This document shows, piece after piece, positions 1-38,093 of a stretch of 38,093 nucleotides of DNA (position 1 is the first letter of the stretch; every line of letters starts with the position of its first letter). The stretch lies in IMG/VR virus record IMGVR_UViG_3300049201_000004, positions 1-38,093 of that record. One strand, 5' to 3'. Position numbers and translations under genes: made by a program. The notes beneath the pieces are model-generated. The model did no database searches and was not told the DNA's origin. It saw only the letters and a list, made by a program, of their open reading frames with translations. This DNA is from a virus. Lineage: Duplodnaviria; Caudoviricetes.

Positions 1-776
1 GGAGTAGCCGTCAGTGCGGTTTCCATGTCGGAAGCCGCCATCTGGAAGTCCTGGATTGCGACAGTGCTGCGACCACCGAACTGGATGGTCGTGGCGCCAA
101 CGCGACCGAAGAAGCCATCGGTCGTGAACCACACGTCACCGTCGCTAGGAGCCATGGGTGGGAAACCCTGACCCAAGGTCACACCTGCGCCGGAACCTGA
201 GGAGCTCGGCAGCAGAACGTGCGTCGTGAATTCGGGACTGTCGATCGGAGCCTTCAGGTCTAGCGCTTGTTGCGTCAGATTAGAGATCGGCTTGTCCAAG
301 TCAGATGTGTTGTTCGCCTGATCGAGACCGACATCTGCTTTTGTGAAGGTATACCACGAAGCGTTGTAGTCCGCTCCGTCGTTCTTGCGAAGCAGCTGAC
401 CAGTGGAGCCTCCTGCCGGAAGTCCATTGGTCGAGGTGCCGCCACCGTATTGACCACGGACAGTTCCCAACCAGTTTGCTCCAGGCAGCTTGACCACGTC
501 GATCAAAGTGCGTGTGAACGGAGCAGTGTTGAGAGTGCTTGCACCATTGAACAGCAGCTTTCCATCCCAGTTGATACTGTGACCACCGATCGCGTCTTGC
601 GACACGATGATAAGGCCCGGCGTACCGAAAGGATAGTCAGTAGCGAAACCGGCGAACGTAAGGTCACCGGTCAGCTGGATGAGCGTCGACGGGGCTTCCT
701 TCTTGGTCCCGATGACGTATCCGGGAACGTAGACAGGAAGCGCACCGTAGCTGACGCCGCGAGTAAGTTGACCCAT
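1..776 (-). CDS. Tail fibre protein, 3'-truncated by the window edge
   Basis: ATG at 776 preceded by GAGAGGA; frame open to the window edge (MGQLTRGVSYGALPVYVPG...). Contains the common fibre motifs GLPAGGSTGQLLRK and KADVGLDQANNTSDLDKPISNLTQQALDLKAP. Absent from the ORF track because it is partial. Confidence 0.8.
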   Translation of the reverse strand, partial: MGQLTRGVSYGALPVYVPGYVIGTKKEAPSTLIQLTGDLTFAGFATDYPFGTPGLIIVSQDAIGGHSINWDGKLLFNGASTLNTAPFTRTLIDVVKLPGANWLGTVRGQYGGGTSTNGLPAGGSTGQLLRKNDGADYNASWYTFTKADVGLDQANNTSDLDKPISNLTQQALDLKAPIDSPEFTTHVLLPSSSGSGAGVTLGQGFPPMAPSDGDVWFTTDGFFGRVGATTIQFGGRSTVAIQDFQMAASDMETALTAT

Positions 777-790
777 GGGATCCTCTCTAG

Positions 791-3667
791 TTAAAACGGA
801 AGTGCACGTGTCACGTGAATGACGGCACTGGCATGCACCGTATCAAACCCCGTCACTGGAGCAGCGGTGTTCAGAGTCAGATGCATGATAGAAGTGTCGG
901 CCGTAAGAGTGACGAGGTCCAGGCTCCAGTTGGTAGTGTCCGCAGTAGCTCCCAGAACTTCCATGCGTTGACCCATCGGAGCGATAGAACCTGCCACAGT
1001 ACCACTCGGGTACATCATGGCGTCAATCGACCAAGCCTTGTGTTGCGTTGCGCTCGAGACGCTGACGTTTCCACGGATGCACCAGCAACTGTCCACCTTC
1101 ATGCCGTTGAGAGCAGAGGCAGCCAGACCATCAGTCGTGAGACGGAGATCGGCACCGGAGCCGTTGGCAGCCAACGTCAGAGTGAACGAAGTTCCCAGTT
1201 CGGCGCTGGTGGGATACACCAGAGCACTCTGTTGTGGGATCGTCTTGTTCTTGTTGCCGAAGACCACGAGGTCCTTGGTGGCCGTGACGTTCAGGTTGGA
1301 ACCGCCGATCACGACAACGCTGTCACCGGTAGCACCTGTGATATCCGTTGCTGCCAACATGACCGCGCGCTTACCCGATGCGCTCGCATCTTCCGATGCA
1401 AGTGCTATCGAGCGCTCACCACTCAGGTTCGATTGCTTGGAGCTGATGAGCACCGAGTTCTCAGCCGTGATGTCGCTGTCTGCACTGCCGATAGCCACCG
1501 AAGTGGAGCGGGTGACCTTGGTGTTCTTGCCACCGATGAGGACCGAGTCGTCCAGTGGATTGGTGCCGTCAGCTTCCAGTCGGTTGTCGATACCACCCAC
1601 TGCCACGACGTTCTCAGGACGGTCGCCAGTTGCACCACCTGCCAGAGCGATGAGGGTTCCGCTACCGCCCAGAATCTGCGAGTTGTCAGCGTCAATGCGA
1701 CCACCGTCTGCACCGATTGCAGCACTGCGGTCACCGTCAATGGACGTGAAGTCACCACCCAGAACCACCGACAGCTCACCCTTGACACGCGAGCGCAAGC
1801 CGATGGCAATGGAGTTCGCGTCCACCGGACGGATCTGCTTCGAATCCGTCTCGAACATATCGAGCACGATGCTATTGCTGCCGACCGCATTGACCTGTGA
1901 AGACGTCGATTGACCGATCAGCAGATCACCGTTCGCAACCTGAGTCAAGAGCGTGTACGGAGCAACCACTGCCAGCGTTGTAGGAACCGTCGTGCTCGTG
2001 ACCGTCAATACGATCTTGCCACGCACCAACGAGAAGACCACAGAAGCCGCCGATCCGACCACCGTAGTAGCCGAATTGTTGAGCGCCGTGATCAGAGAAG
2101 AGAACGTCTGCGCAGCCGAACCCATAACCAGCAAGGTATAGTCGGTGCCGTTGATATCGAGCGTGAGCGACGAAGTAGATGAGGTGTTCGGCAGACCAGT
2201 TGGCGTGCTTCCACCCGTACCGAACGCCAGAGGCCACACCAGAACCGCAGGAGCAGTCCATGCGCTGGCAACCGCTTGGTCACCAGGATAGATACGGATA
2301 CCGTCCGTCACTTGCACACGGCTCAGTTCGATTTCAGCCACCGGGCCCAGAACGTTGCCGTTCGGACTATAGTGCGGCAAGAAGTAGTCCTCAGCACGAC
2401 TGGTCGTGAAGGAATGCGAGACGTTACCGCCGCCCACTCCACCTGTTCCGTCTTGCGGAGCCACCAGATCCCACTCGGTTGCCGACTTGCGCACCAGTGC
2501 GAAGTTGATGGCCTTGCCTGCTTGCACCGTGACGGCCGTCACATTGTCCGGCTCGATGACGTTGCCGCCCGAACCTTGGATCGTTACTTCCGCAGGTCCG
2601 TTGATACGGAGCACCGACAGGCCTCCGATCGGATAGGTCGTCTGCGTGAGGGCCGGAACGCTGAACACGCAATCGGCGTTGATGTCGATGTAGGTGTCGT
2701 CGTCGGTAGCCAGCAGCAGATCAGTAGGCGTGGTGACCACACGAGTCTTCACGCGCGGGTACTGTGCGTTTGCATGCTCAGCCAACGTCAAGTGATACCG
2801 CTCTGTGGACGTGCCGCCCTGAATGCCTGCCAACGAATTGTGAGTGCCAGCGAAGCCGACCGTTGCATCCGGTCCTTGGATAATGAACTGATCACCGACT
2901 TCTGGCAACACCAGCATGTCGGTGTTCCACAGAACTGCGCCGCCAGTCGTCAGACCTGTGACCTTGCGGCAGTAGCCGCGCTGCTCGCCTGTGATGAACT
3001 GGATCACCAGATCGGTCAGAGTGCCGACGTATTCGGCGTTCAGCAGGTCATTGGACTGCAGACCTTGCGGACCGATGGAGTTGATCTCGCCTTGGAACCA
3101 GACGTGTGGCTTGCTGCTGAACGTCCATGCACCCGTCGGATCGCTGTAGGCCAAGAAACCTTGACCGACTTGCGGCGTTCCGTAGACGACGTAAGCGTTG
3201 TTGCCGTCCAGATGCGGAGGCACCAAGCTGTCCACACTGGAGACGCGCGGGTAGAAGTTCCGCGTGGCGCTGCTCACCACTTCGAAGGAGGCGAACCGCG
3301 ATCCCGGAGCGGTATCGACGAAGACGTCCAGACGATACTGGTTGTCCACATCACCAACGGTCTTGACGATCGGAATGACCTGAGCACCAACGCCGAAGAG
3401 CGTGGAACCCACGTACAGAGCGACTTCACCGAACGTAAAGGGTCCGACAGGACCCGGAATGAACACCGAATAGCGGAGCGTGTTCAGGTTGGCAATGCTC
3501 GGGCTGAACACTGCGTTTGTCGAGTAGACGAGCGAACCCTGCAGACCAGTAGGTTCGTTAGCTGGCACATAGTTGAACGCTGAACCGAAGTCCGAACGTG
3601 TGACTACCACGCCAGTTGGGTCCGCTTCGAGTAGAGCGCGACCTGCGGCAGTGATCTGGAAAAGCAT
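791..3667 (-). CDS. Long tail fibre / receptor-binding protein (958 aa)
   Basis: N-terminal baseplate-attachment-type domain (ITAAGRALL...GPFTFGEVALY); fibre motif HNSLAGIQGGTSTERYHLT; C-terminal ~15-aa S-x-x-I-G repeats resembling YadA-head beta-roll repeats. Confidence 0.8.
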   Translation of the reverse strand: MLFQITAAGRALLEADPTGVVVTRSDFGSAFNYVPANEPTGLQGSLVYSTNAVFSPSIANLNTLRYSVFIPGPVGPFTFGEVALYVGSTLFGVGAQVIPIVKTVGDVDNQYRLDVFVDTAPGSRFASFEVVSSATRNFYPRVSSVDSLVPPHLDGNNAYVVYGTPQVGQGFLAYSDPTGAWTFSSKPHVWFQGEINSIGPQGLQSNDLLNAEYVGTLTDLVIQFITGEQRGYCRKVTGLTTGGAVLWNTDMLVLPEVGDQFIIQGPDATVGFAGTHNSLAGIQGGTSTERYHLTLAEHANAQYPRVKTRVVTTPTDLLLATDDDTYIDINADCVFSVPALTQTTYPIGGLSVLRINGPAEVTIQGSGGNVIEPDNVTAVTVQAGKAINFALVRKSATEWDLVAPQDGTGGVGGGNVSHSFTTSRAEDYFLPHYSPNGNVLGPVAEIELSRVQVTDGIRIYPGDQAVASAWTAPAVLVWPLAFGTGGSTPTGLPNTSSTSSLTLDINGTDYTLLVMGSAAQTFSSLITALNNSATTVVGSAASVVFSLVRGKIVLTVTSTTVPTTLAVVAPYTLLTQVANGDLLIGQSTSSQVNAVGSNSIVLDMFETDSKQIRPVDANSIAIGLRSRVKGELSVVLGGDFTSIDGDRSAAIGADGGRIDADNSQILGGSGTLIALAGGATGDRPENVVAVGGIDNRLEADGTNPLDDSVLIGGKNTKVTRSTSVAIGSADSDITAENSVLISSKQSNLSGERSIALASEDASASGKRAVMLAATDITGATGDSVVVIGGSNLNVTATKDLVVFGNKNKTIPQQSALVYPTSAELGTSFTLTLAANGSGADLRLTTDGLAASALNGMKVDSCWCIRGNVSVSSATQHKAWSIDAMMYPSGTVAGSIAPMGQRMEVLGATADTTNWSLDLVTLTADTSIMHLTLNTAAPVTGFDTVHASAVIHVTRALPF

Positions 3668-3681
3668 GTGGAGATCTCTCT

Positions 3682-3704
3682 AAAAGACGGGGCCCGTAGG
3701 CCCC
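3682..3704 (-). terminator. Probable intrinsic terminator
   Basis: Minus strand GGGGCC-TACG-GGCCCC followed by GTCTTTT, between two fibre genes. Confidence 0.5.
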
Positions 3705-3715
3705 TCGGGTGAAGA

Positions 3716-5491
3716 TCAGAAGTTGCCGCCTGTGCTGACAGACGGAATTGGCTGAACCGGATCGAGGATCAGCGAGGAACTTGCGCGACGCAGATTCACA
3801 GTATGCGTCAGGCTGCCCGGAGTGGTGTACGAATAGCTGACCGAACCCACGATCTGGAGCTGGATGTCGATCAAGAATACGCCCGTCACGTTGTCGCGAC
3901 GCGAGTACACTCGATACCACAGAGTGGATGCCAACGGAGCAGAGAACACGCTCGCGCTATAGACCAGAGTGCCTGATCCCGACGGAGTAGCGTTCAAGAT
4001 ACCGTTGCCCGGCGTTCCGAAACCATTCGAGCTGAAGCATGCACCGCGATCGATGATGATGGAGCCGATCTGGTTGAAGAAGTTGTGCCACGCCGTGTAA
4101 AACACGTTGCTGTTACTGCTCGTGCTGGTGATGACCAGAGCACCGCCACTGTTCGCCTGACCGTTCAGTGCGTTGACGCCACCGAACTGGAAGTTGACGT
4201 TGAAGTCCACCAGATTCACGAACGGCAGAGTGCGAGTGCGAGTAGCGCCCGGAATGCCGACCATTTCCAGGAACGACGGGTTCACAGTGTTGCGGATCGC
4301 GTTCAGGCCCAAGATAGCTTTGCGATACTTGTCGTACAGTTCGGTCAGAGTAGCCACACCGGGAACCATCGGATTGGACGGACGTGCCACAAAGTCAGAA
4401 TTGACGATGTCACTCACTGGGATGCCACCAGAAGACGACCCTGTGACTGTGCTCAGCAAGTACATAAGACGACGCAGCGTGTCGCCGACTTTGCCCCATT
4501 GCGTGGCGCTTGGTCGGCTGAACAGCAATGGGATCGCCACTTCGTTGATGCCGGCGTTATCTCCTGGATAGCCCGCTCCTGTTGGAGCTGCCCAATAACG
4601 GTTCAGGTCAGTGACCAGAAGGTTGTATTCGTAGGCACTAGCGACAGGCAGACCAGAGCTCAGCGTGGTGCTGTCTTCCCAGATCGTGATGTGACCGACA
4701 GGTGCGACACCCAGTTGCGGGCTCCACTGCAGATCGGTAGGACCGGACTGACCGACCACGCGACGGATGGAACCATCGGGGAAGCGAGCCAGATACCGCG
4801 AATTGCTGGAGGGCAGTTCGAAGAACACGTTGGCGAGACCCGGGTGAGTCCATCCGTCCATGCTGGCGCTGGCACCACTGTCCGTCGTATTGCCTTCGAA
4901 GATCTTTCCATAGCCGATGGTGACCCATTCCAGATCACCTTCACGGACCACCAGAACACTGTCACCACTCACGTTTTGTTCGTGAACGATTGCAGCATTA
5001 GCACCCATCAGCTGATTGATAGGAGCAGCCAGCGATTGCCAGTTCGGCACCTCCAGCAGCGTCATGCTGTTGAGCACCGTGACCGTGACGATCACTGGAG
5101 CTTGTGCCAGCTTCATGCGTGCGTGAATGCGCCAGATATTGCCAGCCTGATTGCCGACAGCCCGGACCTTGTTCTGTAGTTCGGTAAACGTCAGCACCGC
5201 CAGCAACGTATTCGAGTTGCTGTACAGACCGATTTCACCGAAGTCAAAGGGACCGACAGTGTTGTCCATGACGAGCAACACATCCACTGTGTCCTCATCA
5301 ACTATGGAATACGTCTGTGGGATACCCGTGTACAGGACTGTGCCTACCAAGGCCTCCATGTCACGAGTCGGGGTGTAGTTGACACCGGAACCAACCCGGA
5401 ACGAGTTGATGTGGAAATAGGGACCGCTGGGGCTCGACGCACCGGCGTCAGCCAATCCAGCATCGGTCAAGAGAAAGCCTGAGTTGCTCAT
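3716..5491 (-). CDS. Baseplate-attached tail fibre / adaptor protein (591 aa)
   Basis: N-terminus LLTDAGLA...GPFDFGEIGLY resembles the P2 gpH / DUF3751-type attachment domain; follows the J-like and I-like genes. Confidence 0.7.
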   Translation of the reverse strand: MSNSGFLLTDAGLADAGASSPSGPYFHINSFRVGSGVNYTPTRDMEALVGTVLYTGIPQTYSIVDEDTVDVLLVMDNTVGPFDFGEIGLYSNSNTLLAVLTFTELQNKVRAVGNQAGNIWRIHARMKLAQAPVIVTVTVLNSMTLLEVPNWQSLAAPINQLMGANAAIVHEQNVSGDSVLVVREGDLEWVTIGYGKIFEGNTTDSGASASMDGWTHPGLANVFFELPSSNSRYLARFPDGSIRRVVGQSGPTDLQWSPQLGVAPVGHITIWEDSTTLSSGLPVASAYEYNLLVTDLNRYWAAPTGAGYPGDNAGINEVAIPLLFSRPSATQWGKVGDTLRRLMYLLSTVTGSSSGGIPVSDIVNSDFVARPSNPMVPGVATLTELYDKYRKAILGLNAIRNTVNPSFLEMVGIPGATRTRTLPFVNLVDFNVNFQFGGVNALNGQANSGGALVITSTSSNSNVFYTAWHNFFNQIGSIIIDRGACFSSNGFGTPGNGILNATPSGSGTLVYSASVFSAPLASTLWYRVYSRRDNVTGVFLIDIQLQIVGSVSYSYTTPGSLTHTVNLRRASSSLILDPVQPIPSVSTGGNF

Positions 5492-5519
5492 GGTGTTCTG
5501 TGCTCTTCGTGTATGAACT

Positions 5520-5530
5520 ATATCAAATTA
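5520..5530 (-). promoter_or_regulatory. Candidate late promoter motif TAATTTGATAT
   Basis: AT-rich 11-mer ~30 nt upstream of ATG 5491; identical copy at 21986-21996 and variant TATTTTGATG at 30238-30247. Confidence 0.5.
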
Positions 5531-6256
5531 CAGACTATCAATCGTCATGTCGATCACGAACAACGGATAGGCCACCACGATACGCGCGAGTTCGGGCTCG
5601 TCCACTGAGTGGATTGGCGTGTTACCGTCCAGGATAACCGTGTCAATTACGAGATTGTAGTTGGCAATGACATAGAACAAATTGACGAGCTTGGTGAAGC
5701 TCGGGTTGGCGAACTTGAACGGGTCAAATGCCAATTGAATATGTGCCGTCGGAAACCACGGACCGCCTTCCCACAGTGGAGCGCCGATGCCAGGATCGCC
5801 CTCCGGCAGCATGGGGCCGTAGTCGTCATACGTAGGACCTTGAGTGGACCACAAGGTCTTGATGTCGATCTGCGAGTTGAGAACAAAGCCCAAGAAGTCG
5901 GCGAAGTCGGGCTTACCCTTGCTGTACCAGAAGTGCGCCAGATTGCGCACGATTCGCTGATAGTCCTCGCTGGTAATCAGGTCGCTGTCTTGGAAATTGA
6001 AGCCCAGTTGACCAGCCTGTCGGATCAAGATCTCCTTCTCAGGAACCTCGAAATCTCCGATATCCAGGAGCTGGTGTGCCTCAATCTTATCGGCAGCGGC
6101 GCTGGCCTGAATCCACAGGTATCGCAGTTGGGACAGCCACACCGTGGGATCATCGATGGCACCGTTAAGCACCGAGTCGATGATCTTGATGAGGTCTTCC
6201 CAAACTGCGGAGTCCTCCATGTACGGAGGTAGCAATACGGAACGATCAATGGACAT
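5528..6256 (-). CDS. Baseplate wedge protein (P2 gpI-like position)
   Basis: Lies between the J-like gene and the fibre gene; LLPPY N-terminus and HFWYSKGK motif are typical of gpI-like proteins. Confidence 0.65.
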   Translation of the reverse strand: MSIDRSVLLPPYMEDSAVWEDLIKIIDSVLNGAIDDPTVWLSQLRYLWIQASAAADKIEAHQLLDIGDFEVPEKEILIRQAGQLGFNFQDSDLITSEDYQRIVRNLAHFWYSKGKPDFADFLGFVLNSQIDIKTLWSTQGPTYDDYGPMLPEGDPGIGAPLWEGGPWFPTAHIQLAFDPFKFANPSFTKLVNLFYVIANYNLVIDTVILDGNTPIHSVDEPELARIVVAYPLFVIDMTIDSL

Positions 6257-6263
6257 AGAAGCC

Positions 6264-7979
6264 TCAGCGCAGATTGCGGTTAGTGTAGACCATGTTCAGG
6301 CTCTTCGAATTGAGCTTCGGATAGTAGCTGGCGATGGTCGATTGTTGTGGCACGGTGCCTGTAGGAACGATGCTGCCGTCATCAACGAACGACTGGAACG
6401 GTTGACCATTCGGAGCCACTGGAGCGATGAGACCCATGGCGCTTGGAGTCGTGCGTCCGTACACCATATACATCGCAGGATTCGCAGCCATGGGCCATGT
6501 CACTGTGATCTTCTGGTTCGGCACCGTGGTCGTGATGGAGCGCCAGCGCGCGGGAGCAGCCATGCCTCCCAGAGTAGACGTCAGGCCTATGCCGTAGTCG
6601 TAGGTTCCGATCGGAAGGGTGCCCCCTGCACTTGCTACCAGAGTGGGATATCCCACGCTGAGGCCAGAAAGCACGATATCGACCGACGGACTACTCATCT
6701 CGATGTACTCGACATTCGAGTCTGCGTCGCGCATGGTCGCCAGAATGTCCGACAGGTACAGGTCCAAACCAATCGATCCTTGACGCAGTTCAAACAGCTT
6801 GTCTATGGCTGCTTCCACGTTGGCTTTGACAGCCGTCAGGTTCGAGTAGTTCTTGCAGCTGATGCGAGCACGCAGATCGATCAGAACCGGAACCGGGTCT
6901 TCACGATAGAACTGAGTGCTGTACATCGTGTTCTTGTTGAACCAGTCGCGGAAGGCGTCCCATTCCGGGTCACCCCACGGCGTGGTGGTCAACAGACACA
7001 CCTTCATGGAGTTCATCCACGTGAGAGCCTTGGGGTTGATTTCTCGTTGTGCCAACACGCGAGCATCGATCACGCCCGGATACTGGAGAGGCTTCTTCTT
7101 GTACTGATTGGCCGTGACCGAGGAATCGAACTCACCGAACAGAGCAGGCGTGACGTTCTTGTAGATGTTGTAGTCAGACTCGTTGGCACCTGCGATAGGA
7201 TTGCCGGTCGGGATGCCAGTCACATCGGGATTGCCCGACATGGTGATGGTCTGTCCTGACGTGATAATGTTGTTGCCGTTCAGGCCCAACGTCACGACAT
7301 ACGTGAACTCGCACAGGTTGTTGGTTCCAGGCTTGGATCCATACAGATCGTTGCCGAACAGGACAATGGCCTTGCCGTCGGGCAGAGTGAACTGCTGTAC
7401 TGCCGGTTCATCCTTGGCCGTCCACAGACCCTCGATCTGCACTGGAATGCTGACGTTGTCGATCTTAAGCAGAACGTCGGTGTTGCTGACTTGGAACGCT
7501 GCCTCTTCGGTCACGAAAGCCTGAAAGTCAGTGCCCAGACCGTACATACTGCGGACTTGGATCAACCCTTGGTAGAGGTTCACCGGAGTCGGCGTGGTGG
7601 ACAGAGTCAGTGCATCGCGATTGAACCACGAAGCGCCCGCACCCACGAACTGAGTGTAGGGAGGAATGGTCATTGCCGACGGAGCAGTCAGCGTCACAGG
7701 CAGACGAGCTGGAGTACGACGGTTGGTACGCACACCCGCAAAGTTGGAGGCTGCGTACAGAGCCTCAGCATTCTTGGCCGACATGGGCCAGACTTCCTGA
7801 TACGAGGACTCGATGGAGTATTGCGAGTAGGCGCCGATAGCCGCCACCATGTCGACAATCGTTTGACCCATCGAACTGGTGATTCGATCCTGCCACGTGC
7901 CTGGAAAACCGTCGGCGGCGGTCATCAACTGAGCACGAAGGGAAGCCCAGTCCGGTGCAATATTGGAGAGTTGGATCAT
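6264..7979 (-). CDS. Baseplate wedge subunit (baseplate J / T4 gp6-like, 571 aa)
   Basis: SSMGQTIVDMVAAIG, VLFGNDLYGSKP, GANES and SVTANQY motifs of the gp6/J family; follows the gp25-like gene. Confidence 0.85.
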   Translation of the reverse strand: MIQLSNIAPDWASLRAQLMTAADGFPGTWQDRITSSMGQTIVDMVAAIGAYSQYSIESSYQEVWPMSAKNAEALYAASNFAGVRTNRRTPARLPVTLTAPSAMTIPPYTQFVGAGASWFNRDALTLSTTPTPVNLYQGLIQVRSMYGLGTDFQAFVTEEAAFQVSNTDVLLKIDNVSIPVQIEGLWTAKDEPAVQQFTLPDGKAIVLFGNDLYGSKPGTNNLCEFTYVVTLGLNGNNIITSGQTITMSGNPDVTGIPTGNPIAGANESDYNIYKNVTPALFGEFDSSVTANQYKKKPLQYPGVIDARVLAQREINPKALTWMNSMKVCLLTTTPWGDPEWDAFRDWFNKNTMYSTQFYREDPVPVLIDLRARISCKNYSNLTAVKANVEAAIDKLFELRQGSIGLDLYLSDILATMRDADSNVEYIEMSSPSVDIVLSGLSVGYPTLVASAGGTLPIGTYDYGIGLTSTLGGMAAPARWRSITTTVPNQKITVTWPMAANPAMYMVYGRTTPSAMGLIAPVAPNGQPFQSFVDDGSIVPTGTVPQQSTIASYYPKLNSKSLNMVYTNRNLR

Positions 7980-7981
7980 GT

Positions 7982-8392
7982 TCAGGCTCGCGAGAAGGTT
8001 AGGCTGGCATCACCAGTTTGGTTGACGCCGACGATGGTGTAGTAGACACGAACACGGAAGCTATTGGTGTTCAGGTCGGGCTTGACGGTGGTGCGATTCA
8101 GGTCGATGGTGATACGTGGTTCCCAACGCTGAATGGCTTGGATCAGGAACAGGCGGATCTTGTTGGCTGTGATGTTGTCCGTGGGCTCATGGATCAGCTT
8201 GATGAGATTCGTGCCGTATTCGGGCTCACCGATCGGACCGCGCGCACCGACAGTGCAGCGGAAGAGGTTATACAGAGAGTTGTTGATCGCCTCCACATCA
8301 GGTAGCAGGTCGGGCTTACCGTTGATTTCCATCAACGTGTTGACGTCCAACCAGACTGCTTGACTGATCTGGTTCTGAGTGTTGATAGCCAT
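7982..8392 (-). CDS. gp25-like baseplate wedge / sheath initiator (136 aa)
   Basis: AINNSLYNLF..VGAR...PEYG...AIQRWEPRI is the GPW_gp25 signature. Start moved to ATG 8392 (MAINTQ) so that it does not overlap the PAAR gene. Confidence 0.9.
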   Translation of the reverse strand: MAINTQNQISQAVWLDVNTLMEINGKPDLLPDVEAINNSLYNLFRCTVGARGPIGEPEYGTNLIKLIHEPTDNITANKIRLFLIQAIQRWEPRITIDLNRTTVKPDLNTNSFRVRVYYTIVGVNQTGDASLTFSRA

Positions 8393-8394
8393 GG

Positions 8395-8652
8395 TTATTC
8401 CACAGAGGTGTCCGGACTGCCAGTGATGATGACGGCACCGCAGTCTGCAGTAGCCCCCACCGTTATGACGAGTCGATTGTTGACGAGAGTGTGAGTCGTG
8501 ATGGCGTTGATCGCTTGATGACCATGCTGCGCACAGTCCAGGATGTCCCCTTGTCGTGCGATACCCAGACCATTGCAAGTGCTGTCGCCGCTCGCAGTGA
8601 TGATGGTGCCACCATGACTGCCTTCATCGCCGAAACGTGCTACTGCGGTCAT
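8395..8652 (-). CDS. PAAR-repeat spike tip protein
   Basis: VARFGD..SHGG, IARQGD..DC..HG and DCGAVIITGS repeats with His/Cys metal ligands; directly follows the spike gene. Confidence 0.9.
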   Translation of the reverse strand: MTAVARFGDEGSHGGTIITASGDSTCNGLGIARQGDILDCAQHGHQAINAITTHTLVNNRLVITVGATADCGAVIITGSPDTSVE

Positions 8653-9491
8653 GGGTTGATCCTCACGTTCGGTCCCTTGATGGTAACTGTGCCTGCGGTG
8701 CTCGTGATGTTGATGTCGTTCTGCGCACTGAGACTCACCGAAGGACCAGTCATGCCAATGATCGGAGCATTGACGCTCACCATGGTGGCACTCGTAAGAC
8801 TAGCTGGTCCTTGCGCCAACATCGTCAGAGAGCCCTGAACCGTCGACGTCATGTTGCCTTGCACCGAGGTTGTCATATTGCCAGTCACGTTGGTGGTGCA
8901 GTTCCCTTGAATCGTGATGTTGACGTTGGCATCAGCAGTGATGGTCACATCATCCACGATATGCAGGTTCAACTTGGCCTTCAACTCACCGGTCACATCA
9001 TCGTCGATTGTGATACGTACCTTGGCAGTATCTCCCACGCTGATCTCGACACCAGCGTCGAGTTTCAGATAGGCCTGCGGATCAGCCGACTCCAACGTAT
9101 CGATGAAGAACAGGTTGCCGCGCGGGTCCTTGTGACCGTAGCGATACAGGTAGTTCGTCTGGCCCTCGGTGGGACGCTCATCAGTCTGGATGGGATACGC
9201 CTCGTACATAGGATACTGCGGGTTGCCGTCCTGGAAGAAGACAACGAGCTGGACGCCTTTACGTGGAGGCAAGTTGAAGTGGCCGAAGCCGTCGGTCCCA
9301 CCGGGTACACTGCCCGTGGAATTGCGCGCTACCCATGGCAGCGATTCGGCAGGACCTTCGAACATTTCCGGGATAGTGACCTTGACACGCTCGATCATGA
9401 GCGGATCATCATTCTCCACGACCGTACCCAGATACTTGCGTTGCTGCAAGTTGTTTGGGTCGGGAGTATCGCCAACGGTATCGAATGCCAT
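8649..9491 (-). CDS. Baseplate central spike (gp5/gpV-like)
   Basis: OB-fold motifs GTVVENDDP..RVKV.IP, LPW and VVFFQDGNPQYP; C-terminal 8-aa V-x-G-N beta-helix repeats. Confidence 0.9.
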   Translation of the reverse strand: MAFDTVGDTPDPNNLQQRKYLGTVVENDDPLMIERVKVTIPEMFEGPAESLPWVARNSTGSVPGGTDGFGHFNLPPRKGVQLVVFFQDGNPQYPMYEAYPIQTDERPTEGQTNYLYRYGHKDPRGNLFFIDTLESADPQAYLKLDAGVEISVGDTAKVRITIDDDVTGELKAKLNLHIVDDVTITADANVNITIQGNCTTNVTGNMTTSVQGNMTSTVQGSLTMLAQGPASLTSATMVSVNAPIIGMTGPSVSLSAQNDINITSTAGTVTIKGPNVRINP

Positions 9492-9498
9492 GATGTCC

Positions 9499-10620
9499 CT
9501 AGGATTGTGTGCGCTCTGTCTTGTCGTTCAGACCATGACGGAACACTTCGAGTTTTTGGTAGAAGTTGTTGTTTTGAAGGTAGAACACTTTGCTGGTGAC
9601 CATGTAGCGACCGCTCAGGCTGGTCACACCATCCACACCGGGGCGCGAGATCTGGCAGTTGATCACGTCCATCAACTCAGCGTTCACAACGGCAGGCGTA
9701 AGGATCTCCAGACCCGTGCTGAACAGGTTACCTAGACGTGCATTCTGGTAGGCTGCGCGCTCGTAGTTTTCGTTCACGTTGCCGACGTCAATCGGGGCGT
9801 GCGTCACACGATTGCGTCCCACCTTGGAGCGCACATCCTCGTTCATCATGAGTTTCGTGGTGTTCTTGTTGACCTTGGTGTCTTTGATGACACTGTCGTC
9901 GCGGAACACAGCTTGACTCACGTTGGTGTCCTTGTAGCCGCTGACGTTGTTGAGGAAGCCCGAACTATTGAGCAGGCGCCAATCAGCAGCCAACGACTGA
10001 CCTTGCTGTGGTGCATTGCTGAATACCTGCTTGGTCTTGAACTTCTCGAAGTCCGTAACGTTGACCAGTCGCATCACCTTGTCAGTGGAGATCGCCATCT
10101 GCATGCAGGAGCCCTGATCCAGATAGGAATGCTGTGCGATGTAGTCGCTGAAGACGGTGTACTTCCGGTTGTACGGGATCCACAGCTGCTGATCGTTGGT
10201 GTTCGGACCTTGGAACGTCAGGCCCGTCTCATTGCAGATGGTGCGCAGTGCTCCGCTGGCCGTGTCCTTGATGATGGCGACACGTGAACTGGTCCAGAAC
10301 AGAGGGACATCCAGATAACCGTGCAGTCGATAGGTCTGCACACCATCCATGGTCAGCTCTTTGTGACTGAACAGGCGCATGTTGAACACGAACTTCTTGT
10401 TCTCAACACCTAGTGTGATCTTGATCGTCGTAGCATCCACAAGGAAGTCGTTCTGGCTGAAGAACTTGGTGACGTCCTTGATCTGCAGCGTGACCATGGG
10501 CAAGTGAATCCGCACGCTCTCAACGATATGCATGAAGTCCAGCGTGTTCTGCTGGAGGTTCACTTCCTTACCGTTCACTTGCAGCTGAAACATCAGCCGG
10601 TCTTGAATTCCAATGGGCAT
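9499..10620 (-). CDS. Baseplate hub protein (gp27/gpD-like)
   Basis: 373 aa, immediately upstream of the spike; C-terminal LSGRYMVTSK motif typical of hub proteins. Confidence 0.7.
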   Translation of the reverse strand: MPIGIQDRLMFQLQVNGKEVNLQQNTLDFMHIVESVRIHLPMVTLQIKDVTKFFSQNDFLVDATTIKITLGVENKKFVFNMRLFSHKELTMDGVQTYRLHGYLDVPLFWTSSRVAIIKDTASGALRTICNETGLTFQGPNTNDQQLWIPYNRKYTVFSDYIAQHSYLDQGSCMQMAISTDKVMRLVNVTDFEKFKTKQVFSNAPQQGQSLAADWRLLNSSGFLNNVSGYKDTNVSQAVFRDDSVIKDTKVNKNTTKLMMNEDVRSKVGRNRVTHAPIDVGNVNENYERAAYQNARLGNLFSTGLEILTPAVVNAELMDVINCQISRPGVDGVTSLSGRYMVTSKVFYLQNNNFYQKLEVFRHGLNDKTERTQS

Positions 10621-10628
10621 ACGCGCCT

Positions 10629-10973
10629 CTAGATGGTGATAACGTTGCTGCCTTGTGGATCTTCCTGACTGGTGAGGAACAGGTTGATGTCAGACAGGGA
10701 CGGCAACTGCAGGACCCGACCCGGAGTGAACTCCGTAATAGGATTCAGCACGCCAGCATACTGACAGACGACCCACCAGTAGTTCTTGTCTGTGTACATG
10801 ATGTGAGCGATGCCAAAGGAATTGGCCCGATCGAAGATGGACACAGTGTAGGTCTGCGAAGGCGGAACGATGAAGCGCATGTTCAGATACTTGGCGCTCA
10901 GGTAGTTCAGCCGGTCGGGACTCGGTGCCGGACGCAGATAGGACGCCCGGTTCAGGTCGACAAAGGTACTCAT
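10629..10973 (-). CDS. LysM-like baseplate protein (gp53/gpX-like)
   Basis: IAHIMY...YWWVVCQYAGVLNP...PGRVLQLP motif; position before the hub gene. Confidence 0.8.
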   Translation of the reverse strand: MSTFVDLNRASYLRPAPSPDRLNYLSAKYLNMRFIVPPSQTYTVSIFDRANSFGIAHIMYTDKNYWWVVCQYAGVLNPITEFTPGRVLQLPSLSDINLFLTSQEDPQGSNVITI

Positions 10974-11908
10974 CAGAAGCCTCCTCGGGTTCCACGGTCA
11001 CCGCCACCCGCACCACCGGCTCCACCTGTCGGTCGGCCGTTCGTAGCACTCGGGAACATGGACTCGATATCGTTTTCAGTCGGTACGTAGTAGGTACGGA
11101 AAGCCACCACGACGGAGGCACGAACCGGATTGTTGTCCGGTCCAAGCACCACGTCGAAGGTAGGACTCACGTCGGTAACCACCACGCTCGGGAAGTACTG
11201 GAACTGTCCGATGTACAGACTGATGTTGTTGGTCACGCTGTTGACGATGGCACTGCTGATCGGCTGAGCCAGCTTGTCCGCAGCTTGCGACACCTGAGTG
11301 CCGAAGCCTTGACCGTTGATGCCGGTGCCACTCTTAAACAGACCACTGACGGCAGTGCCTAGATCGTTCAGGGCTTCACCACCGCTACTGATGATCTTGC
11401 GCACGGTGTCGGTTGACAAGGACTTCGTGGGGTCCAGATGTGGACCCGGAGCACGGAGTAGGCCGCCCGGCGAGTTTTCGCGCGGCATCATCAGACGCAT
11501 CAGGTCCTTGATTGGGGTCATCACGTCGTCCTTGCCGCTGTTCTCAGCTTGGAAGATGAACGTGAGACTGAAGTTGATGTACGAACCACCTTGCCACACT
11601 TGCACCGTCAGAGCCTGCGTCGTGAGACTGAGACCTGCGAGCTTGAGAGCGTTGGCGACTTGTCCGTCACCACCGATGCCTTGTGCGAACGGTGGCTCGT
11701 AGTTGGCGTTGACGTCGTTGCCCACTTGCTCGGGCAACCACGCTTCCACCAAGATATCTTGATCGTGACAGACGACGAAAGCCTTGTACGCAAGCTCTTT
11801 CATGGCCTGCGCATCACTGCCGATCATGCGACCGCGTTCCGCCAGTGCTCCGGCTCCGGTGCCTAGAGGCTGGTTGAATCGCTGTCCAATTGAACTGTAG
11901 TCAGGCAT
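10973..11908 (-). CDS. Tail tube initiator-like baseplate protein (311 aa)
   Basis: Position between the lysin and the LysM-like gene; LYIGQFQYFPSVVVTDVS...PVRASVVVAF resembles tube-fold initiators. Confidence 0.55.
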   Translation of the reverse strand: MPDYSSIGQRFNQPLGTGAGALAERGRMIGSDAQAMKELAYKAFVVCHDQDILVEAWLPEQVGNDVNANYEPPFAQGIGGDGQVANALKLAGLSLTTQALTVQVWQGGSYINFSLTFIFQAENSGKDDVMTPIKDLMRLMMPRENSPGGLLRAPGPHLDPTKSLSTDTVRKIISSGGEALNDLGTAVSGLFKSGTGINGQGFGTQVSQAADKLAQPISSAIVNSVTNNISLYIGQFQYFPSVVVTDVSPTFDVVLGPDNNPVRASVVVAFRTYYVPTENDIESMFPSATNGRPTGGAGGAGGGDRGTRGGF

Positions 11909-11916
11909 AGGATTCC

Positions 11917-12837
11917 TCAGGAAATTCTATAGAAGCGGCCGTCCCGACCCTTGATTGGGGTAGAGGCGGTATCGGTAGGATGAGACTGAGATCCACTGGC
12001 TCCACCATTGGGAGTAGCCTTCGAATCGTTCGCAGCCGTTGTTTGTGACTGAGTCTTCTCAGCCATCAAGCGTTTGTTCGTGATGTCAGCAGTCGGCAGC
12101 GCAACTGCCGGGCTGATCTGTGTTGCCACCGCCTTGTTCTGGTCGGGCAGCGAAGCGGATGCGCCGATTGCTGATCCAGCAGCAGAGGTCACCGGAGTGG
12201 CCGTTGCGTTAGGACTAACAGGAGGAGCTTGCAGGTTTGCGCCTGCTGTGACGTTGGTCTTACCCTCAGCTTCTAGTGCATAGCTGACGATCTTGCCTTC
12301 CATCTTGGCCAGAATCTGCGCCAGTGACAGAGGCTTCGCCCGGTTGCCACCCTCGTAGAACACGTTGGCGTTAGCCGCCGCAGCCTTGGGAAACAACTCA
12401 GCACCGATTGCCTTCGGGTCCTTCTGCAGAGCTTGCAAGAAGTTCGAAGCACCTGTCGGACCCAAGAAGTAACCCATATACGTTTCACCGTAGGAGGGCT
12501 TCCGTCCTAGCAAACGCGTGAGCGTCTTGCTGATGCTATTGATGTACAGACCAGCCACATGACTGGCCTTCACTGGATCGTTGCGATCCTCGCGCGTGTA
12601 CTTGAGCGAGGGATAGAGCTTCATCATGTAGTCCCAGGTCGAACCTGTGAACTGAAGCAGACCTTGAGCACTGGAAGTGCTGGCACTGGCGCTCGTGCGG
12701 AACGTCGACTCGGCACCTGCAAAGGCATACACCAGAGTGGAGTCCGCTCCAGCCTTTGCTGATCCTTCCTTGATGGCAGCACGCACACTGTCGCTGGCCT
12801 TGCCGGTGCGAATGGCAGTCAGCTGCTCCTTACCCAA
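11917..12837 (-). CDS. Virion-associated lytic transglycosylase (SLT); probably the C-terminal part of a frameshifted gene starting at 13256
   Basis: AES (catalytic Glu), AQGLLQF..STW and YMGYFLGPTGA motifs. The TTG start has no clear RBS and the frame is open well upstream. Confidence 0.8.
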   Translation of the reverse strand: MGKEQLTAIRTGKASDSVRAAIKEGSAKAGADSTLVYAFAGAESTFRTSASASTSSAQGLLQFTGSTWDYMMKLYPSLKYTREDRNDPVKASHVAGLYINSISKTLTRLLGRKPSYGETYMGYFLGPTGASNFLQALQKDPKAIGAELFPKAAAANANVFYEGGNRAKPLSLAQILAKMEGKIVSYALEAEGKTNVTAGANLQAPPVSPNATATPVTSAAGSAIGASASLPDQNKAVATQISPAVALPTADITNKRLMAEKTQSQTTAANDSKATPNGGASGSQSHPTDTASTPIKGRDGRFYRIS

Positions 12838-12875
12838 CAGAGGACTGGTCGTGATCTGACCAGTTGGCTGCGGAG

Positions 12876-13256
12876 CTACCTGAATGCTTTCCGCCGTTGC
12901 AACGGCTTCAGGTTCCGACTTTCCGGGTCTAATGGATTCTCCTCGTCGTTCATCATGCGACCAATCAAGAACAGCGTGACAGCCACTCCCAAGGTAGTGA
13001 CTAGCGCGCTGAGGATGTTGGCGTTGCTCTTTTCCTGTTCGTCCTTGCGCTCCTGCAGAGTGCGAGCTCGGTTCTTGCCAAACAGATGTCTGCGCAACCG
13101 ACTGCTCGCTGTGTTCTTCTCTACTAGACCCGAGGTCTCCAGTTCAGCCAGCAGAACAGCGTGAGCCATACTGTCCTGACTGACCATAGCTAGGATACGA
13201 TACGCCGTAGCGTTGCGCCGTGCTATAGGATCCAGCACTTCTTCCGTATCCGGCAT
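12876..13256 (-). CDS. Membrane-anchor protein; probable N-terminal part of the SLT gene
   Basis: Strong RBS (AAAGGAG) before ATG 13256; one hydrophobic helix ILSALVTTLGVAVTLFLIG; overlaps the open SLT frame (-1). Confidence 0.65.
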   Translation of the reverse strand: MPDTEEVLDPIARRNATAYRILAMVSQDSMAHAVLLAELETSGLVEKNTASSRLRRHLFGKNRARTLQERKDEQEKSNANILSALVTTLGVAVTLFLIGRMMNDEENPLDPESRNLKPLQRRKAFR

Positions 13257-13274
13257 ATCGACTCCTTTCTACTG

Positions 13275-15809
13275 TTAGACGACACCCAAGTTGAGGGCAA
13301 AGAAAGTTCCGTCCGAGCTATCGAACGTTGGGATCGAGGACACGCTCATGCTGTTCCCCGAAGTTCCGTTGTTGCCACCACCGCTTTGAGCAGTAGGTGT
13401 TTGAGCACCCGAGCTCGTCTTCGGAGCCTCGACATTGGCAGCACTGACACTCGGACTGCTCGGAGTAGAGTTCGCCACTTGCGTAGACGCTCCCTGATCC
13501 TTCGGTGCATCCGCCGAGTAGATGCCGCTCTTCGCAGCTGCTACGCTCACACCCTTCGGCTGAATGTGCCACGGTTCGTTCGAGATCGGACGTTCCATGC
13601 CGTACTTCTGCAGCAGACCGAGCTTGTCCAGTTCGTTGGCCGTGTTGCTCGGAATGTCGACTGCTAACCCATAGTTGTGCAGACTGGATCCTGGCTTGGC
13701 CGCCATTCCTGGCTTCATCGTCTTGTAGAGCTTCTCCTGATCGGCGATACTGCGGTAGCCCGAGTTGATGTTGATGGTCTTGCCAGTCTTCTCTTTGTAC
13801 TCCTGACCCATAGCCACGAGCTTCGATTGAAGCTGTGGATTCACACCATCCACGTTGACATTGGCGTTCTTCGTGAAGACGTTGCTGTCTTTGATCATGC
13901 CACCGCTTCCGACAGGAGAGTCGCCCGGAAGTTTACCTCCGCTACCGATGGGTGCTCCCATCGCACCAACTGCTTGCGCACCAGAAGATCCAGCGGCTGG
14001 AATGTTCACCTGACTACGGGACGCCATGCGTTGCGTGTCGCCATTGTCGTCGGCGGCCGCACTTGCTGCGCTTGCAGCCTTCTGTGCTCCAGTCTGAATC
14101 GTGACGAACTTCTCCATGCTTGCAGTGTCGGGCTTGCGACCTGCTGCCATGTCTTCCAGTTGCTGCTTGGAGTATCCGTCCAAGTAGCTGCCGTCGGCTT
14201 GAGGACCAGCGGCCAGATACTGCTTCGCAACTCCAGGCTGAAGCGTCTTCAGAGCCTTCTGCGCTTGCATGGCCGCGCCTTGACCAACTGAGTCAGCCTT
14301 GCCACGGAGGTTGCGCGCATACGCGTTGTCGTCGAACTCAGGACTGTTCGGGTTCTCTTCGATCTTGCGCTTCTGGTCCACACCAAGCTTGAGTAGCAGA
14401 GCAGGAGTCAGCAGTGCGAGCAACGGAGGAAGGACCGATGTGACCATGGCTGGGAGCAAGGCTGCAAGACGAGCCAACGCACCTCCAGCAGCACCACCTG
14501 CGGCTCCTTGTGTGAATGACGACGAGTTAGCTGCACCGCCAGCACCTTCAGAAGATGCGCGAGCAACCTTCTTCACGGCGTCCAGCATGCGTGCATTAAA
14601 GCGAGCGTTTTCGGCGGTGTGGTCCTTGAGGGTCTGCGCGATACCCTCTTCCACCTCTAGTTGATCTTCGGTCGAGCGATTGCCCTTCGGCATATCCGGT
14701 ACTGGCAGAGCTTGCGCCACTCCAGCACCTGGACCTCCCCACCGAGCCGTCATGCGCTCGCGATAACGCTGTTCTTCGTTGTCCTCCCGCTCCACGTTAC
14801 CCAGACCGAATCGCAGCGTGGATGGATCACGTCCAGACGCCAGAGCCCGGTTCTGCATGTACTGTTGAAAGCCGGTTCCACCATCGCGCCAGCTCTTGCG
14901 CAGGTTGTTCGCACCGATGGCGCCACGTGCGACAGTACCCAACGACAACTTGCCGACACCCAGACGATCCAGAACACTCAGGCTCTTGTTGCGGATCATC
15001 TCGTTGCGGCGTTTCTTGTTGGCCTGCAATTCCTTGTAAGCGCCGAAGCCTTTGCTCAAGCGCTTCTCGAAAGTGGCAGCGGCCTCTTCGATTTCCTTCT
15101 CGGCACGTCGACGGTCGTCTTCCTTGCGCTTGTCTTCGTCCTTCTTCTGCTTGTCGATCTGCTTCTGACGTTCCTTTTGCTGGTCGTCGAAGATGCGACG
15201 CTGCAAAGCGATGGCTTCTTCGGTGAACTGCTCCTGTGCCGAGAACATCTTCTGCAGGTCTACCGGCAGATCGGTAACCATTCGATCCAGACGACTGAGG
15301 GCCTTGAACGTACCCATACGACCCGTCGTCGTGGCGACATCCTTGCCCGTGAGCTCTTGCAGTTGCTTCTCCACCATCTGAAGCAGCTTCTGTTGCTTTT
15401 CCATCGCCTCCTTTTGCTTCAGAGACATCGGACCATTGGTCTTCTGGTTGGCATTGAACTCACGCAGCTTGGTGAGCTTGCGCAACGCCTCCTGTTGGTA
15501 GCGTTGCGTACTCTTCATAAACTCCAGCTCTTTCTCCGCAGCCTCGGCCACGGTCTTCATGCTGGCGTTACTCTCTTCCAGAGACTTCTTGAGGGCATAG
15601 CGTTCGGCTGTGCCCAGTTGTTTCTCGGACAACATCTTGGTCAGCTTCTCGATCTTCTTCTTGAGAACGCGCTGCTCTTGGTAGAGCGCTCTCTTGAACT
15701 GCTCACTATTGGCAGTGGTCTTGCCAATCAGCGGATCAGCCTCTCCACCATCCCACTTGTTCTTCGGGTCACGGTCGAAGATAGCGGCTTGTGGATTCTT
15801 GGTAGCCAT
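13275..15809 (-). CDS. Tape measure-like protein with C-terminal M15 (VanY-like) peptidase domain
   Basis: Long coiled-coil N-terminal half, a hydrophobic segment, then INSGYRS..Q..LY, AKPGSSLHNYGLAVD and EPWH (M15 Zn-peptidase motifs); follows the tail chaperone. Confidence 0.8.
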   Translation of the reverse strand: MATKNPQAAIFDRDPKNKWDGGEADPLIGKTTANSEQFKRALYQEQRVLKKKIEKLTKMLSEKQLGTAERYALKKSLEESNASMKTVAEAAEKELEFMKSTQRYQQEALRKLTKLREFNANQKTNGPMSLKQKEAMEKQQKLLQMVEKQLQELTGKDVATTTGRMGTFKALSRLDRMVTDLPVDLQKMFSAQEQFTEEAIALQRRIFDDQQKERQKQIDKQKKDEDKRKEDDRRRAEKEIEEAAATFEKRLSKGFGAYKELQANKKRRNEMIRNKSLSVLDRLGVGKLSLGTVARGAIGANNLRKSWRDGGTGFQQYMQNRALASGRDPSTLRFGLGNVEREDNEEQRYRERMTARWGGPGAGVAQALPVPDMPKGNRSTEDQLEVEEGIAQTLKDHTAENARFNARMLDAVKKVARASSEGAGGAANSSSFTQGAAGGAAGGALARLAALLPAMVTSVLPPLLALLTPALLLKLGVDQKRKIEENPNSPEFDDNAYARNLRGKADSVGQGAAMQAQKALKTLQPGVAKQYLAAGPQADGSYLDGYSKQQLEDMAAGRKPDTASMEKFVTIQTGAQKAASAASAAADDNGDTQRMASRSQVNIPAAGSSGAQAVGAMGAPIGSGGKLPGDSPVGSGGMIKDSNVFTKNANVNVDGVNPQLQSKLVAMGQEYKEKTGKTININSGYRSIADQEKLYKTMKPGMAAKPGSSLHNYGLAVDIPSNTANELDKLGLLQKYGMERPISNEPWHIQPKGVSVAAAKSGIYSADAPKDQGASTQVANSTPSSPSVSAANVEAPKTSSGAQTPTAQSGGGNNGTSGNSMSVSSIPTFDSSDGTFFALNLGVV

Positions 15810-15830
15810 GATGTGTCCTTGGTCTAAGTG

Positions 15831-15968
15831 TTATCGGTACGAGCTGAGCTCTTGACGTTTCTTGACTCGTTGATCCACCGCGTTTGAGATGTACATGATG
15901 AACTTGAAGTCCATGCTCATGCTGAGCAGCTGACCGGTCTCTTTCAAGACCAAGTCGACTCGGTTCAT
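15831..15968 (-). CDS. Small tail-assembly chaperone partner; may be expressed as a +1 extension of the upstream gene
   Basis: Fills the gap between chaperone and tape measure; frame open across the upstream stop; only a weak RBS before ATG 15968. Confidence 0.55.
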   Translation of the reverse strand: MNRVDLVLKETGQLLSMSMDFKFIMYISNAVDQRVKKRQELSSYR

Positions 15969-15978
15969 CAGGTTGTCT

Positions 15979-17160
15979 TCATCGATTCTTGGGAAGAAAG
16001 TTGAGCGCATCGATCGAGACAAGAGCTCGATGATGCGCACCACATTCTTTGCAAGTAAGGTTAGCGTATTCCTTCACACCGAAGTTCGTGGCAGCAGCCA
16101 TGTACTCTTCCAGTGATTGGATCTCGTCAGCGTCCATCATCTTGATGGTCTCGATGCGTTCCCGCAGCGTGGATCGTCCTTCGATTCGGGCCAGGAACGA
16201 AGCACGGGCCGTCATCCACATGAACTCGTCTTCCGAGATCAGTTGTTCAGCCAGTTGGTCTTCGCTCATCTTGCCCTGTTGCAGCATCAGCTCGTCACGT
16301 TCTTCGCCGAATTCCACGAGGTCGCGCATGGTCTCGACTCCCAGCGTGTACTTCTCGTGCAGTTCCGCCCACGGACTCGGGTCCCACTGTTCTAGATACT
16401 CGGTGTCCAGTGATGTCTTGTCCAGGAACGCTTCGATCTTCAGCGTATCCGGCGGCAGATAGTCCGGGTCGTCCTCAGGAAGGAGTGTCTTCTGGAGGTG
16501 ATCACGATCCGTGCATTCGAGCTTCAGAATCTGCGGGTTCTTCGTGAAGCTGGACACGCGGTGCCAGTACATCAAGAAGTAGAAGTCCGCAGGCACGAGA
16601 TCGAACGCAGAAACGCCGTCCCCGATAGTGCTGGACATCGCCTCCACCAAGTAGCGCAGATTGTCCTCACGGGTACTGCGAAAGAACTTGGCTTGGTGAT
16701 AGCCCTTCATCGTACAGACACTGAGGTCACGATACGGGTAGAAGTGCTTGAGACTCGGAAGCCCCACCGACATGTACGTCGGGTCGGTTTCCGATTGAGG
16801 ACGGAAGTCGGGGTCACTCGGCGTTTGCACCGGAGCCACCGCCACAGCCGGAACGGGTCGCGGTTCTTGGGGTTGTTGCTGCGCCAGCTTGGCAGCCAGT
16901 GGATGTCCTGGAGGTAGTGACACAGGAGTCTTCCCCTTCGCCAAAGCGGTGGGCTTCGGAGTAGGAGTGGGCTTCAGCGTCTGCATCTGTTTGACTGGAG
17001 CTGGCTGTGGTTGCGGCTGCGTGAGTCGCTTGGGAGTCGCGGACTGTGGAGGTGGTGAGTTCGGCGCTGCCGCTCGGGCAGGGAACTCGTGCTGCTCGGT
17101 ACGGACTTCAGAGATTTTGAAGCCAGCACGAGCTAGGTGAGCGTGCGGATTTTCTGGCAT
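15979..17160 (-). CDS. Baseplate hub / tail assembly chaperone (T4 gp26-like) with Pro/Gln-rich N-terminal extension
   Basis: VGLPS...Y, DLVPADFYFLMYWHRVSS and C-terminal CKECG motif; lies between the tube genes and the tape measure. Confidence 0.7.
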   Translation of the reverse strand: MPENPHAHLARAGFKISEVRTEQHEFPARAAAPNSPPPQSATPKRLTQPQPQPAPVKQMQTLKPTPTPKPTALAKGKTPVSLPPGHPLAAKLAQQQPQEPRPVPAVAVAPVQTPSDPDFRPQSETDPTYMSVGLPSLKHFYPYRDLSVCTMKGYHQAKFFRSTREDNLRYLVEAMSSTIGDGVSAFDLVPADFYFLMYWHRVSSFTKNPQILKLECTDRDHLQKTLLPEDDPDYLPPDTLKIEAFLDKTSLDTEYLEQWDPSPWAELHEKYTLGVETMRDLVEFGEERDELMLQQGKMSEDQLAEQLISEDEFMWMTARASFLARIEGRSTLRERIETIKMMDADEIQSLEEYMAAATNFGVKEYANLTCKECGAHHRALVSIDALNFLPKNR

Positions 17161-17222
17161 GGATGGACCTCATTGGGTGATTGACAGGAACTCTGGAGAC
17201 ACACGCGTCCGTTCCCTGGACG

Positions 17223-18044
17223 CTAGAAACTGTAGCTGACGAAGTTCGATGGGAATTGCTCTGGAAGTGCCATTGGCAAGTCCGGATAAAGTGCACCGAC
17301 TGCACTCATGAGTGAAGGCATCTCAGATTCTGCGAACTTGCCGATCTTGATGTTAGTCCGATCGACACTGAACTCAACGCCCATGAGGACGCGTTCACTA
17401 CTTCCGCTACTGAGGTTAACCTGATCAAACCGCATCGGCCAGCAATCCATATAGTCGATGACCATTACTGAGTTCATCGCTACGTCTAGGACTGTGATCT
17501 GGATCGTCTTCTTGAAATCCCTTGGGTAAGAGTAGAGACCGGTATCGGGGTTGTACATCGTCGCTTGCCATGCATTCAGGTAAGCGGTTGCAGTTCCCTC
17601 GCTGTCTTCGTAGAGCTTGAGACCCAAGGTCCCAACGCTACTGTGTTGCGGGAAGTGGACGTTCTTACCTGCGCGGTAGTTCGACACTTGATCGAACTCC
17701 ACAAAGGGCAGAGTAGCCTCTTCCACGTATTCCCAGCCCAGATCATAGGACTGGCCGTTCTTCGGCGAGACAAGCGGCATGATTGCGAACCAGTTGAAGT
17801 TCATCAACGGGTCCGGCCGTGCCTGCATTGCGGATAGGACATCACGTCGGCCGGTACGACCGCTGGCACTACCTCCACTAGCCAATCTGCTTGCGGTGTT
17901 TGCCGCATTGGTCAGGAAGTCACCGGTTCTGCCACCCAAATTGCTGACACTATTGATGAGGCTGGAAAGACCAGCGGAGCCGCCAGTCAATCCAGTTCCT
18001 ATCCGATTCGTCAAGGCCGAGAGTACTTGACTAGGGATCGACAT
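17223..18044 (-). CDS. Tail tube paralogue (tube-baseplate junction, gp48/gp54-like)
   Basis: DPLMNFNW...LP...LYED...WP...VEFSVD pattern parallels the adjacent tube protein (DPLQQYNW...IP...LIET...WP...VTFSYD). Confidence 0.7.
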   Translation of the reverse strand: MSIPSQVLSALTNRIGTGLTGGSAGLSSLINSVSNLGGRTGDFLTNAANTASRLASGGSASGRTGRRDVLSAMQARPDPLMNFNWFAIMPLVSPKNGQSYDLGWEYVEEATLPFVEFDQVSNYRAGKNVHFPQHSSVGTLGLKLYEDSEGTATAYLNAWQATMYNPDTGLYSYPRDFKKTIQITVLDVAMNSVMVIDYMDCWPMRFDQVNLSSGSSERVLMGVEFSVDRTNIKIGKFAESEMPSLMSAVGALYPDLPMALPEQFPSNFVSYSF

Positions 18045-18048
18045 GAGA

Positions 18049-18555
18049 TCAGACGTCGATGCAGTAGTCGTAGCTGAACGTCACGCTGGTCGTCACAACG
18101 CCCGACTGGCTGTTGTCCATGCTCGTGTCGTCCACGGTTTCCGGCCACGCGCCGATCAGCTGGATCGTGCGGATTTCCTGCGGGATGTCGTCGTACAGAA
18201 CCATCTCGATGGTCGTGCCGTAGACAGTCTTGTAGTTGCCGGTGTTGTCGATCCAGTTACGGGCCATGTCGTGCCACGTCATCAACTGCGAGCGGGTGCC
18301 GACATCGCGCGTTTCGATCAGCGTGACGGCCAACGAGTGGCTGTAGTTGCGACGACCAGCGAAGCGCAGTTCCACACCGTGGAGGTTGACGGGAACGCTT
18401 TCGAGCATGGAGCCCGGAATCGAAGTCGTCTGTGCCTTGTAGGTGAAGGAACGGCTGTCGGCCGTGCCGGGCATGTTCGGGATGAAGATGTCCCAGTTGT
18501 ATTGCTGCAAGGGGTCGACGAGCGACTGAACTTGCTGGAGGGAGGTGCGAGCCAT
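18049..18555 (-). CDS. Tail tube protein (T4 gp19-like, 168 aa)
   Basis: LRFAGRR, GAWP and VTFSYDY motifs; size and position downstream of the sheath. Confidence 0.9.
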   Translation of the reverse strand: MARTSLQQVQSLVDPLQQYNWDIFIPNMPGTADSRSFTYKAQTTSIPGSMLESVPVNLHGVELRFAGRRNYSHSLAVTLIETRDVGTRSQLMTWHDMARNWIDNTGNYKTVYGTTIEMVLYDDIPQEIRTIQLIGAWPETVDDTSMDNSQSGVVTTSVTFSYDYCIDV

Positions 18556-18583
18556 GGTGTATGGTTCCTTTGAGTAATTGGGT

Positions 18584-19184
18584 TCAGCGTTCGCCAGCGA
18601 TCAGCCGCTCGTGGGCTTTCTTGGCGTCTTCAGCAGCTGCGGCAGTGAGTTCAACTCGCTTCTCGGCATAGCCGAAGTACTCGAGTTCCAGCTCCAACGT
18701 AGACGCCGACTGCGGACCAACAGAGTTGGGAGCCGCCGGATGGTCAAGCATGCTGGGAGGCTGCGGCTTCGTGCTGACAGAGGTAGGGCCGGTAGGTTTC
18801 GTCAAGCCTGCAGGACCAGCTGGAGCAGGAGTCTGGTTGGGACCAGCATCTGCCTTCTCCTTCTTGATCTTCCAGTTGATGACTTGCACACCGTCGGCCT
18901 TGAGAGGACGCAACGTGAACGCCGGTCCAAACATCTTGGTGTCGACGATCTTCATCAGAGCGTCGCCCGCTTCTGCTTGGCACTTCAGGCTCTTGAACAC
19001 TGAGGGTCAGGACGCCGTCGCCTTCGACACGAACCGGAGCACCAGTGTTGGCGTTCTTGGCAGTGAACAGCGCGAAGATGTTCTTGACATCGTCACCCTG
19101 AGCTCCCGTGAACTGCACCGGCCAGTTCTGGCGCATAAGGTCAGTGCCCCAGTCCTGTGGGGCCGCTACTTCGTAGATAGGCAT
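18584..19184 (-). CDS. Hypothetical protein split by a +1 frame switch near 19000 (~199 aa if joined)
   Basis: ATG 19184 with AGGA RBS (MPIYEVAAPQDW...GVLTL). Phage-typical codon usage moves to the +1 frame (VFKSLKC...GER*) at ~19000. Span is 601 nt = 3n+1. Confidence 0.6.
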
Positions 19185-19208
19185 GATGTATGTGTTCCTG
19201 TGGAAATG

Positions 19209-19230
19209 GGGTGGGCCTTCGGGCCCACCC
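19209..19230 (-). terminator. Perfect 9-bp hairpin after the sheath gene (weak terminator or mRNA-stabilising stem)
   Basis: GGGTGGGCC-TTCG-GGCCCACCC on +; on the minus strand followed only by CATTTCC. Confidence 0.5.
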
Positions 19231-19236
19231 AGTTCA

Positions 19237-21171
19237 TCAGCCGAATGCAGCGATGTCGATTTCCGAGAACGAGACACCAGCCTTCGTGATCACCATGTCG
19301 ACAGCGATTTCGTGCACAGCAATCACCGGGGAGATGATGACCGTGACCGTCAGGATGCCGAGGTTGTACTTCGAAGGCGGGTTGTTCGTGTCGTCCGAGA
19401 TCACCTGGAACGCCAGAATACCGCGTGCGTTCTTCCAGTAGTTCAGGTAATCGGTCAGGCTGCCCACGATCTGCTTGCGCAGGAAGTCGTCGTTCGGTTC
19501 GTGCAGCGAGTACAGCAGGTAGTCCTTGACCGCGCCCTTGATCACGTTGATCATGCGACGGACGTTCACCCAGCTGAGTGCCGACTGCTTCGACTGCAGA
19601 GTCACCTGTTCGAACAGCGCGGTGCCCATACCCACGAACTTGCGGATATAGTTGATCTGCGCGTTGAACAGTTGCGTGCGCTGCGGTTCGTTGTACTGAT
19701 AGCGCAGATCGAGGACCTGAACTTGACCACGATTCAGACCAGCCGGAGCGTATTGCGGACCTGCGACACGGTCGGTGCGGGCGTAGATGCCTGCGACCTT
19801 ACCCGAGCACGGAATCAGCAGTCGTTTGCCGTTGAAGTCGTCGTTGACCAGCACGTCGGAGCCGTACAGAGCAGCGTAGGAGCTGTTCGCGTTGAGCACC
19901 AGCTGACGATACGTGATCGCGTCGGTGTAACGCTGCATGCTCGGAGGCAAGTCCAGAACAGCCACCGCATCGCCACGCGACTCGGCCAGCTTGATCATGG
20001 TCTGCTGCACGCCCACGTCGGTATAGCCAGCGTTGATCAGGATGTTGACTTGCGTCGCTTCCGTGTCGCTGAACTCGGTCGTCCACGCTGTCGAGATCTG
20101 TCCGTTGGTCGGAGCCGCGCCCGAGTCACCACCGGTCAGTGCTACCTTCGACGTGTTGGTCAGCGTCGGAGGAGTACCAACGATGAGCGAAGCGTAGCTC
20201 GCCACTTGGATCAGGTCCGAGTACGGATTGATGCGCTGCACCGCTTCCAGCTGCACGCCGTTGCCGTCCACGCTGTCGAGCAACGTGCAGTTCCAGGTTT
20301 CGGCAGCGACACTCGGATTGACCGTCATGTCGAACACTTGCACGATGAACTCGAGGTCCTTCGGAGGCAGATCGGCCGGGCTCGTGATCGGATTGCGCGT
20401 GGTGTCAGGAGTGACGACGCCGGTATCGATGAACGAGTTGATCGTAGCACCTACCGTCGCCATGAACTTCTGGCCGGTTGCACCCCGACCATAGATGTTG
20501 TAGCCGCGAGCACCTTCGACCAGAGGCCACGTCATGGAGACAGAGCCGATGGTCGTAGATGCCAGAGTGACAGTTGCGATTGCCGAGGCGAGAGTTTCAC
20601 CGTTGGCGCTGATGGCGCTGATCACGTAGCCGTAGGTGCCTGCCGCCAGAATACCACCCGTTGCCACGCCGGTGAGGGTCGGAGCTGCCGGAGTTGCGAT
20701 GTTCTGCGAGGTGACGCGCACTTGAATGTTGTCGCCGTACGAACCGGGACCACTCTTCGGGAAGAACACCAGCAGAGGAATTTCACCGCCGGTGACTAGT
20801 GCGTCCCAGTCGACGTTGTCCGGATCCACGATACCGCCGGAGATGCTCGAGATGGAGCTGACACCGGAACCGTCGTCCTTGAGCAAGGCGGCGCTGTACT
20901 TGTAGCCTGCGCCAGCGACGCGAACGCAGTCCAGCGAGCTGCCATCGTCGAAGAAGTCGTGGGCCACATAGTGACCGAAGGAAATGGCCGCGTCACGTTC
21001 GCCGTATTCGGCAACGAAATCGGTCCAGGTCGTCACGTTGAAGCGGCCGAGACGACCCTTCTTGCTGACGAACACCAGCGCGCCGTTGGCAGAGCTGCGA
21101 TTCCGGATCGACTGGGACAAGTCGATTTCACGGAAGCGAACGTCTGCACTTTGTTGGTAAAGACCAGTCAT
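19237..21171 (-). CDS. Tail sheath protein (644 aa)
   Basis: VRFREIDLS, RGDAVAVLD, YAPAGLNRG, SALSWVNVRR and EPND motifs of contractile sheaths. Confidence 0.95.
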   Translation of the reverse strand: MTGLYQQSADVRFREIDLSQSIRNRSSANGALVFVSKKGRLGRFNVTTWTDFVAEYGERDAAISFGHYVAHDFFDDGSSLDCVRVAGAGYKYSAALLKDDGSGVSSISSISGGIVDPDNVDWDALVTGGEIPLLVFFPKSGPGSYGDNIQVRVTSQNIATPAAPTLTGVATGGILAAGTYGYVISAISANGETLASAIATVTLASTTIGSVSMTWPLVEGARGYNIYGRGATGQKFMATVGATINSFIDTGVVTPDTTRNPITSPADLPPKDLEFIVQVFDMTVNPSVAAETWNCTLLDSVDGNGVQLEAVQRINPYSDLIQVASYASLIVGTPPTLTNTSKVALTGGDSGAAPTNGQISTAWTTEFSDTEATQVNILINAGYTDVGVQQTMIKLAESRGDAVAVLDLPPSMQRYTDAITYRQLVLNANSSYAALYGSDVLVNDDFNGKRLLIPCSGKVAGIYARTDRVAGPQYAPAGLNRGQVQVLDLRYQYNEPQRTQLFNAQINYIRKFVGMGTALFEQVTLQSKQSALSWVNVRRMINVIKGAVKDYLLYSLHEPNDDFLRKQIVGSLTDYLNYWKNARGILAFQVISDDTNNPPSKYNLGILTVTVIISPVIAVHEIAVDMVITKAGVSFSEIDIAAFG

Positions 21172-21223
21172 GTACTTTCTCCTATGAGTGTGCGTATGTC
21201 AGTCGAGGTAGGCCGGTCTGGTC

Positions 21224-21496
21224 CTATTTGATCGACTGCGTGAGGGACACGGAGCTCGTACCGGAGGTCTCGCCGCTCGTGGACTTGGGAACAGCTTCGG
21301 TCTTGGCAGTGGGAGCCACGACGTCGGCGACGACCTTGGTGTAGCTGGCGTACAGCTTTTCCTTGGCCGGGTTGATCTTGGCACCCGGAGGCAGGGTCAC
21401 ACGACCGCGCGGCTGGATGTTGACAGAGTCGATGGTGCCGTTTGCCAGCATGATTTCGATGGTAACGAGTTCGCGAAGGCTATTCAAGACTTTCAT
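21224..21496 (-). CDS. Small hypothetical protein preceding the sheath (90 aa)
   Basis: AGGA RBS, typical codon usage, fits the gene run. Confidence 0.7.
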   Translation of the reverse strand: MKVLNSLRELVTIEIMLANGTIDSVNIQPRGRVTLPPGAKINPAKEKLYASYTKVVADVVAPTAKTEAVPKSTSGETSGTSSVSLTQSIK

Positions 21497-21544
21497 GACG
21501 GTTCCTGTATGTGTTTGGAAGGTAGGTTTGCGTGCGACACCGGC

Positions 21545-21910
21545 TTACACCTGAATGATGCGCATCTGGATGTCGCGCGTGCCCGGATTGGTGACGGACA
21601 GTTCTTTGATGTTCGTGGTCATGACCCACACGCTCGCGACCGGGAAGGTGTCGGGTTCGTTGTCAGCAATCTTCACAGTGAACGTTAGCGGCCCGCCCGT
21701 GCACTTGATTATGGTGGCCTTGTTGTTGTCCACGCAATCGATGACGATTGGGGTAACGAGGCCAGTTTTCACCAGCAGACTCCGATCGTTCAACACGCCG
21801 TCGGTGGACTGAGTGTTGGTTGCCAAGGTCAATACGGATCGTCGAATGTTGTTGTCGGCGATGAACGTATTGATCTCGAACAGGAGCGCCTTGTTATTAA
21901 GACTAGGCAT
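21545..21910 (-). CDS. Hypothetical beta-rich virion protein (121 aa)
   Basis: GGAGGA RBS before ATG 21910; downstream of a TAATTTGATAT motif. Confidence 0.7.
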   Translation of the reverse strand: MPSLNNKALLFEINTFIADNNIRRSVLTLATNTQSTDGVLNDRSLLVKTGLVTPIVIDCVDNNKATIIKCTGGPLTFTVKIADNEPDTFPVASVWVMTTNIKELSVTNPGTRDIQMRIIQV

Positions 21911-21985
21911 CAAGTTCCTCCAGCATTGAACAGGTGACAGATGACTGTCAGTGGTTGACTACGGGCCAAAGGCCTTGAATGATTC

Positions 21986-21996
21986 ATATCAAATTA
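21986..21996 (-). promoter_or_regulatory. Candidate late promoter motif TAATTTGATAT (second copy)
   Basis: Identical to 5520-5530; intergenic, heading the sheath/tube gene run. Confidence 0.5.
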
Positions 21997-22067
21997 ACTT
22001 ATCAAGTTGGAAGGGCTGTGACTGGATGAGGATCATGCTGATCCTGTTTAGGTCTTAGAGCATTAAT

Positions 22068-23567
22068 TCAACCAGCCTGAGCTCCTTTCAGAATAGCGAT
22101 CTCCGCTTGCAACGACAACACTAGGGCCTTCAGTTCCTTCACAGCTGCGAGGGATAGCAAGCCAGAGCTATCAGAGGCAATCACAAGTCGATCAGGCAAT
22201 TCTTCAGTACCTGAAACGGTGACACCTTCGGGCATTGCCATCTGCATCTGCTGAGCAGGTACTCCTACATAACGAGTCGGATGTGAGGGTCCGTCCATCG
22301 AGGCCGGTTCGTCAATACGCTCAAACGTCAAGACCTCAATGAGATCGATACGATCCAATGCGTTAAGCAACGGTTCGAAATTGGTCTTGAGGCGAACATC
22401 GGAAACCACATCCCAAGCTACTGGAGCTTGAGCCCGACCAGAGTTCGGGAAGGTGTAGTTGGAAGTGCCGTTGACCTGTATCTGCCATTGAGCGTAGTTG
22501 CCTGGGAAGTGCTGATAGCTCAAGATGCCAGTTGATCCTTGAACAACCGTGACGCAGAAGTTGTTGTAATAGACAGAACCAGATAGACCGGCGCTGCTAT
22601 TGGTGATGGTTGTGCCAACACTGCCTGCGACTGATACTGTCGAAAAGTTGCCACTCTGACTGCACACTAGCACACCTGGGATAGTGACGAGACCATCACT
22701 ACGACGAATGGAAAAGGCACTACCGTTATACGCACCTGCATCCGAGAATCGATTGATCGCAAAGTTCGCTCCTGCATTCGACCCCGATTCAGTCTCGTTG
22801 CTCATAAGAACAATCTGCCATCTCGGGGAAGCAGAACGATACCCGGTAATGTTCGTTGCCGAACCCGCAGCTGCAGTCTGCTGGAAGTTCGAATCACCAC
22901 TAGTAGCGGCTACTGTGAGAGAGGCCGAGGCCTTGTTGATCGACAGATTGCCGGTCATTATGTCGCCGCCGATGTTCACTGCGCCTAGAGCCGTGCGTGC
23001 ATCTGCAGCTGTAGTTCCTCCGGTTCCTCCATTCGCAACGGGTAAGGCTCCAGACACATCAGACGTCAGAGACACTTTTCCCCACGAAGGAGAACCACCA
23101 ACTCCCCCAGAATGCAAGACGTTCCCAGTAGCGATGCTCGCTAGCTTGCTCAAGACTGAACCAGAGCTAGCGTACAGTATGTCGCCTACCGTGTAGGTTG
23201 TCTGTCCAGTGCCTCCCTTCGCAGCAGGAAGCGACCCTGTCATGGCTGCATCCGCCAGATTGACGGATGTCACAGGAATGCTGATGTTGGCACTACCATT
23301 GAAGCTAGTAGCCGTGCCTGTGATCGCACCGGATAGTGCAATTGTGCGAGGTGTTTGCAACGTCGTTGCTGTGCTCGCGTTTCCTGTGAGTGGACCGACG
23401 AACGAGGAGCTGGTGGTAGTATCTGTGAAAGTCTTGGCGCCCGCTATTGACTGAGCGCCAGTGGTCCTGACGATGGTAGTATCTGAAGTCGTCTGTCCGT
23501 CGAGGTCTGTTTTGCGGACAACATCGGAGGGTGCGGAAGGTGCGGAGCCAAGAAATCTCTTTGCCAT
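22068..23567 (-). CDS. Fibre protein with C-terminal intramolecular chaperone (Peptidase S74-type)
   Basis: GNASTAT.LQTPRTI and LP.A.GGTG fibre repeats; SDVRLKTN cleavage motif, GVPAQ and a terminal coiled coil. Confidence 0.85.
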   Translation of the reverse strand: MAKRFLGSAPSAPSDVVRKTDLDGQTTSDTTIVRTTGAQSIAGAKTFTDTTTSSSFVGPLTGNASTATTLQTPRTIALSGAITGTATSFNGSANISIPVTSVNLADAAMTGSLPAAKGGTGQTTYTVGDILYASSGSVLSKLASIATGNVLHSGGVGGSPSWGKVSLTSDVSGALPVANGGTGGTTAADARTALGAVNIGGDIMTGNLSINKASASLTVAATSGDSNFQQTAAAGSATNITGYRSASPRWQIVLMSNETESGSNAGANFAINRFSDAGAYNGSAFSIRRSDGLVTIPGVLVCSQSGNFSTVSVAGSVGTTITNSSAGLSGSVYYNNFCVTVVQGSTGILSYQHFPGNYAQWQIQVNGTSNYTFPNSGRAQAPVAWDVVSDVRLKTNFEPLLNALDRIDLIEVLTFERIDEPASMDGPSHPTRYVGVPAQQMQMAMPEGVTVSGTEELPDRLVIASDSSGLLSLAAVKELKALVLSLQAEIAILKGAQAG

Positions 23568-23579
23568 TTAGGCCTCCGT

Positions 23580-24560
23580 TTAACCGATGACCGTCACTCG
23601 ATACTGGTTGGAGGTAGGAGCCACTGCGAATCCGAGGGTGACTTGCGTGGTGCTGGAGCTCACGATATCGGCTTCTACATGGGAGTCATCCGAGTTGTCG
23701 CGGATGGTAACGCTCACGTCCTTGGTGCCGAGACTGTGAGTCACTGCGATGCTGGTGGCACTGCCATCCCCGATGCTGATGCTGAACTTGCGAGCCACGA
23801 CAGCAGTGTCTACGGAGATCACGTTGCCCGTGATGTCAATGCCGTTGCCTTCGCTGTAGCTGGAGCCTGCACCGAACTGCGTGAACGTGATAGCCGTAGA
23901 TCCGACCGTGATGGTGCCCGTGTTGCTGACACGCCATTGCGTACCAGCCCACGTGGAGCCTTCTTCTACGAACACCGAAGCCGAGGAGCTCAGGGTCGTG
24001 CCATCAGCTGCATCGGCAGTGCGAGTCCATGCGCCGCTGGCTGCCAGATAGAAGCCGTTCTGAGTGCCATCCGTCTGATCCTTGACCAGAACGCGTTGAC
24101 CAGCCGTCAGCGATATGCCGTCGACAGTCTGCAGGCCACTCAACGTGATGTTGGCCGTGGTAGCCGCACGCACCGAGTCTTTCCAGTCGGTGTTGTTCTT
24201 GACGGCATTCAGCTGGTTCAGGTTGATCGCGTCGGTGCCCAGTGTGCCGGGCAACAGATTCGTGATCTTCTGCGAGTTGACATTCACGCTCGCAGTAGGC
24301 AGTGCGAACTCATCTAGACGATAGGCCTTGACGACAGTCGCCAGATCGCTGATGGTGCTGGCAGTCTGCGTACCGGTGTGCTGTGCGCGTGCAGTCGGAT
24401 CGACGAAAGCCGTTCCGTTGTGGTACATGAGCTTGTGCGCTACAGAGTTCATGTACAGACTGCCCTCGCTACCTGTCGGATCGGTAGCGAGGTTCTGGAG
24501 ACGGAACTTGAACGACTCCAGATTGCCGAAGTCGTAGTTAACAAGAATCTTCTTGGTCAT
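23580..24560 (-). CDS. Fibre/whisker-type structural protein (326 aa)
   Basis: WKDSVRAATTANITLSGLQTVDG...RVLVKDQT...NGFY motif common in phage fibre proteins; C-terminal VTHSLG domain. Confidence 0.8.
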   Translation of the reverse strand: MTKKILVNYDFGNLESFKFRLQNLATDPTGSEGSLYMNSVAHKLMYHNGTAFVDPTARAQHTGTQTASTISDLATVVKAYRLDEFALPTASVNVNSQKITNLLPGTLGTDAINLNQLNAVKNNTDWKDSVRAATTANITLSGLQTVDGISLTAGQRVLVKDQTDGTQNGFYLAASGAWTRTADAADGTTLSSSASVFVEEGSTWAGTQWRVSNTGTITVGSTAITFTQFGAGSSYSEGNGIDITGNVISVDTAVVARKFSISIGDGSATSIAVTHSLGTKDVSVTIRDNSDDSHVEADIVSSSTTQVTLGFAVAPTSNQYRVTVIG

Positions 24561-24568
24561 GTCAGTCC

Positions 24569-24787
24569 TCAGTTGAAAAAGGCCTTACCACTGAAGGCCC
24601 CCACGAACGTAAGGACCACAGTAGAAGTGTTGAGGTAGTGGGTATCGCCCTCCACTTCATCCCCGTTCGAGTCTACGACTTCGACGCTCGGGAATTTGTT
24701 GAGATTGTGTGCCACAACCCATTCAGCACTGGGTAGTGCTTGCACGAACACGAAGTTCGCGTCTGGAGGTCCTACTGTGTCTGACAC
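24569..24787 (-). CDS. Stand-alone 72-aa 'HNLNKFPSV' beta domain protein
   Basis: GTG start with GAGG RBS; clearly paralogous to the C-terminus of the upstream gene. Confidence 0.8.
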   Translation of the reverse strand: MSDTVGPPDANFVFVQALPSAEWVVAHNLNKFPSVEVVDSNGDEVEGDTHYLNTSTVVLTFVGAFSGKAFFN

Positions 24788-24796
24788 AAGCTAACC

Positions 24797-25705
24797 TCAG
24801 TTCAGGAAAGCCTTGCCAGTGAACATCTGACCGAACGTTACGATCACGCTGTTCAGGCTCGGGTAGTTGACGGTAGCCTCCACCAAGTTGCCGAACTGAT
24901 CTACCACTGTCACGCTGGGAAATTTGTTGAGGTTATGCGTGATATGCCACACGGTCGAGGGGTCGTTCCGGACATACACGAAGTTGGCGTCGCCTTCGTA
25001 GACAGGGGGATTGTCCCCTCCGGTGCAGGTGCCACATTGAGCAGAGGGCCAGTGCTTCGAGAAGATAGAGACAGTCGCACCCTTGCGTCCCTGCTCCTCC
25101 AGCATGCTGATCTGATACTCCAAGCCAGTCACCGCTTGACTGGTCTTGATCTGTTCGCCCATCCATCCGTTAGATCGCATGTTCGTCACCATCTGGTACT
25201 CTTTGACCTCGGTGGTGCCGCCTTCGCGATTGGGCGTTGTGATGTTGCGATCCATGGAGACGTTGACGTCGAGACCGCCGACACCATATTCGATGGTGAC
25301 GTTCAGAGAGTTGCGGACTGCGTTCAGTAGCCACGTCCGGACCAGAGTGCTGACCTCCTTGAAGCTCTGCACATAGAAGGTGACTTCATACGTGGTGGTG
25401 ACGGGCGTCAGGTTCAGCTGGTAGGCCAGCACGTAGTCGTCACTGGAACGACTGCGCAGACCACGACGCAACATGGTGTTCGGCTTGTAGGAGTTCTCTG
25501 TGATCTCCCAATTGGAGGTTCGCGCGTGAGCGAACGGATACTGCGGAAAGCCTTTCTTCTGCAGCATCTGGGCCGCGACGGTTTTCACGTCGGGTCCATT
25601 GTAAAACAACAACGGGACTCCGAACACCTTAAAAAAGCGTTCCGCGAGTCCCGAAAGGATAAGGCCTTCGATAGGCGTCAGAGTGTTGTCCATGGCGTTC
25701 TTCAT
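24797..25705 (-). CDS. Probable neck / tail-completion protein with appended HNL domain
   Basis: Between head and tail genes; YPF...P.T..YEVTFY pattern resembles tail terminators. Alternative start at 25693. Confidence 0.55.
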   Translation of the reverse strand: MKNAMDNTLTPIEGLILSGLAERFFKVFGVPLLFYNGPDVKTVAAQMLQKKGFPQYPFAHARTSNWEITENSYKPNTMLRRGLRSRSSDDYVLAYQLNLTPVTTTYEVTFYVQSFKEVSTLVRTWLLNAVRNSLNVTIEYGVGGLDVNVSMDRNITTPNREGGTTEVKEYQMVTNMRSNGWMGEQIKTSQAVTGLEYQISMLEEQGRKGATVSIFSKHWPSAQCGTCTGGDNPPVYEGDANFVYVRNDPSTVWHITHNLNKFPSVTVVDQFGNLVEATVNYPSLNSVIVTFGQMFTGKAFLN

Positions 25706-25709
25706 GTAG

Positions 25710-25737
25710 AAGACCGACCCCTTTCGGAGCCGGTCTT
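25710..25737 (-). terminator. 12-bp GNRA-loop hairpin (terminator-like or translational control)
   Basis: Minus strand AAGACCGGCTCC-GAAA-GGGGTCGGTCTT; short U tract; ends 4 nt before ATG 25705. Confidence 0.45.
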
Positions 25738-25765
25738 TGGGCCAACTATCTCCTCTGGAGAGACG

Positions 25766-26629
25766 TTACTTCTTCGGGCGAGTAGCAACGCGAGCTGCTT
25801 GGATCACAGGACTCATGCGCTGGAGCGCCGCGAGGTTGTGGTTCACTCGCGTCATCTTCTCGATGCGAGCCTTTTCCTCTGGGGAGGCTTGGGCCAGCTT
25901 GAGGGCTTTCGCCTTCTTCGCCTGAATCAGCTGCTTCTTGCGCGCTGCCAGAGCAGCCGTGCGCGCTTTGCTGACAACGGTGGTGTCTTCAGCCTTCGGC
26001 ACCGGGGGCGGCGTCGGGGCTTCTTCACCTTCGGGCAGTTCTTCCGGGTCGCACGGGGTCGGAGGACGCGTGTCCAGATCACCTTCACCGGTCGTATTGG
26101 CTTCTTCGCTACCGAAGTCGTCGCCGCCAAAGTCTTCGTCGGACAGGTCGCTCAGGTCGGCCAGATCCGTGAAGTCCATGTCGTCGAACGTGGCTTCTTC
26201 GGTGTCTTCGGTGGGACTCGTGTCCAGGTCCGAAGCGTCGTCGTTGCCGACGTCGAGATCCGATTCGCCTTGGCCGTTGTCTTCACCAGCGGTTTCGGGC
26301 ATTTCCAGAACGTCGTCCAGATCGGCTTCTTCAGCCGACATGTCGTCGATCAGCGAGTTGAAGATGTCAGAGTCGTTGGCCGTGGTGGCCTTACGCTTGA
26401 CGACCGGCGCACTCGCCGGCTTTGCAACCTTGGGCTTCAGACCGGCTGCTTCTGCTTGCTCACGCTTTGCATTCTCGCCGTTCAGTTGGTCCAGGGCCGC
26501 CAGAGTCTTCTTGAGGTCCTTCTGTTTCAGAGCCTTGGCGAAGTACTTCGCCGACTCTTGCATCTTTCCCTTGAGCGCGAGCTGTTGGGAAGCGATGAGA
26601 AGGTCAAGGGATTTCGAGTAGTGTTTCAT
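25766..26629 (-). CDS. Basic-acidic-basic low-complexity protein, possible internal head protein (287 aa)
   Basis: TAAGGA RBS before ATG 26629 (MKHYSK); Lys/Ala-rich ends and Asp/Glu-rich middle; follows the capsid gene. Confidence 0.7.
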   Translation of the reverse strand: MKHYSKSLDLLIASQQLALKGKMQESAKYFAKALKQKDLKKTLAALDQLNGENAKREQAEAAGLKPKVAKPASAPVVKRKATTANDSDIFNSLIDDMSAEEADLDDVLEMPETAGEDNGQGESDLDVGNDDASDLDTSPTEDTEEATFDDMDFTDLADLSDLSDEDFGGDDFGSEEANTTGEGDLDTRPPTPCDPEELPEGEEAPTPPPVPKAEDTTVVSKARTAALAARKKQLIQAKKAKALKLAQASPEEKARIEKMTRVNHNLAALQRMSPVIQAARVATRPKK

Positions 26630-26753
26630 AGTCAGTTGTTCCTTAAGACTAATGGCGCCGTTCGCCACATGCTAACCTGACGAGAAGCCCCTCGCGCAAA
26701 GGACTCCAAGAAAGGCCTCTACAGCAGTAGAGACTCGGCATGAGACGAAAGCT

Positions 26754-26794
26754 AAAAGAAAGGGGAGGCTCCTTTTGAGAGGCTCCCCTTTCTT
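26754..26794 (-). terminator. Intrinsic terminator after the major capsid gene
   Basis: Minus strand AAGAAAGGGGAG...CTCCCCTTTCTTTT. Confidence 0.8.
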
Positions 26795-26840
26795 GTGGTC
26801 TTTGGTGGACACGACCTGAGGTTTCCCTCAGGCCCTGCTA

Positions 26841-27893
26841 TCAGCTACGGATACCCTTGGCCACCGAGCGGGTGTTGGCGATGACCATGGAGTACGACTC
26901 CGTCATCCACCAGCCGCGACCAGCGACCTTCTCGGTAGCGCCGGTGATCACTTCGGTTTCGATGCCGCCGCGATCGGTGTACTGACCGTGCGTGACCGGA
27001 TCCGAGATCGCGTAGAACTCGCCTTGCGACAGCACGCGGTGTTCCGGATGGCGATACGCATCGCTGGTGATGGTCATGCCGTACAGCACAGCCAGTTCAC
27101 CGGTCATGATGAGCTCGTGGCGAGCCACGGGTTCGATGGCCTGAATGAACGAGGCGTCGCCGACGATGTCGTTGTACAGGTCCGACGCGATGAGCAGCTG
27201 GGGAACCGGGAGGTTCCAGCGTGCCACGTTGGTGTGCACTTCCATCAGGGTCAGCGGGGTCAGGGTGCCCGAGATGATGGTCAGGTCGTTGTCGAGGCCG
27301 ACGGTTTCGTTGGCACCGTTGATCCACAGGCGGTCTTCACCGACCATGATGGATTCGAGGGCTTCCGAATACTTCTCGTCCAGGACGTCCGAAGCGGAAG
27401 TGTTCAGCTCGCGCTGATCGACGAAGGGACGTGCTTCCAGAATGACTTCCGGCGGCATGAACAGCTTGTCGCGGATCACTTGCGTTTCGGTCTTGGTGGC
27501 GCTCGTCGCATACGTGGCAACCACGTCCTTGCGGCGGAGCTTCACGGTCGGGAACTGGCCGGGGACCAGATCTTGACGCGCGAGGAACTTCCGCGAGAAA
27601 CCACGGCGGTTCTGTGCTTGGTACAGGTCTTGTGCCATGACCTCGCCCAGTTCCTTGTGGACGGCGGGGTTGTTGAACATGGCTTGCACCAGCGCCTTGT
27701 TGCGCAGAGCACGTTCCATCTTCTCGCTGGTGGTCACTTCACCGCGAGCGGTGGCGGCCACGAGCTTGAGTTGCTGCGACAGGAGGTCGCGCTTCGAGCT
27801 GGCGTTCACTTCGCCGTTGTGACCGACGAAGCGCTCGATGCTACCGGGCGAGCGGTAGTCGGATGCCACGACGATGTTGGACTTGGTTTTCAT
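26841..27893 (-). CDS. Major capsid protein (350 aa, HK97-fold likely)
   Basis: Size, strongly biased codons, scaffold-decoration-capsid-terminator order; ED-x-L-W backbone helix and G-x-L-x-x-L-Y-G motif. Confidence 0.85.
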   Translation of the reverse strand: MKTKSNIVVASDYRSPGSIERFVGHNGEVNASSKRDLLSQQLKLVAATARGEVTTSEKMERALRNKALVQAMFNNPAVHKELGEVMAQDLYQAQNRRGFSRKFLARQDLVPGQFPTVKLRRKDVVATYATSATKTETQVIRDKLFMPPEVILEARPFVDQRELNTSASDVLDEKYSEALESIMVGEDRLWINGANETVGLDNDLTIISGTLTPLTLMEVHTNVARWNLPVPQLLIASDLYNDIVGDASFIQAIEPVARHELIMTGELAVLYGMTITSDAYRHPEHRVLSQGEFYAISDPVTHGQYTDRGGIETEVITGATEKVAGRGWWMTESYSMVIANTRSVAKGIRS

Positions 27894-27938
27894 GAGTTGA
27901 ATTCTCCGTGTGTGTTGGTTGTGCCGTCAGGGCGCCGA

Positions 27939-28613
27939 TCAGGCAGCTGCGAGCAGGATACCCAGGAAGGGCGAAGCGGTGTTCGGCACTTGGATGACCG
28001 TTGCGGGGATCACGACACCCGAGCCGCCGATGGTCAGTTGACCGTTGGCACCCGTGGAGATCGCGACGGGAGCAGCGCTCCAGTTGACGGCGCTGTCGAA
28101 CTGGTCGGTGTAGACGGCACCGCTCTTCAGCAGACCGACTTGACCGAACGTGGTGCCAGCGGCGCCGCCCGGATAGACGTCACCTTGGATGGCGCGAGCT
28201 TCGAACGCGGTGGGCACGAACTTGTAGGTCACACGGATGGTGTGACCGACAGAGCCTGCGTCCAGCGTGATGGTCTTGCCCGACACGGTCCAGTCGGTCG
28301 TCACCACGAGGGGAACGCCGTCGGTCACGTCGAACACGCCGATGGTGCCGCTGATCGGGGTGCGAGCCAGCACGATGGTGTTTGCCACCGGCTGAACGCG
28401 CTCTTCGACCTTGGGCACAGCGGTCAGCGGGAACTCTTGCGAGATCGAGATGCCGAGGAACTTGTCGGTGTTGGCACCTGCGGAGGGCTTGCCGCCGAAG
28501 ACGCCGCCGGTGTTGTCGGCAACGATGGCCAGACCTTCGGCGAGGATGGATGCGCCCACAGCGATCGGCACTTCATGGGAGATCGCCACGCGGGTTTTGG
28601 GGAAGTACAGCAT
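27939..28613 (-). CDS. Head decoration / minor capsid protein (224 aa)
   Basis: Directly upstream of the capsid gene; small-residue beta-rich sequence with KFLGIS and G..GQLT; TAAGGAG RBS. Confidence 0.65.
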   Translation of the reverse strand: MLYFPKTRVAISHEVPIAVGASILAEGLAIVADNTGGVFGGKPSAGANTDKFLGISISQEFPLTAVPKVEERVQPVANTIVLARTPISGTIGVFDVTDGVPLVVTTDWTVSGKTITLDAGSVGHTIRVTYKFVPTAFEARAIQGDVYPGGAAGTTFGQVGLLKSGAVYTDQFDSAVNWSAAPVAISTGANGQLTIGGSGVVIPATVIQVPNTASPFLGILLAAA

Positions 28614-28624
28614 TGAGTTGCTCC

Positions 28625-30178
28625 TTAGTTGAACAGAGAATTGCCACCCAGGATCGACTGGAGTTCAGACGTCTTGTAGGGCGAAGCGGTTTCGGATTTG
28701 CGCGCGGTGACCGTCGACACAGGAGTTGCGACCGTGGCAACGGTAGCTTCTTCCGTATCTTCAACATCATCCGTGTCGAGACGTTCGAGGTCCGACTCGT
28801 CTTCAACAGTTGCCTGCGTGGGCAGGTACTTGCTGAGGTTCATTGCCTGAGCCAGACCGTTGCGGGCAGCAACGTCCTGTTCCGACAGCTCGCGTGCGAT
28901 CGTCAGGATTTCCCGGACTTGCGCAACGCCATGCGAGGCGAAGATGCGATCCACGACCTTGGCAGCGTTCTTCACGCCGATGGAAGTGAACTCGTTGATC
29001 AGCGCAGCCTTCACCGGGTCTTGCTTGTTGCGCCAGAAGTTGGCAGCAAAACCAGCAGCTGCGATGTCCAGCGATTGCTGGAAGTCGGCAGCGATCTCGG
29101 CGATCTTTGCAGTGATCTTCTTCTTGTCTGTTGCGACGGTGGCTTCCACGCGCTTCAGGGCCTCGGCCTTCACGTTGACCGTGACGGATGCAGGCTTGAA
29201 ACCGTAGTTGGCAACCGTCTTGCTGAGGCCGAGCGTCCGGATGCTGTGAGCCACGGCCGTTTGGAAGGCAGCGGTTTGCAGCATTTCGGCGTTTTCGCCA
29301 GCAGCTTCGGGGCTCAGGGTAGCCAGAACCACGACTTGATCGGCGGAAGCAGCAGCGATGCTCATGCTCTTGCCGACGTAGACGAACGAGAGCTGGGTGC
29401 CTTCGGGGCTGAGGTTGCTGTCCTTGTTCGAGTCGAATTCGGAAAGCAGGTCCACAGTCACGGGAGGCGATTCCGGCGGATCGATGCCTTGGTCGTCACC
29501 CTTCGACACGGCGGGCGTGACGGCGGGATCCATGTCCAGAGGCTGGTCCGAGGGGATCTCGTTGGTGTTTTCGCCGTCTTCCTTCGACGGGATGTCCTGA
29601 CCATCGTCAGCGGCAGTCACGTCGTCGAACAGCGAGTCGTCTTCGATGTCCACGGTGTCCATCGAGTCGATATCGTCCAGATCCAACAGCTCGCCATCGA
29701 GGCCGTCGTCCAGACCGTCGAGGCCGTCCAGGTCGAGATCATCGCCCAGATCTGCCTTGACCTTCGTGGAGGCAGTGCTTTTGTAGTGCATCGGGTGACC
29801 GCATGCGGTGCAGTTGAGGTGGGAAGTGGCCGCAACGACGCCCTTGGGCAGAACGTTGTGGGTGTGGCACGCCGTGCAGTTCACAAGCGAAAGGGCTTCG
29901 TCGTTGGCGATGACTGGTTTCACGACCTTGACACTGGCCTCCACACGACCGGAACCGCAAGCGCTGCAATGGTATTGCATGCCAGCGATCTCGGGCGCTG
30001 CGAACACGGTGCCGCAATCGGTGCACGAGTGTTCAAGGTACTTGAACTTCGCGATGACAGCGGACGCGTTCGCGTCATGGAGGAGGTTGGTCTCGGTGGT
30101 CGCGAAAACAAACATCCCGCCGGCTTCTTTCGCCGCGCTTGCGATGACAGCGGCTTTCTTCTGGAGGGTTTTGTCCAT
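28625..30178 (-). CDS. Scaffold-like head protein with four CxxC motifs (517 aa)
   Basis: CTDC, CSAC, CTAC, CTAC, then an acidic linker and helical C-terminus; first gene of the head run; AAGGAG RBS. Confidence 0.6.
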   Translation of the reverse strand: MDKTLQKKAAVIASAAKEAGGMFVFATTETNLLHDANASAVIAKFKYLEHSCTDCGTVFAAPEIAGMQYHCSACGSGRVEASVKVVKPVIANDEALSLVNCTACHTHNVLPKGVVAATSHLNCTACGHPMHYKSTASTKVKADLGDDLDLDGLDGLDDGLDGELLDLDDIDSMDTVDIEDDSLFDDVTAADDGQDIPSKEDGENTNEIPSDQPLDMDPAVTPAVSKGDDQGIDPPESPPVTVDLLSEFDSNKDSNLSPEGTQLSFVYVGKSMSIAAASADQVVVLATLSPEAAGENAEMLQTAAFQTAVAHSIRTLGLSKTVANYGFKPASVTVNVKAEALKRVEATVATDKKKITAKIAEIAADFQQSLDIAAAGFAANFWRNKQDPVKAALINEFTSIGVKNAAKVVDRIFASHGVAQVREILTIARELSEQDVAARNGLAQAMNLSKYLPTQATVEDESDLERLDTDDVEDTEEATVATVATPVSTVTARKSETASPYKTSELQSILGGNSLFN

Positions 30179-30310
30179 GCAGACTCCTTGTTGAGAATTC
30201 TCGTTGAGAAATCAGGCAAGCACCTGCTAACCCGACGCATCAAAATACCGTTTGCAGCCAAAAGTGCAAAAAGCCCAAAAGGCGTGTTGTACCCGTTGGA
30301 CATTATTCAC

Positions 30311-30319
30311 GTGTAAATA
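30311..30319 (+). promoter_or_regulatory. Candidate phage promoter motif GTGTAAATA
   Basis: Intergenic; identical copies at 34427-34435 and 36964-36972, each upstream of a plus-strand gene. Confidence 0.55.
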
Positions 30320-30372
30320 GGGTAGTGAATCACTCACAGTCTAACAACCGAACTGTAGCAAGGAACATATAA

Positions 30373-30792
30373 ATGGAACAGGAACTCAACACGACGAATG
30401 AATATACGTGCGCGGTTGACACTCAAGGTCACGCATCACGATTCGTCAGCGACAAGTCTGCTGAGGAGGTCAAGCTTTATCCGGATGAATTGTCCAAGTC
30501 TGTGGACAAAATCTGCGTGAAGAAATTGGGTCGCAATTCCAATTTCGCGTGGTATCCGTCGAATCATATGGTGTACTTCGGAATCCTCGGCCGTCATAGC
30601 TACGAGCAAGCGTTCAACGGTGGCACTCGCATTGTCAATCCGCAGAATATCTACGGCAGCAGCGGCTTCGACGCCAAGGTATTCGAGCGTGAAATGGCTA
30701 ACCAGAACACGTGGATGCTGGACCTGACTCCCAGCTACAACCGTCTGAACGTCAAGGTGCGGAATATCGTAGACAACTGGGGCAGGCTGTGA
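30373..30792 (+). CDS. Hypothetical protein (139 aa)
   Basis: AAGGA RBS; first gene of the plus-strand block. Confidence 0.75.
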   Translation: MEQELNTTNEYTCAVDTQGHASRFVSDKSAEEVKLYPDELSKSVDKICVKKLGRNSNFAWYPSNHMVYFGILGRHSYEQAFNGGTRIVNPQNIYGSSGFDAKVFEREMANQNTWMLDLTPSYNRLNVKVRNIVDNWGRL

Positions 30793-31499
30793 ACAAGGTC
30801 GCACAGACGCTGTTCACTCGCGTGAGCGAAGACGGCAAGACTTTGGATAATGGCAACTGCTTGCAGGCTTGTGTCGCTACCTTGTTGAACGTGCCTCTGG
30901 AACGAGTGCCTCACTTTGGTGACCTTGACTTCATAGACAAGCACGACGGATTGTTCTGGCCGGGCGTGCGCAAGTGGGCGGCTTCAGTGGGACTATTCGT
31001 TCTAGAGGTCGACAAGTACGATCAGATGCTGTTGAACGATTGCCCGGCCTACATCGGAATCGGACAGAGTTCCAATGCTGTGGATGGTCACACGATTCGC
31101 GATCACGCAGTGGTTATGGGGCATCATCAGAGTCTGCTGTGGGATCCCAATCCGAATACCGGAGGCTTGAAGCTCCTATACCACTTCATGGCCTTCGTAG
31201 TGGTGCAGCCCACTCTGTTCGCAGACTTCGTCAAACCACCTGCGTGGACGTTGGGAATGGATACGCGCACAGTGTTCGGTCCTCCTCCCAGTGTGAAGCT
31301 TGATCCAGCTGTCGGCTTTCCGATCGGTGAACGAAGAGGCCCTCCATACTTTGTGACCGGAACAGCACTCGATCCGGTGAAGCCCGGTGATCTGGTGGCC
31401 TCCGTTGGTGAGTTGCGCGGGAAGCTCGTAAACCTGAATATCAACGGTGACGTGCAGAATGAAGGACAACGCGCGATGCCTCGAAAGGAAGTGCCATGA
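30789..31499 (+). CDS. Papain-like (C39-like) cysteine hydrolase domain protein (236 aa)
   Basis: GTGA overlap with the previous stop; GNCLQACVA, HAVV and WDPNP give a Cys-His-Asp order. Confidence 0.6.
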   Translation: MNKVAQTLFTRVSEDGKTLDNGNCLQACVATLLNVPLERVPHFGDLDFIDKHDGLFWPGVRKWAASVGLFVLEVDKYDQMLLNDCPAYIGIGQSSNAVDGHTIRDHAVVMGHHQSLLWDPNPNTGGLKLLYHFMAFVVVQPTLFADFVKPPAWTLGMDTRTVFGPPPSVKLDPAVGFPIGERRGPPYFVTGTALDPVKPGDLVASVGELRGKLVNLNINGDVQNEGQRAMPRKEVP

Positions 31500-31804
31500 A
31501 CTGGAAAGAAGCCATGGTGTGCATGCGTGAGGGAAGCGCAGTACGACGTCAAGCCCACATGACAACTGTGCCGATGGGTGAAACCGAGGACGGCATTCCC
31601 ATCATCTGCGGTGGTGAGGAAGGCATCCGCCTGATGACTGCGTGGACTGATGACGACAAGGTTGTCTCAGTCTTCGTGGGCAACACCAGCAAAGTGTTCT
31701 TCGTACCGGGCGACGAACACCACTACGCCGATGACTGGGTGATAGTTGGTAAGAAGACAGACATTCCTCTGCATCTTACTCCCGATGTGAACGACAACGA
31801 GTAA
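31496..31804 (+). CDS. DUF2829/Tad2-like small protein (102 aa)
   Basis: MNWKEAM..MREG.AVRR N-terminus and ADDWVIV C-terminal motif match the family pattern as I recall it; the middle is divergent. Confidence 0.55.
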   Translation: MNWKEAMVCMREGSAVRRQAHMTTVPMGETEDGIPIICGGEEGIRLMTAWTDDDKVVSVFVGNTSKVFFVPGDEHHYADDWVIVGKKTDIPLHLTPDVNDNE

Positions 31805-31824
31805 CTGAATAACAAGGAACAATC

Positions 31825-32949
31825 ATGAGCTACGAACTGGTGAAGAAGGAAGTGGAAACCACGCGGTCCCGTTTCCAGCAATGGTACGGAGCCTCCAAGT
31901 ACACGCAGCTTGGAAATCCTGGTCAATACCTGCAACCGTGCTACGACGCGTGGTTGGCCTGCACCTTGCAGCCCTCCTTCCAGGAGCAGGTGTTCCCGTG
32001 GACGCGCAAGGTGTTCGGCACCGAGGTCGCAGTGCACAAACCGACTCGCCTGTTCCGGTTCATCGAGGAAGCCGTGGAATTGGTGCAGGCCGGGGGCGCT
32101 ACCCGCGATCAAGTGATGGCCGTCGTGGACTATGTGTTCAACCGACCTGTCGGCGAAGTGAAGCAGGAAGTAGGCGGCGTGATGGTCACGCTCGCAGCCT
32201 TGTGCAACGCGTTCGACGTCAACATGAATGTCGAGGGCACTGCCGAGTTGGAGCGCGTGCAGTCGGACGAGATGATCGAGAAGATTCGCAAGAAGCAGCA
32301 GTCCAAGCTCTTCAACATCTTCGACGTGGCAGCCGGTGTTCCGACCTATGTTGATCCGTCGAAGCTCATGAGCAAGAGCGAGCGTCAGGTGCGTCGCATT
32401 CTGGCGCGATACGCTGCCGGTCCGGGCGTTTACTTCGATGATGGTGAAGCCAGTGACTCTGGTGAATATCCTGTCATCGACTTCCTGCGCTTCCCTCCTG
32501 ACCAGATCGAGAAGTGCTTGGCTGAACGGAATCTCAAGAAGAACCAGCCCTTGCTCGAGGGCGTGCGCAAGAAGAACGAGGTCCTTGAAGACGAGGTAGA
32601 AGAACTCTACAACGTTAGCCATGGCTTTCTCAAGGAAATCACGGGCTTGTACATCCCGGAGCAACCGTGTAGCAACCGAGGGCTGAAGATGATCGTCATC
32701 AGCTCGCAGTACCTGAAGAAGCGCCAGATGTGGGACGCTATCTCGGAATCGCTGGAAAAGGTGGACGTGAAGACTATCGACGTCTTGACCGCAGTGGCAC
32801 TAGCACGCAACACCTACGCGTTCCGCATGCACGTACCCGCGTGGCACGCCTATCTCCGCCGCTGCAAGGAAGAGTTCGTGAATCATCGCAAGGGCGAAGA
32901 GAGCGTATGGCGTGGTCTGTACGAGAATGAAGTGCGAACCGCGTCATGA
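31825..32949 (+). CDS. Multidomain protein with MazG-like all-alpha NTP pyrophosphatase domain (374 aa)
   Basis: RFIEEAVEL...QEVGGVMVTLAALC (EExxE...E); second module YFDDGEASD...IDFLR; third module paralogous to the next gene. Confidence 0.6.
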   Translation: MSYELVKKEVETTRSRFQQWYGASKYTQLGNPGQYLQPCYDAWLACTLQPSFQEQVFPWTRKVFGTEVAVHKPTRLFRFIEEAVELVQAGGATRDQVMAVVDYVFNRPVGEVKQEVGGVMVTLAALCNAFDVNMNVEGTAELERVQSDEMIEKIRKKQQSKLFNIFDVAAGVPTYVDPSKLMSKSERQVRRILARYAAGPGVYFDDGEASDSGEYPVIDFLRFPPDQIEKCLAERNLKKNQPLLEGVRKKNEVLEDEVEELYNVSHGFLKEITGLYIPEQPCSNRGLKMIVISSQYLKKRQMWDAISESLEKVDVKTIDVLTAVALARNTYAFRMHVPAWHAYLRRCKEEFVNHRKGEESVWRGLYENEVRTAS

Positions 32950-33245
32950 GCGTAGCCGTTTACATTCCAGAACTGCCTTCCAATCGATTCAGCATTCGTG
33001 ACATGATGGTATCGATCGACCGTCTACGTGGCAGCCAAAACTGGGAGACTATCGACGAGTGCTTGGCACGTATCAGTATGGATCAGCTAGACGCGCTGTC
33101 GGCAACGGCTCTTGCTCGCAGCACCTATGCATTCCGATCGGAGCTGAAGAACTGGACGTCGTTCCTGCACCGAGCCAAAGGTGAATTCCCTGAACCTGCT
33201 TCTCTGTGGGTCGGCTTCACTCAGGAGGACTTCAAATGGACGTGA
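32946..33245 (+). CDS. Hypothetical protein, paralogue of the preceding gene's C-terminal domain (99 aa)
   Basis: ATGA overlap; shares YIPE.P, ALAR.TYAFR, W..[FY]L.R.K.EF and S.W.G. Confidence 0.8.
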   Translation: MSVAVYIPELPSNRFSIRDMMVSIDRLRGSQNWETIDECLARISMDQLDALSATALARSTYAFRSELKNWTSFLHRAKGEFPEPASLWVGFTQEDFKWT

Positions 33246-33571
33246 TCGACATGAACAAGTTTCAGGACGACTACCTGAAGCAAAGCAGCATGGAGTCCAT
33301 CGCCGATGTACTGGATCGGACATCCCTTATGATGTTTCAGCGCGACTCACTGGACGTGGACAACCTGTTCATCAACCTCGCGATCATCGAGCTGATGGAC
33401 GAGACAGGGAGCTACGACTACAGCGACTTGGCCGTCAAGCTGTTCCTCACCAAGTACATCGGCGTGTGGCGTTCGCGCTTCCGGCGGAAACTCGATAAGA
33501 TCCACGCTTACATGCTGGCTGCCGAAGAGGCCAGAGCCGTCCACAAGGAAAGACAACATGCTGATAGATGA
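33236..33571 (+). CDS. Hypothetical helical protein (111 aa)
   Basis: AGGAGG RBS before ATG 33236. Confidence 0.75.
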   Translation: MDVIDMNKFQDDYLKQSSMESIADVLDRTSLMMFQRDSLDVDNLFINLAIIELMDETGSYDYSDLAVKLFLTKYIGVWRSRFRRKLDKIHAYMLAAEEARAVHKERQHADR

Positions 33572-34040
33572 AAACGGCAAGAGACAGAGCATCATCAGCA
33601 GTTCGCACATCAGTGGCTTTGTTGGCGAGTCGCGCTGGCTCTCCAACTTCTGGGTCGATGAGGATCATCCGATCTACCTATTCGATCTGGAGTTCCCCTC
33701 CGTCGAGAACGGCTATCAGGCATGGAAGTCCGACGATCCTCTGGTTTGGAAGCACTTCACGACCATCAAGCCGTGGGAAGCGCAAAAGCAAGGTCAGGAG
33801 ATCGAACTGCGTGCTAACTGGCAGGAGCTGAGGTACGGAGCAATGATGTTCTGCCGCCTGCAGATGTTCCGAGACAACCCGAAGCAGTGGAAGAAGCTGA
33901 AGCGCACCGGCAACAAGGTCTTGGTGGAAAGCAACAACTGGGGTGACTACTTCTGGGGAGAGGACTGGAAGACAGGCAGAGGCAGGAACGAGCTTGGCAA
34001 GATGACCATGATGATCAGGTCCCTCCCTGATCCCACGTAG
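33558..34040 (+). CDS. NADAR (YbiA-like) family protein
   Basis: WLSNF, FPSVENGYQAWK, R.NW, TGNKVLVE, WGDYFWG and GRNELGK..M.IR motifs. Confidence 0.92.
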   Translation: MLIDENGKRQSIISSSHISGFVGESRWLSNFWVDEDHPIYLFDLEFPSVENGYQAWKSDDPLVWKHFTTIKPWEAQKQGQEIELRANWQELRYGAMMFCRLQMFRDNPKQWKKLKRTGNKVLVESNNWGDYFWGEDWKTGRGRNELGKMTMMIRSLPDPT

Positions 34041-34044
34041 ACAC

Positions 34045-34410
34045 AGGACTCCTCGCCACTCCTATTGACAAACGAATACATAGTATACAGGGGTCTGTAC
34101 TACCATATACATAGGGAGTCCTCTACCTGTGGATGGTGGGGATGTAGGAGGTCTGTGGAGTGGTGGGGACACGGTTGGAGGGTCTACCCGGCCTTCAGGC
34201 ACGATAGCAGTCCCCAACGGAGTCCATTCCACTACGGTTCAGGAGACGTAGTAGAGGGGATCTCAAATATAGGAGTTTTTTCGATGACTCTGTACTACCA
34301 TATATATGGTACAGAACGACTCTCCAGAAAAGAGCAGTTTTCGCAGAAATAAGAGACAAGATTCTGTACTACGAAAGCGGTAGTACAAGGAAGTACAACA
34401 AGGTACACGG
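34045..34410. repeat. Origin-like non-coding region with direct repeats and palindromes
   Basis: TCTGTACTACCATATA at 34094-34109 and 34289-34304; TCTGTACTAC at 34363-34372; palindromes at 34289-34315 and 34365-34387; GTACA at 34383, 34393 and 34403; inverted pair AGGACTCC/GGAGTCCT at 34045/34115. Confidence 0.7.
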
Positions 34411-34426
34411 TTCAGTAGGGGAGAGG

Positions 34427-34435
34427 GTGTAAATA
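34427..34435 (+). promoter_or_regulatory. Candidate promoter motif GTGTAAATA (second copy)
   Basis: 33 nt upstream of ATG 34469. Confidence 0.5.
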
Positions 34436-34468
34436 AGCTACAGGAAGACCAGAGGGTCACAAAGCACA

Positions 34469-35719
34469 ATGAAACTGAAGAAACCACACAACATCATGCT
34501 AGACGGGTCTCGCACGGGGACCAGTTTGAGCCACTTGGCGAATGCCTCTTACGGGAGCTACGGCGGGCAAAGTTCTGTAGATCAGTCTGAGTCCAAGATG
34601 GAACTGAGCGAAGATGAGAGCGCGCAGCTGAAGATAATGATGGACAAAGCCGGGGCCGTGGTGGCTGAGCGGGAGATGCGCTTCAATGTCACCAGGAAGA
34701 AATCGACTATGTGTCTGTCGATGCGCGCCAACGAGAACAACGCCAAGAAGAAGTACCTGAACCTGAGCGGCAATCCACTTACTTTTATCACAGGCAGCAA
34801 TGTGTACGGGAGCCCGAATCCCGTCAAGCAATTGAAGTTCTGCTGGAACAAGTGCCTGGAACGGCTGGAGCGAGATGCCGGGATGAAGGCTCCCAAACGG
34901 ATTCATCGGGAGATCGAGAAGGCGCGGATCCACATCAACAGCTTGGAATGGGCCTGCTACACTGAAGAGATGCGCGATCCTCTGAAGATGCTGAACGAGT
35001 GGCACTCCATGTTCCACCTGACACGCAGAAAGCGCGACGACGGGATGCAAGAGTTCCTGGCCGACATGCTGAACGTGCAGTGGATTGACAGCCAATACAA
35101 GGATTCGTTCCGCCTGAAGATACTCGATGCACAGAGGAGAACAGTGTGCATGATCGGCTTCTACGACAAAGCCACCGAGATGGTGCGGAAGGCCGAAGAG
35201 ATGGGCGAAGATGTGGAAGCCGTCCGGGCCTCCATTCCCGATACGATCAGGAACCGGTTGAGGCTGGACATCCAGCTGACCCACTTGTGGTTCAAGAACA
35301 AGAGGGCTACACGGCTCGACGACCTGATCAAGCTGGTGGGCAATCCCAAGACCTACGACGGCGACTGGGGTGCCATGATACGCGACGAGGTCATGAAGGT
35401 CGTGGACAAGACTCATCTGGTACGCATGTTCCAGTTGAACGGCCGAAAGATTCTGGAAGCCCATGAAGCGGGACTCGAGAGCGTACCGGGGATGCCCCAA
35501 CATATCCCCACCGAGTTGCTGGTTCAGCTGCTCTACGCAAGGGCCACCAAAGACATGGACACGCAACAGATGGCCGACTACCTGAGCGCCAAGCCCAAGG
35601 CTTTGGAACGGGTGCGGGCCACAGTCAGGGAGATCCGACCGCTGAAGGACGCCAAACGCTTCGCCATCGACATGAGTCCGGTGAAGATCGAGCAGGCCGA
35701 GGACGGTGAAACTACTTAA
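34469..35719 (+). CDS. Rolling-circle replication initiator-like protein (inovirus gpII/X, Rep_trans-type; 416 aa)
   Basis: LNLSGNPLTFITGSNVYGS resembles the GNP.KF.QGHN.FG motif of gpII/X (Phage_CRI) proteins; FYDKATEM matches the catalytic Y-x-K-x-x-E; RLRLDIQL is in the position of the R-x-E strand. Confidence 0.65.
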   Translation: MKLKKPHNIMLDGSRTGTSLSHLANASYGSYGGQSSVDQSESKMELSEDESAQLKIMMDKAGAVVAEREMRFNVTRKKSTMCLSMRANENNAKKKYLNLSGNPLTFITGSNVYGSPNPVKQLKFCWNKCLERLERDAGMKAPKRIHREIEKARIHINSLEWACYTEEMRDPLKMLNEWHSMFHLTRRKRDDGMQEFLADMLNVQWIDSQYKDSFRLKILDAQRRTVCMIGFYDKATEMVRKAEEMGEDVEAVRASIPDTIRNRLRLDIQLTHLWFKNKRATRLDDLIKLVGNPKTYDGDWGAMIRDEVMKVVDKTHLVRMFQLNGRKILEAHEAGLESVPGMPQHIPTELLVQLLYARATKDMDTQQMADYLSAKPKALERVRATVREIRPLKDAKRFAIDMSPVKIEQAEDGETT

Positions 35720-35737
35720 CCGAAAGGACCACGACAT

Positions 35738-36205
35738 ATGGACAATGAAAAGAAAACACTGCCAGCCCAACCAGTGACGGATGATCGCGACTTCAGGACC
35801 GCTGATGGCCCGGACATTCGTGACCACAAGATCTGGGTTTGGTATTCGGATGGCCAGATCCCCTGCTGGCGTCCCGCTACCTTGGGTCAGTTGACGGATC
35901 AGTTCCGCGACAGTCCCGATTGGGTCGAGGGTCAGTACATGATTCGACTGGACGAACCGAAGGACGTGTGGCAATCGCCCTATCCGCAGACAGGCCTGAG
36001 CAGCCCGGTCAAAAGCCGGAGCTCCAAGATCGGCTATATGTGCGCGGTCGACTTCACATACCATCTGGAGCAGGACGTGAAGCCCCTCACGATCTATCGC
36101 ACGGAGCAAGACTTGAAAGACAAGCGGGCGTGCGTTGAAGAGTGCGGAGCCGTCGAGGTGGAGATCAGTGTCAAGAAGGTGCTGATCGAAGGACACGGCA
36201 CATGA
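35738..36205 (+). CDS. Hypothetical protein (155 aa)
   Basis: AAAGGA RBS; typical codon usage. Confidence 0.75.
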   Translation: MDNEKKTLPAQPVTDDRDFRTADGPDIRDHKIWVWYSDGQIPCWRPATLGQLTDQFRDSPDWVEGQYMIRLDEPKDVWQSPYPQTGLSSPVKSRSSKIGYMCAVDFTYHLEQDVKPLTIYRTEQDLKDKRACVEECGAVEVEISVKKVLIEGHGT

Positions 36206-36393
36206 AGACGGCGCGGCAGCAACGTATCGATCTGCTGCGCCAACGTCAACCACTTGCTGAACTCGAACGCAAGTGGAACAAGGTGAAGGACAGTCGGCAC
36301 GCGCGACACTACTGGACAGTCGAATGGCTGGACTTGGCAAGTGCGCGTGCCGAAGCCCTTCGCTTCAATATCGATGAAGGAGACACGACATGA
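36202..36393 (+). CDS. Small basic hypothetical protein (63 aa)
   Basis: ATGA overlaps at both ends; AAGGA RBS (MKTARQQ...). Confidence 0.7.
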   Translation: MKTARQQRIDLLRQRQPLAELERKWNKVKDSRHARHYWTVEWLDLASARAEALRFNIDEGDTT

Positions 36394-36602
36394 ACACCCT
36401 CTTACTGGTTCTGGTGCTTGGAGTATTGGCGTGGGTTGCCTACGCTGTGATCCATGCACTTCTGACCATCAGGCAGGTGAACTTAGACATCAAGCGACGG
36501 AGGGTCGCACATCAGAAGGAGATCGAAGCGCAACTAGAACAGATTCGCAATCTGAAACCCGGTCGGAACGGCACTAGCCTGAAGGCCGACAACTCATCTT
36601 GA
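36390..36602 (+). CDS. Small single-pass membrane protein (70 aa)
   Basis: AAGGAG RBS; N-terminal hydrophobic helix. Confidence 0.75.
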   Translation: MNTLLLVLVLGVLAWVAYAVIHALLTIRQVNLDIKRRRVAHQKEIEAQLEQIRNLKPGRNGTSLKADNSS

Positions 36603-36623
36603 AAGCATTTAGGAGAAGACTTC

Positions 36624-36962
36624 ATGGAAAGAAATAACAGACAGATCCACAACCAAATGATGGGTCGCATACTAGTGGGCTTCATTGCCCTTCTTGTCGT
36701 TTGGCTGGTGTCCAGTGTCTGGATTCCGCCGCAGGGCAAGAGCTCGTTCGTGTGGTTCCTCGCCGGCTACTTGCTGTGCATGGTCATCACGTTCGGGTGC
36801 AGTGAGGCTGCGCGACGCGCCGAGGACCGGAGGGCCGAGACCTATCGTCTTCTCCAAGAAGCCATCAACAATCAGGCTCAACAAGCTGACTACCACAAGG
36901 CAAACGGTTTCGTACCGCCCGGCGAACTGGAAGAAGGCGGAGCTAGTGCCGAACGCGCGTGA
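36624..36962 (+). CDS. Two-helix membrane protein (112 aa)
   Basis: AGGAG RBS; two hydrophobic segments. Confidence 0.75.
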   Translation: MERNNRQIHNQMMGRILVGFIALLVVWLVSSVWIPPQGKSSFVWFLAGYLLCMVITFGCSEAARRAEDRRAETYRLLQEAINNQAQQADYHKANGFVPPGELEEGGASAERA

Positions 36963-36963
36963 C

Positions 36964-36972
36964 GTGTAAATA
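36964..36972 (+). promoter_or_regulatory. Candidate promoter motif GTGTAAATA (third copy)
   Basis: Fits in a 16-nt gap; ACGTGTAAATA (36962-36972) is identical to 30309-30319. Confidence 0.5.
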
Positions 36973-36978
36973 TGCCTC

Positions 36979-37443
36979 ATGGACAGCATGGACAATCAGG
37001 TAATCATGGACGAAACAACTAATAAGAACGAATTCAAACCGACGGAGGATTTCTGGCAGTACCTCCGTCGGGTCCCGTCCTCAGTATGCATGGTGCATCT
37101 GACTTCGGGCCCAAGCGCTATCCTTCAAGAAGCCCGCGAAACACGCGGCCTCAACATGATGACCGTTGACGTGACGACCCAGTCACCGGTCGAGTTTCCG
37201 TGGGTGTCTGGCTTCTGGCCGCTGATCATCAACCCGACTGGTGCATGGTGCCACCGAACTGTCGAGCGTGCGCGCCGTCAGGGTGCCTCCGTCATCTACG
37301 TTGGTCTGCGTGACCAGTACCGCAAGAAGATCGGTCACAACCAAATCGGTTATCGAGTGTACGGCAAGATGGGTGAACAGGGCGAGGCTCTGTACTTCTT
37401 GAAGTCACTCGACTTTTTCAAAGGCGGCAATCGCTCCGCCTAA
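36979..37443 (+). CDS. Hypothetical protein (up to 154 aa; start uncertain)
   Basis: Fits the gene run; several in-frame ATGs. Confidence 0.65.
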   Translation: MDSMDNQVIMDETTNKNEFKPTEDFWQYLRRVPSSVCMVHLTSGPSAILQEARETRGLNMMTVDVTTQSPVEFPWVSGFWPLIINPTGAWCHRTVERARRQGASVIYVGLRDQYRKKIGHNQIGYRVYGKMGEQGEALYFLKSLDFFKGGNRSA

Positions 37444-37452
37444 GGAGTTCCT

Positions 37453-37644
37453 TTGACCTACAACACTTTTCGACTCGTATGCTTCCTCACATGCCTGACC
37501 TTGACGGCGGCGGGCACGGTGGTATGCTTCTTCTTTCCTCTCAACTCTTGGGGTCCAGGACTGTTGATCAGCGGCTCGCTGCTCTGCATCCTGTTGGGCC
37601 TGACTCCTACTTCGAGTGGGAGCAAACGAAAGACACTAGAATGA
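37453..37644 (+). CDS. Small two-helix membrane protein (63 aa)
   Basis: TAAGGAG RBS before TTG; two hydrophobic segments. Confidence 0.65.
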   Translation: MTYNTFRLVCFLTCLTLTAAGTVVCFFFPLNSWGPGLLISGSLLCILLGLTPTSSGSKRKTLE

Positions 37645-37736
37645 TGGGCCGATTCCTCTATGGTCTTGGCTTCGCAGCCTTCCTAGGAGTGGTTATGACC
37701 CTCGTGGGTCTGCTGCTCTTCTGGCCCTACATCTAA
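37641..37736 (+). CDS. 31-aa membrane peptide
   Basis: ATGA overlap; MMGRFLYGLGFAAFLGVVMTLVGLLLFWPYI. Confidence 0.55.
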   Translation: MMGRFLYGLGFAAFLGVVMTLVGLLLFWPYI

Positions 37737-37753
37737 CTCAACAAGGAACAACA

Positions 37754-37999
37754 ATGACAACTCAACAATCCTACACCCTGCCGACCGACGAAGAAGTGCG
37801 CTTCTGTGGTGACGAGCTCTGGGTGCGCTCCAACGGTTCGCGCGTCACCATCATGTCCATGAGTGAGTCTCATGCTAAGAACGCGCTGCGCAAGATCATC
37901 CGCATGGTGCGGACGCAAGGCCAGATGCCAGAGTGGATGCAGCAAGCCATGGAACAGGCTCGTGCCGAGGAAGACGCTCCCGCTGCGCCGAAGGACTGA
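37754..37999 (+). CDS. Hypothetical protein (81 aa)
   Basis: AAGGA RBS; W...NG....I..MSESH.KNAL pattern seen in small phage proteins. Confidence 0.75.
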   Translation: MTTQQSYTLPTDEEVRFCGDELWVRSNGSRVTIMSMSESHAKNALRKIIRMVRTQGQMPEWMQQAMEQARAEEDAPAAPKD

Positions 38000-38001
38000 C
38001 C

Positions 38002-38093
38002 ATGTTGTTGTCCCTCACGCTCGAAGAGAACATGAGCACACGCAATTCGACCACGGGTCATCTGTCGGCCAACTATCCGGTCGCAAAACGCAG
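38002..38093 (+). CDS. Partial hypothetical protein running off the window
   Basis: AAGGA then ATG 38002; frame open to the end. Confidence 0.4.
   Translation, partial: MLLSLTLEENMSTRNSTTGHLSANYPVAKR

Follow-up and report, generated by a model that had tools for sequence, protein, structure and literature searches.

We propose, with a probability of roughly 0.7, that a predicted nickase of filamentous-phage type and the non-coding spacer in front of it, found in a large soil phage, form an origin-plus-initiator cassette that has been exchanged with an unrelated helicase-type cassette in sister phages. The proposal rests on sequence comparison and structure modelling: two unrelated, fast-diverging proteins of the DNA-opening type occupy equivalent places behind spacers of their own and do not co-occur, and they are most simply read as cassettes that are swapped and serve one function, initiation at an adjacent origin. 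The initial annotation of this DNA had offered a domesticated nickase plus origin as one possibility, and this option is favoured by the single nickase copy per genome, its location at the strand switch and its exclusion of an SF2 helicase that bears its own origin-like spacer.

The predicted nickase gene and its family

The window, meaning the whole stretch of 38,093 nt that was analysed, is a 38-kb record representing a virus genome that is 15% complete. Profile matches identify tail, baseplate, sheath and capsid genes across positions 1-30178, all on the (-) strand, and the major capsid protein shares 52-54% identity with its BcepSauron, BcepSaruman and phiRSL1 counterparts, which places the window phage as a large myovirus of the phiRSL1/BcepSauron group; related genomes measure ~190-250 kb. 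Past the strand switch (Table 1), (+) genes are followed by a 428-bp gap and then by the ORF in question, which carries the YDKATEM and RLRLD motifs ascribed to it in the initial annotation. The next gene begins 18 bp past its stop, in line with the earlier remark that this gene abuts the nickase with no right-hand element end, and no element ends were seen. The GC3 of the nickase gene (0.77) is like that of its neighbours. A chimeric assembly at the locus is unlikely, because contigs from four other runs bridge the NADAR-gap, gap-ORF and ORF-next gene junctions with zero substitutions, and no joint skipping the nickase is listed among these overlapping contigs.

Table 1. Positions of the features at and around the nickase locus (window coordinates)
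Feature	Position	Strand	Remarks
Strand switch	30179..30372	.	(-) virion operon to (+) cluster with nickase; 3.7 kb from spacer
Non-coding spacer of 428 bp, candidate origin	34041..34468	.	GC 0.48 vs window 0.565
16-bp direct repeat copy 1, candidate Rep-binding iteron	34094..34109	+	
16-bp direct repeat copy 2	34289..34304	+	
Perfect 16-bp palindrome overlapping repeat copy 2	34296..34311	.	1 of 2 this long in window
10-bp partial third repeat copy; hairpin with 8-bp stem and 7-nt loop, candidate nick hairpin	34363..34387	.	
GTGTAAATA, promoter-like clade motif	34427..34435	+	~40 bp 5' of nickase start codon
Gene for gpII/Rep_trans-fold protein (416 aa), predicted Tyr nickase / replication initiator	34469..35719	+	Profiles, AF2 model, hhalign
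Asp12 (MLDG), predicted first metal ligand, cf. gpII MIDW	34502..34504	+	D in 78/83, gap in 4
Glu160, paired with Asp of canonical RxD	34946..34948	+	E in 43/83; A/T/S in 40/83
Tyr232-Asp-Lys234, predicted nucleophile and catalytic Lys	35162..35170	+	Y, K in 83/83; aligned to YxK
Arg265-x-Asp267, paired with canonical RxE	35261..35269	+	R in 83/83; D in 73, E in 10

Several other features of the window deserve mention. A NADAR-domain gene (33558-34040, E 3e-15) sits directly 5' of the spacer, and its homologue in the related genome G004 is distant from the nickase there. Automated gene calling chose a 613-aa antisense frame (34499-36340, (-)) that covers the nickase and the next gene and is probably a codon-bias shadow. 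In the tail region, an 844-aa protein with a VanY-like peptidase domain (13275-15809, (-)) is encoded two genes from an SLT transglycosylase (11917-12837, (-)), and two tail-tube paralogues lie at 17223-18555.

The gpII/Rep_trans fold claimed for the protein at the outset emerges from profile, hhalign and AF2/Foldseek comparisons alike. Phage_CRI (PF05144) matches it with an E of 6e-4 at 20.1 bits, below the Pfam gathering cut-off of 21.7, a value that the relative in G001 exceeds, neighbours included in the frame; the Phage_CRI-type match covers residues 59-291, and 58 of 83 relatives match Phage_CRI at E<=0.01. The match to phrog_702 reaches an E of 7e-6, and the ESM Atlas also supports the gpII-like assignment. 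When the family was aligned by hhalign to six canonical gpII-like proteins, the probability was 98.2 (E 3.7e-14, 177 columns). The AlphaFold (AF2) model has a pLDDT of 90.7; its four Foldseek matches in the PDB at E<=0.001 are all to RepSTK1 (4cij; best E 9e-5, prob 1.00), with modest TM-scores of 0.24-0.26 by query. By VIA-align, RepDE (Z 8.4) and RepSTK1 (Z 8.3) are tied with TBP (Z 8.6), and the superpositions on Rep structures give an rmsd of 4.6-6.4 over 216-233 residues. Foldseek and VIA-align thus both place the TBP-like beta-sheet catalytic fold of Rep_trans in the model. G2P_X_C found no match in the window protein, a PDB sequence search with the 83-row profile returned nothing below E 0.18, tblastn with the window protein, P0004 and P0093 gave zero matches in 50,697 phage records, and peptide-pattern scans built from the window protein or from a 4-row alignment recovered no relatives.

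What remains of the active site? In RepD, Y191 is the nucleophile, K193 is critical, and D46, D142 and E214 bind the metal (PMC4797284); the Rep_trans motifs (N', I, II, III YxKxxE and IV) are listed in PMC5714925. We compared these with an 83-row alignment made of the query, P0004 and 81 of the 87 profile-search clusters, six short fragments being excluded. Motif III is present, the Glu of YxKxxE (E237) being E in 66 rows and Q in 13. The hhalign pairings (SLEW with RIDI, YDK with YGK, RLRLD with KLRLE) bear out the swap of acidic residues that had been suspected, SLEWA standing for R-x-D and RLD for R-x-E. The acidic sites D12-E160-D267 read D-E-D where the canonical order of motifs N' (D), I (RxD) and IV (RxE) is D-D-E; E160 lacks the Arg and is absent in 40 of the 83 rows, and the equivalence of Asp12, which lies outside the local hhalign span, rests on motif likeness. 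Motif II (T/SxY/ExG) has no counterpart in the hhalign-aligned columns. Since these strict motif tests fail, the protein is best regarded as a divergent subfamily of gpII/Rep_trans and not as a regular member, as the initial annotation had suggested. With Tyr and Lys conserved and three acids in the RepD order, the nicking chemistry is probably kept, using a D-E-D site in the window protein. The altered acid sites, with the middle acid gone in 40 rows, and the TBP tie for the top structural score would also suit a non-catalytic origin-binding or regulatory protein whose TBP-like saddle binds repeats only, for example its own operator. Against this, Y232, K234 and R265 are invariant at an overall identity of ~20-30%, and D12 and D/E267 are kept; we consider a protein that only binds very unlikely.

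The relatives sit in large phages. Besides the 87 family clusters from the profile search, pattern scans yielded 81 loci (4+50+27), of which 12 belong to the family (three being one sequence), nine are ordinary gpII-like and one is marginal; the remaining loci were unrelated and were dropped. Further family loci were drawn from clade genomes. Of the 27 GTDB pattern matches, the one in the family is a gene truncated where a 53-kb MAG contig ends. The nameable neighbours are large-phage genes (an SbcD-like nuclease, a RuvC-like resolvase, the capsid-linked phrog_20988), and around both the window gene and its relatives the setting is that of a large myovirus; it does not resemble a plasmid, a satellite or a small ssDNA phage, with their genes for morphogenesis or mobility. 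The fold is common to the initiators of such small elements, and one could imagine a weapon that nicks the origins of satellites, plasmids or filamentous phages, the anti-satellite option of the initial annotation. This option gained no support and is highly improbable: no defence-type neighbours recur, and a weapon would need neither a repeat spacer of its own, nor a place at the strand switch, nor the exclusion of a helicase.

The cultured carriers are five Rhizobium phages, four of which (RHph_N28_1, N42, I42 and N46) are identical across the stretch searched. The nickase of the fifth, RHEph12 protein QXV74160, occupies the same site and is 35% identical to the RHph_N28_1 allele EVB87_184, with flanking neighbours mostly at 77-93%, and the DNA match between the two phages stops ~50 bp into the spacer and restarts past the gene, which reads as a swap in place. 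The top BFVD match to the nickase has 468 aa, the length of the N28_1 protein, and is presumably that protein. The window and G004 have capsid proteins that are 79% and nickases that are 28% identical. G018 encodes a very divergent member (144041-145150) directly 5' of a ribonucleotide-reductase-like gene, without GTAAATA and far from the switch; this copy may be mobile or may have been relocated. In G002 (L009 8219-9109, (-)) and G025 (141427-142131), the genes coupled to the nickase on its 3' side have N-terminal stretches of 67 aa that are 37% identical and that we take to be GIY-YIG-like in look; neither Pfam nor PHROG gave a match for these genes.

The upstream spacer and its place in the genome

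The spacer had been described as the longest non-coding stretch of the window, and it is indeed the longest gap between curated genes, the next measuring 236 bp. Its predicted single-strand folding has z-scores of -3.1 on the (+) and -2.6 on the (-) strand, beating 100/100 and 98/100 shuffles, respectively. We tested 9 other gaps and 89 windows of equal size, and none has a repeat as long as the 16 bp of this spacer. Together with the palindrome and the hairpin, the direct repeats substantiate the origin-like region that had been postulated beside the gene. The gene was also said to carry a motif of the phage's own: GTGTAAATA occurs upstream of the nickase and at 30311 and 36964, three occurrences in the window against 0.02 expected. 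Since its GTAAATA core is found in 35 copies in phiRSL1, we read it as a clade-wide promoter-like motif that is not specific to the origin.

How general is this arrangement? The gaps upstream of family members are mostly 240-470 bp long and rank 4th-23rd by length within whole carrier genomes. When all gaps of at least 180 bp were compared, the nickase gap held the longest exact repeat (14-34 bp) in 5 of 10 carriers; in G002 it was equalled by one other gap, and in G007, RHEph12, G018 and G010 no repeat in the nickase gap was outstanding. A hairpin with a repeat or palindrome beside the rep gene, as in rolling-circle double-strand origins, is present in the window and clear in 5 of 10 carriers. 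Concerning conservation of the upstream repeats, which the initial annotation had raised, the presence of the longest repeat in the nickase gap therefore holds for half of the carriers, but the repeats themselves are genome-specific. The upstream regions of the family share no word beyond GTAAATA. We rejected AAACGAAT as a conserved nick site: 5 of 12 upstream regions contain it, yet across whole genomes it is not tied to the gene, lying close to it in just 2 out of 10. The nickase spacers of G007 (142907-143148) and L014 (4255-4572) share a 17-bp word just 5' of GTAAATA, a hint at where nickases of this subgroup might bind or cut. In L058 (1-416), a 38-bp unit is repeated in tandem ~3.5 times upstream of a family member, and a RuvC-like resolvase follows.

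By our own gene calls, the spacer lies 0.2-3.2 kb from the best strand-switch point in all six near-complete carriers, with 76-96% of coding sequence facing away from that point, and the helicase spacer of RSL1 lies 0.8 kb from its own. In G007 and G005 the distance from the optimum is 24 and 14 kb, on flat plateaus, and in G018 (72% complete) the nickase is far from the strand switch. Outward-facing genes fit co-orientation with replication but fall short of proof of an origin. At four-fold sites, the skew has a two-way term in G004, G007, RSL1 and G005; a one-way term is non-zero in G004, G025 and G001, with a sign that is inconsistent relative to the gene, and also in the nickase-less G006. 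GC-skew minima in or beside the G001 and G002 spacers were discarded as an origin sign: they coincide with the transcription switch and are absent in RHph_N28_1 and RSL1.

Genes that point outward on both sides, as under two-way replication, and the two-way skew term that G004 and G007 clearly share with helicase phages are what one would also expect of a site-specific nickase that acts at a later step (a switch to concatemers, genome-end processing or a nick for late transcription), with initiation by other means. The position of the gene behind the clade GTAAATA motif and the six genomes with neither gene (see below) would agree with such a role. We nevertheless judge it quite unlikely, as it leaves unexplained why the nickase excludes an SF2 helicase with an origin-like spacer of its own.

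Mutual exclusion with an SF2 helicase

In phiRSL1, the nickase is absent even by unfiltered search, and ORF295, an SF2 helicase, lies beside a repeat-bearing divergent gap. All-against-all comparison found a homologue of ORF295 only in the nickase-less G005. ORF295 belongs to phrog_2467 and resembles YonV-type helicases; full-length homologues of it, 25-29% identical, are encoded by Sauron, Saruman, BCSR5, Motura and the PhiXhv/Ep phages. Searching 54 records for phrog_2467 gave matches in 19, and the nickase was found in none of these 19. Not one of the 10 nickase carriers matched phrog_2467, a count that stayed at zero with a 17-row alignment and with an unfiltered search. We then considered 21 near-complete genomes, made up of 9 from IMG/VR (>=90%) and 12 cultured phages, Sen-NF and Rctr197k being excluded as short or partial: six carry the nickase, nine the helicase, none both and six neither, with most absence calls coming from filtered search. 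The Fisher p for exclusion, uncorrected for kinship, is 0.017 across the 21 genomes and 0.005, likewise uncorrected, after dropping two Rhizobium phages and five distant cultured phages with neither gene. GCGNAGC-type motifs lie 5' of 13/17 helicases versus 1/18 nickases, a comparison for which the motif set was picked post hoc and GC was uncontrolled. GCGAAGC forms a stable mini-hairpin and occurs at some origins.

In a quick capsid tree, the two types alternate inside well-supported sister groups (G025/RSL1, support 100; G010/G013, 100; window+G004/G005/G006, 99), so that several switches between nickase and helicase are needed. The nickase tree agrees with the capsid tree on window+G004, G001+G025 and G018+N28 and conflicts in one case, G007. 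Could the nickase be a selfish homing-type cassette instead of an initiator, cutting the helicase-type allele in mixed infections and replacing it by recombination? The patchy distribution, the mixed sister groups, the replacement in place and the fast divergence all lend themselves to this idea, and homing would likewise yield mutual exclusion. We think it unlikely, because genome-specific repeats of its own sit upstream of the nickase, the nickase tree mostly tracks the capsid tree, the gene is single-copy, and loss of the helicase would still demand a replacement function. No empty cognate site, element ends or extra copies were seen, the gene-less relatives being too diverged for the site to be aligned.

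And what about the genomes featuring neither gene? They include G006, which is close to the window phage and 99% complete. No third initiator was found in G006, Aura or GR11A; for Lu11, Y3 and PaBG, the absence of both genes comes from filtered search only. G006 contains a divergent non-coding stretch of ~550 bp at ~199740-200290 (L311/L312). Right at its strand switch, Aura encodes a 506-aa orphan (L361 15890-17410) that stands head-to-head with a DNA helicase of phrog_1967; the orphan has no match to the nickase family and is a candidate for a third initiator. BcepSauron carries two phrog_2467 genes (L326, 109.9-111.6 kb; L329, 234.0-235.8 kb), each after a spacer with GCGNAGC-type motifs, and possibly has two origins. 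In Serratia, Erwinia and Proteus phages of 162-176 kb (4S, Cronus, PM2), hypothetical proteins show weak similarity to the C-terminal part of ORF295, and phrog_2467 may mark unrecognised origin helicases in these phages as well.

Proposed mechanism and comparison with known systems

If the nickase and its spacer form an origin-plus-initiator cassette, family knowledge (PMC4797284, PMC5714925) suggests how it would work: the nickase would bind the repeats of its own spacer, Tyr232 and a divalent metal would nick one strand within the hairpin, and the protein would remain on the 5' end and leave a 3'-OH. The phage replisome could extend this 3' end by strand displacement with lagging-strand synthesis, the products being concatemers or feeding into recombination-dependent forks. 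Spacer and protein would be expected to evolve in step and to be exchanged together, and this would account for the rapid divergence as well as for repeats that are private to each genome. By analogy, the phrog_2467 helicase would be the initiator of the other type. We lean, by a slim balance, towards a broader view in which the main strand switch of phiRSL1-like jumbo phages holds a modular slot for the origin, and in which the initiation chemistry of this slot has been swapped repeatedly, between an SF2 helicase with GCGAAGC-type hairpins and a filamentous-phage-type Tyr nickase with private iterons, the latter copying 190-250-kb genomes from a protein-linked nick.

The openly accessible literature that we searched contains no report of nickase or helicase initiators, or of the start of replication, in phiRSL1-like jumbo phages. 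The main text of a jumbo-phage review (PMC7824862) has no use of 'rolling circle', 'UL9', 'RSL1' or 'nick', and its supplementary annotation may list these genes. The clade-wide mutual exclusion of a nickase and a YonV-like SF2 helicase appears to be new, and it names two candidate initiators and origins for phages in which these genes are now annotated as 'hypothetical' or 'helicase'. If our reading is true, Rep_trans/gpII nickases reach from small replicons to tailed phages of ~200-250 kb, and the clade offers a natural case of an initiator replaced by an unrelated fold. Cultured material is at hand in RHph_N28_1 and RHEph12, close relatives with two nickase alleles, and in phiRSL1 with the helicase. 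Divergent nickase-origin pairs could also serve as orthogonal nicking tools.

Finally, we would place the nickase among known systems. With the inovirus gene II protein (Phage_CRI, phrog_702) it shares the GNP..F..G.N..G, YxKxxE and RxRx(D/E) motifs, the N-terminal Asp and the predicted fold; it differs in having SLE for RxD and RxD for RxE, in scoring below the Pfam cut-off and in lacking G2P_X_C, and its replicon is a tailed dsDNA phage of ~190-250 kb, whereas gpII serves a small ssDNA circle. For tailed dsDNA phages, the A protein of P2 and 186 sets a precedent: a Tyr nickase initiates replication there, and its origin is adjacent. That protein has an HUH fold, acts in temperate genomes of ~30 kb and has its origin within the gene, whereas the window nickase is predicted to adopt a Rep_trans fold, belongs to a far larger genome and has its spacer upstream. 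RepSTK1 and RepD of the pT181-family plasmids (Rep_trans, PF02486) are the best solved-structure matches (4cij, 4cwc): as in RepD, the Tyr lies on a strand with Lys at +2, and three acids occur in the order of D46/D142/E214 (PMC4797284), but identity is 9-12%, the acids read D-E-D and not D-D-E, motifs I (RxD) and II are not matched, and the C-terminal helical part differs. The ORF295-type helicase of phiRSL1 offers a further parallel: although it is unrelated in fold, follows a GCGNAGC-rich spacer and never occurs together with the nickase, it takes the equivalent place behind an origin-like spacer, diverges equally fast and comes with the same GTAAATA motif.
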